From assembly GCA_039931975.1 (NCBI GenBank), contig JBDTQW010000003.1, forward strand, positions 1 through 61,271: a stretch of DNA of 61,271 bases, read 5' to 3'. A program made the position numbers and the translations under genes. Below the pieces are notes generated by a model. That model worked only from the letters and a program-made list of their open reading frames with translations. It was not told the DNA's origin and made no database searches. Within the stretch, counting starts at the first letter, position 1; each line of letters begins with the position of its first letter. Shown piece after piece: positions 1-61,271 of this stretch. This DNA comes from Chloroflexota bacterium (lineage in GTDB: Bacteria; Chloroflexota; Limnocylindria; Limnocylindrales; CSP1-4).

Positions 1-697
1 TGTAGAGCGGAAGGGCGAACAGGAGCGTGGCCCACAGTCCGGCGCCGCCAGGCAGCCGCTCGTAGATCTGTGCCATCAACCAAGCGAGTGGCGCTAGCGC
101 AAAGAGGTTTGCCCAGTATCCGCGTGCATCTCCGAGGAGGACGAGTCGGAAGTCCAACCCATGCAGGAGGCTTACGCTGGCCGCCGTGATGACCACATTG
201 AGAAAAAAGCAGATACCGGCCATGACGATCGTCGCGGCGAAGCTAACCGCCGGTTCACTGGATACCCTGAGGATCGCCTCATAGGCGAAAGCACCGAGGA
301 TCGCCGGGAGGACGATGCCGGCGTGATTGAACAGGGAGCCATACCAAGGCACTCGTCCGCGAAGCTCGCGGACCTCAGTAGTCCCGAGCGCGGCCACCCA
401 CCCGGCCGCAGCCGGACCTCCCAGGATTGCCGCGGCAACAATCGGAGCCAGCGCGACGGATACAAGGGTCCCGCGCGGCATCCTAACCGGAAACGCCGAC
501 GCGAAGAGTGTGATCAGGACCCAAAATCCCACGCCCAAAAGTGCAAAGAGCGGGGTTGCTTGCTCGCTGACCGCGATCGACCGGCGCATCCCGAGGACGT
601 AGTCCGGTGCCCCAACAAAGACAAGACTCGTGACAACGAGTGCGATTGCACTCGCTCCCACGAGCCCTGCAATGTAGAACCTAAGTGCCTTCGGCAT
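1..697 (-). CDS. Multi-pass membrane sensor protein, N-terminal part only (runs off the window edge); resembles the MASE-type input domains that precede HD-GYP/GGDEF domains
   Basis: Not in the ORF track. ATG at 697 preceded by GGGACGAGGA, open for 232 codons to the edge. Translation MPKALRFYIAGLVGASAIALVVTSLVF...FWVLITLFASAFPVRMPRGTLVSVALAPIVAAAILGGPAAAGWVAALG...WYGSLFNHAG...WATLLFALPLY has many hydrophobic segments. Any catalytic domain lies outside the window. Confidence 0.8.
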   Translation of the reverse strand, partial: MPKALRFYIAGLVGASAIALVVTSLVFVGAPDYVLGMRRSIAVSEQATPLFALLGVGFWVLITLFASAFPVRMPRGTLVSVALAPIVAAAILGGPAAAGWVAALGTTEVRELRGRVPWYGSLFNHAGIVLPAILGAFAYEAILRVSSEPAVSFAATIVMAGICFFLNVVITAASVSLLHGLDFRLVLLGDARGYWANLFALAPLAWLMAQIYERLPGGAGLWATLLFALPLY

Positions 698-769
698 TCC
701 TCGTCCCTGAGATCCCGACCTCCCGGAACTCTAATCCCTCTGGTCAGGACTGGTTATGAGACTAAGGTC

Positions 770-859
770 CTAAAAGCCCCTTAGTGACGCAGCGCCAGCA
801 AGCGCGGCGGCGAGCACCGCGCCCAAGGCGACTACTGTTCGAAGGAAGCGGTCCTTCAT
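770..859 (-). CDS. 29-aa signal-peptide-like small protein MKDRFLRTVVALGAVLAAALAGAASLRGF
   Basis: Manual translation from ATG 859 to TAG 770. Basic n-region, 15-residue hydrophobic core, AxA motifs and a short polar tail. Below the ORF-track cutoff; its own SD is weak (AGTGGA). Confidence 0.65.
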   Translation of the reverse strand: MKDRFLRTVVALGAVLAAALAGAASLRGF

Positions 860-882
860 GGTTCCACTGGCTCTGTTTCTGG

Positions 883-915
883 TTACCAGGTCTTGGTAAA
901 CGTTTCGGTCGCCAC
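883..915 (-). CDS. 10-aa micro-ORF (V/M)ATETFTKTW
   Basis: GAGGAGGT (928-921) lies 5 nt before GTG 915; TAA at 885-883; ends 23 nt upstream of the 29-aa peptide ATG. Confidence 0.4.
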   Translation of the reverse strand: MATETFTKTW

Positions 916-952
916 GGTGTACCTCCTCGCGGCCCTCATGCCCTTAGAGACA

Positions 953-985
953 CGAAAACCGACCTGACTGGTAAGTCGGTCGGTT
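953..985 (-). terminator. Terminator-like hairpin (riboswitch expression platform)
   Basis: Minus-strand RNA AACCGACC-GACU-UACC-AGUC-A-GGUCGGUU followed by UUCG: 8 bp plus 4 bp with one bulge and a short U tract. The 5' arm is shared with the aptamer 3' end. Confidence 0.6.
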
Positions 986-1048
986 GCACTACTCGCTCCG
1001 CACCCACCCTAAGTGCCCATTTCAGGTGGGGCTTCCGCGCGTCCGAAC
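975..1048 (-). promoter_or_regulatory. c-di-GMP-II riboswitch aptamer
   Basis: Minus-strand RNA GUUCGG-A-CGC-GCGGAAG-CCCCACCU-GAAA-UGGGCACUU-AGGGUGGGU-GCGGA-GCG-A-GUAGUGCAACCGA-CCGAC. Carries the class II hallmarks UGGGCACUU and AGUAGUGCAACC, the GCACU/AGUGC pseudoknot, P1 UCGG/CCGA, P2 CGC/GCG, P3 CCCACCU/GGGUGGG, and kink-turn-like GAAG/GGA strands. Confidence 0.85.
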
Positions 1049-1093
1049 ATCTTGACATTGCTTCCCAGTACTTCCGTACTGAGTCGTGGCGGG

Positions 1094-1123
1094 ACTATAG
1101 GTAGCCCGAACTTCGCCGGTCAA
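1094..1123 (-). promoter_or_regulatory. sigma70-type promoter TTGACC-N18-TATAGT for the riboswitch/peptide transcript
   Basis: ggtcaa at 1118-1123 and actata at 1094-1099 on the + strand; overlaps the regulator stop codon. A CAGUAC-GGAA-GUACUG hairpin (1081-1066) would sit near the transcript 5' end. Confidence 0.6.
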
Positions 1124-4100
1124 TACGGCACCTTACCTATCGTCACAAGGCTCTCGAGTGACGGCGGCTCAATTCCTAGATCGTTTCGGAACGCGGCAGC
1201 GTAATGCCCGTAAAGCTCCGCGGCAGCCGATTGGGCGTCAGTTCGGACGTAGAGCCGAACGAGTGACAGCTGCATCTGCTCGGCCTTGGGGTCGGCCTCA
1301 AGGGCTCTCCTAGCCAGCCTGATCGCCCGATCGACTGCACCCGTGTTGGTATCAGCCGAAACAGCCCGTTCGATGATTTCCAAGTAGCTCGCGTGCATCG
1401 AGTCACGAAACTGCCCAGCCCAGTCCTCATATTCGAAGTCAAGGGCAAACCGACCCCGGTACGTCTCGCTCAGGCGTTCGACATTCTCGGGTGATGGATC
1501 TGCCTCGGCTTGGCGGATGGCCGCTCGCGACCGAGCAGATCGGCTGTCCACGAGCTCGGGATCCAGCCATAGCACATCAGAGTCATGGTGCAGGTAGTGA
1601 GGGGACGTATCGGCCGAGTAGGACGGCTCGAAGACACGGCGAAGGTGGTAGGCGGTTTGGTTCAGCGAGTTGACCGCGATCTTTGGAGCCTGCTCAGGCC
1701 ACAAGGCATCGAGCACCTGGTCCCGTGTCGCCGACAGGTTCGGGCGTGACAGAAGGAAACAAAAGAGCGCCAGCGCCATTCGACGCACTCCCGTGCTACC
1801 CAAGATATCCCTATCCCCGACTTGAATGGCCACGCGGCCCTGGTCCTCGACGACGATACGAGCAGCGAGCCGCCGGGCCAGTCCGCGACCTAGGCCAGCA
1901 GCCCCGTGCGATCTCCGGTGTTCCTTTGCGATGAGACGCAATGGGAGGACATCCTGGTGTTCACCGACCCGATCGAGGATTACGGCCGCCTCGAGTCTCA
2001 AACGTCGATCATCCCGATGGATGGCTTGCCTCAGTCCCTCTCTCCAGCGGTCCGGCATCCGAGCAGCCTCAGACGCTACCGATGCGAGGACTGCTGGATC
2101 GAGGAGCGGGAGCCGGTCGGTAACCAGCTCAGCGATCAGCGACAGGCTGGCTGGCCTATCGGCGACGACATGGCGCACGGCCTCGTTGAAGGCCGGCTGG
2201 TCATGAGTCGCCGCCTGGAGCACTCGGGCGCTGCAGGCGTAGAGACGTGCGCCTTGTCGTACTGCCAGGTTTAGAGCGTCGGACACGTCCTTGTCGGCTC
2301 CAGCTGACTTCGCCGCGACGGCGAGCCAGGCCCTGGTCAAGAGAAAACGGCTCATGAATGCCGCGACGGCGTGCGGACGATCGGTGGCGATGGCGTCGAG
2401 GCTCATCCGGGCCCCGTCGAGGTCGCCCCGACGCAACGCGAACATGGCAGACACCAGGTGCTGAAGATCGACGGTGGAGTCTGAGTTAAAGGGAGCTTCA
2501 GACGCCCGTAGCAGCGATCCTTCGCCCAGGAAGCGGTCGCCGAAGGCAGCATAGGCCTCCGCGATGAATGCCAGGGTCTCGCCCCTGACTGCGTCAAAGT
2601 CCTTCGATTCCGCTCGCTGAAACTCCTCGCGCGCCTCTTGCCATTCGCCTTGCTGCGCGAGGGCCCAACCCCGAAGAGCCATGGCAGCCTCAACCTCGAT
2701 CCCGGAAGATGTGGCCGATAGCTCTTGGATTGCTCTGGTCGATGCGGACAGTGCGCTCGCCGTATCGCCTCGGGCGCAGTCGATATCCGCGACATTGAGC
2801 CACGTGATTCCAACGTAGTGTCGGAGGCCGCTCGCCTCCTGTTCAGCCGCCATCTCTAGGAGCATGGTCCGTACTTCATCGAGGTTCGCAGTCGTCGAGC
2901 CGTCGAGGATTGCCACCACGGCTCTCGCGATTGCACGGACGATGCTCGAGGTCGTGCGAGTGGCCAACAGTTCTGCCACCTCGTGCTCAGTCTCCAGATC
3001 ACCACCGACATGCAGGACCGTGATCAGGTTGAGTAAAGCGTGGTCGGCGATGGTCGCCTGGTTCCAACTCATCGCTTTCTCGACAGCGAGCTCAGCGTGC
3101 TTGCGAGCGCTATCAGTGCGGCCACGGTAGAGGTCCATTCGCGAAACGAAGAGCTCGAAGGCTGCGTTGTTCTGGGCGCCGACCCGCAGAACGTAGGACT
3201 CGGCCAGGGCGAATTCGCCGGTACCCATGATGGTCGGTACTGCAGCCTGAACCACAGTGGCGAGATCAGCCATGTCGTCTGCGGCCGCGAAGTGGTAGGC
3301 CGCCAGGCGCCAGTCCGATGCGCCAGCGTGGCGAGCCACGGCTCGATGGAGATCTCTGGCAACGGCATCCCCGAGTGTGCGTCGCAGCCGCGATTCCAGG
3401 AACTCGCGCACGAGCGGGTGATACCGCCGGACCCCTCGGCGACTGGTTCCCCGCGTCGACAGGAGGCCGTATCGCTCCGTGGCAGCGATCAACTCTCTCG
3501 CACGAGTGGCCGGGAATCCACCGACGACCTCGGCCAGGGCCGGATCGACGGTCTGTAGCAGCGATGTAGTCATGAGGAAGCGTTGGGTCTCGTCGTCGAG
3601 ATCGCCGACCACCTCCTCGGCGAGGTAGTCGTACAACTCGCCTTGCGCCCCGCTCAAGCCCCGGACGAAGGTCCGGATCTCGCCGGGCGATCGGTCTCGC
3701 AGCGCTGCGTTGACCATCTCCAGGGAGGCTGCCCAGCCTTCCGTCCGATCGGCCAGGTCCGACAGCACATCCGGTTCCAGAGTCCGCTTATACGTCTCTC
3801 GGAATAGCCGCTCGGTCTCATCGAGGTCGAAACGGAGATCCGCGGCGTCGAGTTCCGCAACCTCACCGAGGGTCCGCAAGCGAGCCAATGGGACCGTGGG
3901 TGAAAGGCGAGACACGAACACGAGGGTGAGGCGCTCAGGAGCGCGGCTGATCAGCTGTTTGATCAGGACCCTGATATCGGGGACGTCGTCGACGAGGTGG
4001 TAGTCGTCGATAATCAGCGTGGCTCCCTTCGGGCCGAGGCTCTGGAGCTCCCTCATGAAGGTGGCGATGACCGTGTCGCGCGACGGGCCTGTCCCGACCC

Positions 4101-4626
4101 CGAGCTCGGTCAGCAGGCCCTTCGTCGCGGGCGCGAAGTCCGGCTTGATCTCCCGTCCGGCGGCAACCAGGTAGTGAAGAAAGCTCACCCAGTTGCGGTC
4201 GTCCTCGTCGAGCCGGTACCACATCGTCGGCCGTCGGTGATGGCGCGCGAAGTCGGCCAGCAGCGTCGTCTTGCCGTATCCAGCCTCGGCGGTGACGAGC
4301 ACGATCCGATGGTGGATCTTGACCTTCAGCCACGCGATCAGGCGTTCGCGACGCAGCGTTTCGCGCCGCAACGGCGGTCGCTGGACCTTCGCCGGTTGGA
4401 GCGGGAACTCGTGCAAGACGTCGCCGCCGATCGGGAGCGCAAGGCTGGGGCTGGATGCCGGTCGTCCCGGTCCGACAGGAACCGGTTCCCGCGCTCCCAG
4501 CTCGATGCGGGTCCCCGTGGACGGCCCCAACGATAAGGACCGGTTCTCCCTGGTGTCAACGCCGCGGTCGGCCAGGGGCGTTCTGTTGGGTTGGGCCATG
4601 TCGCCATAGTGGCGAGCGACGCTCAT
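1120..4626 (-). CDS. Large transcriptional regulator: MalT-like STAND ATPase, TPR-like helical region, C-terminal SARP module (OmpR-type wHTH + BTAD)
   Basis: Walker A AEAGYGKTTLL, Walker B LIIDDYH, MalT-like TEGWAASL and LYDYLAEEV motifs; C-terminal ATRDQVLDALWPE...LRRVF and YRGRFALDFEYEDW. Exact start uncertain. Confidence 0.85.
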   Translation of the reverse strand: MSVARHYGDMAQPNRTPLADRGVDTRENRSLSLGPSTGTRIELGAREPVPVGPGRPASSPSLALPIGGDVLHEFPLQPAKVQRPPLRRETLRRERLIAWLKVKIHHRIVLVTAEAGYGKTTLLADFARHHRRPTMWYRLDEDDRNWVSFLHYLVAAGREIKPDFAPATKGLLTELGVGTGPSRDTVIATFMRELQSLGPKGATLIIDDYHLVDDVPDIRVLIKQLISRAPERLTLVFVSRLSPTVPLARLRTLGEVAELDAADLRFDLDETERLFRETYKRTLEPDVLSDLADRTEGWAASLEMVNAALRDRSPGEIRTFVRGLSGAQGELYDYLAEEVVGDLDDETQRFLMTTSLLQTVDPALAEVVGGFPATRARELIAATERYGLLSTRGTSRRGVRRYHPLVREFLESRLRRTLGDAVARDLHRAVARHAGASDWRLAAYHFAAADDMADLATVVQAAVPTIMGTGEFALAESYVLRVGAQNNAAFELFVSRMDLYRGRTDSARKHAELAVEKAMSWNQATIADHALLNLITVLHVGGDLETEHEVAELLATRTTSSIVRAIARAVVAILDGSTTANLDEVRTMLLEMAAEQEASGLRHYVGITWLNVADIDCARGDTASALSASTRAIQELSATSSGIEVEAAMALRGWALAQQGEWQEAREEFQRAESKDFDAVRGETLAFIAEAYAAFGDRFLGEGSLLRASEAPFNSDSTVDLQHLVSAMFALRRGDLDGARMSLDAIATDRPHAVAAFMSRFLLTRAWLAVAAKSAGADKDVSDALNLAVRQGARLYACSARVLQAATHDQPAFNEAVRHVVADRPASLSLIAELVTDRLPLLDPAVLASVASEAARMPDRWREGLRQAIHRDDRRLRLEAAVILDRVGEHQDVLPLRLIAKEHRRSHGAAGLGRGLARRLAARIVVEDQGRVAIQVGDRDILGSTGVRRMALALFCFLLSRPNLSATRDQVLDALWPEQAPKIAVNSLNQTAYHLRRVFEPSYSADTSPHYLHHDSDVLWLDPELVDSRSARSRAAIRQAEADPSPENVERLSETYRGRFALDFEYEDWAGQFRDSMHASYLEIIERAVSADTNTGAVDRAIRLARRALEADPKAEQMQLSLVRLYVRTDAQSAAAELYGHYAAAFRNDLGIEPPSLESLVTIGKVPY

Positions 4627-4668
4627 CTGGCGCTTAGCTGACCCTATCGGCCCGAAGATCGGAGCCTC

Positions 4669-4872
4669 TCAGCCCTCGTATTCGAAGCCGATCTTGAGCT
4701 CGACCCGATACTCGACGATCTCATTGTCGTCGACGATGGCGCTCGACTTCACGACCTCGACGGTCCTGATATTGCGGACGGTCTTCGACGCCATGGCGAC
4801 GGCCACTCGTGCCGCGTCGGACCACGAGTTCGGGCTGGTCCCGACCATCTCCCGGATGATGATGACGCCCAT
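4669..4872 (-). CDS. Dodecin family flavin-binding protein
   Basis: 67 aa; VGTSPNSWSDAA...KTVRNI...EYRVELKIGF matches the dodecin pattern. Confidence 0.85.
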   Translation of the reverse strand: MGVIIIREMVGTSPNSWSDAARVAVAMASKTVRNIRTVEVVKSSAIVDDNEIVEYRVELKIGFEYEG

Positions 4873-4946
4873 GTGTGCCTCGCTCGTGCGCCGCGGACCG
4901 GCCCGAGCCAGTCCAGAACGGTCTGCTCAGTCTAGCCCGCAGGAAT

Positions 4947-4979
4947 CGAGAAGCCGACCTCGTCCAGGCCGGCTTCTCG
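4947..4979 (-). terminator. Stem-loop downstream of the zinc-ribbon gene, probable terminator
   Basis: Perfect 10-bp inverted repeat cgagaagccg (4947-4956) / cggcttctcg (4970-4979); weak U tract. Confidence 0.5.
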
Positions 4980-5001
4980 GGTGACCTCGCGGCACGCCGG
5001 A

Positions 5002-5304
5002 TCAGGCGGAGACGGCTCCTGCGGCAGCCGCGCGGACTTTGTCGAAGCAGGAGCTGCAATAGACCGGACGATCGTTGCGGGGGGCGAACGGGACGATCGC
5101 CTGGCCTCCGCATTCCCCACAGATCGCGGCGTGGAACTCGCGCGGGCTATCGCTCGAGCGAGCCCTCTTGGCGGCCGCCCGGCAGGACGGGCAGCGTTGC
5201 GGGTCGTTCTGAAGACCCTTGCTGGCAAAGAAGGTCTGCTCGCCGGAGGAGAACAGGAACTCGTCGGAGCAGTTGCGGCAGGTCAGTGTTCGATCTTGGT
5301 ACAC
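5002..5304 (-). CDS. Small zinc-ribbon protein (zf-trcl-like plus CxxC-x17-CxxC domain)
   Basis: MYQDRTLTCRNC...GEQTFF...PQRCPSCR...CGECG...PFAPRNDRPVYCSSCF. Confidence 0.9.
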   Translation of the reverse strand: MYQDRTLTCRNCSDEFLFSSGEQTFFASKGLQNDPQRCPSCRAAAKRARSSDSPREFHAAICGECGGQAIVPFAPRNDRPVYCSSCFDKVRAAAAGAVSA

Positions 5305-5560
5305 CCTGGTCCCTCGTCCGCATCAGGGATGACGGTGTCGATCGAACGGACTGGCTGGATTCGGGCGCGGCCGCTGGGGACGGTGACGCGGGCTCGACTC
5401 CGACCGTAGTGCCCGGACGGTCGCAATTCTGTCCGGCAGGATACGCGCCGAGTCAAGGGCTGGGGAATACAGCCATGTCCTGATTAGACCGGCTCCGTTG
5501 CGCATTGGCACCACGAGCGACCGTTGGGAACCCGATGGCCTGCGCTATCGTCCGGGCGAC

Positions 5561-6439
5561 ATGCCGAACGCCCGCCCTGCCACTTTTGCCTTGTCCACAG
5601 TCGTCCTGGCCGCGGCATGTGCGACCGGTGCGGCCTCACCGTCACCCATCCCGCCCACCCCGGCCCCGACCCTGGCGATCGAGCACGCCAAGGGCGCGAC
5701 CGACGTCGTCCTGCGCATGTCGACCGGGGGCGGCTTCGTCCCTGCTGGGTTTCTCCTGACCGAGGCACCCGAGTTCACCCTGTACGGCGACGGGACCGTC
5801 GTCTTCCGGAACCCGGCCAACGGTCCGGCGGCTCCTGTCCCCGACGATGGCGTGATCCGCAACGCGCCGTTCAGGACGGCGCGTCTGACCGAGGCCCAGG
5901 TCCAGGAGCTCCTCGAGTTCGCGATCGGCCCGAGCGGCCTGGGGATCGCCCGCGCCCAATACGACCCGTGCTGCGTCGCCGATGCGCCATCGACCACCTT
6001 CAACTTTCGGGCGGGCGGTCCGAACAAGGAGGTCACCGTCGGGGCCCTCGACTTCGACGATCCGCAACCGGGGCCGGACTCACTCGTGCGCAAGGCCTTC
6101 AAGGGACTCGCGGAGCGACTGCGCAACCTCGATCGGACTGGCGTCTCGTCGCCGGTCTTTGTGCCCGCGGCCTATCGGGGCGTCCTGTTCGAGGGCGGCG
6201 GTGGCCTCGCGGTACCGATCCGCGACTGGCCGTGGACGACCTTCGGTCCCGATGGATTCACTGCACCGGCCGACCCAAATGGCAATCAGACCCCGACCCG
6301 GACCTTGACCGCCGACGAGGTGGCTGCGTTGAAGATCAGCGGCCTCGAGGGCGGGGCTCAATCCATCGCGCTGCGGACCTCGAACGGAAAGATCCTCCTG
6401 CTCGGGCTCCGTCCGCTGCTGCCCGGCGAGAAGAGTTAG
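5561..6439 (+). CDS. Hypothetical lipoprotein
   Basis: ATG 5561; signal peptide ending LAAAC followed by a Pro/Thr linker; high GC at third codon positions. Confidence 0.7.
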   Translation: MPNARPATFALSTVVLAAACATGAASPSPIPPTPAPTLAIEHAKGATDVVLRMSTGGGFVPAGFLLTEAPEFTLYGDGTVVFRNPANGPAAPVPDDGVIRNAPFRTARLTEAQVQELLEFAIGPSGLGIARAQYDPCCVADAPSTTFNFRAGGPNKEVTVGALDFDDPQPGPDSLVRKAFKGLAERLRNLDRTGVSSPVFVPAAYRGVLFEGGGGLAVPIRDWPWTTFGPDGFTAPADPNGNQTPTRTLTADEVAALKISGLEGGAQSIALRTSNGKILLLGLRPLLPGEKS

Positions 6440-7788
6440 CCGGGCACGTCCGCGTAGCGCTCGCCGGCATAGGACACGAACCGGGTCTGGCGCTTCTTGA
6501 ACCAGAGCTGGACCTCACCGGTCGGCCCGTTGCGGTGCTTGGCGAGCTTGAGATTGATGACCTCGCCCTCCTGCTCTTGATCGTCCGTTCCGCGCTCCTT
6601 ATCCCGCCACAGGAACATCACCAGGTCGGCGTCCTGCTCGATCGCGCCCGACTCGCGGAGGTCCGAGAGTCGTGGCTCCTTGCTCTCGCGCATCTCCGGT
6701 TGGCGTGACAGCTGGGAGAGCGCGATGACCGGCACGGAGAGCTCGCGGGCGAGCGCCTTGAGCCCACGCGAGATCTCCGACACCTCCTGGACCCGGTTTG
6801 CGTCGCGGTTGGTCGTCGTCGCCTGCATCAGCTGGAGGTAATCGACGACGATGAGATCGAGTCCGGCCTCGGCCTGGAGCCGGCGAGCCTTGGTCCGAAG
6901 CTCCATCGCGGTGATGTTCGGTGTGTCGTCGATATAGACCGGTGCCTCCGAGAGCGCGTTCATCGCCGGGGCGAGCCGGGCGAAGTCCATCTCCTCGAGA
7001 AAGCCCGTGCGCAGCCGCTGCGAGTCGATGTTGGCGACGCTCGAAAGAAGACGCAGGACGAGCTGCTCCTTGCTCATCTCGAGGCTGAACACACCGACGC
7101 TCTTGCCCTCGGTCACCGCGGCGTATTCGGCGATATTGAGCGCGAAGCTCGTCTTGCCCACGCTTGGGCGGGCGGCCAGGACCACGAGGTCGCTCTTCTG
7201 GAGGCCGGTCGTCAGAGCGTCGAGATCGGCGAACCCGGTCCGGACTCCGCTGATCTCCCCTCGGTGAGCGTGGAGATAGTCGAGCCGGTCGTAGGCGTCG
7301 TGGAGAAGGGTCTTGAGCGGGCTGAAGCCGGTCGAGATTCGCCGCTGACTGACGTTGAAGAGCTCGCTCTCGGCGCGGTCGATCGCCTCCTGGATCTCTG
7401 CCGGATCCTCGTACCCGATGCCGGCGATCTTGCCCGCTGCGGAGATCAGGTTCCTGAGCACCGCCTTGCGCTCGACGATCCGGGCGTACTGAACGGCGTG
7501 AACCGCGGTCGGGGTCTGGTTGGACAGGCTCGAAAGGTATGACCGCCCACCGACCGTCTCGAGCTGGTCGCCCCGCTCGAGCGCCTCGGCCACGGTCACG
7601 ATGTCGACCGGCTCGCGCTTGTCGAACAGCTCGAGCATCGCGGCGTAGATCGAGCCGTTGGCTGGGCGGTAGAAGTCCTCCGGCCGCAGAAACTCCGCGA
7701 TCTCGACGACGGCGTCGCGGTCGATCAGGATCGAGCCGAGGACCGATTGCTCGGCCTCGGTGCTCTGGGGTGGCAGACGATCGATCAA
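6436..7788 (-). CDS. dnaB: Replicative DNA helicase
   Basis: LPPQSTEAEQSVLG N-terminus, AARPSVGKT Walker A, SLEMS, VVDYLQLM, LSQLSR, LSDLRESGAIEQDAD. Start set at TTG 7788 (ORF track extends to 7860). Confidence 0.97.
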   Translation of the reverse strand: MIDRLPPQSTEAEQSVLGSILIDRDAVVEIAEFLRPEDFYRPANGSIYAAMLELFDKREPVDIVTVAEALERGDQLETVGGRSYLSSLSNQTPTAVHAVQYARIVERKAVLRNLISAAGKIAGIGYEDPAEIQEAIDRAESELFNVSQRRISTGFSPLKTLLHDAYDRLDYLHAHRGEISGVRTGFADLDALTTGLQKSDLVVLAARPSVGKTSFALNIAEYAAVTEGKSVGVFSLEMSKEQLVLRLLSSVANIDSQRLRTGFLEEMDFARLAPAMNALSEAPVYIDDTPNITAMELRTKARRLQAEAGLDLIVVDYLQLMQATTTNRDANRVQEVSEISRGLKALARELSVPVIALSQLSRQPEMRESKEPRLSDLRESGAIEQDADLVMFLWRDKERGTDDQEQEGEVINLKLAKHRNGPTGEVQLWFKKRQTRFVSYAGERYADVPG

Positions 7789-7860
7789 GGCACACCGAAT
7801 CTGGCGGAGGGGAGTGACAGGTCGAGTGTCATCGACGGGATGGGTGGGCCGGTCAACCAA

Positions 7861-7880
7861 GCGGTCCGCCCAGGGACCGC
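7861..7880. terminator. 7-bp hairpin between lexA and dnaB
   Basis: gcggtcc-gcccag-ggaccgc; on the minus strand followed by UUGGUU. Confidence 0.35.
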
Positions 7881-7937
7881 TGCGTCCACCAAAGTGCCGG
7901 TCGTGTTGGCCGATTGTGGACGGGCCTGTGGACAGGC

Positions 7938-8588
7938 CTAGTCGAGGCGGCGGATGACTCCGATGAGCTTGCCCTGGATGCGCACGTCGTCGTAGTACAT
8001 CGGCTCGTACTCGGCGTTGGCCGGCTGGAGGCGGATGCGGCCCTGTTCCTTGAAGAAGCGCTTGAGGGTGACTGCGTTCTCCTCGACCTGGGCCACGATG
8101 ATGTCGCCGTTACGAGCGGTGGTCTGCGGTCGGATGACGACGAAGTCCCCATCGGCGATATGGGCCTCGATCATCGAATCCCCGCGGACCCGCAGCACAT
8201 AGGCATCTCCGCTGGGTGCGAAGACATCGGGCACGGCCAAGGTCTCGTCCGCTCGCTGGTAGGCCTCGATCGGGCCACCTGCAGCGATCTCACCGATGAT
8301 CGGCAGAAGATGCGCCTCGGTTGCGGCGGACTGCGGGGTGAGCTCGCTCGACAACCCCAGCTCGATCGCAGCCATGGGGGTGAGCCGGATCGCTCGAGCC
8401 TGGGCAGCGCCTCGCTCGAGGAAGCCCTCGCGCTCGAGGATCTGGAGATGATGGTGGACCGCCGAGGTCGACGCGAGACCGACCGCGCGAGCGATCTCCC
8501 GGACCGACGGTGGGACGCCGCTGGTGCGCAGGGTCGCGGCGATGTAATCGAGGATCCTGACCTTGCGGTCCGCATCGTGCTTGGTCAT
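7938..8588 (-). CDS. lexA: SOS repressor LexA
   Basis: PPSVREIARAVGLASTSAVHHHL HTH, IAAG cleavage site, VRGDSMIEAHI catalytic Ser, VTLKRF catalytic Lys; SD GGAGG before ATG 8588. Confidence 0.97.
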   Translation of the reverse strand: MTKHDADRKVRILDYIAATLRTSGVPPSVREIARAVGLASTSAVHHHLQILEREGFLERGAAQARAIRLTPMAAIELGLSSELTPQSAATEAHLLPIIGEIAAGGPIEAYQRADETLAVPDVFAPSGDAYVLRVRGDSMIEAHIADGDFVVIRPQTTARNGDIIVAQVEENAVTLKRFFKEQGRIRLQPANAEYEPMYYDDVRIQGKLIGVIRRLD

Positions 8589-8607
8589 CGGGCCTCCATG
8601 TGGCCTC

Positions 8608-8636
8608 ACCGTACCGAACGGACGTTCGATTGTCAA
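8608..8636 (-). promoter_or_regulatory. lexA promoter TTGACA-N17-TACGGT with SOS box CGAAC-GGAC-GTTCG (8615-8628) in the spacer
   Basis: tgtcaa 8631-8636 and accgta 8608-8613 on the + strand; GAAC-N4-GTTC palindrome between them. Confidence 0.85.
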
Positions 8637-8753
8637 GCGACGGGGAACGGGATTCCGGCGGCGACACGCACGACTGCTAGACTGCGCAGTCCCGACGCGT
8701 GACCTCGGATCGGTCGCGTCGGGGCGACCGTGCGAAGGAGGATCGCGAGCCAC

Positions 8754-9254
8754 ATGGCGCGACGGAAACGGCGGATGCCGGGCGCGAGTCTGAACCGGAT
8801 GCTGGCGATGGCCGCCCTGTTGCCGACGGCCAGTCGCTCGGCGGTCTACGCCCGGCTGGTTTGGGCGCTGATCAACGACGATCGTGTCCCGGCCTCGCGC
8901 AAGGCGCTCCTCGGTGGGGCGCTGGTCTACTTCGCCCTGCCGTTCGATATCGTCCCCGATGGGGTCCCCGTGCTCGGGGTTCTCGACGACCTGGTCGTGG
9001 TGGTCCTGGGGGTGGACCTGTTCTTCGATGGTATCCCCGCCGAGATCCTCGACGAGAAGCTGGCCGACCTCGGGATCGATCGGGCTGCCTTCGAGCACGA
9101 CCTGGGTCAGATCCGGCGGCTCACTCCTCACCCCGTTCGCCGGCTCGCCCGGCGGATCCCCCCGGCGATCGGGGTCGTCGTCCAGGCGGCCCGCGCTTCA
9201 GGCCTCGGGCCGCGGGTCCGCGGCTGGATCGACAAGGAGGGTTCGTTCGCGTGA
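8754..9254 (+). CDS. DUF1232/YkvA family membrane protein
   Basis: ALVYFALPFDIVPDGVPVLGVLDDLVVV motif; AAGGAGG upstream. Confidence 0.85.
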   Translation: MARRKRRMPGASLNRMLAMAALLPTASRSAVYARLVWALINDDRVPASRKALLGGALVYFALPFDIVPDGVPVLGVLDDLVVVVLGVDLFFDGIPAEILDEKLADLGIDRAAFEHDLGQIRRLTPHPVRRLARRIPPAIGVVVQAARASGLGPRVRGWIDKEGSFA

Positions 9255-9697
9255 AGGTCATCCTGACCGGCGATGTCGACAAGCTGGGGAAGAGCGGCGA
9301 GATGAAGGTCGTGGCGGACGGCTACGCCCGCAACTTCCTCATCCCAAAGCGGCTGGCCGTACCCGCCGAGGGCGGTGCCTACCGTGCCTGGCAGCACGAC
9401 ATCGCAAGCCGCGAGGACAAGCGGCGGCGTGAGCGCGAAGAGGCCGAGATCTACGCCACCCGGATCGCCTCGACCACCCTGACGATGGGGGTCAAGGTCG
9501 GCGACGGCGGCAAGCTCTATGGCTCGATCACGTCCAAGGACATCGCCGATGCCCTGGGCCGGCGCGGGATCGTCATCGACCGCCACAAGGTCGATCTCGA
9601 GGAACCGCTGAAGAGCCTCGGCACCTACAAGGTCGCAGTCAAGGTCTTCAGCGGGATGGCCCCGGAGGTCACGATCATCGTCGAGCCGAAGGGCTAG
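9251..9697 (+). CDS. rplI: 50S ribosomal protein L9
   Basis: MKVILTGDVDKLGKSGEMKVVADGYARNFLIPKRLA...GKLYGSITSKDIA, 148 aa; GTGA overlap with the upstream gene. Confidence 0.97.
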   Translation: MKVILTGDVDKLGKSGEMKVVADGYARNFLIPKRLAVPAEGGAYRAWQHDIASREDKRRREREEAEIYATRIASTTLTMGVKVGDGGKLYGSITSKDIADALGRRGIVIDRHKVDLEEPLKSLGTYKVAVKVFSGMAPEVTIIVEPKG

Positions 9698-10992
9698 AAG
9701 TCGACGAAGCTGATGGAGATCGCCCAGAGGGCGTAGGCGCAGATCGCCACCGACGCGACGGCCGCCGCCCACGCCCAGCGTGACATTCCGCGCTCGAACA
9801 CGGTCGCCAGGATGACGAACAGTAGCGGTTGGACGTCGAGACTGAAGCGATAGCCGAACTGGGTGAGCCCCACGTTGCCGTGGGTGACGATCGGGATGAG
9901 CGCGAGCGTAATGCCGATGGCGGCCCAGGCCACCCGCGGATCGCGCAATCGGGCCTTGCCGAGCCACAGGAGCAGCGGTGTCGTCAGGAACGGCGACAGG
10001 CCCCACCAGGATGGCTGGAAGAACGGCGCGTCGTCGACGTAGTTCCAGCTCCGCAGGAAGATCGCATGGAGATGGCGGGGGATGTACTCGAAGGCGAGGA
10101 TCCCATGCTTGGCATAGATCGGGTCCTGGAGCACGCCGGGGATGAGAACGTAGCTCTGGTCGACGACCGTGCCCCAACGGGCGATGTTGTAGAGCAGGTA
10201 GACGGCGGTCGGGATCGCGATGCCGATGAGGAAGGCCAGGCCGGCCCGAATCGCGGCCTCGCGCTCCCCCCGGGCCGGTAATCGGGGTGGCCGCCCCAGC
10301 CCGATGACGAACGCGAAGAAGAACGGAGCGGTGAGGCCGACCGGCAGGCGCGAGATCGCGGCGCAGCCGAGGAGCAGGCCGACCAGCAACGGCCAGCGCT
10401 TCTCGAACAGGAGCAGGAGCGCGGCCATGCTGAACATGACCGCCACGACGTGGCTTATGTACCAGACCGAGCCGACCTCGGCTACGTACCACAGGACCGT
10501 CCCGAAGCCGAACACGACGGTCAGCGCCAGCCGGACCCGACCTGACAGTGCGAAGCGCCCGAAGACCAGCCAGGCCAGCCCGACGGCGATCCCGCCGAAC
10601 AGGCAGCTGGCGACCTGTTGATGGAACCCGGGACCGAAGATGGCTACGAACGGGACGAGCAGGAAGGCCGGCATCGGCGGGTAAGCGACGTACCAGCCGC
10701 CATCTTTAGGGATGAGCTCGTTGAGCCACGATGGCGCCTCGGTCAGATAGATGCGGCCGTGAAGGAAGGCGTCGGCCAGGCGCACGAAGTAATCGAGCTC
10801 CTGGCGACCGCCCGAGGAGCTCAGCAGGTACAGGGCGAACGTGGCCGCGACGATGACCAGGGTGCCAAGGGTGTCCGGCCGCCGGCGGACCGGGTCGAAG
10901 ATCTGAGCCAGGCGCGTGTCACCGAACCAGCCGACGAGCCGGGCGTACCCGGCGGCACGCTGGTCGGCTCGCCGCTCCTCGAGGTGGGCCAT
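9694..10992 (-). CDS. Polytopic membrane protein, GT-C-type glycosyltransferase-like
   Basis: About 10-12 hydrophobic segments with YFVRLADAFLHG, YVAYPPMPA and FGYRFSLDV loop motifs. Confidence 0.7.
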   Translation of the reverse strand: MAHLEERRADQRAAGYARLVGWFGDTRLAQIFDPVRRRPDTLGTLVIVAATFALYLLSSSGGRQELDYFVRLADAFLHGRIYLTEAPSWLNELIPKDGGWYVAYPPMPAFLLVPFVAIFGPGFHQQVASCLFGGIAVGLAWLVFGRFALSGRVRLALTVVFGFGTVLWYVAEVGSVWYISHVVAVMFSMAALLLLFEKRWPLLVGLLLGCAAISRLPVGLTAPFFFAFVIGLGRPPRLPARGEREAAIRAGLAFLIGIAIPTAVYLLYNIARWGTVVDQSYVLIPGVLQDPIYAKHGILAFEYIPRHLHAIFLRSWNYVDDAPFFQPSWWGLSPFLTTPLLLWLGKARLRDPRVAWAAIGITLALIPIVTHGNVGLTQFGYRFSLDVQPLLFVILATVFERGMSRWAWAAAVASVAICAYALWAISISFVDF

Positions 10993-11017
10993 CGGGCCGA
11001 AGATACACTCTCGGACC

Positions 11018-12253
11018 ATGAGCGCGGACGCCAACCCCGGCCACGGAACCGTCGGCGGCGCATGGGCCGGGCTGGGTGCCGGGCTCGGGCCGGCGTTGCG
11101 CGACGCGATCGGGTTGTTCCTGTCCCTCCGCGTCGTTTTCGGTCTCTTCGCGATCTACCTGTGGTGGCAGGGGGGACTGGCCGGCCCGTGCCACTTCGAG
11201 CTTGCCCGCAACGGCTGGGAAACGATCCCGCCGTTGGCCGATCAGGGCGCGGCGTTCCCGCTGGTCGGTGTCTGGCAACGCTGGGACGCCTGCTGGTACA
11301 CCAAGATCGCAACCTACGGCTACGAGGCCCCGAACAGCGTCAGCTTCTTCCCGCTGTTCCCGCTCCTGACTGGGCTGGCCGGCCGGATCCTGCTCGGCGC
11401 GATGGCCCTTGGTGGGCTGGCCGTCGCCGGCGCGGCCTACGTCGCAGCGATGACCGGGCTGCGACGCCTGGTCGCGGACGACTTCGACGACGACGTGGCA
11501 CAGACGACGGTCGTGGCCATCTCGATCTTCCCGACCGCTTTCTTCTTCTTCGCCCCCTTCACGGAGTCGCTCTTCCTGGCCAGTGCGGTCTGGGCCATCC
11601 TCGCCGCCCGTCAACGTTCGTGGTCGATCGCCGCGATCGCCGGCCTCCTCGCCGCGCTGACCCGGACCCAGGGCCTGTTCCTGGTGCTGCCGCTTGGCTG
11701 GGAGGTGGCCATGGCCTGGCGCGAGGCGGGCTGGGGGATTGGGGGTCGCTGGCGTCCGCCGCCAGGTACGTTCCCGCTTCCGGTCCTCGCTGCCTTGGCC
11801 CCCGTGGTCGGCTTCGCGGCGTTCCTCGCCTTCTCGGCCGCGGTCGTGGGTGAGATCCCGATCGACACCGCGGCGGCGTGGGGTGGCACGAACTTCCATC
11901 CGCCCTGGGAGGTGATCGACGCGTCGTGGCGTTGGGCGATCGAGCACCGTGATCCGCTCCAGGCATTCAACCTGGCCATGCTGATCCTGTTCGCCCTGGT
12001 CACACTCGTCGGTTTGCGCCAGGTCCCGCTCGCCTATTCCCTGTTCGCCATCCCCCAGATCGCGCTGATCGGGACACGGATCCAGCCGATCCCGTTGACC
12101 TCGACGGGGCGCTACCTCCTGGTCGTCTTTCCGGTCTTCGTGATCCTGGCGCTTGTCCCTGGACGCTGGCTGCGGTTCGGTTGGGCGGTCGCCTCGACGA
12201 TGTTCCTGGCCCTGCTGCTCGCCGACTACCTCCAGGGCACCTTCGTGGCATGA
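11018..12253 (+). CDS. GT-C mannosyltransferase-like membrane protein (PIG-V/PMT-like)
   Basis: WQRWDACWYTKIA..GY, FFPLFPLL, FFFAPFTESLFL, STGRYLLVVFP motifs. Confidence 0.85.
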   Translation: MSADANPGHGTVGGAWAGLGAGLGPALRDAIGLFLSLRVVFGLFAIYLWWQGGLAGPCHFELARNGWETIPPLADQGAAFPLVGVWQRWDACWYTKIATYGYEAPNSVSFFPLFPLLTGLAGRILLGAMALGGLAVAGAAYVAAMTGLRRLVADDFDDDVAQTTVVAISIFPTAFFFFAPFTESLFLASAVWAILAARQRSWSIAAIAGLLAALTRTQGLFLVLPLGWEVAMAWREAGWGIGGRWRPPPGTFPLPVLAALAPVVGFAAFLAFSAAVVGEIPIDTAAAWGGTNFHPPWEVIDASWRWAIEHRDPLQAFNLAMLILFALVTLVGLRQVPLAYSLFAIPQIALIGTRIQPIPLTSTGRYLLVVFPVFVILALVPGRWLRFGWAVASTMFLALLLADYLQGTFVA

Positions 12254-13512
12254 GGACGATCCTCCACGTCGACCTCGACGCGTTCTTCGCCGCCGTCGAG
12301 CAGCGTGACCGTCCGGAGCTAAGCGGCAAGCCCGTCATCGTCGGCGGCGGCGACCCCACCGCGCGCGGTGTGGTCAGCGCGGCGTCCTACGAGGCTCGGC
12401 AGTTCGGGGTCCACTCGGCGATGCCCCTGCGCACGGCCTACGCCCTCTGCCCGAGGGGCGTGTTCCTGCCGGTCGACGGACGCAAGTACCAGTCGGTCAG
12501 TCGCGAAGTCATGACCATCCTGCGGACATTCACACCGCTGGTCGAGCCGATCTCGATCGACGAGGCGTTCCTGGACGTGACCGCATCGCGGGCATTGTTC
12601 GGCGACGGGCCGACGATCGGGGCCGCGATCAGGGCGAAGGTCGACCAGGACGTGGGCCTCACCGTCTCGGTCGGGGTCGCCACGACCAAGCTCGTGGCCA
12701 AGATCGCGTCCGACCTGCGCAAGCCCGACGCCCTGGTCGTCGTGCCGCCAGGCGAGGAGGCGGCATTCCTGGCGCCCCTCGCGATCTCCCGGCTCTGGGG
12801 CGTCGGTGAGAAGACCGCTGCGGCGCTCGCCGAGTACGGCGTGACGACGATCGGCGACCTGGCTGCTCTCTCCGATGAGCTCCTGGTTCGCCGGTTCGGC
12901 AAGCACGGGGCTTCGCTCGGGACCCGGGCTCGCGGGCTCGATCCGGATCCGGTCGGCGGCGGCGATCCGGCCAAGTCGATCGGGCACGAGCACACCTTTG
13001 ATGTCGATACCTCCGACAGCGACACCATCGAGCGAACCCTCCTGGCGATGGCCGACGGCGTGGCGGCGCGACTTCGGTCAGCGGGGCTCAAGGCCGGCAC
13101 GGTCCAGGTCAAGATCCGCGACTCTAGCTTCCGTACGATCACCCGCCAGCGGACTCTGCCCGACCCGACCGACCAGACCGAGTCGATCTGGAAGGTCGCC
13201 CTCGAGCTCGCGCGTCCGGAGATGCGCGGCCTGCGGATCCGGCTCCTGGGGGTCACCGCCAGCCACCTCGGCGAGCGTCAGCAGATGGGCATGTTCGACG
13301 AAGGCCCCGGGGCGGCCGGGGGCGATCGCCGGCGCCGGGCGACCCAGGCCGCAGACGCCGTCCGCCGGCGGTTCGGAGACGGGGCCATGACCCGGGCCCG
13401 CTTGCTGGGCGCCGGCCTGCCCGCGCCTTTCGAGCGCGATCCGATGAAAGCCGTCGAGCGACGAACCGGGATGCGCGATCCGGACGCTCCGCCCGAGGGC
13501 GAACACGACTGA
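12250..13512 (+). CDS. dinB: DNA polymerase IV (Y family)
   Basis: ILHVDLDAFFAAVEQ, SAASYEAR, SIDEAFLD, KIASDLRKPD; ATGA overlap with the upstream gene. Confidence 0.96.
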   Translation: MRTILHVDLDAFFAAVEQRDRPELSGKPVIVGGGDPTARGVVSAASYEARQFGVHSAMPLRTAYALCPRGVFLPVDGRKYQSVSREVMTILRTFTPLVEPISIDEAFLDVTASRALFGDGPTIGAAIRAKVDQDVGLTVSVGVATTKLVAKIASDLRKPDALVVVPPGEEAAFLAPLAISRLWGVGEKTAAALAEYGVTTIGDLAALSDELLVRRFGKHGASLGTRARGLDPDPVGGGDPAKSIGHEHTFDVDTSDSDTIERTLLAMADGVAARLRSAGLKAGTVQVKIRDSSFRTITRQRTLPDPTDQTESIWKVALELARPEMRGLRIRLLGVTASHLGERQQMGMFDEGPGAAGGDRRRRATQAADAVRRRFGDGAMTRARLLGAGLPAPFERDPMKAVERRTGMRDPDAPPEGEHD

Positions 13513-13567
13513 GCCCTGGTGACAGGCAACCTGTCACGAAGCCGCGCCAATCTGTGCGCAGAAGGGC

Positions 13568-13621
13568 TTGACATCGAACAGGTGTTCGGTCTAGTGTCAG
13601 GTCGAAGAGAACAGACGTTCT
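13568..13621 (+). promoter_or_regulatory. Promoter TTGACA-N18-TAGTGT with two SOS boxes (CGAAC-AGGT-GTTCG 13575-13588; AGAAC-AGAC-GTTCT 13608-13621)
   Basis: Read directly from the sequence; same GAAC-N4-GTTC motif as in the lexA promoter. Confidence 0.88.
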
Positions 13622-13678
13622 GTCGCCGACGTGCCCGGGGCGACGACCAGGTCGCTGCCGAGCGAAGGAGTCGAAGAC

Positions 13679-13948
13679 ATGGCGATGATCCGAATGGAAC
13701 CCACCCTGGTCCGGGTCCGGACCGACTGGTTCGATGGGCGTCCGCGCGAAGTGACGTGGGGCAATGAGCGCCTTCCGGTCACCGCCCTCGCCGCCGTGCG
13801 TCACGAGGACTCGGCCTACCCGATCGAAGTCGGCCCGCGGACGGTGTTCGAGGTCGTGACCCCCAAGGCTCGGCTGGCGCTGAGCTTCCAGCATCGCTCG
13901 CGACGCTGGACCATCGAGGGCCTCGACGAGGATCGCCCCGCCGCCTGA
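13679..13948 (+). CDS. 89-aa hypothetical protein, predicted LexA-regulated
   Basis: SD AAGGAG, ATG 13679; MAMIRMEPTLVRVRTDWFDGRPREVTWG...RWTIEGLDED; coding-like codon bias. Confidence 0.8.
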   Translation: MAMIRMEPTLVRVRTDWFDGRPREVTWGNERLPVTALAAVRHEDSAYPIEVGPRTVFEVVTPKARLALSFQHRSRRWTIEGLDEDRPAA

Positions 13949-14158
13949 CAGACCAGCTGGCGCCCGGGTCGTCGATCCTCCCAACGTCGGCCCGAACGGG
14001 ACCCTCGCCGGGCGAGTGCGCCGGTACCGCGCTCGTCCGGCGGGTGCGTCCGTCCTGGCGGCGCCCCGGAATGAGCCTGAGCAACGGAGCGCATCGTTGG
14101 GGCGCGGCCCTCGCGCCGTGGGACGCGAGAGGCCGCTGGGCGCGCCTACAATCGGCTC

Positions 14159-14827
14159 GTGGAGACGAGATCGCAGGGCTTCCGGGACCGGACGCTCGCC
14201 CAGTTCGTCGACGATCTCGCGTCGGATGCGCCGGTGCCGGGGGGTGGGAGCGCGTCCGCGGTGGCGGCGTCGCTCGGCGCGGCCCTCGTGGCCATGGTCG
14301 CGGCACTGTCGGCCGGGCGGCCGCGATACGCCGAGCACGCAGCGGTCCACGAGGCCGCAGGCGCCCGCGGGCGCGAACTGGCTGACCGATTCCTCACCCT
14401 GGCCGACCGCGACGCCGACGCGTACGCCGATTTCGCCGCGGTCCTCAAGATGCCCAAGGAGACAGAGGCCGAGAAGCTCGCACGGACGACGGCACTTCGG
14501 GCGGCTGCCCGGATCGCTGCCGAGGTCCCGCTCGCCTGTGTCGAGGCGTGCCGCGAGCTGGTGGTCGCGGCGGAGATGCTCGCCGGACGGAGCAACGCCA
14601 ATGCGGCCAGCGACCTGTCGGTCGCGAGCCTGCTTACCGAGGCCGCCGCCAAGGGTGCCGCGGCGAACGTCCTTGTCAACCTGCCCTCCGTCGGCGACGA
14701 CGCCTACGCGAGCGAGATGACCACCCGGGTCGAGAGCCTGCTCGCCGACGTCGTGTCGATCACCTCCTCCATCCGCGCGGTCGTCGCATCCGGTGTGGCG
14801 CGCAGTGCGCTCCCGATGGACGCCTGA
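14159..14827 (+). CDS. fchA: Formiminotetrahydrofolate cyclodeaminase / cyclohydrolase family (FTCD C-terminal domain)
   Basis: LASDAPVPGGGSASA...MVAALS, NAASDL..A..L, NVLVNL motifs. Confidence 0.88.
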   Translation: METRSQGFRDRTLAQFVDDLASDAPVPGGGSASAVAASLGAALVAMVAALSAGRPRYAEHAAVHEAAGARGRELADRFLTLADRDADAYADFAAVLKMPKETEAEKLARTTALRAAARIAAEVPLACVEACRELVVAAEMLAGRSNANAASDLSVASLLTEAAAKGAAANVLVNLPSVGDDAYASEMTTRVESLLADVVSITSSIRAVVASGVARSALPMDA

Positions 14828-14832
14828 TCGCG

Positions 14833-15735
14833 GTGGCGGACGGAGAGGCTCGCCTCCTTCTCGGCGCCCCGATCGCCGCTGAGATCCGGGCATCGGTCCG
14901 AGACGACATCACCCGCTTCGTGGAGCGCCAGGGCTACGCGCCCACCCTCGCGATCGTGCTGGTCGGTCGAGACGCTCCCTCCGCGGTCTACCTGCGCCAG
15001 ATCCTGCGGGCCTGCGAGGCTGCCGGGATCGGCGGTCGGCTCGTCGAGATCGAGAACACGGCCGCGGACCGCACAGCCCTCGAGGAGCGGGTCACCACGG
15101 CGATCCGCGCCCTCAACGACGACCCGCTGGTCGCCGGGATCATCGTCCAGATGCCCCTGCCTCCGGAGGTCCGCCTCCGGGCCGTGATCGACACGATCGA
15201 CCCCGCCAAGGACATCGACGGGATCCACCCGCTCAATGCCGGCCTGCTCCGCCTCGGCTTCGAAGGCTTCCTTCCGGCGACGGCCCACGCCGCGATCGAG
15301 ATCCTGCATCGCTATGACATCCCGATCGAGGGCCGCGAGGCCGTCGTGGTCGGGCGATCCAACGTTGTGGGGATGCCGGTCGCGTTCATGCTCGTGCGCG
15401 AGCACGCGACGGTCACCGTCTGCCATTCGGGGACCCGCGACCTCGCCGCCGAGGTAGCGCGGGCCGAGATCCTGGTCGTGGCGGCTGGACGGCCTGGCTT
15501 GATCCACGGCTCGATGCTTCGGCGCGGTGTCGTGATCGTCGACGTGGGGATCAACGTCGTCGGCGACGCGATCGTGGGCGACGTCGACATGGCCAGCGCC
15601 CGTGCCGTGGCCAGCGCGATCACACCGGTTCCCGGAGGCGTGGGCCCAGTGACCAATGCCCTCCTGCTCACCCACCTCGTCCGCGCCGCCGTCAGCCAGG
15701 CCGGGGCCGGGCAAGCCCAGGAGTCAGCCGTATGA
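14833..15735 (+). CDS. folD: Methylene-THF dehydrogenase/cyclohydrolase
   Basis: GIIVQMPLP, KDIDGIHP, PATAHA, VVVGRSNVVGMP, IVDVGIN, TPVPGGVGP. Confidence 0.95.
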   Translation: MADGEARLLLGAPIAAEIRASVRDDITRFVERQGYAPTLAIVLVGRDAPSAVYLRQILRACEAAGIGGRLVEIENTAADRTALEERVTTAIRALNDDPLVAGIIVQMPLPPEVRLRAVIDTIDPAKDIDGIHPLNAGLLRLGFEGFLPATAHAAIEILHRYDIPIEGREAVVVGRSNVVGMPVAFMLVREHATVTVCHSGTRDLAAEVARAEILVVAAGRPGLIHGSMLRRGVVIVDVGINVVGDAIVGDVDMASARAVASAITPVPGGVGPVTNALLLTHLVRAAVSQAGAGQAQESAV

Positions 15736-17438
15736 GCTTCCCGTCCGACCTTGAGATCGCCCGCTCCGTCACGCCCCGCCGGATCGTCGATGTGGCAGCC
15801 GACCTGGGCCTGACCGAAGACGAGATCGAGCTGTACGGGCCGCTTAAGGCGAAGGTCAAGCTCTCGGCGATCGAGCGGGTCGAGGCGGCCAATCCGCGCG
15901 GCAAGTACATCCTGGTCAGCGCGATCACCCCGACGCCGCTCGGCGAGGGCAAGACGACCACGACAGTGGGTCTGGCCCAGGGTCTGAACCGGATCGGCAA
16001 ACGTGCGGCGGTGGCGATCCGCCAACCCTCGCTCGGGCCGGTTTTCGGGATCAAGGGTGGAGCTGCCGGCGGAGGCTACAGCCAGGTCATCCCGATGGAA
16101 GACTTCAACCTCCATCTGACCGGTGACGTTCATGCCATCGGCGCCGCGCACAACCTGGCCGCCGCATTCATCGACAACAGCCTTCACCACAAGAACCCGC
16201 TCGGGATCGACCCATTCTCCATCGCCTGGCCACGGGTCATCGACATCAGCGATCGGGCCGTCCGGAGGATGGTCATCGGGCTCGGCGGGCGGGAGAACGG
16301 AGTGCCGCGGGAGACCGAGACAGTGATCACCGTGGCCAGCGAGGTGATGGCCATCCTGGCCCTGGCCCGCGACCTGAAGGACCTGCGGCTCAGGCTCGGA
16401 CGGGTCGTGATGGGCCAGACGACCGACGGCAAGCCGATCACCACTGAGGATCTCAAGGTCGCCGGGGCGATGACCGCCCTGCTGGTCGACGCGATCAAGC
16501 CGAACCTCCTCCAGACGCTCGAGGGCGGCCCGGCGCTTGTCCACTGCGGACCGTTCGCCAACATCGCCCACGGCAACAACTCGATCCTGGCCGACCGGCT
16601 CGCCCTCGCAACAAACGACGCGGTGTGCACCGAGGCCGGCTTCGGTGCCGACATGGGCGCGGAGAAGTTCTTTGACATCAAGTGTCGGGCGTCCGGGCTG
16701 CGCCCCGACGCGGCGGTGGTGGTGGCCACGATCCGGGCCCTCAAGATGCACGGCGGTGTCGGTAAGATCGTCGCCGGCAAGCCGCTGGACAAGGCGCTCC
16801 TCGAGGAGAACGTCGACGCCGTTCGTCGAGGCGCCCAGAACCTGGCCAAGCAGATCGAGAACATCCGCGCCTTCAACGTACCAGTCGTCGTGGCGATCAA
16901 CGCGTTCCCGACCGACACCCCGGCCGAGGTCGCGGCCATCCAGCAGGTAGCGATCCCGGCCGGCGCGCTGGCGGCAGTCGTGACCACCCATTTCGTCGAT
17001 GGCGGACGCGGAGCCGAGGCCCTCGCCCATGCCGTCTGGGCCGCTGCCGAGGCGGGCGCCCCGGACTTCGGATTCCTCTACCCGGACGACGCTCCGCTGC
17101 GCGACAAGATCGAGACGATCGCGACCCGGATCTACGGAGCCGCGGGCGTCGAATACCAGCCAGCGGCGACGAAGGCGCTCAAGGTCTACGAAGAGCTCGG
17201 GTTCGGGAAGCTGCCGGTGTGCATGGCCAAGACCCAGTACTCGCTCAGCCACGACGCGGCGCTCAAGAACCGGCCCTCGGGCTTCATCCTGCCGGTCCGC
17301 GAATGCCGTCTGTCGGCTGGGGCCGGGTTCATCACCGCCCTGTGTGGGGAGATGCGCACGATGCCGGGTCTGCCGTCGAGGCCGGGCGGCGAGAACATCG
17401 ACATCGACGCCGCGGGCAACATCGTTGGCCTGTTCTAG
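15732..17438 (+). CDS. fhs: Formate--tetrahydrofolate ligase
   Basis: ITPTPLGEGKTTT, RQPSLGPVFGIKGGAAGGGY, HCGPFANIAHG, TEAGFGADMGAEKF, CMAKTQYS. Confidence 0.97.
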   Translation: MSFPSDLEIARSVTPRRIVDVAADLGLTEDEIELYGPLKAKVKLSAIERVEAANPRGKYILVSAITPTPLGEGKTTTTVGLAQGLNRIGKRAAVAIRQPSLGPVFGIKGGAAGGGYSQVIPMEDFNLHLTGDVHAIGAAHNLAAAFIDNSLHHKNPLGIDPFSIAWPRVIDISDRAVRRMVIGLGGRENGVPRETETVITVASEVMAILALARDLKDLRLRLGRVVMGQTTDGKPITTEDLKVAGAMTALLVDAIKPNLLQTLEGGPALVHCGPFANIAHGNNSILADRLALATNDAVCTEAGFGADMGAEKFFDIKCRASGLRPDAAVVVATIRALKMHGGVGKIVAGKPLDKALLEENVDAVRRGAQNLAKQIENIRAFNVPVVVAINAFPTDTPAEVAAIQQVAIPAGALAAVVTTHFVDGGRGAEALAHAVWAAAEAGAPDFGFLYPDDAPLRDKIETIATRIYGAAGVEYQPAATKALKVYEELGFGKLPVCMAKTQYSLSHDAALKNRPSGFILPVRECRLSAGAGFITALCGEMRTMPGLPSRPGGENIDIDAAGNIVGLF

Positions 17439-17444
17439 AGGCGC

Positions 17445-17663
17445 TCAGCGGACGGTGGCGACCAGGTTGGCCAGGATGAATGCCCACGCGACCGCGAAGC
17501 CGAGCGCCACCCCGAGGAGGCCGGCTCCCCAGGCGGCCCAGTCGACCGGCCCGAGCGCGGCATCCTCATGACCGTGGTCGTCGTGACCGTGGGTCGAGCC
17601 GTGGTCCCCGAGTCCGTGCGGCTCCCCGGCCATCGGCGGATCGCTCGCGTGCGGCTGGCTCAT
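17445..17663 (-). CDS. 72-aa membrane protein with His-rich N-terminus
   Basis: SD GAGGTGAGG; HGLGDHGSTHGHDDHGHED followed by one hydrophobic helix. Confidence 0.65.
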   Translation of the reverse strand: MSQPHASDPPMAGEPHGLGDHGSTHGHDDHGHEDAALGPVDWAAWGAGLLGVALGFAVAWAFILANLVATVR

Positions 17664-17712
17664 CTTGGGCTGCCTCACCTCCGAACGCATTCTGGCAGAT
17701 AGACTCCGACGG

Positions 17713-18387
17713 ATGCTGACCCTCGTCCTGACCCGCCACGGATTGACCACGCGGTCCCACCCGGAACAGCACCTCGGACAACGAATCGACGTCGGCCTGT
17801 CCGAGGCAGGCCGTGCCCAGGCCGAGGCGCTCGGGCGGCGACTGTCCGGCGTCGCCCTGGAGCGGATCGTGGCCAGCCCGCTCGTCCGCGCCCGGGAGAC
17901 GGCCGACATCGTCCGGACCGGGGTGCCGAACCATCCGGAGATCACGGTCGATTCTCGTGTCGTCGAGATGGACTACGGCGAATGGGAAGGTCTGACCTAC
18001 GAGCAGATCGAGGAGCGCGACAGCGCTCGCCGCCAACGCTGGGAGGACGACCCGGAGTCGTACGCCTGTCCCGGCGGTGAATCCGGCGACGATGTCGCCG
18101 ATCGGGCGAGGGGCTTCTTGATCGATCTCATCGACTGGCATGACGCGTCGCATGGAACGCCCCACGAACGACCGGTCCTGGCGGTGGCGCACAGCACGTT
18201 CAACCGGGTCCTCGTCTGCGTCGCGACGGGGATCCGCGTGCGCGAGTACCGCCGCCGCTTCAGCCAGGACCAGGCCAACCTGACCGTGCTCCGCTTCGAG
18301 CACGGCGCCGGCCCGGCCGACGCCCGCATCCTGCTGCTCAACGACACGGCCCACATCCGGGCGCCAGGGACCGTGCCCTGGGGATGA
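17713..18387 (+). CDS. Histidine phosphatase (phosphoglycerate mutase) family protein
   Basis: LVLTRHG, ASPLVRARETA, EMDYGEWEG, PGGES, VAHS motifs. Confidence 0.9.
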   Translation: MLTLVLTRHGLTTRSHPEQHLGQRIDVGLSEAGRAQAEALGRRLSGVALERIVASPLVRARETADIVRTGVPNHPEITVDSRVVEMDYGEWEGLTYEQIEERDSARRQRWEDDPESYACPGGESGDDVADRARGFLIDLIDWHDASHGTPHERPVLAVAHSTFNRVLVCVATGIRVREYRRRFSQDQANLTVLRFEHGAGPADARILLLNDTAHIRAPGTVPWG

Positions 18388-19643
18388 CCGCCCCGGAGTC
18401 CGGTCTCGTCGCCAGCTTGCGTGGGCTCGACCGGGACGGGCGACTCCTGTTCACGACCCGCATCCTGCGGATGTTCGGATACGGGTTCCTGGCCGTCGTG
18501 CTCGTCCTCTACCTCGACGCGATCGGCCTCGACGCGATCACGATCGGTGTCGTCCTGACCCTGACCCTGATCGGTGACACGCTGATCTCCCTGTGGCTGA
18601 CCACCAACGCCGACCGGCTCGGCCGCCGACGCGTGCTTGTGGCCGGCTCCGTCCTGGTGGTGGCCGCCGGGCTGGTCTTCGCCCTGACCGACTGGCTGCC
18701 GTTGCTGGTCCTGGCCGCCACGATCGGCGTCATCAGCCCGACCGGCAACGAGGTCGGGCCGTTTCTCGCGGTCGAGCAGGCGGCGCTCAGCCAATCGGTC
18801 GGCGATGCGCGCCGGACCGCCACCTTCGCCTGGTACAACCTGGCCGGTTACGTCGCAACCGCCACTGGGGCGCTGGCTGCCGGAGTCATCAGCCAGCTGC
18901 TGCTGTCGGCGGGCTTCGCCCCCGCCGATGCCTATCGGGTCATCGTCATCGGCTACGGGCTGGTCGGCCTGGTGATGGCCGTCATCTTCGAGCGGCTCGG
19001 CCCGGACATCGAGGCGCCACCAAGGGTGGCCCCGGCGAACGGCGTGCGGCGACGCCTGGGGCTGGGGCGCTCGAGGGGCATCGTCCTGCGCCTCTCCGCG
19101 TTGTTCTCGATCGACTCGTTCGCCGGTGGGTTCGTGCCCCAGAGCCTGATGGCCTACTGGTTCCATCTGCAGTATGGCGTGGAGCCGGCGGTGCTCGGCG
19201 GGATCTTCTTCGGGGCCAACCTGCTGGCGGCCGTGTCGAGCCTCTCGGCCGCAAGAATCTCGGCCCGGATCGGCCTCGTCAACACGATGGTCTTCACCCA
19301 CCTGCCCTCGAACGTCCTGCTGATCCTGGTCCCGCTGATGCCCAACCTGGAGCTGGCGATCGCCGTCCTGCTGCTCCGCTTCAGCCTCAGCCAGATGGAC
19401 GTTCCCACCCGCCAGTCGTACGTTATGGCGGTGGTCGACCCGGACGAGCGCTCGGCGGCGGCCGGGGTCACGGGGATCGCCCGGACGACCGGCGCGGCGC
19501 TGTCGCCGGCCCTGTCGGCGCCGCTGGTCGCGAATGCTGGCCTGGCCGCCGTCCCGTTCCTCGTGGCGGGCGGCCTGAAGATCGTCTACGACCTGTTGCT
19601 CTATCGGGCGTTCCGGGCGGTCGAGCCACCCGAGGAGACCTAG
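18384..19643 (+). CDS. MFS transporter
   Basis: 12-TM pattern, ADRLGRRRVL motif A. Confidence 0.9.
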   Translation: MTAPESGLVASLRGLDRDGRLLFTTRILRMFGYGFLAVVLVLYLDAIGLDAITIGVVLTLTLIGDTLISLWLTTNADRLGRRRVLVAGSVLVVAAGLVFALTDWLPLLVLAATIGVISPTGNEVGPFLAVEQAALSQSVGDARRTATFAWYNLAGYVATATGALAAGVISQLLLSAGFAPADAYRVIVIGYGLVGLVMAVIFERLGPDIEAPPRVAPANGVRRRLGLGRSRGIVLRLSALFSIDSFAGGFVPQSLMAYWFHLQYGVEPAVLGGIFFGANLLAAVSSLSAARISARIGLVNTMVFTHLPSNVLLILVPLMPNLELAIAVLLLRFSLSQMDVPTRQSYVMAVVDPDERSAAAGVTGIARTTGAALSPALSAPLVANAGLAAVPFLVAGGLKIVYDLLLYRAFRAVEPPEET

Positions 19644-20311
19644 CTCGTCGGCGGCCCGGCGGTTCGGCGCCAGCCTGGGCGGCCGACGTGGAACCACACG
19701 AACAGGACAACCGCCGCAACGATCGCCAGCGCGACGAGCAGGTCGAACGGCTGGAGTGCGTGACGGATCTGGGTCCAGTTGGCGCCCAGGACCGTCCCGG
19801 CGTAGACGAGCAGCATCGACCACAGCAGGGCCCCGGCGGTCGAGTACACGATGAACTTGCCGAGCGGCATCCGGGCCACCCCCGCCGGGAAGCTGATGAA
19901 CGTCCGGACGATCGGCAACAACCGGCTGAAGAAGGCGGTCTGCGAACCCCACCGGGCGAAGAACCGATCGGCCAGCTCGATGTCATGCGGGCGGATCAGC
20001 AGGTACTTGCCATAACGCTCGAGGATGGGCCGGCCACCGATCGCCCCGATGGCGTACGCGATGAGCGAGCCCGCGGTGTTCCCTGCCGTGGCCACGATGA
20101 CCACGATCCAGTAGTTCCAGGTCGAGCCGGTCAGTGGCTCGAGCCTGGTCAGGTCCGAGACCAGGAAACCGGCGAACGGGAGGATGAGCTCCGACGGCAA
20201 GGGGATCATCGCCGACTCGATCGTCATCGCCACGAAGACCCCCAGGTAGCCCAGCGTTCCGTAGAGCTGTTGGAGGAACGGGATGACGATCTTGTCGATG
20301 AATTCGAGCAC
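19640..20311 (-). CDS. DedA family membrane protein
   Basis: IESAMIPLPSELILPFAGFL, FFSRLLPIVRTFISFPAG. Confidence 0.93.
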   Translation of the reverse strand: MLEFIDKIVIPFLQQLYGTLGYLGVFVAMTIESAMIPLPSELILPFAGFLVSDLTRLEPLTGSTWNYWIVVIVATAGNTAGSLIAYAIGAIGGRPILERYGKYLLIRPHDIELADRFFARWGSQTAFFSRLLPIVRTFISFPAGVARMPLGKFIVYSTAGALLWSMLLVYAGTVLGANWTQIRHALQPFDLLVALAIVAAVVLFVWFHVGRPGWRRTAGPPTS

Positions 20312-20369
20312 GTCGGACTCCGGCGCGGACGGGGGACGGCGGGCAGCATAGCCGACTATCCTCGACGTC

Positions 20370-21947
20370 GTGAGCGGTACCGTGATCCTGACCGGGGCCG
20401 CCCTGACCATCGCCGACGTTGAGGCCGTGGCCCGCCACGGGGCCCGCGCCGAGCTCGATCCGGATGCCCGGGCCCGGATCCTGGAGGCCCGCGAGGTCGT
20501 CGAGCGGCTGGTCGCCGACGGTGCCGTCGCCTACGGCGTGACGACCGGATTCGGCGATCTGGCCAGCGTCTCGATCCGGTCCGAAGACACCGGACGTCTC
20601 CAGGAGAACCTCCTGATGAGCCACGCAGCCGGCGTCGGACCGGCCTTCCCGGCGGAGGTCGTCCGGGCGATGCTCCTGCTGCGGGCCAACACCCTCGCCT
20701 TGGGGCACAGCGGTTGTCGCCCGCTGGTGGTCGAGCAGCTGCTGGCCTTCCTCGCCTCGGGCATCCATCCGATCGTCCCCGAGCAGGGCTCGCTCGGCGC
20801 GTCGGGCGACCTGGCCCCATTGGCCCATCTCGCGCTGCCGCTCATCGGGCGCGGCGAGGTCGAGCTCGACGGGCGACGGATGTCCGCGCGGGCCGCGTTG
20901 GAGCAGGTCGGCCTGGAGCCGATCCGACTCGAGGCGAAGGAAGGGCTGGCGCTGCTCAACGGGACCCAGATGATGGGCGCGGTCGGGGCGCTGGCCCTGG
21001 CCGACGCGGACCGCCTGACCCAGACCGCGAGCGTCGCGGCCGCGATGAGCGTCGAGGCGCTGCTCGGCACCGACGTCGCCTTTGCGGCGGCGTATCAACT
21101 GGCCCGGCCGCATCCTGGCCAGATCGAGGTCGCCGCGGAGCTGCGCCACCTGCTCCGGGGATCGTCGCTCCAGGCCAGCCATCACGGCCACGCCCACAAG
21201 GTCCAGGACGCCTACTCCCTGCGCTGCGTGCCCCAGGTGCACGGCGCCGTCCGCGACGCGCTGGATCACCTGCGGCGGGTGCTCGACATCGAGCTCAACA
21301 GCGCGACCGACAACCCGTTGATCTTTCCCGCTGGTGGTGGGGTCCCCGAGGGCACCGTCGCGACCGGCGGCGGCACAGTCATCAGCGGCGGCAACTTCCA
21401 CGGCGAGCCGATCGCGCTGGCTCTCGACTTCGCCAAGATCGCGGTCGCCGAGCTCGGTTCGATCTCCGAGCGACGCACGGCGCTGCTGGTCGATCCCCGC
21501 CTGAACGGGGGTCTGCCCGCCTTCCTGGCGGCCTCGTCGGGGATCGACTCCGGGATGATGATCTACCAGTACACGGCGGCCGCCCTGGTCTCCGAGAACA
21601 AGGTCTTGGCCCATCCCGCTTCGGTCGACTCGATCCCGACAAGCGCCAACCAGGAGGACCACGTGTCGATGGGCGCGATCTCGGCCCGTCATGCCCGAGC
21701 GGTCGTCGACAACGTCGAACGGGTTCTGGCGATCGAGCTGCTGGTCGCCGCCCAGGCACTCGACGCCCGACTGGCGCTTCTGCCCGGAACGGCACCTGGG
21801 GCCGGGGTGGCCGAGGCCCATCGCCGGGTCCGCGCCGTCGTGGCGCCCCTGGTCGGCGATCGTGAGCCGGGGCCGGACATCGCCGCGGCTCTTGCCCTCG
21901 TCCACGATGGCGCCCTCGCTCCGCTGGCCGATCCGGCAGTCGCCTGA
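20370..21947 (+). CDS. hutH: Histidine ammonia-lyase
   Basis: YGVTTGFG, GSLGASGDLAPLAHL (ASG/MIO), KVQDAYSLRC, SANQEDHVSMG. Confidence 0.96.
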   Translation: MSGTVILTGAALTIADVEAVARHGARAELDPDARARILEAREVVERLVADGAVAYGVTTGFGDLASVSIRSEDTGRLQENLLMSHAAGVGPAFPAEVVRAMLLLRANTLALGHSGCRPLVVEQLLAFLASGIHPIVPEQGSLGASGDLAPLAHLALPLIGRGEVELDGRRMSARAALEQVGLEPIRLEAKEGLALLNGTQMMGAVGALALADADRLTQTASVAAAMSVEALLGTDVAFAAAYQLARPHPGQIEVAAELRHLLRGSSLQASHHGHAHKVQDAYSLRCVPQVHGAVRDALDHLRRVLDIELNSATDNPLIFPAGGGVPEGTVATGGGTVISGGNFHGEPIALALDFAKIAVAELGSISERRTALLVDPRLNGGLPAFLAASSGIDSGMMIYQYTAAALVSENKVLAHPASVDSIPTSANQEDHVSMGAISARHARAVVDNVERVLAIELLVAAQALDARLALLPGTAPGAGVAEAHRRVRAVVAPLVGDREPGPDIAAALALVHDGALAPLADPAVA

Positions 21948-22050
21948 TCCCGGGCCGATCCCTCAATTCCACGGGGTCTCCGACGCGCGTCTGACGGCCG
22001 GCGGCGCTCTCACGGCATGCGACGGGCTGCCCGCGGCGTAGACTCCCGCG

Positions 22051-22821
22051 ATGGCCGAGCTGCGGATCGTCGACGTCACCGATGAGGCGACCTTCCGGCT
22101 CGTCCCGCCGTGCGCCGATCCGGGCTTCGACCACCGGTCGTGCGACTACTGGGAGGATGCCGAGCGCGGCTCGAAGGCCGCCCGCCTGAGCTGGCTCGAG
22201 CCGGGCCCCGGCCCCTCGACGACCGGCTCGACCGGCACCCGCAACCCGTTCGGGCAGCCCGATGACGAGCCGGTCGCCAATCCGTTCGCGCCAGGACGAA
22301 GCGCTGCGCCCGCGCCGAATCCATTCGCAGTCGGTGCCGATCGCATCACGGACAACCCGTTCGCCCCGCCGCCGCCCAGCCGGCCGACATTTGGCCCAGA
22401 CCAACCCCGAAAGCTGAGCCTGTTCGGCCGCGGGCTCGGTGTCTTCGGCAGTTACGCCAAGGTGCTCCTGATCGACGAAGTCGCAGCGGTCTATGCCCAG
22501 TTCGGACCACTGTCGGCCTACCCGAGGGCGCTCCGCCTGCGCGAGCTCTATCCGCAGCTGCCCGACGCGCCGCTGCCGGCGGTCATCACCTGCATCGCAA
22601 CAACTCGGTCGGCCCGGGGCAGCGGTCATGCCCGGCGGCTGGTTGAAGCGGTCTGCGACGATCTCGCCGAGCGCGGCTTCGCGGCGGTCGAGGCGTACCC
22701 TGAGGCAGGTGCCCCGCCGGATGCCACGAGCGGAGCCACGCCGGGGTTCTGGCAGACCGCGGGGTTCCTCCTGGCCGTGCCGGATGAGCGCTTCCCGGTC
22801 GTCCGTCGAGAGCTCGGCTAG
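22051..22821 (+). CDS. GNAT-like protein with an NPF-repeat insertion
   Basis: N-terminal C...CDYWE; C-terminal VITC, RGSGHARRLVEAV and AVEAYP...GF, resembling GNAT acetyl-CoA-binding motifs. Confidence 0.7.
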   Translation: MAELRIVDVTDEATFRLVPPCADPGFDHRSCDYWEDAERGSKAARLSWLEPGPGPSTTGSTGTRNPFGQPDDEPVANPFAPGRSAAPAPNPFAVGADRITDNPFAPPPPSRPTFGPDQPRKLSLFGRGLGVFGSYAKVLLIDEVAAVYAQFGPLSAYPRALRLRELYPQLPDAPLPAVITCIATTRSARGSGHARRLVEAVCDDLAERGFAAVEAYPEAGAPPDATSGATPGFWQTAGFLLAVPDERFPVVRRELG

Positions 22822-22842
22822 GCCGCGAAAAGGGAGTCGTCG

Positions 22843-23265
22843 ATGTCGATGATCCAGGCCCTCGGAAGCGTCACCAAGGTCCGCGGCGCGCTCATCTTCG
22901 TCGAGGACATCGACGAGGAGAGCGTCTTCTACCGGGACGTCATCGGCCTTCGGCTGCTGTATCGGACGCCCAAGTTCGTCCGCTTTGACGCCACCCAGGG
23001 GACCAGCCTTGCTTTGATCGCGGGGGGCACGGCCAGCGCCGAGCCCAAGGACTACCGCATGGGCGGCGTCGTCCCAGAGGTGATCGTCGACAACCTCGAT
23101 CTCGCCCTCCGTCGACTCGATGGGGCCGGCGTCCGCCACGAGGAGGTCACCGCCACGGCCTGGGGGCGGTTCTGCTTCTTCTGGGATCCGGAGGGCAACC
23201 CGCTCCAGTTCTACGAATCGGCATTCGTCCGGCCGGACGCCGATCCGGACCGGATCCCCGGGTAG
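22843..23265 (+). CDS. VOC (glyoxalase/bleomycin resistance) family protein
   Basis: FYRDVIGL...WGRFCFFWDPEGNPLQF. Confidence 0.9.
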   Translation: MSMIQALGSVTKVRGALIFVEDIDEESVFYRDVIGLRLLYRTPKFVRFDATQGTSLALIAGGTASAEPKDYRMGGVVPEVIVDNLDLALRRLDGAGVRHEEVTATAWGRFCFFWDPEGNPLQFYESAFVRPDADPDRIPG

Positions 23266-23915
23266 TGCGGCGGGCATCGGACCGCAGGCGCCGCCCGGCG
23301 ATCGCCGGGTTGCTGGCGGTCATCGCCCTTGGTGGCGCGTTTGTCGCCTGTAACGGATCCTCCGGCTCCCCGAGCCCGGCCGGCGCCAGCCCGGCCGGCC
23401 CGGACACGCCGGTCGCCGAGGAGTCGCTCGCCCCGGCCGAGTCCGACCCGGCGGAGAGCCTCGCGGCCGGGCTGATCCCGGTCGACCCGACCCTGCTGGA
23501 TCTGCTTCCGGCCACCGTCAATGGCGTCGCGCTCGACCCGGAGCCGGATCCGGAGGGCGCAAACGACCCCGCCCTCGTCGATTCGGTCGATCGGCTGGCC
23601 CAGGGGATCCTGGTCGATCCGGCATCGAGCGATTTCGTCGTCGTCTCGGTCATCGCCCTGCGTCCCGGCGTCTTCGACCAGGCGTATTTTCGGTCGTGGC
23701 GCGACAGCTTCGACGAAGGCGCCTGCTCACAGTCCGACGGGCTGGCCGGCCATGCCCAGGCCGTGATCGCCGGCAGGACTGTCTTCATCGGCCGCTGCAC
23801 CGGTGGGGTCACCACATATCACACCTGGGTCGCCTCGCACAACGCGATCGTGTCGATCTCGGAGCTGCTCGACACCCGGCTTGGCGAGCAGGTCATGGCC
23901 GGTCTCCGGCCCTAG
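23265..23915 (+). CDS. Hypothetical lipoprotein
   Basis: Signal peptide ending GAFVAC, then a Ser/Pro linker. Confidence 0.7.
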   Translation: MRRASDRRRRPAIAGLLAVIALGGAFVACNGSSGSPSPAGASPAGPDTPVAEESLAPAESDPAESLAAGLIPVDPTLLDLLPATVNGVALDPEPDPEGANDPALVDSVDRLAQGILVDPASSDFVVVSVIALRPGVFDQAYFRSWRDSFDEGACSQSDGLAGHAQAVIAGRTVFIGRCTGGVTTYHTWVASHNAIVSISELLDTRLGEQVMAGLRP

Positions 23916-25267
23916 CCCGGATCGTCGCTCCGGTCGTCCGCCAGCCCGCGCAGGCGAAAGGCATTGGCGTGGGCGGGGAAGCCTTCGTGATCGGCCAGCG
24001 CAACGGTCGGCCGGGCCAGCCGGGCCAGGGCGTCCGGGCTGAGACGCGCGGTCGAGGTCGAGGTGAGGAACGTCCGGGCCGTGACCCCCCCATTGAGCCG
24101 GGCATAGCCACCGGTCGGCAGCGTCGCCGGGATGCCGACGGTGTAGCTCGAGGCACCGATCGGGGTGTCCTGGCCGAGCAGCGCCTCGCCGGCGTAGCGC
24201 AGACCGGTCAGGGTCGCCTCCGGGTCGCGGGTGGCGATCTGGACGTGCTCGGCGGCATATTTGTTGGCGAAAGCGACCGCCGCGTCCATCGAGTCGACGA
24301 GGATCACCCCGCCGAGGTCCGACAGTGCGATCCGGGCGGCCGCTGCGCGGACCTCCGGCAGCCCGACGATCTGCTGGGCGACCGCATCCTCGACCGCCGC
24401 CGCCAACGCGACCGAGTCGGTCACCAGCGTGGCGGCGGAGTCAGAGCCGTGCTCGGCCTCGTTGAGCAGGTCGATCGCCAATCGCCAGGGGTCGGCCGAG
24501 TCATCGGCGATGAGCAGGCTTTCGGAGGGGCCGCACAGCATCTGCGTGGCCGCGCCGTAGCGCTGGGCGAGGACCTGGGCAGCGGTCACGGCCGGCGAGC
24601 CGGGTCCGACGATCTTGAGGACGCGCGGCAACGTCGCCGTGCCGAAGGTCAGGGCGGCGATGGCCGCCGGACCGTTGGCCCGGAAGACCCGATCGATGCC
24701 GAGCTCGCGGGCCACGGCGAGGGTGGCCGGGTCCACGGCGCCTTCCGTCGATCCGGGCACGGGTGGCACCACGACCGCGATGTCGGTCACCCCGGCCACG
24801 ACCGCCGGCGTCCCGATCTGGCACAGGACCGACGGGTATGAGGCCTTTCCGGTCGGCACGAACAGGCCCACGCTCGGGATGGCCGCGAATCGCTCGCCGA
24901 CCAGGAAGCCGGGCCGGACGTCGCGCTGCCAGTCCTTCGCCGTGGCCGAAAGCTGGGCCTCGTTGAATCGCCGGCTGTTGGCGATCGCCTCGCGGATCCC
25001 CGCGAGGAGGGGCGCCGGGGTCGCGGCGTGAGCGGCGTCGATCTCGACCGCCGACACCGCCAGGCGTTCTGGCGTCAGGGCGACGCCGTCGAACCGTGCC
25101 GTCGCCTCGAGGACCGCCGCGTCGCCGCGCTCCCGGACGTCGGCGAAGATCGCCTCGATCGATGCCATCAGGACCGGATCGAAGATGGCGGCCGTCGATC
25201 GGGCGAGGAGCCGCGCGCGCTCTGATTCGGGGAGCTCCGCCCAGCGGCGGACCGCGATGATCGGCAT
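23912..25267 (-). CDS. Histidinol dehydrogenase family protein with a divergent active site
   Basis: [40 protein letters not shown] and EGFPAH motifs; see findings for the substitutions. Confidence 0.9.
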
Positions 25268-25318
25268 GGCCCGCCGAGCGTACCCGACGCGGTCCGCCCG
25301 CGGCGTAGACTCGCGGCC

Positions 25319-27007
<1,689 letters not shown>

Positions 27008-27020
27008 TCCTCGGGCTGCC

Positions 27021-28403
27021 TCAATCGAGGGTCGGGCCGGGACCGACCATGTCGGCGTCGGTGTCGAGCAGGGCCTTATCTGCTGGGGTCGCCTCGGGCG
27101 TCGGGATCCGCTCGAGCGAGCGGACCGTCGAGAACAGGATCGGCACGAACGCGAAGCAGCCGAGGACCCCGCCGACGGCGAGCGCCCCGCGCGCACCGAG
27201 CTCCGGGATGCTGGCGATCGCCCCGCCGATGATCATGCCGATCGGGATCGTGCCCCAGACGAGGAAGCGCATCGTCGCGTTCATCCGCCCTTGGATCCGT
27301 TCCGGGGTGATCGCCTGGCGCAGGCTCACCTGGTTGATGTTGTAGACGACCCCGCCGAAGCTGCCCAGGAAGATCGATGCGATGAGCAGCGGGATGGCGG
27401 TCGCGGGCTGTGCGAACGCCGCGAGGAGGTTCGCCGGTCCGAACAGGATCGCCGACCACAGGATCGTCCGGCCGACCCCGACGCTCTCCGCGATGCGCCC
27501 CGCGACGAGCGCGCCGACGAGGACGCCGATGCTGCCGATCCCGCCGATCACCCCGACTGTGAACGGCGTCAGCTCGAGCGTCCGGTAGGCGAAGACCGCG
27601 AACGTCGCAAGCGCTACGTTCGAGAACAGGTTCGATAGGCCGGTGGTGGCCGCGATGTAGCGCAGGTACGGGTGGCCGAGGACGTAGCGCAGGCCTTCGT
27701 CGATCTCCGCACGGAGGCCCGCGATCGGCGCCAGGCGGCCACTTGCGGCCGGCCCGACGGCGCGTTTCGGCTCGCGCTTGCGGATCCAGAAGATGAGCCC
27801 GCCCGAGAGGACGAAGCTGATCGCATCGAACAGGATCGCGATGGGTGCGCCGAGCAGGCCGACGAGACCGCCGCCGAGTGGCTGGCCGAGGACCTGGGCC
27901 GCGGAGCCGCTGATCTGGAGCTTGGAGTTCCCCTCGATCAGGTCCTCCGGCTCGAGGATCGCCGGCAGGTACGACTGGTCCGCGACATCGAAGAAGACTG
28001 TCAGCACCCCGTTCACGAAGCCGACGACGTAGAGCTGCCAGATCGTCAGGCCCCCGAGCTCGTAGGCGATCGGGATCGTCAAAAGGGAGGCCGCCCGGCC
28101 GAAGTCGCCGGCGACCAGGATCAGCCGTCGCGGCAGCCGGTCGACCCACGCCCCGGCTGGCAGGGTGAACAGCAGGAACGGGAGGAACTCGACGGTGCCG
28201 AGGAGGGCCACCTGGTACGGCGGAGCGTCGAGCAGCAGGACGGCGATGACGGGGATCGCGACCAGGCTGACCTGGGTCCCGAAGAGCGAGATCGTGGCCG
28301 CGGTCCAGAGCTTGAGGAAGTCGCGCGAGCGAAGGAGCAGGTTGCGACGCGGTGGGGCCAAGTCGGACCTCTCGAGGCGGCCTGTTAGTCTATGGTCTAA
28401 CAT
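27021..28403 (-). CDS. MFS transporter (DHA3/EntS-like)
   Basis: FLKLWTAATISLFGTQVS, AGAWVDRLPRR, LRQAITPERIQGRMNA. Start may be TTG 28361. Confidence 0.9.
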   Translation of the reverse strand: MLDHRLTGRLERSDLAPPRRNLLLRSRDFLKLWTAATISLFGTQVSLVAIPVIAVLLLDAPPYQVALLGTVEFLPFLLFTLPAGAWVDRLPRRLILVAGDFGRAASLLTIPIAYELGGLTIWQLYVVGFVNGVLTVFFDVADQSYLPAILEPEDLIEGNSKLQISGSAAQVLGQPLGGGLVGLLGAPIAILFDAISFVLSGGLIFWIRKREPKRAVGPAASGRLAPIAGLRAEIDEGLRYVLGHPYLRYIAATTGLSNLFSNVALATFAVFAYRTLELTPFTVGVIGGIGSIGVLVGALVAGRIAESVGVGRTILWSAILFGPANLLAAFAQPATAIPLLIASIFLGSFGGVVYNINQVSLRQAITPERIQGRMNATMRFLVWGTIPIGMIIGGAIASIPELGARGALAVGGVLGCFAFVPILFSTVRSLERIPTPEATPADKALLDTDADMVGPGPTLD

Positions 28404-28486
28404 CGGTTAGTCAACACAGACCTGTGATGCCGGCCTGAGCGGTGGCTGCTGGGCCCATCGTTGACCTGCCGACCTGTCACGATATC

Positions 28487-29461
28487 GTGGTGGCGCGGCT
28501 CGTCGAATCCGTCCCGAACTTCAGTGAGGGCCGGCGATCGGACGTCGTCGATCGGCTGGCAATTGCCGTGACCGGCACGCCCGGCGTTCACCTCCTCGAC
28601 CGGACCAGCGACGCCAGCCACAACCGGACGGTGCTGACCATGGCCGGTGAGGCCGGACCGGTGACCGCGGCGCTCGAGGCGGCGATCGAGGTCGCCGTTG
28701 AGGCCATCGACATGGAGGTCCAGCGGGGTGAGCACCCGCGGATCGGGGCGGTCGACGTCGTGCCATTCGTGCCGCTCGGTGACACCACGATGGACGACTG
28801 CGTGGAGCTTGCCCGCGCCTTCGCCGCCCGCGTCGCCGATCGGTTCGCCATCCCGGTCTACCTGTACGCCCGGGCCGCGACGCGGCCGGATCGGACGAGG
28901 CTGGCCGACGTGCGCCGGGGCCAATACGAGGGGCTGCGCGACGAGATCGCCAGCGACCCGGACCGTCGACCCGACTTCGGTCCGGCACGGACCCATCCGC
29001 GGGCCGGCGCCGTCGCCGTCGGCGCCCGGCCGTTTCTGATCGCCTACAACATCAATCTCGCCTCGACCGACCTCGAGCTGGCCGAGCGGATCGCCCGGGT
29101 CGTGCGGGAGTCCAGTGGCGGGTTGCCGGCCGTCCAGGCGAGCGGCTTCCGCCTCGACGACCCTGATTGCGCCCAGGTCTCGATGAACCTGCTCGACTTC
29201 GAGGTCACCCCACTGTGGCGCGTCTGGGAGGCCGTCAAGACCGAGGCCGACGCTGCCGAGGTCGAGCTGGCCGAGTCGGAGCTGATCGGGCTCGCTCCGC
29301 TGGCCGCGTTCGCAGCCGTCGCGGACCACGTCGGCGCGCCGGCCGACGCTCCGATCGGGGATCGATTGGCCGCTGCCGCGAGGTATCTCCGTCTGCGCGA
29401 CTCCTCGCCGCTCCAGGCACTGGAGCTCCGGCTCGCGTCGGCGCAGGCGACCGAGCCGTGA
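28487..29461 (+). CDS. ftcD: Glutamate formimidoyltransferase (FTCD N-terminal domain)
   Basis: ESVPNFSEGR, DASHNRTV, GEHPRIGAVDVVPFVPL, GARPFLIAYNINL, QVSMNL. Confidence 0.93.
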   Translation: MVARLVESVPNFSEGRRSDVVDRLAIAVTGTPGVHLLDRTSDASHNRTVLTMAGEAGPVTAALEAAIEVAVEAIDMEVQRGEHPRIGAVDVVPFVPLGDTTMDDCVELARAFAARVADRFAIPVYLYARAATRPDRTRLADVRRGQYEGLRDEIASDPDRRPDFGPARTHPRAGAVAVGARPFLIAYNINLASTDLELAERIARVVRESSGGLPAVQASGFRLDDPDCAQVSMNLLDFEVTPLWRVWEAVKTEADAAEVELAESELIGLAPLAAFAAVADHVGAPADAPIGDRLAAAARYLRLRDSSPLQALELRLASAQATEP

Positions 29462-30822
29462 GCCTGCGACTGATCGAAGGCGGCCGGACCGAGAGCGCAT
29501 CGACCGGCCTGCTCGTCGTCCGCGCGAGTGCCGTGGCCACGCTCGCCGGGGGCATCCGGCGCGGCCAGGGCCAGGCTGACACCGCCACGCTCGATGCCGC
29601 GGACGTTGGTGGGCCTGATTCGCCAGATGCGCCGGTGGTCGCGACGTGGGGCGATCGGATCGCCGCCGTGGGCCCGCGTCGCCAGGTCGAGGCGAGTCTC
29701 GAGGCGGCCGGGCTGCCGACGTCGCGTCTCGCCCGGATCGACGCAGCCGGCGGGCTGGTCACGCCCGGCCTGATCGATCCGCACACGCATCTGCTGTTCG
29801 CCGGATCGCGCGAGGGCGAGCTGGAGATGCGCCAACAGGGTGCCGGCTACCTCGAGATCCTGGCCGCCGGCGGCGGCATCCTCTCGACGGTCGCGGCCAC
29901 CCGGGCGGCATCCGCGGACGACCTGCTCGCCCACGGTCGTCGCTGGCTCGACGAGATGCTCGGACACGGGGTCACCACGATCGAAGCCAAATCCGGCTAT
30001 GGCCTCGACCTCCAGACCGAGCTGCGGCTCCTCGAGGTGGCCCACCAGCTCGGGCACGAGGGACCCATCGACGTCCTGCCGACCTGGCTCGGCGCCCACG
30101 CCGTCGCGCCCGAGTTCCGCGAGAAACGAGATCCCGCGGAGGCCTATGTCCGCCATCTCATCGACGAGCAGCTGCCCGGGATCGCCGCCCAGGGCCGAGC
30201 CCGGTTCGCCGATGTGTTCTGCGAACGCGGCGTCTTCAGCGTCGACCAGAGCCGGCGAGTCCTGCTCGCGGCCGAGGCCTACGGGATGCGCCCCCGGCTT
30301 CACGCCGACGAGCTCGCTGCGTCCGGGGGCGCGGAGCTGGCGGCCGAGCTGAAGGCCATGTCGGCCGATCACCTCGCGACCCCTTCCGGTGCCGGGATCG
30401 ATGCCCTGGCCACGGTCGCGTCGTCGGGCCTGCCGGTGGTGGCGGTCGTCCTCCCGGCGACGACGTGGTTCCTGATGAAGTCGGTGCCCGCGCCCGCCCG
30501 GACGTTCATCGAGCGAGGCATCCCGGTCGCGCTAGGCACCGACTTCAACCCGGGGACCTCGCCCACTGCCAGCCTGCCGCTGGCCATGACCATCGCCTGC
30601 CTGTCGCTCACGCTCAGCCCCTCGGAGGCGCTGACCGCCGTCACGATCAATGCGGCTCACGCTTTGGGGATCGGCGACGTCGTCGGCTCTCTCGAGCCGG
30701 ACAAGCAGGCCGACCTCGTCGTCTGGCGGGTTCCCAGCGTCGATCAGATCCCGTACTGGCCGGCGGCAGACCTCGTCCGAACGGTCGTCAAGCGCGGCCG
30801 GCCGCGCCTCCAGCAGGACTGA
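29458..30822 (+). CDS. hutI: Imidazolonepropionase
   Basis: PGLIDPHTHLLFAG, GVTTIEAKSGYG, DVFCE, LHADE, ALGTDFNPG. Confidence 0.96.
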   Translation: MSLRLIEGGRTESASTGLLVVRASAVATLAGGIRRGQGQADTATLDAADVGGPDSPDAPVVATWGDRIAAVGPRRQVEASLEAAGLPTSRLARIDAAGGLVTPGLIDPHTHLLFAGSREGELEMRQQGAGYLEILAAGGGILSTVAATRAASADDLLAHGRRWLDEMLGHGVTTIEAKSGYGLDLQTELRLLEVAHQLGHEGPIDVLPTWLGAHAVAPEFREKRDPAEAYVRHLIDEQLPGIAAQGRARFADVFCERGVFSVDQSRRVLLAAEAYGMRPRLHADELAASGGAELAAELKAMSADHLATPSGAGIDALATVASSGLPVVAVVLPATTWFLMKSVPAPARTFIERGIPVALGTDFNPGTSPTASLPLAMTIACLSLTLSPSEALTAVTINAAHALGIGDVVGSLEPDKQADLVVWRVPSVDQIPYWPAADLVRTVVKRGRPRLQQD

Positions 30823-30831
30823 CTCGTCCGC

Positions 30832-31506
30832 TCAGACCTTGCCGCGGGCCTCAAGCAGGATCGTGGTGGTCTCAGCAGGAAGGCCGGAGATGGTGATGTT
30901 GAGACGCGGCTGAGGCGGCGGCGGCGAGGCGCCCATCTCGTGCAGGAAGCGGGCCAACGCCTCGGCGCAGTCGGCCTCGTTCTCGCAGATCGGCATGGGC
31001 ACCACGATCCGCGGGTCGAGCTGAGCGACCAGCTCCGCCGCCTTGGTCGCCGTCAGCGCCCCGCCGATCGGCAGGCAGGCGATGTCGATCGCGCCGATGT
31101 CGCCGACCTTCTCCTCGGTCAGGAGATGCCCGACGTCACCGAGGTGGATGGTGTGCATCTGGTCGAGCTCGACCACGAAGGCGGTCTGCCGGCCTCGCTG
31201 GGATCCGCGATCGTCGTCGCGATAGGTCCGGACGCCGGTCAGCAGGACGTTACGGACCTCGTACTCCCCGGGGCCATCCAGGACGAAGGCATCGTCGAGG
31301 CTCGTGGGAAGGCGGCTGCCGCCGTCCCGCGACGTGCGTCCCTTGGCCTTCGGCAGCGGGTGGTCGTCGGGGTGGCTGAAGGTGACGATCTCGGCGGTGA
31401 TCCCGCGCCCGGTCGGCCCGACGACGGACTGGTACGGATCTGCGACGACGACCGCGTCCCGGCCCTTCAGGCGAATGCAGGTCCGCCCGTACCAGCTCAG
31501 TTCCAT
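30832..31506 (-). CDS. MBL-fold metallo-hydrolase (UlaG-like)
   Basis: MELSWYGRTCIRL, DGPGEYEV, IHLGDVGH, PRIVVPM; HxHxDH motif is degenerate (SHPDDH). Confidence 0.85.
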   Translation of the reverse strand: MELSWYGRTCIRLKGRDAVVVADPYQSVVGPTGRGITAEIVTFSHPDDHPLPKAKGRTSRDGGSRLPTSLDDAFVLDGPGEYEVRNVLLTGVRTYRDDDRGSQRGRQTAFVVELDQMHTIHLGDVGHLLTEEKVGDIGAIDIACLPIGGALTATKAAELVAQLDPRIVVPMPICENEADCAEALARFLHEMGASPPPPQPRLNITISGLPAETTTILLEARGKV

Positions 31507-31560
31507 GTGGCCCGATTCTGACACAGCGGCCTTACCGTCGCGTCGCCCCGGAAACGGGAA

Positions 31561-31595
31561 GACCGGAGGCGCCTGCCCAATCGGCGCCTCCGGTC
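31561..31595. terminator. Perfect 13-bp hairpin in a long intergenic region
   Basis: gaccggaggcgcc-tgcccaatc-ggcgcctccggtc; on the minus strand followed by UUCCCGUUUCC. Confidence 0.6.
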
Positions 31596-31771
31596 GGAGG
31601 GAGGGAGTGGAACTCTTCGCGGGTTCCAAGGAAACAGTAGCGGGCCCCCGATTCAGGCACGAGAGGGCAGAGGGTTAAGAAAGGTACATCCGAAGAGGGG
31701 AACCATCAGGCCGCGCTGCGGCGACCATCGCGCGGGGCGGCTCGTTCGAGGTCCCGTGCCACAATCCGCCG

Positions 31772-33073
31772 ATGGACCTCCACCGCCGTTCTCTGCCTGC
31801 CCTGGCATTCATCTCGGCCGCTGTCCTCGCGCTGGGCGCCTGTGGTCCGGCGGCCCCGACCCCGACCACGAGCATCGTCGCGACGGCAGGTCCCACCGCC
31901 TCGCTCCCGTCTTCGTCGCCAGGGTCCCTCGGCTCACCCACCCCGAACCCGGCCACGGTCTATGCCGAGATCGAAGCGCAGGTCCAGCAGATCCGCGAGC
32001 TCACGGCCAAGACCCCGGTGGCGCCAAAGCTGCTCGACGACGCAACCCTCAAGGCGAATGTCGCGGCAAGCTTCGAGAAGGACAATCCGCCCAAGATCGT
32101 GGCCGCCAACGAGCGGACCTATCAGCTACTCGGCCTGATCCCGGACGGCACGTCGCTCAAGGAGCTCTATCTCAAGCTCCTCGGCAGCCAGGTCGCCGGC
32201 TACTACGATTCCGACACGAAGGAGCTGTATGTCGTTTTGCGCTCCGGCGGCTTGGGCCCGACTGAGCGGGTCACCTTCGCTCATGAGTTCGATCACGCCC
32301 TCCAGGACCAGAACTTCGGACTGGACAAGCTCCAGCTCGACGCGATCGGCGAAAGTGATCGGAGCCTGGCCCGGTTGTCGGTCGCGGAGGGCGACGCGAC
32401 CCTGCTCATGTCGCTCTGGGCCGGCCAGAATCTGACCCCGGCCGAGCTCGTCCAGATGCTCCAGTCGGCGGCCGACCCGGCGCAGACGGCGATCCTGGCC
32501 GAGATGCCCGACATCCTCAAGGACAGCCTGCTGTTCCCGTACACCGCCGGCCAGGCCCTCGTGGCGTCGATCCAGGCGACCGGCGGCTGGGCGGCGGTCG
32601 ACAAGCTCTACGCCGACCCGCCGGCCTCCACCGAGCAGGTCATCCACCCGGACAAGTTCGCGGCCCATGAGCCGCCGATCAAGGTCGACTTCCCCAAGGA
32701 CCTGGCGACGCGCCTTGGCAGCGGTTGGTCGGTCGACCTCCTGGACTCGATGGGCGAGTTCGGGCTCGAGACCTGGCTCAAGTCGGCAGGCAAGGTGCCT
32801 CAGGCGACGGCCTCGGCGGCTGCCGAAGGCTGGGGCGGGGATCGGTTCGCGCTCGTCTCCAACGGCAACCGCTCAGGGATTGTGGTCGACACGCGCTGGG
32901 ACAGTCCCGCCGATGCGGCCCAGTTCGCAGCCGCCGCTCAGACGACCCTCGATGCGGTGGGCGGTCATCGGGCGCTGATCGCCATCGACGGCAGCAACCG
33001 GGTCACAGTGTTCATCGCCACCGACGACGCGACCATCAGCGCCCTCGCCAGCGTCCTCGGGCTGGCCGGCTAG
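31772..33073 (+). CDS. Lipoprotein with HExxH motif (putative zinc metallopeptidase-like surface protein)
   Basis: Lipobox LGAC, Pro/Thr/Ser linker, VAGYYD, AHEFDHALQDQ, EGDATL, FPYTAG, WGGDR. Confidence 0.8.
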   Translation: MDLHRRSLPALAFISAAVLALGACGPAAPTPTTSIVATAGPTASLPSSSPGSLGSPTPNPATVYAEIEAQVQQIRELTAKTPVAPKLLDDATLKANVAASFEKDNPPKIVAANERTYQLLGLIPDGTSLKELYLKLLGSQVAGYYDSDTKELYVVLRSGGLGPTERVTFAHEFDHALQDQNFGLDKLQLDAIGESDRSLARLSVAEGDATLLMSLWAGQNLTPAELVQMLQSAADPAQTAILAEMPDILKDSLLFPYTAGQALVASIQATGGWAAVDKLYADPPASTEQVIHPDKFAAHEPPIKVDFPKDLATRLGSGWSVDLLDSMGEFGLETWLKSAGKVPQATASAAAEGWGGDRFALVSNGNRSGIVVDTRWDSPADAAQFAAAAQTTLDAVGGHRALIAIDGSNRVTVFIATDDATISALASVLGLAG

Positions 33074-33082
33074 GACCCGACC

Positions 33083-34780
33083 CTACATCTGCTCCGGGGC
33101 GGAGATCCCGAGCAGGCCGAGCGCGTTGGCCAGGGTCGTCCGGGTCGCCGAGACCAGTGCCAGGCGGGCCGTCGACCGGGCCGGCTCGTCGGGGTCGACC
33201 ACCTTCGCGTCGCGATAGAAGGCGTGGAAGGTCGACGCCAGCTCGGTGGCATAGGCGGTGATGCCCTGGGCTTCCTCGGCGGCCGCGGCGTCCTCGACGA
33301 CCTCCGGGAGGCGGATGACCTCGCGAACGAGAGCCGCCTCCGGACCTCCGGTCAGGTCGTCCGCGGCAAGCTCGCCGGCAGGGACGAGGCCGACATCGGC
33401 CGCCTTGCGCAGGATCGACGCGATCCGGGCGTGGGCGTACTGGACGTAGTAGACCGGGTTCTCGTTGGACTGCTTCTTGGCCAGCTCGATGTCGAAGTCG
33501 ATGGCCGAGGTCGGCCCGCGGGAGGCGAAGAACCAGCGGGCGGCGTCGACGCCGATCTCCTGGAGCAGCTCGTCGAGGGTGATGAACGCGCCGGCCCGCT
33601 TGCTCATGGCCACGTCCTGGCCATCGCGCACAAAGCGGACCCAGGCCACGAGGAGCATCCGGACGGCCGACTTGTCGTAGCCCATCGCCTCGGCCGCGTT
33701 GCGCACCCGGGCAACCGTCCCGTGGTGGTCCTGGCCCCAGATGTAGATGAGCTCGTCGAAGCCGCGGCTGAACTTCTCGGTGACGTAGCCGATGTCCGAG
33801 GCGAAGTAGGTCGGCTCGCCGTTCGAGCGGATGATCACCCGGTCCTTGTCGTCGCCGAAGGCCGTCGAGCGGAACCAGAGCGCGCCGTCCTGCTCGTAAA
33901 CGTGGCCCCCGGCGCGGAGTCGCTCGATGGCTCGCGCGACCCACCCGTCGTCGTGCAGGGACCGCTCGGTCTTCCACACGTCGAAATGGACGCCGAGGTG
34001 CTCGAGCGAGGCCTCGATCCCGGCCCGCACTCGCTCCGATGCCCAGCGCCCGACGACCCCGTCCGCGTCCTTGGCTGAGGCCTCGGCCGCAGTCCACACC
34101 TCGTCCGGGAGCGCCGCGGCCAGCTCGGCTACGTAGTCGCCGTGGTAACCGTCCTCCGGGATCGGCTGGCCCCGTCGGGTGGCGATGACCGATGCGCCGA
34201 GCTTGACGACCTGGCTGCCGGAGTCGTTGAAGTAGTACTCTCGAGCGACCCGCTGACCGCCGGCCTCCAGGACCCGGCAGAGGAGGTCGCCGACGAACGC
34301 CCCACGGGCGTTGCCGATCGTCAGCGGACCGGTCGGATTGGCCGACACGAATTCGACGTTCACGTCCCGCGGCTGCGCGGCCGGGACCCGGCCCCAGGCC
34401 GCCGGCGATCCCAGGATCCCGCCGACCGATCGGGCCAGGGCCGGATCCGAGTAGCGGACGTTGATGAACCCCGGAGCGGCGACATCCACCGACCCGACGG
34501 GAGTCGTGTCAGGCGCCGCGGCCGCCTCTCGGGCGAGCTCGTCGGCGAGGATCCGGGCGATCTCGAGCGGTGCCCGGCGGTAGGGCCGGGCGAGCTTCAT
34601 CGCCAGGCTGGTGGCCGCGTCGCCGTGTTCGGGGTTCGCCGGCCGTTCGACCTTGACCGCAGGCGCGTCGACGCTCGGATCGATCGGCGGCAGCGCGCCG
34701 GATGCGACCGCGGCGGCCCATGCCCGCTCGATCGCCAGTCGCAGATGTGTGCGGAGGGTGGGATCGCTGGGGGACGGCAC
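33083..34780 (-). CDS. argS: Arginine--tRNA ligase
   Basis: VEFVSANPTGPLTIGNARGA (HIGH-like), YIWGQDHHG, MSKRAG, PVYYVQYAHARI. Confidence 0.97.
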   Translation of the reverse strand: MPSPSDPTLRTHLRLAIERAWAAAVASGALPPIDPSVDAPAVKVERPANPEHGDAATSLAMKLARPYRRAPLEIARILADELAREAAAAPDTTPVGSVDVAAPGFINVRYSDPALARSVGGILGSPAAWGRVPAAQPRDVNVEFVSANPTGPLTIGNARGAFVGDLLCRVLEAGGQRVAREYYFNDSGSQVVKLGASVIATRRGQPIPEDGYHGDYVAELAAALPDEVWTAAEASAKDADGVVGRWASERVRAGIEASLEHLGVHFDVWKTERSLHDDGWVARAIERLRAGGHVYEQDGALWFRSTAFGDDKDRVIIRSNGEPTYFASDIGYVTEKFSRGFDELIYIWGQDHHGTVARVRNAAEAMGYDKSAVRMLLVAWVRFVRDGQDVAMSKRAGAFITLDELLQEIGVDAARWFFASRGPTSAIDFDIELAKKQSNENPVYYVQYAHARIASILRKAADVGLVPAGELAADDLTGGPEAALVREVIRLPEVVEDAAAAEEAQGITAYATELASTFHAFYRDAKVVDPDEPARSTARLALVSATRTTLANALGLLGISAPEQM

Positions 34781-34805
34781 GACCCAATCGTAGCCGGTCC
34801 GCCGC

Positions 34806-35555
34806 TCAGATCGAGAAGCGATCGCCCGGGTCGACCATGCTGACATCGACGCCGGCCAGGTCGCGGACGGCGACCACAGTCGCCTCCCGGTCGTGGCCCA
34901 TCAGCACGTGGGTGAGCAGGACGCGCCCGGCACCGCTCGCGGCCGCGATCCGGCCGACATCGGCCGCGTTGAGGTGCTCCGATCCGGCCGCAACGGGATC
35001 CGCCCCGAACGACGCCTCGGACAGAAGCGTGTCGCCGGGCTGGATCAGCGAACGCAGGTCGTCGGCGTTGCCGCAGTCGCCGGAGTAGACCAGACCGGGT
35101 CCGTCACCGGCCGTGACCCGGAAGCCGTAGCTCTCGTCCGTATGGCTGATCAGCCTCGCCTCGACGTCGAACGACCCCACGGTTTGCACGCCGGAGCCGC
35201 CCAGCGCGGCGACATCGAGGGATGCTGCGCAGAAACCGACCTCGTCGTGGAGCGCGTCGATCCGCTCCGCCAGGCCGGACGGGCCGAGGACGGCCACTCG
35301 GCGCGGCGGATCGAAGTCCCACAGCAGGTAGTGCCGGAGCGAGACGAGGTCGATGAAATGATCGGGGTGGAGGTGGCTGACGATGACCGCCTCGAGCGAG
35401 CTTGGCTCGATCGCCCCGGCCAGGTTCGTGAAGGCACCCTGGCCCAGGTCCAGGACGATCGCGTCCGTGCCGCTGCGCAGCAGGTAGGACGCCCCGACCG
35501 CGCCTGGTCGCGAGGTGTACGCGGGGCCGGCCCCGAGCACGGTCAACTCGATCAT
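34806..35555 (-). CDS. MBL-fold metallo-hydrolase (RNase Z/BN-like)
   Basis: LTVLGAG, SHLHPDH, YSGDCG, LLSEAS, HLNA, LLTHV. Confidence 0.9.
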   Translation of the reverse strand: MIELTVLGAGPAYTSRPGAVGASYLLRSGTDAIVLDLGQGAFTNLAGAIEPSSLEAVIVSHLHPDHFIDLVSLRHYLLWDFDPPRRVAVLGPSGLAERIDALHDEVGFCAASLDVAALGGSGVQTVGSFDVEARLISHTDESYGFRVTAGDGPGLVYSGDCGNADDLRSLIQPGDTLLSEASFGADPVAAGSEHLNAADVGRIAAASGAGRVLLTHVLMGHDREATVVAVRDLAGVDVSMVDPGDRFSI

Positions 35556-35584
35556 CGGCGCGGTGTCGGGCGCATGGCGCCAGC

Positions 35585-36469
35585 CTACCCGCGCGCCGAC
35601 CGCGCCGGCAACGCGATCGACACCGGCTCGCCGCCGCGGCGAAAGGTCAGGTCGGCGAAGTTGGCCCGAGCCAGGATGCGGTAGCCCTGTTCCAGGCCCC
35701 AGGCCAGCCAGTCCGAGCGATGCGCATCCGAGCCGGCCGTGACCCGCCGTCCGCCGAGCTCGTGGTAGCGCTCCACGACCGCGGCAGGCGGGTACGTCTC
35801 GTGGACCGGATGGCGCAGGCCGCTGGTGTTGACCTCCAGGGCGGTGCCGCTGTCGACCAGCGCCTCGAGCACCGGTTCGAACAGGTCGGGCCGAGCGGCG
35901 AGATCAGCTGGCAGGACATGCGGATGGAGGTAGCGCTTGACGACGTCGAGATGGCCGATCGTGTCGAACAAGCCGGAGCTCGCCGCCGCCCGGACCTGGT
36001 CGAGGTACGGCGCCACCACCTCGTCGAGCGATCGGCCGGCGATCCAGCGACCCACCTGGCTTCGGGGGTAGGGCGAGCCGGGCCAGTCGTGGACGGAGCC
36101 GATCGTGAAGTCGTAGCGGTATTTCGCGAGGTGATCGCGCAGGTCCGCTTCCCAGCGGGTGTGGAAGGTCAGCTCGGCCCCGAACCGGATGGCCACGCCC
36201 CGGTCCGCCCAGCGCTCCGCCGCCTCCCGGGCGGTGCGCTCACGGTCCTCGAACGTGGCGTAGCCATAGGCCGGGTCGCGCGGGTCGAAGTCGACATGGT
36301 CGGTGATCGCAAGCTCGGCGATCCCCAGCTCGACGGCCAGGGCGGCGTAGACGTCGATCGGCACGGCGCTGTCGGGCGACAGGTCCGTGTGAACATGGGC
36401 ATCGAGCGGAAGGTCGTGCGACTGCTCGGCGGCCGGCAGGCCGAGCGCCCGGAGGTCCGGAGCGATCAC
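35585..36469 (-). CDS. PHP-family phosphatase, histidinol-phosphatase HisJ/HisK-like
   Basis: DAHVHT, AITDH, TIGSVH, IGHLDVVK, LEVNTSG, AGSDAH. Confidence 0.85.
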   Translation of the reverse strand: MIAPDLRALGLPAAEQSHDLPLDAHVHTDLSPDSAVPIDVYAALAVELGIAELAITDHVDFDPRDPAYGYATFEDRERTAREAAERWADRGVAIRFGAELTFHTRWEADLRDHLAKYRYDFTIGSVHDWPGSPYPRSQVGRWIAGRSLDEVVAPYLDQVRAAASSGLFDTIGHLDVVKRYLHPHVLPADLAARPDLFEPVLEALVDSGTALEVNTSGLRHPVHETYPPAAVVERYHELGGRRVTAGSDAHRSDWLAWGLEQGYRILARANFADLTFRRGGEPVSIALPARSARG

Positions 36470-37686
36470 CCGGCGGTCAGGCCCAGCTCGCGGCCGATCC
36501 GATCGAACCCCGCCAGGGCCAGGTCGAGCTGCTCCTCGTCGTGGGCGGCGGTCACGATCGTCCGGATCCGGGACTTGTCGAGGGCCACCGTCGGAAAGAC
36601 GATCGGCTGGGCGAACACGCCCTCCTCGAACAGGCGGTCGCTGAAGCGGGCCGCGGTGTTGGAGTCGCCCATCATGACCGGGGTGATCGGTGTCTCCGAT
36701 GCGCCGGTGTCGAAGCCGAGCCGTACGAGCTCGGCCTTGAACCGCCGGGTGTTGGCCCACAGCTTTTCGATCAGCTCGGGCTCGTCCTCGAGGACGTGGA
36801 TCGCCTCGAGACAGGCCGCCACCACTGCCGGCGGATGCGACGTTGAGAAGAGGAACGGGCGGGCCCGCTGCGTCAGCAGGTCGCGCAGATCCTGCGACCC
36901 CGCGACATAGCCGCCCAGCACCCCGATCGCCTTGCTCAGGGTGCCGACCTGGATGGCCACCCGACCATGAAGACCGAAGTGGTCGACCGAGCCCCGACCG
37001 TTCCGCCCGAGCACGCCCGAGGCATGCGCGTCGTCGACCATGACGGCTGCGCCGAACGCCTCGGCCGCTTCGACGATCGCCGGCAAAGGCGCGATGTCAC
37101 CGTCCATGCTGAAGACGCCGTCGGTGACCACCAGGACGAGGCGATAGGCCAGTCCGGTGTCGGGCCGGCCATGCTCCTCGGCTTCGGCCAGGATCTCGCG
37201 CAGCGCAGCGACGTCGGCGTGCGGGTAGATCTTGCGCGGAGCCTTGGACAGCCGCATGCCATCGATGATCGAGGCGTGGTTGAGCGCGTCGGACACGATG
37301 AGGTCCTGCTCGCCGGTGAGGGCCGCGATGACACCCGTGTTGGCGCTGAACCCGGACTGGAAGGTAAGCGTCGCCGCGGCGCCCTTGAACCGGGCGAGCT
37401 CGGCCTCGAGCTCTTCGTGGAGCGACATCGTGCCGGCGATCGTGCGCACCGCACCGGAGCCGGCGCCGAACCGCTCGACGGCCGCCAGGGCCGCCGCCCG
37501 CAGACGGGGGTGGTGGGTCAGGCCAAGGTAGTCGTTCGACGACAGGCTGATCACGCGCCGATCGTCGACCGATACGATCGGGCCCTGGGCCGAACTCATG
37601 ACCCGCAACGGCCGATACAGGTGGCGGGTCCGGAGATCGTCGAGCTCCCCGGCCAAAAACGCCAGCGGATCGGGTCGGGGACTCAC
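36466..37686 (-). CDS. kbl: Glycine C-acetyltransferase (2-amino-3-ketobutyrate CoA ligase)
   Basis: [44 protein letters not shown]; operonic with tdh. Confidence 0.9.
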
Positions 37687-38711
37687 TTCGTCCAGTCCAT
37701 GATGACCTTGCCCGAGTCGCCCGAGCGGGCCGCGGCGAACGCGGCCTCGAAGTCCCGGAATCCGAAGCGATGGGTGATCGCCGGGCGGATGTCCAGGCCC
37801 GACTGGAGCATGACCGTCATCTTGTACCAGGTTTCGTACATCTCCCGGCCGTAGATCCCCCGCAGGGTCAGCATCTTGAACACGATCTCGCTCACGTCGA
37901 GGGGGATCTCGGCGGTCGGGATACCCAGGATGGCCACGCCCCCGCCATGGGCCATGGCCCCGATCGCCGAGCGCAGTGCGGCGGCGTTGCCCGACATCTC
38001 CAGGGCGACATCGAAGCCCTCGACCATGTCCAGCTCTGCGAACACGCTGGCGAGCTGGCGCTCGCCGGGATCGACGACCAGGCTGGCGCCCATCTTGATG
38101 GCCAGCTCGCGCCGGAACGGATTGGGCTCGGACACGACGATGTGGCGGGCGCCCGCGTGTCGGACGACCGCGGTGGCCATCAGCCCGATCGGCCCGGCCC
38201 CGCTAATCAAGACGTCCTCACCCAGGATCGGGAAGGCCAGGGCCGTGTGGACGGCGTTGCCGAACGGATCGAAGATCGCGGCGACCTCCGGGTCGACCCC
38301 GGGCCAGTGGTGCCACACATTGGTCATCGGCAGGGCGACGTATTCGGCGAACGCTCCGTCTCGACCGACCCCGAGGCCGATCGCCTTGGCACACAGGTTT
38401 CGTCTGCCTGCCAGGCAGTGACGGCACCGGCCGCACACGACGTGACCTTCGCCACTGACCAGGTCGCCCGGGGCGAAGTCGGTGACGTTTGTCCCGACCG
38501 ACACGATCTCGCCGACGAATTCGTGACCGACGACAAGAGGCGGCACGATCGTCCTTGCGGCCCACGGGTCCCAGGCCTCGATATGGAGGTCGGTGCCGCA
38601 GATGCCGGTCCGGGCGACCCGGATCAGGACGTCGTTGATGCCCATCGCCGGGATGGGGACCTCGCGCAATTCGAGGCCCGGTCCCGGCGCGCTCTTGACC
38701 AGGGCATGCAT
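37683..38711 (-). CDS. tdh: L-threonine 3-dehydrogenase
   Basis: [45 protein letters not shown]. Confidence 0.96.
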
Positions 38712-38725
38712 GGCCGCCGCCGCCG

Positions 38726-39694
38726 TCAGTCGGTCTCTGCCGCGTCGACGACCGGGTTCTCGACCGAGCCGATGCCCTCGATCTCGACCCGGATCCGGTC
38801 ACCCGACGCCAGAAAGACCGGAGGCTCGCGGAAGACGCCCACCCCGGACGGCGTCCCGGTCGTGATGATGTCGCCGGGATCGAGGGTGATCGAGCGGCTC
38901 ACGAACTCGATCAGGGCGGGGATATCGAAGAGCAGATCGTCAGTGTTGGCGGCCTGCCAGGGCACCGACGTGCCGGCATCGGCGCCCGACCCTGGAATGA
39001 GCCACGAACGGAGCTCGAGGGCCGGCGGTGACGGCACCTCGTCGGCCGTGACGAACACCGGCCCCATCGGATAGAACGTGTCCGAGCCCTTCGCCCGGAG
39101 CCACTGACCGTCGCCACGCTCGCCGGCCCGAAGCGCCTGTCGCGTGCCCTGCCAATCACGGGCCGAGACGTCGTTGCCGACCACGTAGCCGCCGACATGG
39201 GCCCACGCGTCTGCGGCGGCGACCCGCCGCGCGGTCGTCCCGATGACCACCCCGAGCTCCGCCTCGAAGTCAAGCGCGTGGCAGCCGATCGGACGGATCA
39301 CGGGCTCCCCCTCCGCAACGACCGCGTTGGCGAACTTCGAGAACAGGAGCGGACGGTCGGGTGGCGCGATCCCCTGCTCTGCGGCGTGGGCCCGATAATT
39401 CAGGCCGACGCATACGATCTTGCCGGGGTATGGGAAGGCCGGGCCCGGTCGCCGCGTGTCCAAGGGACGCGATTGGGCGCCGTGGGCGACGGCGCGATCG
39501 GCCGACTTGGCCAGCCGCCGCCACCAGGACCGGTCGGCGAAGCCGAGGACCGTGCCAAGGTCCAGGTGGGTCCAGACCCAGGCGCCGGCGAGCCCACCTT
39601 CACGCTCGAGCTGGCCGCCGGTCAGGAGGCCGCCCCCTACGACCACCGCCCAGCGATCACGGCCGGAGCGGGTGCGATACGCGTATAGCTGCAT
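38726..39694 (-). CDS. Fumarylacetoacetate hydrolase family protein
   Basis: [47 protein letters not shown]. Confidence 0.92.
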
Positions 39695-39705
39695 GGGCCT
39701 CCCTT

Positions 39706-40650
39706 TCAGGAAGGGCCGGGGCTCGCTTCCGGGCTCGCGGCAGGGCTGGTCGAGGGCGAGCTGCTCGATGACGGCGTAGTGCTCGATGAAGCGCCAGGCG
39801 AGCCGCTCGGCGCCTCGGACGGCGTCGGCGGTGGCCGCGCGCACTGCGGCTCGGGGTTGTGGAGCTCCGCCTGGGTCGTGAAGTACTCGAGGATCTGGGC
39901 GGTGTCGAGCTTGTCCTGGAACAGGACCCGTCCCCAGAGCAGCGCCGCGATCGGCTTCTTCATCTCCTCGAACCGGGTGATCACGGGACCGATCTGCCCC
40001 TTTGGCTTCTTGCAGATGGGACTATCGGGGAACGACTTGAACAGGTCCTGGAGGGCCTGCTGGGTCGTCGCGTCGCAGGCGCCCTTGTCGCAGCTGTACA
40101 GGACGACCAACCCGCCGTGCTCCAGGTTGTGGATCCAGCCCTCGGGCACGGTCGCGTCGTCCGGGCTGTAGTAGCGACCCGGGATCGGTCCACCCGACGA
40201 AGCGTAATGGGGACCCGACGCCGGCGGACACGCCGCGTAGCGCTGGTTCGCCGGCGCGATGATGTGGTTCCGACCTATGTCGGACTGGACCTGGCCGAGG
40301 GGACCGGGTGAGCCGTTCGGCAAGGGCGCGGCTGCCGGCGCCGGGTCCGTCTGGGTGCTGCAGGCATAGGCCTTGCTGTTCGCCTGGATGACCACGAACC
40401 CGCCGGCCAGGACGACGGCCGCGATCACCAGCAGAGCGAGGAGGCTGCCGCGGTTGCGTTCGAGGAACGGCCGTCGCCGGTAAGTGGTCCGGCTGCGGGC
40501 GCGTTCGCGCTCGCGTTCTCGCTCGCGTCGGCCGCGCCGGGTCTCGCCGGCAGGGCCTCGCTCCGTGCCGCCGACGTCTCGGCCGCCGACCGGTCGGCTG
40601 ACCCCGGCTGGGGGCAGGCCGCTCGACGACCGCTTGGATTCGTTGCTCAC
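39706..40650 (-). CDS. DUF3105-domain membrane-anchored protein
   Basis: PPASGPHY, WIHNLEHGGLVVLY; Arg-rich N-terminus, one TM segment, Ser/Pro tail. Confidence 0.8.
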   Translation of the reverse strand: MSNESKRSSSGLPPAGVSRPVGGRDVGGTERGPAGETRRGRRERERERERARSRTTYRRRPFLERNRGSLLALLVIAAVVLAGGFVVIQANSKAYACSTQTDPAPAAAPLPNGSPGPLGQVQSDIGRNHIIAPANQRYAACPPASGPHYASSGGPIPGRYYSPDDATVPEGWIHNLEHGGLVVLYSCDKGACDATTQQALQDLFKSFPDSPICKKPKGQIGPVITRFEEMKKPIAALLWGRVLFQDKLDTAQILEYFTTQAELHNPEPQCARPPPTPSEAPSGSPGASSSTTPSSSSSPSTSPAASPEASPGPS

Positions 40651-40842
40651 AGATCGCCTCGGTGGATGGGCGCCGTCGACGATGGCGCCAGGGTATCGGC
40701 AAGAAGGCGACGGGACCAGCCCGCCACCGGCAGAGGGTACCTTCCCGGGGCCGCTAGCGTGTCGCGACGTCGGATCGGTCCGTGGACGAAGCCATGGCCT
40801 CGGTCACCCGCGTCCGATGCGGCGTGGCAGAATCCGCCGGCG

Positions 40843-41244
40843 ATGACCGAGCCCGACACGATCCAACCGAAGCGGCGGATGCCCAATGGGCTGCGGATCT
40901 TCCTGGTCTATGCCCTGGCGATCATGGCCATGATCGGGCTGTCGCTCCGATTCGTGGTCGACACCGCGATCTCGACTCCGGTCAGCCTCCTCGGGCTGAT
41001 CGTGATGATCCTGCTGGCCTACACGATCTTCACGGTCACTCTCGTCCTCCAGCGCAAGCAAGCCGCCCGGGGCCTGGCCCTCGGCCTGGCCAGCCTGACC
41101 CTGCCGGCCGTCCCGCTCGGGTTCCTGAGCTTTACGGTGGCCAGCACCGGGATGGCCGTCGCGCTGTTCTGCTCGGCTCTGGCCGTCCTCCTCTTCCGGG
41201 GCCTGTTGCGGCCCGACGTCGAGGCATACCTCGACCAGCCCTGA
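40843..41244 (+). CDS. Hypothetical 4-TM membrane protein
   Basis: Four hydrophobic segments; coding-like codon bias. Confidence 0.7.
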   Translation: MTEPDTIQPKRRMPNGLRIFLVYALAIMAMIGLSLRFVVDTAISTPVSLLGLIVMILLAYTIFTVTLVLQRKQAARGLALGLASLTLPAVPLGFLSFTVASTGMAVALFCSALAVLLFRGLLRPDVEAYLDQP

Positions 41245-41309
41245 GCCCGGCCCAGGCTGAGCGACCCCAGGCCGATCGGAGACGGGCCGATGCTATCCTC
41301 CGCGTCTCC

Positions 41310-41936
41310 ATGGCCGACCTTCCGTTCAGTCCCGCCGCCCCGGGGATCGCTGAGCGTCTTGCCGCCTGCCTCGACATCGAGGAAAAAATCCCGCGGGCAC
41401 TAGAAGCGCTCGGTCCGGTCGCCGATCGCGATGTCGTCCTGGTCGACGGCGATGGTGGCCGGAGGGCCGCTCAGCTGACCGAGCTGGGCGCCAGGGTACG
41501 GTCGCTGCCCGTGAGCGCACCCGGTGAGCGCCTCGCCGCCGCCGATGGGTCGGCGGATGTCGTTGTCGGCCTGTGGTCGACATTCAGAGCACCCAGCGGT
41601 CACGAGGTGGTGGAGGCGGACCGGGTGCTCCGGCCCGATGGCCGGCTCCTGGTCGTCCATGACTACGGGCGTGACGAGGTGTCGCGGCTGCGCGGCGATC
41701 TGCCCGAATACGGTGCATGGAGTCGGCGTGACGGGTGGTACCTGACCAACGGCTTTCGGATCCGGGTGATCCATTGCTTCTGGACCTTCGAGTCGATCGA
41801 GGAGGCTCGAGCGTTCCTCGGGGACGTCTTCGGCGAGGCGGGCGAACGGGTCGGAGAGAGTCTCAAGCGGCCTCGTCTGAGCTACAACGTGGCGATCTAC
41901 CACCGGACTCGCGGTGGCGCCGAACCGCGGGCCTGA
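41310..41936 (+). CDS. Class I SAM-dependent methyltransferase-like protein with degenerate motif I
   Basis: ADGSADVVV, EADRVLRPDGRLLVVHDYG; motif I reads VDGDGG. Confidence 0.7.
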   Translation: MADLPFSPAAPGIAERLAACLDIEEKIPRALEALGPVADRDVVLVDGDGGRRAAQLTELGARVRSLPVSAPGERLAAADGSADVVVGLWSTFRAPSGHEVVEADRVLRPDGRLLVVHDYGRDEVSRLRGDLPEYGAWSRRDGWYLTNGFRIRVIHCFWTFESIEEARAFLGDVFGEAGERVGESLKRPRLSYNVAIYHRTRGGAEPRA

Positions 41937-41985
41937 TCGGCGTCCGCTGGTACGCTCCGACGGTGACGACCCGACAGGTCCGGCC

Positions 41986-42429
41986 TTGACCGTTCCCAAC
42001 GACCGGCGCTACCTCGTCGACGACGACCCCGGCTATGCCGACCCCGGCTACGCCGAACCCGGCTACGACCCCGGCTACGCCGACCAGAACGAACCCCCCG
42101 AATGGCCGGCGCCCCGGCCGCGGCGGCGGCGGATCACGCCCCTTCGGGTGACGCTCGGGATCGCCCTGCTCGTGTCGCTCGCGGTCGTCGGGTACGGCCT
42201 CGTCGCCCGCGACGCAACGCAGTTGCCGATGCTGACGGCCGGCGAGTTCATCAGCGGGATCGTCTTCGGCCTGTTGGCCCTCGCCGGCGCCTGGGCGGCC
42301 TACAGCCGGTCACGCGAAGGCTCCCCCGGCCGAGCGCTCGTCTACGCCGTGATGGGCGGCATCGCCGCGCTGCTCGCGGCGGGCTCCTTGGCATTCGCGA
42401 TCATCCTGGCCCTCACCCTGGGCAAGTAG
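41986..42429 (+). CDS. Hypothetical membrane protein with N-terminal DPGY repeats
   Basis: Acidic repeat region, then RRRR and three hydrophobic segments. Start uncertain. Confidence 0.7.
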   Translation: MTVPNDRRYLVDDDPGYADPGYAEPGYDPGYADQNEPPEWPAPRPRRRRITPLRVTLGIALLVSLAVVGYGLVARDATQLPMLTAGEFISGIVFGLLALAGAWAAYSRSREGSPGRALVYAVMGGIAALLAAGSLAFAIILALTLGK

Positions 42430-42521
42430 GCGCAGGCGGACCGAGCGGCCTACGTTGGTGCGACCGGCTGCCCTGCGTCGGGTGGGTGGCCGGGGGCCCT
42501 CTGCTAGACTCGGCGACGCTC

Positions 42522-42598
42522 GCCCCCATCGTCTAGAGGCCTAGGACGCCACCCTTTCAAGGTGGAGATCAGGGGTTCGAATCCCCTTGGGGGCACCA
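42522..42598 (+). tRNA. tRNA-Glu (anticodon TTC), CCA encoded
   Basis: Acceptor GCCCCCA/TGGGGGC, anticodon arm CCACC-CTTTCAA-GGTGG, T arm AGGGG-TTCGAAT-CCCCT, then ACCA; TGCTAGACT extended -10 at 42502-42510. Confidence 0.97.
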
Positions 42599-42659
42599 GG
42601 CTCCAGCACCCGTCCACTCGGCCGGACCTCGAGCCGGACGCGATGCTACGATCGGGCCA

Positions 42660-43013
42660 ATGGAGATCATGGGTGTCCACATCCGGACGATCGTCAAGGA
42701 CAACGTCGCGACCCGCTGCGACGGCTGCCAGGAGGTCATCCAGGGCACGCCCTGGCGGATCAACCTGCTCGACATCGTGTCGCCCGAGGCGGCGGCATCA
42801 TGGACCGAGCGGCCCGCGATCAATCCCGGTCCCTTCCAGTTCCATTCAGATCCGACTCACGTTCGTCGCTGGATGGCGGCCAAGGGCTACCTGTTCTGTC
42901 GCCGGGGCGAGGTCCGCGAGCTGATGCGGCCGGTGCCCATCCCGGGAGACGGGCCGCAGTGGGGACTGTGCGACGGCCTCCATCGCGATGACCACGAGTT
43001 CGTTCCCGCCTGA
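42660..43013 (+). CDS. Hypothetical Cys/His-containing protein
   Basis: CDGC plus further Cys/His residues; TGC-TACGAT lies 7 nt before the ATG. Confidence 0.75.
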   Translation: MEIMGVHIRTIVKDNVATRCDGCQEVIQGTPWRINLLDIVSPEAAASWTERPAINPGPFQFHSDPTHVRRWMAAKGYLFCRRGEVRELMRPVPIPGDGPQWGLCDGLHRDDHEFVPA

Positions 43014-43040
43014 CATCCGAGTCGACCTGAGCGACGAGCC

Positions 43041-44099
43041 ATGAACCTGACCATCCTGTTGCCCGCGCTGACCTCGATCCTGGCCCTGGTCTTCGGCGTC
43101 CTCCTGCTCGACCAATGGCGCGAGCGCCGGCGGGCCTACCAGCTGATCTGGGCGGTCGGGATGCTGTTCTTCGGGATCGCCTCGGGCTGCGAGGCCATCG
43201 CCGCGATCGGGGCCTGGGACGAGCTGCTCTATCGGACCTGGTACCTCACCGGGGCGGTCTGGACGGCGGGCTGGCTCGGGCTTGGAACGGCCTTCCTGCT
43301 CGGGCGCACGCGGTTCGGCTACACCTTCGCGGTCTGCCTCCTGCTTGCGGGGGTGTTCACCCTGCTGACGCAGCGCCGGTACGACTACCCGGGGGCCGGC
43401 AGTGCCCCCGTCCTCTACCTGATCGGCGCCATCGTCCTGGCCGTTGCCGTCGCGGTCGAGACGTACTTCGCCAATGAGCGCTGGCCGGTGCTGGCCGCGG
43501 TCGCAGTCGGCGGGGCGACCGCATTGAGCCTGGGGATCATGGTCACGACGACCTTGGCGGCTCCCGGGTACGCACTCGATCCTGCCACTGGCGTCCCGAT
43601 CGGCGACCTGTTCCCCGGGACGCTGCGCCTGCTGACCCCGTTCATGAACATCACCGGAGGATTCGCCCTGATCCTGGGTGCGGCGTTCTCGGCCTACGTG
43701 TTCATGCCAAAGCGTCGCCGGCTCGATTACTCGCTCGATCCGAACCAACCGGGCGACCAGTTCCTCTTCAACCTGCTCATCTCGCCGGTCGCGATCGTGG
43801 TCAACTTCCTCGCCTCGATCCCCGTTGCCATTCGCGCGGCCGTGGCGGGCCGGATCAGCAGTCGGGTGCCGTCCACGATCCTCATCGCGATCGGCGGCCT
43901 GCTCGCAAGCGGCGGCGACGCGCTCAACCGGTTCGGGATCACCGAATACTTCCAGGTCGGCAAGTTCCTGGCCGTGTTGTGCCTTCTGGCGGGCTTCCTG
44001 GTCTCGACCGAGGTCTTCCGCGAGATCCGGGTCCCGTTCACCCGCATCCGTCTCCGTGCGGCGCGCCGGGATACCGCGAGCGAGGTGTCCGCCGACTGA
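43041..44099 (+). CDS. Hypothetical polytopic membrane protein
   Basis: About 10 hydrophobic segments; no family recognised with confidence. Confidence 0.8.
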   Translation: MNLTILLPALTSILALVFGVLLLDQWRERRRAYQLIWAVGMLFFGIASGCEAIAAIGAWDELLYRTWYLTGAVWTAGWLGLGTAFLLGRTRFGYTFAVCLLLAGVFTLLTQRRYDYPGAGSAPVLYLIGAIVLAVAVAVETYFANERWPVLAAVAVGGATALSLGIMVTTTLAAPGYALDPATGVPIGDLFPGTLRLLTPFMNITGGFALILGAAFSAYVFMPKRRRLDYSLDPNQPGDQFLFNLLISPVAIVVNFLASIPVAIRAAVAGRISSRVPSTILIAIGGLLASGGDALNRFGITEYFQVGKFLAVLCLLAGFLVSTEVFREIRVPFTRIRLRAARRDTASEVSAD

Positions 44100-44134
44100 C
44101 CCGGCCCGGAAGCCCAGCTCGCTACGCTTCGGCG

Positions 44135-45169
44135 ATGCAGATCGACGGCCGTCGGGCGACGCTGGGGACCCTCGCAGTCGTCATCGCCGCCTCACTTTTC
44201 GGGATCCTCGGCCCCGTCTCGCGACTGGCCGGTGACCGAGCCGGAATCGAGACGCTCGCGTTCGTCACCTGGCGGTCGCTGCTTGGGGCGGTCGTGGTGG
44301 GCTGTCTCCTGGCGTTCCGCATGTCGCGCGGGCAACCGATCGTCGGGGTTCGGGCGATGTCGGTCCGGGCGCGCTCGTCGCTGCTCGTAGCGGCCGTCAG
44401 CGGGGTCATCCTCAACCTGGCCATCTTCATCGCATTTGCCCGAGTCACCGTTGCCCTCGCGCTACTCGGCTTCTACACGTATCCCGCCCTGGTCACGCTC
44501 GCCGTGATCCTCATCGAGCGGCGCCGTCCGGACCGGATCCAGCTCGCGGCCCTGGCCATGGCCACGGCGGGGATGGCGATCGTCCTCCTCGGCGGGGTGG
44601 ATCCCGCCTCGGGCCTCTCCTTCGACGTGCTCGGTCTCGTCCTGGCCCTCGTCGCCGCGGTCGCCCAGACCGTATTCGTACTGGTCAGCCGACACGGCTA
44701 TGCAGCGGTCCCGATCGATCAGGCGTCGTTCGTGGTGCTTGCCGGCGGGGCCCTCGGCTTCCTGGCCATCGCCCTGCTGACCGGCACGGGCCCTGCCATC
44801 GTTAGCCCAGTGTCCAACCCGATCGCATGGTCCTACCTGGTCGCCGGCGGCGTGCTCGGCGCCGGGATCCCGACCACACTGTTCCTGCTCGGGATCCGCT
44901 GGATCGGCGGAGTCCGGTCGGGGATCCTGGCACTGCTCGAGCCCGTCGTGGGTGTGCTCCTGGCGGCGATCCTGCTGAACGAATTGCTCCGACCGATCCA
45001 GCTGCTCGGTGGCGCCCTCGTCCTCTCCGCGGCGTTCCTCCTGCAGCGGACGCCGTCGCAGCCGGGCCCGCAGGCCGGGCCAGGGAGCGACGCTCGGCAG
45101 GGCCCTGCCGGACAGAGCGGCGAGGCGTCCGCCGAAGCCGCGGGAGCCCAGCCGCCGCCCCTCGTCTGA
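44135..45169 (+). CDS. EamA/DMT family transporter
   Basis: Two 5-TM repeats; LGFYTYPALV and LLEPVVGVLLA motifs. Confidence 0.9.
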   Translation: MQIDGRRATLGTLAVVIAASLFGILGPVSRLAGDRAGIETLAFVTWRSLLGAVVVGCLLAFRMSRGQPIVGVRAMSVRARSSLLVAAVSGVILNLAIFIAFARVTVALALLGFYTYPALVTLAVILIERRRPDRIQLAALAMATAGMAIVLLGGVDPASGLSFDVLGLVLALVAAVAQTVFVLVSRHGYAAVPIDQASFVVLAGGALGFLAIALLTGTGPAIVSPVSNPIAWSYLVAGGVLGAGIPTTLFLLGIRWIGGVRSGILALLEPVVGVLLAAILLNELLRPIQLLGGALVLSAAFLLQRTPSQPGPQAGPGSDARQGPAGQSGEASAEAAGAQPPPLV

Positions 45170-45233
45170 CCGGTTGCGAAGGCCCTCGGGGGTATACTCG
45201 GCCGGTCCACGAGCGCTGTCCATCCGAGGTTCG

Positions 45234-46112
45234 ATGCGAGTCCGCAAAGCCGTCTTCCCCGCCGCCGGATGGGGCACCCGCTTCCTGCCGGCCACGAAGG
45301 CGCAGCCCAAGGAGATGCTCCCTCTCGTCGACAAACCAGTCATCCAGTACGCGGTCGAAGAGGCCGTCGCCGCCGGCATCGAGCAGGTCATCATCGTCAC
45401 CTCGAGCCAGAAGCGAGCGATCGAGGACCACTTCGACCTGTCGTATGAGCTCGAGCACCTCCTCGAGGAGCGCGGTGACGTCGAGATGCTTCGGCGCATC
45501 CGCCACATCAGCGACCTGGCTCAGATCGCCTACGTCCGCCAGAAGGAGCAACTCGGCCTCGGCCACGCCGTGCTGATGGCCAAGGAGCTGATCGGCCACG
45601 AGCCGTTCGCCGTCATCCTGTCCGACGACGTGCTGGTCTCGGATCGACCGGTGATCGGTCAGCTGATGCACGTCTACGACCAGACCCACGCCTCGGTCAT
45701 CGCGGTCACCGAGGTAGCCCATGACGAGACCGGGCGCTACGGGGTCATCGATCCCGAGCCGGCCGGCGATGAGCTCGACCACGGACGACTCCACCGAGTG
45801 AAGGGCGTGGTGGAGAAGCCCGATCCGTCGGTGGCTCCCTCGAACCTGGCGATCATCGGGCGCTATGTCCTGACCCCGAAGATCTTCGACAAGCTGGAGC
45901 AGACGCAGCGCGGGACTGGAGGCGAGATCCAGCTGACCGATGCGATCGAGGCGCTGATGGTCGAGCAGGCCGTCTATGCCTACGAGTTCGAGGGGACCCG
46001 CTACGACGCCGGGACGACGATGGGCTGGCTCAAGGCCTCAGTTGAGCTCGCCCTCCAGCGGCCCGAGCTGTCGGCCGAGTTTCGGGAGTACCTGGCCAAC
46101 CTCGCGCTCTGA
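45234..46112 (+). CDS. galU: UTP--glucose-1-phosphate uridylyltransferase
   Basis: KAVFPAAGWGTRFLPATKAQPKEMLP, QKEQLGLGHAV, GGEIQLTDAI. Confidence 0.96.
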   Translation: MRVRKAVFPAAGWGTRFLPATKAQPKEMLPLVDKPVIQYAVEEAVAAGIEQVIIVTSSQKRAIEDHFDLSYELEHLLEERGDVEMLRRIRHISDLAQIAYVRQKEQLGLGHAVLMAKELIGHEPFAVILSDDVLVSDRPVIGQLMHVYDQTHASVIAVTEVAHDETGRYGVIDPEPAGDELDHGRLHRVKGVVEKPDPSVAPSNLAIIGRYVLTPKIFDKLEQTQRGTGGEIQLTDAIEALMVEQAVYAYEFEGTRYDAGTTMGWLKASVELALQRPELSAEFREYLANLAL

Positions 46113-46316
46113 GTCGTCCCCGCCCGGCGAGGTGCGGGCGGGCGCCGAGCATCCGCCGTCACCTCGGCCGCCGAGCATCCGTCCCGGGTGGGGTACGATG
46201 CCGGCCGGCACACGCACGGTCCGACGGTCGCGGGCTGACTGGCGTGATCGACGCGCGGGCCATCCTTGGCGACAGGCGACGCGCGCTACACCAATGACAG
46301 CATCGAGGGATCAAGC

Positions 46317-48179
46317 TTGGCGGAGATCGGAAGCGTCCTTGGAGGTCGATATCGCCTCATCGAGCTGCTCGGCCAGGGCGGCATGGCGACCATCTTCCGC
46401 GCCACGGACAGCCAGCTCGGCCGCGACGTCGCGGTCAAGGTCCTTCGCCCCGAGTACGGTCGGGATCCCGACTTCACCGCCCGCTTCCGGATGGAGGCGC
46501 AGGCGGTCGCCTCGCTGAGCTCGCCGAACATCGTGGGCGTCCACGACTTCGGGATGGATCCGGCCGGGCCATTCATCGTCATGGACTACGTCGACGGCGA
46601 GGATCTGGCCACGCTGCTGCGCCGAACCGGCCCCCTTTCGGGGCCCCGAACGGCCCGGATCGCCGCCGAGGTCGCCCGCGGACTCGCCGCGGCCCATGCC
46701 CGCGGGATCGTCCATCGCGACATCAAGCCGGGCAACATCCTGCTCGCCCAGGACGGTCGGGTCCAGGTGGCCGACTTCGGCATCGCCCGGGCGATCGCAG
46801 AGGCCCAGATGACCCTGCCGGGGACCACCCTCGGGTCGGTCCAGTACATGAGCCCGGAGCAGGCCCGGGGCGAGACGGCGACCGAGCGCTCCGACATCTA
46901 CTCATTGGGTGTCGTGCTCTTCGAGATGCTCGCCGGCCGACGTCCATTCGAAGGCGACAGCGCCGCGTCGATCGCCATGGCGCGCCTGACCCCGCCCGTG
47001 CCGATGCCGTCCGCCTACCGGTCCGGGATCCCGCCGGTCCTCGAGGCGATCTGCCGCAAGGCGATGGCGATCGACCCGGCCGAGCGCTTCCAGACCGCCA
47101 GCGCGATGGCGGCGGCACTCGAGGACCAGCTCTCGGATCGGGCTGCCGGTGCCGCTGCGGCGGCGGGGCTTGGTGCGGCCGTTGCGGCCCCGACGGTCGC
47201 CGCGGGCGTGGCCCGACCCAATCCGACCAGGGGCATCCCCTACGGGCCGGAGGCCTACGCCGCGGCCGGTAACCGGAACCCGCCACCGCCACGCGGGTCG
47301 CGGGCCCTGCCGCCCGAGGACGATCGCGACGAGGGTGGCTCCGGCGCGTGGGCCTGGATCGCCGGCCTGCTCGGGCTGGGCATCCTGGCCGCCGTCGGCT
47401 TCCTCGCCTTCAAACTCCTGACCGGTGGATCGGCGCCGACCGCGGAGCAGGTGGTCGTACCCGACTTCGTCGGCCAGACCCTCGAACAGGCCAGGCCGCT
47501 GGCCGATGCCAAGGGTCTCGCCCTAGTGGCCTCCAAGTTCGTCAAGAGCAACGATCAACCCGAGGGCACGATCACCGAGCAGGACCCCGCGGCCGATGCG
47601 TCGGTCGCGAAGGGCGCCACGATCAACGTCACGGTCGTCACCGGCCAGGCGCTGGTCGCCGTGCCCGACCTCCGCAACAGGCCACTCGCCGAGGCGCTCA
47701 CGCTGCTCGTCACGAATGGCCTGACGCCGGGTGCCCAGACCGACGCATTCGACCCGGTGGTGCCGCTCGGCACGGTCATCTCGACATCGCCGTCCACCGG
47801 CACGCAGGTAGCCACCGGCACGATCGTCGACTACGTCCTGTCGAAGGGCCCGGAGCCCACGCCGACGCCCTCGCCCACACCGGAGCCGACACCGACGCCG
47901 ACGCCGGTGCCCACCGCCCCGCCGACCGCGACCCCGCTCCTCACCGTCGGCGAGTACCGCTGCCAGACGCTCGACCAGGCGACCGCCGACATCGTGGCCG
48001 ACGGCTTCACCCTCGGGACCGTCACCGCCCAGCCCGCGGGCTACACCGCCGCCGGCGACTCGTTCGTGTACGAGCAGCTCCCGCTGCCGGGCAAGAAGCG
48101 AGCGGCGGGCACGCGGATCGATTTGAGCGTCTACGAACCCGGGTCGTATCCGTTCCCGACCTGCCCGCCCGGCCCGTAA
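46317..48179 (+). CDS. pknB: PASTA-domain Ser/Thr protein kinase (PknB/Stk1-like)
   Basis: LGQGGMA, VAVK, HRDIKPGN, DFG, YMSPEQ, TM segment, PASTA-like repeats and a PT linker. Confidence 0.93.
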   Translation: MAEIGSVLGGRYRLIELLGQGGMATIFRATDSQLGRDVAVKVLRPEYGRDPDFTARFRMEAQAVASLSSPNIVGVHDFGMDPAGPFIVMDYVDGEDLATLLRRTGPLSGPRTARIAAEVARGLAAAHARGIVHRDIKPGNILLAQDGRVQVADFGIARAIAEAQMTLPGTTLGSVQYMSPEQARGETATERSDIYSLGVVLFEMLAGRRPFEGDSAASIAMARLTPPVPMPSAYRSGIPPVLEAICRKAMAIDPAERFQTASAMAAALEDQLSDRAAGAAAAAGLGAAVAAPTVAAGVARPNPTRGIPYGPEAYAAAGNRNPPPPRGSRALPPEDDRDEGGSGAWAWIAGLLGLGILAAVGFLAFKLLTGGSAPTAEQVVVPDFVGQTLEQARPLADAKGLALVASKFVKSNDQPEGTITEQDPAADASVAKGATINVTVVTGQALVAVPDLRNRPLAEALTLLVTNGLTPGAQTDAFDPVVPLGTVISTSPSTGTQVATGTIVDYVLSKGPEPTPTPSPTPEPTPTPTPVPTAPPTATPLLTVGEYRCQTLDQATADIVADGFTLGTVTAQPAGYTAAGDSFVYEQLPLPGKKRAAGTRIDLSVYEPGSYPFPTCPPGP

Positions 48180-48197
48180 CCGGCGGACTCCTCAGGC

Positions 48198-48542
48198 TCA
48201 GGCGTCGATCTCGACCCAGAATCGGGAGGGTGGATCGAGTCCAGGGTCGGTGCCCAGCGGCAGGCCGTCGGCGTCGGTCGGCCCGAACGGGCGTTCGCCG
48301 GCGGCGGCCTCGATCGGGAGTCGCTCCGCGACCAGTGTCGTCGGGGCGGTCCAGCAGGCCCTGATCTCGTCTCCGACCAATGGGCTGCGTCCTCGATCGA
48401 GACCGCAATACCCGCTGGCACCGAAGACAGCGTGGCGGAAGTTGGCGCAGGTCGCGCAGCTCGTGCTCGAGCGCCGGCAGACCCAGCAGCGCGCGGCCTC
48501 GGCCTGGGGTGTCCCACAATGGGGGCAGCGCCACATCGGCAT
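48198..48542 (-). CDS. Small Cys-rich (zinc-ribbon-like) hypothetical protein
   Basis: CPHC...CWVC...CATC...C...C; TACCAT lies 7 nt before the ATG. Confidence 0.75.
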   Translation of the reverse strand: MPMWRCPHCGTPQAEAARCWVCRRSSTSCATCANFRHAVFGASGYCGLDRGRSPLVGDEIRACWTAPTTLVAERLPIEAAAGERPFGPTDADGLPLGTDPGLDPPSRFWVEIDA

Positions 48543-48602
48543 GGGCCCGATGGTAGCTGCGCGGTCAGGCGCTGTCGAGTCCGTGTCCGCGAGCCGGACC
48601 GG

Positions 48603-49802
48603 CTATCTCGCGACGTTGATGAAGGTCTTGTCCGTCGTGTCGCCGAAGTCCTTGGTGTGGACCAGGGCGGCCGCAACGCCCCGCCCCACGGATGCCCTGG
48701 GGATGGTCACCCGCCAGTTGACCCGACCCGAAGCGTCGGTCGTCAAGGTCCGCGTGATCGGTCCGACGCCAGGCGGAGTCAGGGTGATCGTGACCGTCAC
48801 GGCCTCGAGCGCGTGGCCGTCCGGGTCGTTCACGTCGACCGTCAACGTGACATCGGAAGGAAGCGACTTGCGCGAGAACTGGTAACGCGAGGCGGTGATC
48901 TGGGCGGTCAGCTTACCGGCGCCGCGCTTGACGTTGATGACCAGGACACCTTCGTTGTTGGCGGGATCGGTGGCCGTGATCCTGATCGAGTTGGAACCAG
49001 GCGCGATCGCCAGGACCAGGCGGAATGCGCCGTCATCGCCCGCATTCCCGGTGATCGAAGCGTTGTTGGCCACGTTCTTGGCCACTAGCGCGCTGCGGGC
49101 CTGGGTCTTGCCCACGAGGGTCACGGTCTTGCCGTTGACCACCGCGTCCTTGCCGGGCTTGCTGATCGTGATCTTCGGCTTGGTCGTGTCCAGGATGTAG
49201 GTCACGACCTTCGATCGCTCGCTCTCGTCGGCGTCGGTGACCAGGGTCGCGCTGAAGTCGTTGCGGCCCTTGGCCAGCGCCAGCCCGGGCACCGTGAACC
49301 CCGCGGTGGCACCGATGTCCTGCTCGGCGATCTGCTTCGGGCCCTGGTCTGGGAGGGTCCGGTAGATCCGGATCGCTGCCCCTTCCCGACCGATCAACCC
49401 GGTCGGGATGGTCCCCGTCAGGTCGACCGTCGTCTGGTTGGTATATGACTCCGCCGGGACGGACAGCGTCGGTGCATTCGGTGCCACGCGGAGCGTTGGG
49501 CTGGGACTGGGGGTGGTGGTGACCGAGAGGATGGTCTGCTCGAAGGTCCTGCTGATGGCGCCGACGACGTTGCCCAGGACACCGACCCCGGCGAACACCA
49601 CGACGGCTCCGAGGGCGACCACCACCAGGGCCAGCCCGATCCTCAGGTAGGCTGGCATCGCCGAGCCACGCTCGATCTTGCGATGCGGCGCCAGGCGGTT
49701 GGGGGCCGTCGGCCGGAAGGTCGGACGCTTCGCCGGCGCTGCGCGGCCCGTCGATGGTGGACGGGGTCGCACCTGTGAAGAGCGTTGGCGCCGGGTCGTC
49801 AT
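48603..49802 (-). CDS. Membrane-anchored protein with Ig-like beta-rich repeats
   Basis: Arg-rich N-terminus, TM segment, DTTKPKITIS, GSNSIRITATDPANN, DASGRV motifs. Confidence 0.8.
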   Translation of the reverse strand: MTTRRQRSSQVRPRPPSTGRAAPAKRPTFRPTAPNRLAPHRKIERGSAMPAYLRIGLALVVVALGAVVVFAGVGVLGNVVGAISRTFEQTILSVTTTPSPSPTLRVAPNAPTLSVPAESYTNQTTVDLTGTIPTGLIGREGAAIRIYRTLPDQGPKQIAEQDIGATAGFTVPGLALAKGRNDFSATLVTDADESERSKVVTYILDTTKPKITISKPGKDAVVNGKTVTLVGKTQARSALVAKNVANNASITGNAGDDGAFRLVLAIAPGSNSIRITATDPANNEGVLVINVKRGAGKLTAQITASRYQFSRKSLPSDVTLTVDVNDPDGHALEAVTVTITLTPPGVGPITRTLTTDASGRVNWRVTIPRASVGRGVAAALVHTKDFGDTTDKTFINVAR

Positions 49803-49917
49803 CGGGCCCCATTGTCGCACGGCACGTCCGATCCGCCGCAATCCTTGCCGCCCAGCGCGTTGTACTCTGGCGCGGTGAGCGGCCGTCCGGTGGCGTCCGC
49901 CGATTCAGAGGCGCGCG

Positions 49918-50316
49918 TTGCAGGCCCGAAACACCAGGAAGCCCCAGTCAGCCGGTGCGACCGGACGTCCGTCGTTCGGCATCGGACCCATCGCCCGGGT
50001 GGCCACGGCGCCACCACCGGACCTCTCCGCTCGGCCCGGCTACCCGGCCCTCCCGGTCCTTGGCCGGGGCGGTGCCTTCGGTCTGCCCAACCTGCGCCGG
50101 AATGTCTGCCCCCACTTCTATATGACCGGGACCCGCGGGGCGATCCCTATCCAGGCGCCGCACATGCTCAAGGCGCTCATCCGCCAAGACGCCAACGTCT
50201 CGCGCTGCCAGCTCCGCGGCGGGGTCCACCTCGAGGGGGGCTACGTCAACGATGTGTGCCTGACTCCGCGGTTCAACCAATGCGTCTTCTATGAGGACGA
50301 GCTGTCCAGGGAGTGA
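49918..50316 (+). CDS. Hypothetical Cys/His-containing protein directly upstream of folC
   Basis: Strong coding codon bias from about 50020; stop 1 nt before the folC start. Start may be TTG 49918 or GTG 49999. Confidence 0.7.
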   Translation: MQARNTRKPQSAGATGRPSFGIGPIARVATAPPPDLSARPGYPALPVLGRGGAFGLPNLRRNVCPHFYMTGTRGAIPIQAPHMLKALIRQDANVSRCQLRGGVHLEGGYVNDVCLTPRFNQCVFYEDELSRE

Positions 50317-50317
50317 C

Positions 50318-51736
50318 GTGAGCGCCCTCACCTACGAGGAGGCGCTCCGGGCCCTCCAGGAACGCGGCCGCTTCGGGATCCGGCTCGGGCTGGGCCGTAC
50401 CAGGGCCTTGCTGCGCGAGCTCGGCGATCCCCAGCTCGAGTTCCGCGGGGCGCTGGTCGCCGGCACCAACGGCAAGGGGAGCGTGCTTGCCCTGGCCGGT
50501 TCGGCGCTGCGGGCCGCCGGATTCCGCATCGCCGAGACGCCCAAGCCCCATTTGGTCAGCTATCGGGAGCGGCTCCAGGTCGACGGTCGGCTGGTGGACC
50601 CGGCCACCTTCGCCCGGCTCGTCGGCGAGGTCCTCGAAGCGGCTGACACGGTGGGCCGCCGTAGCCTCGGCCAACCGACCGAGTTCGAGCTCCTGACCGC
50701 GGTCGCCTTCCGTTGGTTCGCGGAGATGCAGGTCGATCTGGCCCTGGTCGAGGTCGGGCTGGGCGGTCGCCTCGACGCGACCCACGCCTGGGACGGCGGG
50801 GTGGCCGCGATCACCAACGTGGACCTCGACCATACCGACCGCCTCGGCCCGACGGTGACCGCGATCGCCCGCGAGAAAGCGGCGATCATCGAGCGCGGCG
50901 ACCTGGCGGTGACGGGGGCGACCGGCGACGCGTTGCAGGTCGTCCGCCGACGGGCCCATCGACTCGGGGTGCCCCTGACCGAGGTCCTCCCGCCGCCCGT
51001 GACCGGCTGGGACCGCGACGGGATCACGGTCGCGCTGCCGCGCCTGGGCGAGACCCGGATCGGCCTGCGCGGACGCCATCAGGCCGCCAACGCCGCCGTC
51101 GCAGACGCCGTCCTCGACGCGCTCGCGCTCGCCGGCATCGCCGCCGTGTCAGGCGACGCTCGCCGCGAGGGATACGCGGGGACGCGCTGGCCGGGCCGGC
51201 TCGAGCTCATCGAAACGACCGCCGGATCCAGCGACGGCACAAGGCGCGAAGTCCTCCTCGACGGTGCCCATAACCCGGCCGGGGCGGCGGTCCTTGCTCG
51301 AGCGCTCGACGACCTGCGACCGACGCTCCAGGGTGGCGACGAGCCGGAACCCCCGCCGATCACCCTGCTCCTCGCGACGATGGCCGACAAGGACGTCGCC
51401 GGGGTCCTCGCCGCGCTCGCGGCTTCGCCGATCGCCCGTGCGGCCCACGTCGTGTGCACCCAGGTAGACCACCCGAGGGCGATGCCCGCCGCCAGCCTGG
51501 CCAGGGGTTGGGCCGCGGTCGCCCCGGGATCCCATCCGGACGCGGTCAGGCCGGTGGCGGCCGCATTGGAGCGGGCGCTGTCGACGGCTCGCGGACCCGT
51601 GGTGGTGGCTGGGTCGCTGTACCTGGTCGGTGCCGTTAGGGCAATCCTCGTCGACGAGCCCGAGCTACGCGATGATGTAGCCCCGGGCGCTCCCACCAGG
51701 GCAGTCGGACCCGAGGCGCTGGCCGCGGTCCGATGA
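50318..51736 (+). CDS. folC: Folylpolyglutamate synthase / dihydrofolate synthase
   Basis: VAGTNGKGS, EVGLGGRLDAT, IAREKAAII, WPGRLE, LDGAHN, GSLYLVG. Confidence 0.96.
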   Translation: MSALTYEEALRALQERGRFGIRLGLGRTRALLRELGDPQLEFRGALVAGTNGKGSVLALAGSALRAAGFRIAETPKPHLVSYRERLQVDGRLVDPATFARLVGEVLEAADTVGRRSLGQPTEFELLTAVAFRWFAEMQVDLALVEVGLGGRLDATHAWDGGVAAITNVDLDHTDRLGPTVTAIAREKAAIIERGDLAVTGATGDALQVVRRRAHRLGVPLTEVLPPPVTGWDRDGITVALPRLGETRIGLRGRHQAANAAVADAVLDALALAGIAAVSGDARREGYAGTRWPGRLELIETTAGSSDGTRREVLLDGAHNPAGAAVLARALDDLRPTLQGGDEPEPPPITLLLATMADKDVAGVLAALAASPIARAAHVVCTQVDHPRAMPAASLARGWAAVAPGSHPDAVRPVAAALERALSTARGPVVVAGSLYLVGAVRAILVDEPELRDDVAPGAPTRAVGPEALAAVR

Positions 51737-52602
51737 CTGACGCGCCGGCGGCTATGTTGGGTACGACCGTCATCGGCGGGCGGCCGTTCTCGTGGGGCGA
51801 GCGGACCTACGTCATGGGCATCCTCAACGCCACCCCTGATTCGTTCTCCGGTGACGGCCTGGTCCGGGTGGGTCGATCCGACGCGATCGCCGCCGCCCTC
51901 GAGCTGGCTGCCCAGATGGCGGGCGAGGGTGCCGATCTGCTCGACATCGGCGGCGAGTCGACCCGCCCTGGCCATGCGGCCGTGGACGAGGCCGAGGAGC
52001 TCCGCCGGGTCGTCCCGATCGTGGCCGCCGTCCACGCCGCGCATCCCGACTTGCCGATCAGCGTCGACACCACGAAGCCGGCGGTCGCCGCGGCCGCCCT
52101 CGACGCCGGGGCGGCCATGATCAACGACGTCTGGGGCGTTGCCGAGGACGACGCTCTGGCCCGCCTGGCGGCTAAGCGCGAGGCGCCGATCGTCCTGATG
52201 CACAACCGGGTCGAACCGATCTACGAGGACCTCATGACCGAGATCGTGGCCGATCTCCAGCGGGCGATCGACCGGGCGCTCCGGGCCGGCTGCCGCCGGG
52301 ACGCGCTGATCGTCGATCCCGGTTTCGGCTTTGGCAAGACCCCGGAGCACAACCTGGTGCTGCTCCGCGAGCTCGACCGGCTGCGGGTCCTGGGGCGGCC
52401 GATCCTGCTCGGCGCGTCCCGGAAGTCGACCCTTGGACGCATCCTGGATCTGCCGCCGGAAGACCGGCTCGAGGCGACCCTGGTCACGACCGCCCTCGGC
52501 ATCGCCGCCGGCGTGGACATCGTCCGGGTCCACGACGTGGAGGGCAATGTCCGTGCCGCCAGGACGGCCGACGCGATCGTCCGGGGCGGAAAGCTCTCGT
52601 GA
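51733..52602 (+). CDS. folP: Dihydropteroate synthase
   Basis: MGILNATPDSFSGDG, DIGGESTRPG, VDPGFGFGKT, SRKS, RVHDV. Confidence 0.97.
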   Translation: MTDAPAAMLGTTVIGGRPFSWGERTYVMGILNATPDSFSGDGLVRVGRSDAIAAALELAAQMAGEGADLLDIGGESTRPGHAAVDEAEELRRVVPIVAAVHAAHPDLPISVDTTKPAVAAAALDAGAAMINDVWGVAEDDALARLAAKREAPIVLMHNRVEPIYEDLMTEIVADLQRAIDRALRAGCRRDALIVDPGFGFGKTPEHNLVLLRELDRLRVLGRPILLGASRKSTLGRILDLPPEDRLEATLVTTALGIAAGVDIVRVHDVEGNVRAARTADAIVRGGKLS

Positions 52603-52982
52603 GCGACCGCGTCATCCTCCACGACATGGTGTTCATGGGCCGCCACGGCGTGCTCGAGCAGGAGCGACTCGTCGCCCAGCCGTTCCACGTCGACGTCGAG
52701 CTGAGTCTCGATCTCCAGGGGGCCGGAGTCGACGACGACCTGGCCCGGACCGTCGACTACGGGGTCGTGTTCGAGACCTGCCGGAGCATCGTCGAGTCGA
52801 CCAGCTTCCGGCTGATCGAGGCGGTCGCCGAGGCGATCGCCCACGAGCTCCTGATCGATTTCCCGATCGACGAAGTCACCGTCCGAGTGCGCAAGCCGAA
52901 CGCCCCGATCGAGGGTGAATTCGCCTACGCGGGCGTGGAGATCCGCCGGCGCAGGGACGTTCGGGGTCGGAGTCGACCCTAG
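52599..52982 (+). CDS. folB: Dihydroneopterin aldolase
   Basis: GRHGVLEQE, TVDYG, LIEAVAE, VRKPNAPI. Confidence 0.95.
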   Translation: MSDRVILHDMVFMGRHGVLEQERLVAQPFHVDVELSLDLQGAGVDDDLARTVDYGVVFETCRSIVESTSFRLIEAVAEAIAHELLIDFPIDEVTVRVRKPNAPIEGEFAYAGVEIRRRRDVRGRSRP

Positions 52983-54436
52983 AGGTCCGCGGGGCGGACG
53001 CCCAGGGTGACCTTGACCTCGAGCTGCTGGCCGTTGCGCAGCAGGCCGACGGTGACCGTCCGCCCTGGCGCGAACTGGGTCAGGACCGAGTCGAGCGGGT
53101 GCTCGGTGTCGATCGCCTGGCCTTCGATGCTGACGATGATGTCCTCGGCCCTGATCCCGGCAGTGTCGGCCGGGCCACCCGGGACGATCGCCGGAACGGT
53201 CTGGCCGTTGGCGCCCTGGCCGTCCGCGACATAGGCACCCTCATGGACCGACAGCTTGAGCTGGGTGGCTCGCTGCAGGTCGAGCATCTCGTATCGGATG
53301 CCGACGTACGGTCGGGCGAGCTTCTGGCCGGCGACGGCCTGCTCCATGATCGGTCGGGCGATGTTGATCGGGATCGCGAAACCGATCCCGTTGGCATTCG
53401 CGGCGACCGCGGTGTTGATCCCGATCACATTGCCGCCGGCATCCAGCAGCGGGCCGCCGCTGTTGCCCGGGTTGATCGCCGTGTCGGTCTGGAGCAGGTT
53501 GTTGATCCGGCCGCTGTCGACGGCGATGCTCCGGCCGGTGGCCGAAAGGATGCCGCTGGTGACCGTGCTGGTGTACGTCCCCAGTGGGCTGCCGATGGCG
53601 ATCGTCGTCTGGCCGACCTTGAGGGTCGAGGAATCGCCGATCGCGGCGGTGGGCAGGTCGGTCGCATCGACCTTGACGATGGCCAGGTCGGTCAGGGTGT
53701 CGATCCCATAGATCGTGCCGTCGAACCGGCGCCCGTCCTTGAGCTCGACGGTCAGCTTGCCACCGCCGGACACGACGTGGCGGTTGGTCAGGATCCAGCC
53801 GTTCTTGTCATAGATGATCCCGGAGCCGATCCCCTCGGTGGCCGTGGGGTCGATGTTGTTGGGGTTGGTCGTGCTTACGATCCTGACGACCGCCGGGCTG
53901 ACCCTGGCCGCGACATCGATGATGGCCGAGGACTCATCGATCTTGACCGGTTGGGCGGCGCTGGTGGTCTGGCCGCCGGGGACGGTGGCGGTGGCAGCGG
54001 GCCGATCGAGAGCGCCACTGGCGCGCAGCGTGAAGTAGGTGCCCCCGGATGCGAGGATGGCGGCGATCACCGCGGCGGCCAGGACCTGGCCGAGCACCCC
54101 GCTCGTACGCCGCCGGCTGGTGGGGCTCGCCATGGTCGCCGTCGCCGAGGCGGCGGTCGGCTCGAACCACGCCTCGGGGGTCGGCTGGACCGGCCGCTCC
54201 CAGGCGATCCGGTCACGGTCGACCCGGTCGGGCTGGGGCGAGAAGACCGCGGGATCGGGCTGCGTTTCGGGCGCGGCATCCGGCAGCGGTGCGGTCGGCT
54301 CAGGGATCGGCGCGCCGGTCGTGCTTATCCGTGCCGGCGTGACGTGGCTCGGCGCCGCCGGGGGAGTGCCGGGAGTGGCAGGCGCTGAGGGTGCCTGGTC
54401 GGCGGGGTCGTACGGCTCGGTCGGTCGTTCGTTCAT
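52979..54436 (-). CDS. htrA: HtrA/DegP-like serine protease with PDZ domain
   Basis: GSGII, LTNRHV, DLAIVK, TDTAINPGNSGGPL, C-terminal PDZ; N-terminal disordered region and TM segment. Confidence 0.93.
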   Translation of the reverse strand: MNERPTEPYDPADQAPSAPATPGTPPAAPSHVTPARISTTGAPIPEPTAPLPDAAPETQPDPAVFSPQPDRVDRDRIAWERPVQPTPEAWFEPTAASATATMASPTSRRRTSGVLGQVLAAAVIAAILASGGTYFTLRASGALDRPAATATVPGGQTTSAAQPVKIDESSAIIDVAARVSPAVVRIVSTTNPNNIDPTATEGIGSGIIYDKNGWILTNRHVVSGGGKLTVELKDGRRFDGTIYGIDTLTDLAIVKVDATDLPTAAIGDSSTLKVGQTTIAIGSPLGTYTSTVTSGILSATGRSIAVDSGRINNLLQTDTAINPGNSGGPLLDAGGNVIGINTAVAANANGIGFAIPINIARPIMEQAVAGQKLARPYVGIRYEMLDLQRATQLKLSVHEGAYVADGQGANGQTVPAIVPGGPADTAGIRAEDIIVSIEGQAIDTEHPLDSVLTQFAPGRTVTVGLLRNGQQLEVKVTLGVRPADL

Positions 54437-54524
54437 GGCTCCGGATGCGCTCCTGGGGGTCGCGGTCTCTGGCCGATGCGGCCAGCGTTGGCAGTGGACC
54501 TCAGCCTGAGGGTCCGGGGTTCAG

Positions 54525-56192
54525 TCATGACGCTGGGGATGGTGAAGAATCCGCTACCTCGCCCGGCGTCGTATCCGACCTGGTGGCGAGGCCACCCTCG
54601 TCGACCGGCGCTGTCCTTGTCTCGTCCAGGCTGCGCGGATCCCTGGGCAGGATCACCGTGAACGTCGTTCCGGACCCGAGCCGGCTGTCGACGGTGACCC
54701 GGCCCGCGTGCAGGTCGACGATGGACTTGACGATGGCCAGGCCGAGGCCGCTCCCGCTCGCGCGCGCCTCGTGGGCCAGGGTTCCGCGATAGAACCGCTC
54801 GAAGATCTGGGGCAGCTCCGAGGTATCGATGCCGACACCGGTATCGCGCACGACGATCAGGGCGCCCTCGGCATCGGCCGCCAGCTCGACCGCGACCGAG
54901 CCGTCCCGTGGCGTGAACTTCACGGCATTGCCCACGAGGTTGGTGACGACCTGGCCGATCCGCTGGGGATCGTGGCGGACCCGGACCGGGTTCGGCGGCA
55001 GACTGAGGCTGAGCCGGAGGCCACGCCGCTCCGCGCTGGCCTGGGCCTGCTCGACTGCCGACTCCACTGCCGCTCGAAGGTCGTCCGGGCGCAGGTCGAG
55101 CAGGACCAGCCCGGAATCGAGCTTGGACAGCTCGAGCAGGTTCTGGGCGAGCCAGTCCAGACGCTCGAGCTGCTGGCGGGTCGACTCCAGGAACTCCGCG
55201 CGTGTCTCCGGGTCGTCGCCGGCTGCCTCGCTGAGCAGCTCGTTGGACATCCGCAGGGCGGTGATCGGGGTGCGCAGCTCGTGCGACACGTCGGCCAGGA
55301 AGTCCCGGCTCCGGTCGCGATCGCGGCGGATGATCCCGACGCTCTCCTCGAGCCGGTCGGCCATCGCGTTGAACTGGCGGGAGAGCTCGGAGATCTCGAT
55401 CGCGCCCGTAGCCGCGAGGCGGGTCGGGACCCGGCTGCCGAGCTCACCTCGCTCGAGGTCACGGGCCGCCGTCGTCAATCGGCGGAGTGGGGTCGTGAAC
55501 CGCCGGGCGAGCAGCGACGCGACGGCCACCGAGATCAGGAACGCCACGAGACCGACCACCAGGAACAGGCCCGTCACGGCGGTGAGGGTCGAGGCCCGGA
55601 AGGTATACGGGTTGGACAGGGTCACCTCGATCGCCCATTGCGACCGAGGGGTAACGCCGGGTGGGATCATCGTGGGTTCGGCCACGAGAGAGTCCTGGGC
55701 CTGGCCCCGCTTGGGCGGAGCGGTCAGCCGGACCAGGAAGACACCATTCGGGGCCGGTACCACAGAGATCCGACCGTTGGCCCCGGCGGTCGGGGTGCCG
55801 ACCCGGATGGTGATGTCCGCCTGGGCGACCTTGTTCGCGATGTCCTGCATCAGCGGATCGTTGAAGAAGGCGACCGCCCTGGGCGTCAACCGGTCATCCG
55901 GGGTCACGATCAGGCCGTCGATCGTCGTCATCGCCAGGGTCAGGATCACCGCCGTCGACGTCGTTCGGCCCTCGAGGTTGATCCGTTCCTGGTCCAGGAA
56001 GTAGTCGTCGAGACGGAGGATCACCGCCGGCCCGACCATCAGCAGGGTCAGGGTCACCACCGAAACGAATCCGAGCGTGACTCGGCCCTGGAACGTCCTG
56101 GGCACAAGCCGGCGGAACGGTCCCGGCAGACGGGTAGCCCCGGCGACTGGCGCCGCGTTCGGCTCAGCGCTCGGCGAAGGCGTAGCCCGCAC
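54525..56192 (-). CDS. HAMP-domain sensor histidine kinase
   Basis: Two TM segments, HAMP, DVSHELRTP, NLVGNAVKF, DTGVGI, GSGLGL. Start may be GTG 56105. Confidence 0.93.
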   Translation of the reverse strand: MRATPSPSAEPNAAPVAGATRLPGPFRRLVPRTFQGRVTLGFVSVVTLTLLMVGPAVILRLDDYFLDQERINLEGRTTSTAVILTLAMTTIDGLIVTPDDRLTPRAVAFFNDPLMQDIANKVAQADITIRVGTPTAGANGRISVVPAPNGVFLVRLTAPPKRGQAQDSLVAEPTMIPPGVTPRSQWAIEVTLSNPYTFRASTLTAVTGLFLVVGLVAFLISVAVASLLARRFTTPLRRLTTAARDLERGELGSRVPTRLAATGAIEISELSRQFNAMADRLEESVGIIRRDRDRSRDFLADVSHELRTPITALRMSNELLSEAAGDDPETRAEFLESTRQQLERLDWLAQNLLELSKLDSGLVLLDLRPDDLRAAVESAVEQAQASAERRGLRLSLSLPPNPVRVRHDPQRIGQVVTNLVGNAVKFTPRDGSVAVELAADAEGALIVVRDTGVGIDTSELPQIFERFYRGTLAHEARASGSGLGLAIVKSIVDLHAGRVTVDSRLGSGTTFTVILPRDPRSLDETRTAPVDEGGLATRSDTTPGEVADSSPSPAS

Positions 56193-56862
56193 CCCGGACG
56201 GTGAGCACGAAGACGGGGTTGGAGGGGTCGTCCTCGATCTTCTCGCGAAGATGGCTCACGTGGACGTTGATCGTCTTCTCGTCCTGGTCGAGCGCTTCGT
56301 AGTCGCGCAGGAGCTCCAGGAGCTCGCGACGTGAATACACCCGGCCGGGCCGGCTGGCCAGATGACGCAGGATCTCGAACTCTGTGGCGGTCAGGCCGAC
56401 CCGCCGATGCCCACGCTGGACGCGTCGTCGCTCCAGGTCGATGAGCAGGTCGCGATGGCGGATCACCCTTCCGCCGGCCGCGTCCGCGAGGTCGCCGTAC
56501 GCGCGGCGCAGGAGGGCCCGGATCCGGCTCATCAGCTCGCGCAGACCGAACGGCTTGGTCAGATAGTCGTCCGCTCCGAGCTCGAGGCCGATCACCTTGT
56601 CGACCTCATCGTCGCGGGCGGTCAGGACCAGGACCGGAGCCTTGGAGCCGGCGGCGCGCAGTCGGCGAAGCACCTCGAAGCCGTCGATCCCGGGCAGTCG
56701 GACGTCGAGGACCACCAGGTCGGGCGCCTGGCCCGTCCCGAACTCGAGGCCCTCCTCGCCGGAGCGAGCCACGACCACCTCGTAGCCCTCCTGCTGGAGG
56801 GCGAACTGGATGCCGCGGGCGACGGCGAATTCGTCCTCGACGATCAGGATGGTGGCGGCCAT
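56164..56862 (-). CDS. OmpR-family response regulator
   Basis: ILIVEDE, VLDVRLPG, GADDYLTKPF, wHTH ending TVRGAGY. Confidence 0.95.
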   Translation of the reverse strand: MAATILIVEDEFAVARGIQFALQQEGYEVVVARSGEEGLEFGTGQAPDLVVLDVRLPGIDGFEVLRRLRAAGSKAPVLVLTARDDEVDKVIGLELGADDYLTKPFGLRELMSRIRALLRRAYGDLADAAGGRVIRHRDLLIDLERRRVQRGHRRVGLTATEFEILRHLASRPGRVYSRRELLELLRDYEALDQDEKTINVHVSHLREKIEDDPSNPVFVLTVRGAGYAFAER

Positions 56863-56963
56863 GGCCGTGATGCTACCCTGAACCGCCCTGCGCGGCCCGA
56901 GAGGTCCGATGGCGGCCTGTGCTACCGTGCGCGATGCACCAACGGACGGAGGATCCCCGACTC

Positions 56964-57647
56964 ATGGCCACCGATCGGCCGACTCTGGCCGCCACCAAGC
57001 GAGATGTGCTGGGCAAGCGCGTCGCCAGACTGCGCAAGGCAGGCGTGCTGCCGGCGGTGGTCTACGGCCACGGCGTCCCCTCGCAACCGCTTTCGCTGGA
57101 TGGCCACGAGTTCGAGCTGCTCCACCGGAAGGTCGGTCAGAACGCCCTGGTCGACCTGTCGGTCGAGGGCACGAAGGCCACCCCCGTGCTGGTCCACGGG
57201 ATCCAGCGCGACCCGGTCTATCGTCGGATGCTCCACGTCGACCTGTTCGCGGTCCGCATGACCGAGGAGCTGACCGTCGAGGTGCCCCTGATCACGGTCG
57301 GCGAGTCGGTCGCGGTCGAGAAGCTCGGCGGGACGCTCCTGCACATGCTCGACAGCGTCCGGATCCGGGCGCTGCCGGACCACTTGCCGCAGTCGATCGA
57401 TCTGCCCATCGATTCGTTGGTCGACTTCGAGGCCACCGTCCGCGTCCGCGACCTGAAGATCCCGGCCGACGTCACCCTGCTCACCGACCTCGATGAGATC
57501 GTGGCCCGCGTCCAGCAGCCGCGGATCGAGGAGGAAGAGCCGGTCGTTGCCGAGGTCGAGGGCGAGGAGGGCGCCGAGGGCGAAGTCGCCGAGGGCGAGG
57601 GCGCCGAGGATGGCCAGCCATCGAGCGGGGACGCCGAGGAGAGCTAG
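56964..57647 (+). CDS. rplY: 50S ribosomal protein L25/Ctc
   Basis: LRKAGVLPAVVYG, IQRDPV, HVDLFAV, ALPDHLP, acidic tail; SD GGAGG. Confidence 0.95.
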   Translation: MATDRPTLAATKRDVLGKRVARLRKAGVLPAVVYGHGVPSQPLSLDGHEFELLHRKVGQNALVDLSVEGTKATPVLVHGIQRDPVYRRMLHVDLFAVRMTEELTVEVPLITVGESVAVEKLGGTLLHMLDSVRIRALPDHLPQSIDLPIDSLVDFEATVRVRDLKIPADVTLLTDLDEIVARVQQPRIEEEEPVVAEVEGEEGAEGEVAEGEGAEDGQPSSGDAEES

Positions 57648-57659
57648 TCCCGGAGGAGG

Positions 57660-58496
57660 TCAAGGTCGCCGGGCGACCACCTCGACCACGGGTGCCCGCC
57701 ATACGAACGCATCGGCTGGCAGGCGGGCGAGGCGAGCGGCTGCCCGCTCCCTGAGCCGCTGCCGAAGGTCCGCGTCGAGGTCGGCGAAGACGTCCTGCTC
57801 GGCGTAGTTCTCGAGGAACTCGAGGTACGTCGCCGGATCGTAGTGATGGACCAGCTGCGTCTCGTCCGCCCGGACATCGCGGAAACCCGCCCGGCGCAGC
57901 TGGGCCGCGGCGGCGGGCGCCGAGCGGAAGTCACCGCTGAGCGGCTCCTGGTCCTGACCCTCGGGATCGATGTCCAGGTCCTCGAGTGCCGCGTCGAACG
58001 CCTCATCCGGCTCGAATCGATCGCGCTCGTCGGCGACGAGCCAGGTGACCGAGGCGAACCAGCCGTTCGGGCAGAGTACCCGCCGGATCTCGCGCAGGCT
58101 GGCGGTCCGATCCGCTACCAGCTGGAGCATGAACGAGGCGACCACGAGATCGAACGACCCATCCGCAAAGGGCAGCCGAGCGGCATCACCGGCGACCAGC
58201 TCGAGCCGATCTCTCTGGTCGGCCGTCAGGGCGAGCGCGGCCTCGCGGCGGGCGATGCCGAGCATCCCGTTTGACGCGTCCAGGCCCACGACCCGGGCGG
58301 TCGGCCAGCGTCGCACGGCCGCCAGGGCGAGCACGCCAGTGCCCGTCCCGATGTCAAGGACTCGCCCCGGCGGATCGATGTCGGTCTGGAGGGCGAACCG
58401 TTCGATGAGGCGCGAGGCCGTCGGCGCGAGGACCGGTCCCCACCAGGTGCCGTAGCGGTCGGCCCAGACGTCGTAGCGCTCGGCGAGCGTTCCCAT
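57660..58496 (-). CDS. Class I SAM-dependent methyltransferase
   Basis: VLDIGTGTG, GLDASNGML, GDAARLPFADGSFD. Confidence 0.92.
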   Translation of the reverse strand: MGTLAERYDVWADRYGTWWGPVLAPTASRLIERFALQTDIDPPGRVLDIGTGTGVLALAAVRRWPTARVVGLDASNGMLGIARREAALALTADQRDRLELVAGDAARLPFADGSFDLVVASFMLQLVADRTASLREIRRVLCPNGWFASVTWLVADERDRFEPDEAFDAALEDLDIDPEGQDQEPLSGDFRSAPAAAAQLRRAGFRDVRADETQLVHHYDPATYLEFLENYAEQDVFADLDADLRQRLRERAAARLARLPADAFVWRAPVVEVVARRP

Positions 58497-58638
58497 CGAC
58501 CCGATCGTGCCACAGAGCGCGCCCACAGGTCCGACGGCTCGCTCGCCATCGGCCTGGAACCTGTCCCTCGTGCATGCCGGGGACGCGACTCGACGCGCTC
58601 CCGTCCCGTCAGCGGCTCGGCTCAGCTATCGTCGCGCC

Positions 58639-59736
58639 ATGCGCCTGCCGATCGAGCCGCCCCTCGAACCTATGCTGGCCAAACCGTCGAACGGCCTGCC
58701 CGACGGGGACGGCTGGCTGTTCGAGCCGAAGTGGGACGGCTTCCGGGCGATCGTGTTCCGGGACGGCGACGAGCTGCTGACCCAATCGCGGGACCTGAAG
58801 CCACTCGACCGATATTTCCCTGAGCTGGCGGCGCCACTCCTGGCCGCCCTGCCGGAGCGATGCGTCCTCGACGGCGAGGTGGTCATCGTCGGGAAGGACG
58901 GTGCCCTGGACTTCGATGCGCTGCTCCTGCGGATCCACCCCGCCGAGTCGCGGGTCCGGATGCTGGCCGCGGAATCACCGGCGAGCTTCGTCGCCTGGGA
59001 CCTGCTGGCGCTCGGCGATGACGACCTGCGGGCGATGCCCCAGCGCGAGCGTCGGGAGCAGCTCGAGTCGGTGCTCGGGGCGGCCGCCCCGCCGGTCCAT
59101 CTCACGCCGGCGACGCGCGACCGCGCCCTCGCCGCCGACTGGTTCGACCGGTTCGAGGGTGCCGGACTCGACGGCGTCATCGCCAAGCGTCTCGACGCCG
59201 CGTACCAGCCCGGCAAGCGGGCGATGCTCAAGGTCAAGCATCAGCGTACGGCGGACTGCGTTGTCGCCGGATTCCGCTGGCACAAGGACGGGCCGGGGAC
59301 GCTCATCGGCTCGCTCCTGCTGGGCCTGTACGACGACACCGGCATGCTCCACCACGTCGGGGTCACGTCGTCGTTCACGATGGCCCGGCGGGCGGAGCTC
59401 GTCGCTGAGCTGGCGCCACTGCGGGAGCGGGCCATGGACGGCCACCCCTGGGCGGAGTGGGCCCAGTGGGCCGAAGCGGCGGCGGCATCGGGCCAGCGTG
59501 TGCCCGGCGCGACCAGCCGCTGGAACCGCGGCCGCGACCTGTCCTGGGAGGCGCTCCGATCCGAGCGCGTCGTGGAGGTCGCCTACGACCACCTCCAGGG
59601 CGACCGCTTCCGGCACGGCACGACCTTCGTCCGGTGGCGGCCGGACAAGCGCCCCGAGGATTGCCGGTACGACCAGCTTGAGGAGACGCCGGCCTACGAG
59701 CTGTCGGCGATCTTCGGCCCCGACGAGCGTCGATGA
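58639..59736 (+). CDS. ligC: ATP-dependent DNA ligase, LigC type
   Basis: EPKWDGFR, LDGEVV, EGVIAK-like DGVIAK, KVKH, EVAYD, FRHG...WRPDK. Confidence 0.9.
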   Translation: MRLPIEPPLEPMLAKPSNGLPDGDGWLFEPKWDGFRAIVFRDGDELLTQSRDLKPLDRYFPELAAPLLAALPERCVLDGEVVIVGKDGALDFDALLLRIHPAESRVRMLAAESPASFVAWDLLALGDDDLRAMPQRERREQLESVLGAAAPPVHLTPATRDRALAADWFDRFEGAGLDGVIAKRLDAAYQPGKRAMLKVKHQRTADCVVAGFRWHKDGPGTLIGSLLLGLYDDTGMLHHVGVTSSFTMARRAELVAELAPLRERAMDGHPWAEWAQWAEAAAASGQRVPGATSRWNRGRDLSWEALRSERVVEVAYDHLQGDRFRHGTTFVRWRPDKRPEDCRYDQLEETPAYELSAIFGPDERR

Positions 59737-59762
59737 GCCCGGTCAAGCGTCGATGAGCCCGG
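59726..59762 (+). repeat. 17-nt direct repeat spanning the ligC stop codon
   Basis: agcgtcgatgagcccgg at 59726-59742 and 59746-59762. Confidence 0.85.
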
Positions 59763-59942
59763 CCGAGCCCGGCCGACGCCTCCGCGTGGCGTTCTTCGGG
59801 GCCGGCGTGGCCAGCGTGACCAACAAGCGGGACAGAGAGTGAGGCCTTCGTCGACGCGGTCGAGGCGGGCGATCCGGATGGAGTCCTCGTGACCTAACGC
59901 GATGCGCTCGCGACCGATCGGCTCACGCGGAGTGTGGTCGCA
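59753..59942 (+). pseudogene. Remnant of a Gfo/Idh/MocA-like oxidoreductase (N- and C-terminal fragments)
   Basis: MSPAEPGRRLRVAFFGAGVAS (Rossmann GxG start), then in another frame AFVDAVEAGDPDGVLVT*RDALATDRLTRSV with TAA at 59895-59897. Confidence 0.55.
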
Positions 59943-60007
59943 AATGGCCGGCGTCGCCAGCTGATGGGGCGCCAACGCCCCCTGGTCAGAACCGCCGGAC
60001 TCGTCGA

Positions 60008-60430
60008 TCACCCCGGATGATCCGACGGCTTGTCGACGTCTGTCTCGTCGAGCTGACGCTGCGGCCCATTGGCGAAGCGGTCCCAGTCGAGCTCTGAAAC
60101 GTGCTGCCACTCGCGCCAGTCGGCGATCTTGTCGTCGGCGCCGATCTCCACGATCACGGCGCCGTGATACCGCCGATGTCCTTCGTAGGTGTACTCGGCT
60201 GCTCCCGACTGGGCAGACTCGTCGAACAGGCGGCGATGCCAGGCGACCGACTGACCGGCCGGTGGCGGCTTGAAGAACGGGATCAGCTCCGAGCGGCTTC
60301 CGAATCGGTAGCGGGTCGGATCGCCGTATCGGACCTCGTCGGCAAACTCCGCGGCGACGGCCTCCGCATCTCCCCTCGTCCACCCGTCACCGAGGCGGTC
60401 CAACAACGCAAGGAACTCGGTTCGGGTCAC
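60008..60430 (-). CDS. NTF2/SnoaL-like family protein
   Basis: GDAEAVAAEFADEVRYGDP, AAEYTY, KIADWREWQ; GTGA overlap with the upstream gene. Confidence 0.85.
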   Translation of the reverse strand: MTRTEFLALLDRLGDGWTRGDAEAVAAEFADEVRYGDPTRYRFGSRSELIPFFKPPPAGQSVAWHRRLFDESAQSGAAEYTYEGHRRYHGAVIVEIGADDKIADWREWQHVSELDWDRFANGPQRQLDETDVDKPSDHPG

Positions 60431-61271
60431 GGCGAGTCGTGCGACTTGGTTCCATCGTCGGCTGAGGGCTCCGCCGCGTCCGAGGACGGCTTGGCGGACT
60501 TCGCCGCCTTCAATGCCTTCGAGGCCTCGATCCACGCCGCGCGATCGCCCTCCGGGTACTCGGTCATCGGGTCGTAGTCGGGATCGAGCGCCTCCTGGGG
60601 CGGCCGGTCGCCCTCGGCGACGTGGGTCAGGTTGACTCGGACCCGGGTCCACGTCGTCGAGCGACCACGCATCGAATCGACGAGGATATCGGCCGGCTCG
60701 AGCGCCACGGCCGCTTTGGGCCAGCGGTCCTTCCAGCGCTCGAGGCCGGCCAGGGCGTCGGCCTTCTTGGCCGCCCGCGAGATCTCGATCACCGGGATGG
60801 ATGACTGACGACGACCGGTGGGAGTGGGCCGAGTGCCGGACCAGCGTCGCTCCAGCGCCGCGCGCGACTTCTCGCGTTCCGCCTCGGCCTCCGGCGTGTC
60901 GTAGTCCGCGTCCGGTCGGCGCTGCTTCGAGGGCTGCACGCGCGGCGGCTCGCCGGGCTGCTTGCGATACGTTGGCGGCCAGGGTGCGTCGCCGAGCCCC
61001 TCCGCCTCGTCCCGGGCCGACAGCTCCAGGAGCGCCTCCAGTGACCCGACTGCCTGGTCGATGCCGGCCCCGGGATCGCCGCGCTCGGCATACAGTGCTG
61101 GAACGGTGGCGAGGGTGAACGCCTCCGCCTCCGCGGTCGGGACCTCGTCCCATGCGAGGGGCATGGAAACGCGCGCGTCGGGTGTCGGCCTGACCGAGTA
61201 GACCGAGGCGACCGTCCGGTCCTTGGCGTTCTGGTTGTAGTCGAGGAAGACCCCGTGGCGCTCTTCCTTCC
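60427..61271 (-). CDS. LigD-polymerase / Prim-Pol domain protein, C-terminal part only (5' end outside window)
   Basis: KEERHGVFLDYNQNAKDRTVASVYSVRP...VSMPLAWDEV and DAPWPP.Y.KQPGEPPRVQPSK, plus a long C-terminal extension. Confidence 0.9.
   Translation of the reverse strand, partial: KEERHGVFLDYNQNAKDRTVASVYSVRPTPDARVSMPLAWDEVPTAEAEAFTLATVPALYAERGDPGAGIDQAVGSLEALLELSARDEAEGLGDAPWPPTYRKQPGEPPRVQPSKQRRPDADYDTPEAEAEREKSRAALERRWSGTRPTPTGRRQSSIPVIEISRAAKKADALAGLERWKDRWPKAAVALEPADILVDSMRGRSTTWTRVRVNLTHVAEGDRPPQEALDPDYDPMTEYPEGDRAAWIEASKALKAAKSAKPSSDAAEPSADDGTKSHDSP

What the first reader, a model, noticed from the sequence alone, without database searches (positions are those of the whole stretch)
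31525..31750. Candidate small RNA with C-rich anti-Shine-Dalgarno tracts
About 230 nt lie between two divergent genes that both appear leaderless, so neither needs this DNA as a UTR. The region is unusually AT-rich and strand-skewed. The minus strand reads ...UACCUUUCUUAACCCUCUGCCCUCUC...GGAAC-CCGCGAAGA-GUUCC-ACUCCCUCCCUCC and then a perfect 13-bp hairpin with a pyrimidine tail. Unpaired CCUCC-type tracts before a terminator are typical of sRNAs that pair with ribosome-binding sites. Alternative: a 23-codon + strand ORF (GTG 31607 to TAA 31678) behind GGAGG.
Basis: partly seen in the sequence, partly recalled or inferred. Interest (0 to 1): 0.58.

Follow-up and report, generated by a model that had tools for sequence, protein, structure and literature searches.

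The report
Conserved C-rich small RNA of Limnocylindria
The gap between two divergent genes holds a previously undescribed small RNA gene of about 76 bases, kept in over a hundred uncultured Chloroflexota (Limnocylindria) genomes, whose exposed CCUCCCUCC stretch most likely silences genes by covering their ribosome-binding sites.

Summary

**What is there**
- On the minus strand, 31627 to about 31552, lies a compact sRNA-type gene.
- It has a TAnnnT -10 box, a 5' hairpin, an unpaired ACUCCCUCCCUCC tract, and a perfect 13-bp hairpin with a conserved GAUUGGGCA loop and a U-rich tail.

**Evidence**
- The element is single-copy. It always sits just upstream of the same MBL-fold hydrolase gene.
- It occurs in all or nearly all sampled genomes of two families of one Chloroflexota class. 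A diverged form occurs in a third family.
- At least 119 species genomes, titled Limnocylindria/Limnocylindrales, carry the 23-nt core.
- Across 58 distinct sequences, every cell of the 13 stem pairs is paired. Eight pairs show compensatory change.
- All single-sided changes are G:U on the minus strand, which would be A:C on the plus strand. This fixes the RNA strand.
- The plus-strand 23-codon ORF is not conserved.
- Neither Rfam nor the paper library I searched holds a match.

**What is not shown**
- Function, pairing with G-rich ribosome-binding sites as in RsaE/RoxS or 6C, is inferred. No target stood out.

First readers of this scan noted the same element in six other genomes; none of those notes was followed up.

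The parts
31552..31627 (-). Predicted small RNA, about 76 nt. The 5' end is inferred as 7 nt downstream of the -10 box, give or take 2 nt. The 3' end is placed within the U-rich tract.
   Evidence: Fold z = -3.76, with the MFE structure at 71% of the ensemble. The same three-part architecture appears in all 61 homologues folded. CM R1 scores 93 bits here.
31609..31627 (-). 5' stem-loop GGAAC-CCGCGAAGA-GUUCC.
   Evidence: A 5' hairpin is present in every homologue. Its length and apex vary. Variants such as GGAGCCGAC/GUUGGUUCC keep pairing through G:U on this strand only.
31596..31608 (-). Unpaired C-rich tract ACUCCCUCCCUCC, the putative seed. It contains three overlapping CCUCC anti-Shine-Dalgarno-like words.
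   Evidence: The CTCCCTCCCTC columns are invariant in 30 family members. The core CCCUCCCUCC is kept in family f4 and CCUCCCUCC in f2. The tract is unpaired in all MFE folds.
31561..31595 (-). Terminator hairpin: a 13-bp stem with the conserved 9-nt loop GAUUGGGCA (31574-31582).
   Evidence: All cells of the 13 pairs are paired in 58 distinct sequences. Eight pairs show compensatory change, and 0 of 500 shuffles reach the observed values. The stem sequence differs between families, but the loop core AUUGGGC is kept.
31550..31560 (-). Pyrimidine/U-rich tail UUCCCGUUUCC.
   Evidence: The columns after the stem are T-rich in f1 and f4, in a genome with 15% T. In this window the tail is weak and fails the simple terminator scan.
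31634..31639 (-). -10 box TACTGT.
   Evidence: T105, A106, G109 and T110 are invariant or nearly so in alignment A1. A TAnnnT box lies at the same place in 60 of 61 loci. Family f4 loses the G but keeps T1, A2 and T6.
31650..31662 (-). -35 region. It is weak here (TCGTGC, then CTGAATC). Other genera and f4 carry TTGG.. followed by GATTCAC or TGAAYC.
   Evidence: TTGnnn lies 15-17 nt upstream of the -10 box in many loci. A canonical TTGACC-N18-TATAGT promoter exists elsewhere in the window.
31675..31682 (-). Distal promoter element TTTCTTAA. It may be an UP element or an activator site.
   Evidence: Its columns are invariant in A1. It lies 41-43 nt upstream of the -10 box in 59 of 61 loci of two families. 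It occurs once in the 2.65-Mb assembly.
31515..31525 (-). Extended -10 box (TGTGTCAGAAT) of the downstream MBL-fold gene, 8 nt before its ATG at 31506.
   Evidence: It is conserved next to the ATG in all f1 loci, while the distance to the sRNA terminator varies from 13 to 144 nt. The motif class recurs in the genome.
30832..31506 (-). MBL-fold metal-dependent hydrolase gene (224 aa), always immediately downstream of the sRNA on the same strand.
   Evidence: It matches PF13483 at E = 8e-31 and resembles TM0207, PDB 1vjn. Synteny is shown.
31757..33073 (+). Divergent HExxH lipoprotein-like gene (433 aa, ATG 31772) with its TGCCACAAT box at 31757-31765.
   Evidence: Translation shows a lipobox and AHEFDH. 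It resembles the Hvo_1808 family at 148 bits, below the 200-bit cut-off. Synteny holds in f1 and f4.

Best explanation
The region holds an independently transcribed, trans-acting small regulatory RNA gene on the minus strand, about 76 nt here and 76-99 nt in relatives.

**Shown by sequence comparison**
- A sigma-70-type promoter. It has a distal TTTCTTAA element, a weak TTG-type -35 box and a TAnnnT -10 box.
- A variable 5' hairpin.
- A 12-15-nt unpaired tract with the near-invariant core CCCUCCCUCC.
- A strongly covarying terminator hairpin whose loop (GAUUGGGCA) is itself conserved, followed by a U-rich tail.

**Inferred**
- The exposed C-rich tract pairs with G-rich Shine-Dalgarno regions (GGAGG, GGGAGGG) of a subset of mRNAs. 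It blocks 30S binding and so represses translation.
- It needs no Hfq, because the pairing is G:C-rich.
- The conserved loop is a second contact site for RNA or protein.

My odds: about 0.85 that this is a discrete minus-strand sRNA, and about 0.5 that it acts by anti-Shine-Dalgarno pairing.
For: **Conservation**
- 36 of 36 same-family genomes hold the element. In the class sample, f1 scores 43 of 44 and f4 34 of 50 with model R1. With model R2, f1 scores 3 of 3 and f4 10 of 10.
- There is one copy per genome.
- At least 119 species genomes carry the exact 23-nt core. Most record titles read Chloroflexota/Chloroflexia, many of them Limnocylindria or Limnocylindrales; two titles name other groups.

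**Strand and structure**
- All 13 stem pairs are paired in every one of 58 distinct sequences. Eight pairs have compensatory changes, and 0 of 500 shuffles reach the observed values.
- The single-sided changes are all G:U on the minus strand.
- The 5' hairpins of f1 and f4 also rely on G:U pairs.
- Fold z is -3.76 on the minus strand against -2.20 on the plus strand.

**Promoter**
- A TAnnnT box lies 6-9 nt before the 5' hairpin. TTTCTT lies at a fixed 41-43 nt from it in 59 of 61 loci.

**Independence from the MBL gene**
- The MBL gene keeps its own extended -10 box at leaderless distance. The spacer to the terminator varies from 13 to 144 nt and is not conserved.

**Mechanism by analogy**
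- An unpaired, invariant C-rich tract between a 5' hairpin and a terminator is the architecture described for RsaE (PMC2790875).
- C-rich sites pairing with G-rich RBS without a chaperone are shown for 6C (PMC6486639).
- No Hfq gene was found in 5 genomes, three of them at least 93% complete.
- Full GGAGG lies before only about 7% of roughly called starts, so an anti-SD seed would be selective.
Against: - No transcript data were available.
- In this window the U tail is weak (UUCCCGUUUCC) and the -35 box is poor. The consensus scans found neither a promoter nor a terminator.
- No target stands out. The best 12-nt complementary site lies inside a coding region. Duplex energies at start regions fall within the bulk for this G-rich genome. 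About 38 start regions with a 7-mer match show no functional theme.
- The invariant linkage to the MBL gene, in the same orientation in three families, is tighter than a purely trans-acting RNA needs.
- The f2 variant has no U tail.
Confidence: 0.6

Rival explanations
1. It is a cis-acting leader of the MBL-fold gene. Transcription starts at the same promoter, and the hairpin is a regulated attenuator, or the RNA is the processed 5' part of an sRNA-MBL co-transcript. The element would then control the downstream gene rather than distant targets.
For: - The element always lies directly upstream of the MBL gene on the same strand in f1, f4 and f2.
- In some loci only 13-20 nt separate the tail from the ATG.
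- The f2 hairpin lacks a U tail.
- The U tail is weak here.
Against: - The MBL gene has its own conserved extended -10 box 6-10 nt from the ATG. It has no Shine-Dalgarno for the C-rich tract to mask.
- The spacer between the terminator and the MBL promoter is variable in length and not conserved.
- No alternative antiterminator fold was seen. The terminator fold makes up 71% of the ensemble. A seed-to-stem alternative is possible only in f1 and f2, not in f4.
- The MBL orthologues of f3 and f5 do without the element.
Confidence: 0.15
2. It is a discrete small RNA that does not work by masking ribosome-binding sites. For example, it could be a protein-binding or sponge RNA whose C-rich tract and GAUUGGGCA loop are protein or rRNA contact sites. 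It might act together with the neighbouring MBL-fold protein.
For: - The hairpin loop is conserved while its stem changes completely between families. A simple terminator does not need that.
- No mRNA target emerged.
- Linkage to the MBL gene is tight.
Against: - The tract is a near-perfect extended anti-SD word and is unpaired. That is the documented signature of RBS-masking sRNAs.
- No candidate partner protein is identified. The MBL protein only resembles a hydrolase of unknown function.
Confidence: 0.2
3. The plus strand is the functional one. It would encode either a 23-codon peptide gene (GTG 31607 to TAA 31678 behind GGAGG) or a plus-strand RNA or leader of the lipoprotein gene.
For: - A GGAGG followed by GTG or ATG is present in most loci.
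- The plus strand also folds into the two hairpins.
Against: - ORF length runs from 3 to more than 53 codons. Three loci have no start codon, and the frame is broken by hairpin indels.
- The stem variants would be A:C mismatches on the plus strand.
- The lipoprotein gene has its own -10 box 6 nt from its ATG, 110 nt away.
Confidence: 0.02
4. It is a DNA-level element only, such as operators or a cruciform shared by the two divergent promoters, or a mobile repeat.
For: The element lies between two divergent promoters. The TTTCTTAA element is probably a DNA-level signal.
Against: - A protein operator would conserve the arm sequence. Here the arms covary while the loop is conserved, and G:U asymmetry marks one strand.
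- The element is single-copy and syntenic, so it is not a repeat.
Confidence: 0.03

Closest known systems
RsaE / RoxS of Firmicutes (Rfam RF01820; Geissmann et al. 2009, PMC2790875)
   Same: It has the same overall architecture: a 5' hairpin, conserved unpaired C-rich motif(s) and a stable Rho-independent terminator. It is about 90-115 nt long and Hfq-independent. Its C-rich motif binds Shine-Dalgarno sequences and blocks initiation.
   Different: - There is no sequence or covariance-model similarity: Rfam gives no match at E <= 10.
- The phylum is different.
- Here there is one long CCUCCCUCCCUCC tract in a linker rather than several UCCC motifs.
- The terminator loop is conserved here.
- The genomic neighbourhood is fixed here.
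6C RNA (B11, scr3558) of Actinobacteria (Rfam RF01066; Mai et al. 2019, PMC6486639)
   Same: It comes from a high-GC, Hfq-less lineage. Its C-rich single-stranded sites pair with G-rich RBS regions without a chaperone. It is deeply conserved within one lineage.
   Different: - 6C presents its cytosines in the loops of two hairpins. In f1 and f4 the tract here is an inter-helix linker; only the f2 variant places it in a loop.
- The Rfam model gives no match.
- The phylum and synteny are different.
3' end of 16S rRNA (anti-Shine-Dalgarno CCUCC)
   Same: The seed contains three overlapping copies of CCUCC. In f4 it ends in CCUCCUU, like the anti-SD tail as I know it from established knowledge of 16S rRNA. 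It would therefore recognise the same mRNA sites as the ribosome.
   Different: It is a free 76-nt RNA, not part of the ribosome. CCCUCCC would pair more strongly than 16S with GGGAGGG-type sites. The 16S gene of this assembly was not found, so the local anti-SD could not be read.

Membership tests
Trans-encoded base-pairing sRNA with intrinsic terminator (generic class) | Own promoter upstream of a short non-coding transcript | tested here: met
   A conserved TAnnnT box lies 6-9 nt before the 5' hairpin. A TTG-type -35 box and a distal element at a fixed 41-43 nt are also present. This is sequence evidence only; no TSS was mapped.
Trans-encoded base-pairing sRNA with intrinsic terminator (generic class) | Stable GC-rich terminator hairpin followed by a U tract, under RNA-level selection | tested here: met
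   All 13 pairs are paired in 58 sequences and 8 show compensatory change. The tail is T-rich in f1 and f4. It is weak in this window and absent in f2.
Trans-encoded base-pairing sRNA with intrinsic terminator (generic class) | Conserved single-stranded seed | tested here: met
   The CTCCCTCCCTC columns are invariant. The tract is unpaired in all 61 folds.
Trans-encoded base-pairing sRNA with intrinsic terminator (generic class) | Identifiable mRNA targets with complementary sites | tested here: inconclusive
   One incomplete genome (77% complete) was scanned. There was no outlier, and the best site is intragenic.
Trans-encoded base-pairing sRNA with intrinsic terminator (generic class) | Discrete transcript detected | not testable with these tools
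   No expression data are held. The ends of metagenome contigs were uninformative.
6C RNA (RF01066) | Match to the Rfam covariance model | tested here: not met
   No Rfam match at E <= 10 in the window region. No match at E <= 1 in five variant loci.
6C RNA (RF01066) | Two hairpins whose loops carry the conserved cytosines | tested here: not met
   In f1 and f4 the C tract is an unpaired linker between two hairpins whose loops are not C-rich.
RsaE/RoxS (RF01820) | Match to the Rfam covariance model | tested here: not met
   no match.
RsaE/RoxS (RF01820) | 5' hairpin, unpaired C-rich motif, 3' terminator | tested here: met
   This is a resemblance of architecture only.
Transcription attenuator / riboswitch leader of the downstream gene | Conserved alternative (antiterminator) fold competing with the terminator | tested here: not met
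   The MFE fold makes up 71% of the ensemble. No alternative is shared by f1 and f4. Rfam gives no match.
Transcription attenuator / riboswitch leader of the downstream gene | Downstream gene depends on the upstream promoter | tested here: not met
   The MBL gene keeps its own extended -10 box at leaderless distance, and the spacer is variable. This is inferred from sequence.
Small protein gene (plus strand) | Reading frame, length and peptide conserved in relatives | tested here: not met
   Length runs from 3 to more than 53 codons, three loci have no start codon, and the peptides are unrelated beyond the first 2-3 residues.

The most novel reading that the evidence does not exclude
The RNA is a free-standing mimic of the ribosomal anti-Shine-Dalgarno tail. 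When induced through its conserved upstream element, it would cover strong GGAGG or GGGAGGG sites genome-wide. That would shift translation from the minority of SD-led mRNAs towards the many leaderless or SD-less mRNAs of these bacteria. It might act together with the always-adjacent MBL-fold protein as a nuclease partner.
Probability: 0.1. Interest if true: 0.8.

Novelty: new member of a known kind. Interest (0 to 1): 0.5.

Why it matters
Limnocylindria are abundant, uncultured soil and freshwater Chloroflexota. I found no regulatory RNA described for them in Rfam or in the paper library.

- **A usable family.** This is a well-delimited RNA family backed by covariation. It has a defined promoter, seed and terminator, and a working covariance model. 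It can be annotated in hundreds of MAGs and looked for in metatranscriptomes.
- **Convergence.** A C-rich, presumably chaperone-free seed has arisen again in a third high-GC or Gram-positive-type lineage, after Firmicutes (RsaE) and Actinobacteria (6C).
- **Selective targeting.** The setting is a genome where strong Shine-Dalgarno sites are a minority and leaderless-type promoters recur. Targeting of SD sites would therefore be selective.

Tried and rejected
- **Rfam.** No match in the region at E <= 10. The whole window at gathering score gave only a tRNA and a c-di-GMP-II riboswitch elsewhere. Five variant loci gave no match at E <= 1.
- **Consensus scan.** The promoter and terminator scan found nothing. 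The 9-nt loop and the interrupted U tract fall outside its rules, and the -35 box is poor.
- **Whole-gap fold.** Folding the full 265-nt gap gave z-scores of only -0.7 and -1.2. The signal lies in the 76-nt unit.
- **Longer RNA.** I considered an RNA of about 190 nt that would include the TTTCTTAA element and a hairpin with a UGAAYC loop. I rejected it for three reasons. TAnnnT shows the -10 conservation pattern. The spacing to TTTCTT is fixed. The supposed stems shift position between genera, and f4 carries GATTCAC instead.
- **Plus-strand ORF.** Rejected.
- **Target search in the assembly.**
  - Exact complementarity of 8 nt or more: the 12-nt hit on contig C29 lies inside an epimerase-like coding region.
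  - Duplex energies at 8854 candidate starts: the top hit lies inside a PurL-like gene.
  - 7-mer matches at about 38 start regions showed no functional theme.
  - A two-site search, seed plus loop complement, gave one hit besides the element itself and a distant pair, and that hit lies inside a coding region.
- **Pairing with the MBL start.** The sRNA's GUUCCAU could pair with the MBL start AUGGAAC. In f4 an identical 8-mer, UGGAGAUC, occurs in the sRNA 5' arm and at the MBL start. These do not covary within families, so I left them as a curiosity.
- **Metagenome contigs.** Contigs with the core gave no way to recognise transcript ends.
- **Literature.** Searches found nothing on Chloroflexota or Limnocylindria sRNAs of this type.

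Full report
**Observation**

The window is about 70% G+C. The gap 31507-31771 lies between two genes.
- On the minus strand is an MBL-fold hydrolase gene (ATG 31506; PF13483, E = 8e-31).
- On the plus strand is a divergent lipoprotein-like gene with a lipobox and an AHEFDH motif (ATG 31772).

GC drops to 0.64-0.65 in the gap, with positive GC and AT skew on the plus strand.
- The perfect 13-bp inverted repeat has arms at 31561-31573 and 31583-31595, with a 9-nt loop.
- The GGAGGGAGGGAGTG run lies at 31596-31609.
- The second small hairpin lies at 31609-31627.
- The 23-codon plus-strand ORF is there too.

The gap is 265 nt rather than 230, and it is only modestly AT-rich.

**Conservation and lineage**

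A DNA search of 60 relatives found the gap in 36 of 36 genomes of the same family, covering 19 genera. The best-kept part is the hairpin plus the C/G-rich run, at 80-95% identity. The flanking MBL protein is only 55-76% identical in those genera.

Synteny is constant: lipoprotein gene, then the element, then the MBL gene.

A covariance model of the core (R1) found exactly one copy per genome.
- It hit 43 of 44 genomes of family f1.
- It hit 34 of 50 genomes of a second family, f4.
- It found nothing in the sampled genomes of f2, f3 or f5.
- The f4 tally includes matches in two unpublished genomes, G138 and G147. No sequence from them was fetched, aligned or otherwise used.

A model built from both families (R2) found the element in 3 of 3 f1 genomes and 10 of 10 f4 genomes. 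A 150-genome sample of the phylum gave only two weak hits elsewhere.

An exact 23-nt core pattern occurs in at least 119 species-level genomes. Most of their record titles read Chloroflexota or Chloroflexia, many of them Candidatus Limnocylindria or Limnocylindrales; two titles name other groups. The pattern also occurs in at least 120 metagenome contigs.

In this assembly the element is single-copy.

**Which strand, and is it RNA**

In 58 distinct sequences of f1 and f4, all 754 cells of the 13 stem pairs form standard pairs.
- Eight pairs show changes on both sides.
- None of 500 shuffles, and no slid register, comes near these values.
- Every single-sided change is G:U as read on the minus strand, and would be A:C on the plus strand.
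- The stem of f4 differs from that of f1 at about half its positions, yet the loop core AUUGGGC is retained.

The 5' hairpin varies in length and apex but is always there. It again uses G:U pairs that exist only on the minus strand. Examples are GGAGCCGAC/GUUGGUUCC within the genus, and the G:U-rich f4 stem.

The 76-nt minus-strand unit folds with z = -3.76, into one structure that holds 71% of the ensemble. The plus strand gives z = -2.20.

**Borders**

A TAnnnT box lies upstream of the 5' hairpin. T, A and the final T are invariant or nearly so in f1. The box is present in 60 of 61 loci. In f4 only T1, A2 and T6 are kept, which is the signature of a -10 box rather than of an RNA motif.

It sits 6-9 nt before the hairpin base. 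This puts the 5' end at about 31627.

A TTG-type -35 box lies 15-17 nt upstream in many loci. It is poor in this window.

A TTTCTT(A/C)A element lies at a fixed 41-43 nt from the -10 box in 59 of 61 loci of both families. It is the only TTTCTTAA in 2.65 Mb.

A canonical TTGACC-N18-TATAGT promoter in front of the c-di-GMP-II riboswitch shows that such promoters are used in this genome.

**Relation to the flanking genes**

Both flanking genes have a TGnCAnAAT box 6-8 nt before the ATG. At least 14 other genes in the assembly share this arrangement, so leaderless-type starts are plausible.

The MBL box stays glued to its ATG. The distance from the sRNA tail to that ATG varies from 13 to 144 nt, and the sequence in between is unconserved. 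This argues that the MBL gene is not simply the body of the same transcript.

Even so, the same-strand linkage of the element and the MBL gene holds in three families.
- In f2 (genomes of about 1.1 Mb), the MBL gene is preceded by a diverged version found in 28 of 31 genomes.
- That version has related promoter words (TCTTTAC, GATTCAC) and places CCUCCCUCC in the loop of a 5' hairpin.
- It has further CCUCC tracts and a covarying long hairpin with the loop GA(C/U)GGGCAU, but no U tail.
- In the f3 and f5 genomes examined, the MBL gene has no such element upstream.

**Alternatives**

The plus-strand ORF is not a gene. From the conserved GGAGG-plus-start it runs from 3 to more than 53 codons, three loci lack a start codon, and hairpin indels shift the frame.

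An attenuator reading is weakened in three ways.
- The MBL gene has its own promoter.
- No conserved alternative fold is seen.
- The MBL gene has no Shine-Dalgarno to be masked.

It is not excluded (odds about 0.15).

A repeat or operator reading does not fit the covarying arms, the conserved loop and the single-copy state.

**Mechanism (inferred)**

The near-invariant core CCCUCCCUCC is unpaired in all folds. The window's own tract, ACUCCCUCCCUCC, contains three overlapping copies of CCUCC, the ribosomal anti-Shine-Dalgarno word.

This is the architecture of RsaE/RoxS: a 5' hairpin, an unpaired C-rich motif and a terminator. The RsaE motif binds SD sequences and prevents initiation (PMC2790875).

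The logic also matches 6C of Hfq-less, high-GC Actinobacteria. There, C-rich sites pair with G-rich ribosome-binding sites without a chaperone (PMC6486639).

I found no Hfq gene in five genomes of the clade.

In a rough set of 1076 gene starts:
- only about 7% carry GGAGG at SD distance, against 1.4% at a control position;
- about 2.7% carry a GGGAGG-type extension.

Such a seed would therefore address a limited set of genes.

I could not name targets. The exact-match, duplex-energy, 7-mer and two-site scans of this 77%-complete assembly gave no outlier and no functional theme.

The conserved loop remains unexplained. It may be a second pairing site or a protein contact.

**Comparison and novelty**

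The element matches no Rfam family, even at permissive thresholds, in any of its variants. Full-text searches found no description of such an RNA in Chloroflexota or Limnocylindria.

It works like RsaE/RoxS and 6C but is a member of neither, because the covariance-model test and the 6C loop test are not met. I file it as a new member, a new family, of a known kind.

First readers of this scan flagged the same element in six other genomes, and none of those notes was followed up.

**Verdict**

This is a real, strongly supported RNA gene with corrected borders. Its function is inferred. Interest is moderate, at about 0.5.

Noticed in passing
window 31515-31525 (-), 31757-31765 (+), 40825 (+), 49819 (-); other contigs of G000: TGn(C/G)AnAAT boxes lie 5-9 nt before an ATG, with no Shine-Dalgarno. 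At least 14 strict matches occur in the assembly. This suggests that extended -10 promoters driving leaderless mRNAs are common in this lineage.
   Followed up: partly
window 31675-31682 (-): TTTCTTAA occurs once in 2.65 Mb and is invariant across a family. It lies at a fixed 41-43 nt from the sRNA -10 box in two families. In f4 it also abuts the -35 region of the divergent lipoprotein promoter. It could be an UP element or a regulator site shared by both promoters.
   Followed up: partly
window 31690-31750 (-): Within the genus, three spaced direct repeats of the type GA(T/A)GGTCC / GGATGTNCC lie between the TTTCTTAA element and the lipoprotein promoter. They may be a regulator binding array.
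   Followed up: no
window 31500-31506 and 31609-31627; L061-L080: The sRNA's GUUCCAU is complementary to the first 7 nt (AUGGAAC) of the apparently leaderless MBL mRNA. In f4 the 8-mer UGGAGAUC occurs both in the sRNA 5' arm and at the MBL start. The likeness does not covary within families.
   Followed up: partly
L092-L111 (family f2, genomes of about 1.1 Mb): A diverged variant of the RNA lies upstream of the MBL gene. The C-rich motif sits in a hairpin loop, there is a long hairpin with a GA(C/U)GGGCAU loop, and there is no U tail. The lipoprotein neighbour is lost. Models R1 and R2 do not detect it.
   Followed up: partly
window 31772-33073 (+): A 433-aa lipoprotein-like protein with an HExxH motif has no Pfam match. 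It resembles the NCBIfam Hvo_1808 surface-protein family below cut-off (148 bits against 200).
   Followed up: no
window 30832-31506 (-): The MBL-fold protein (PF13483) resembles Thermotoga TM0207 (PDB 1vjn), whose function is unknown. It carries SHPDDH where the canonical HxHxDH motif would be. It is kept next to the sRNA in three families.
   Followed up: no
window 969-1053 (-) and 42522-42595 (+): A c-di-GMP-II riboswitch (59.9 bits) sits behind a canonical TTGACC-N18-TATAGT promoter. A tRNA gene sits behind TAGACT.
   Followed up: no
G000, G006, G026, G037, G065: No Hfq (PF17209) was found in five genomes of the clade. The controls gave hits in 5 of 14 reference genomes.
   Followed up: yes
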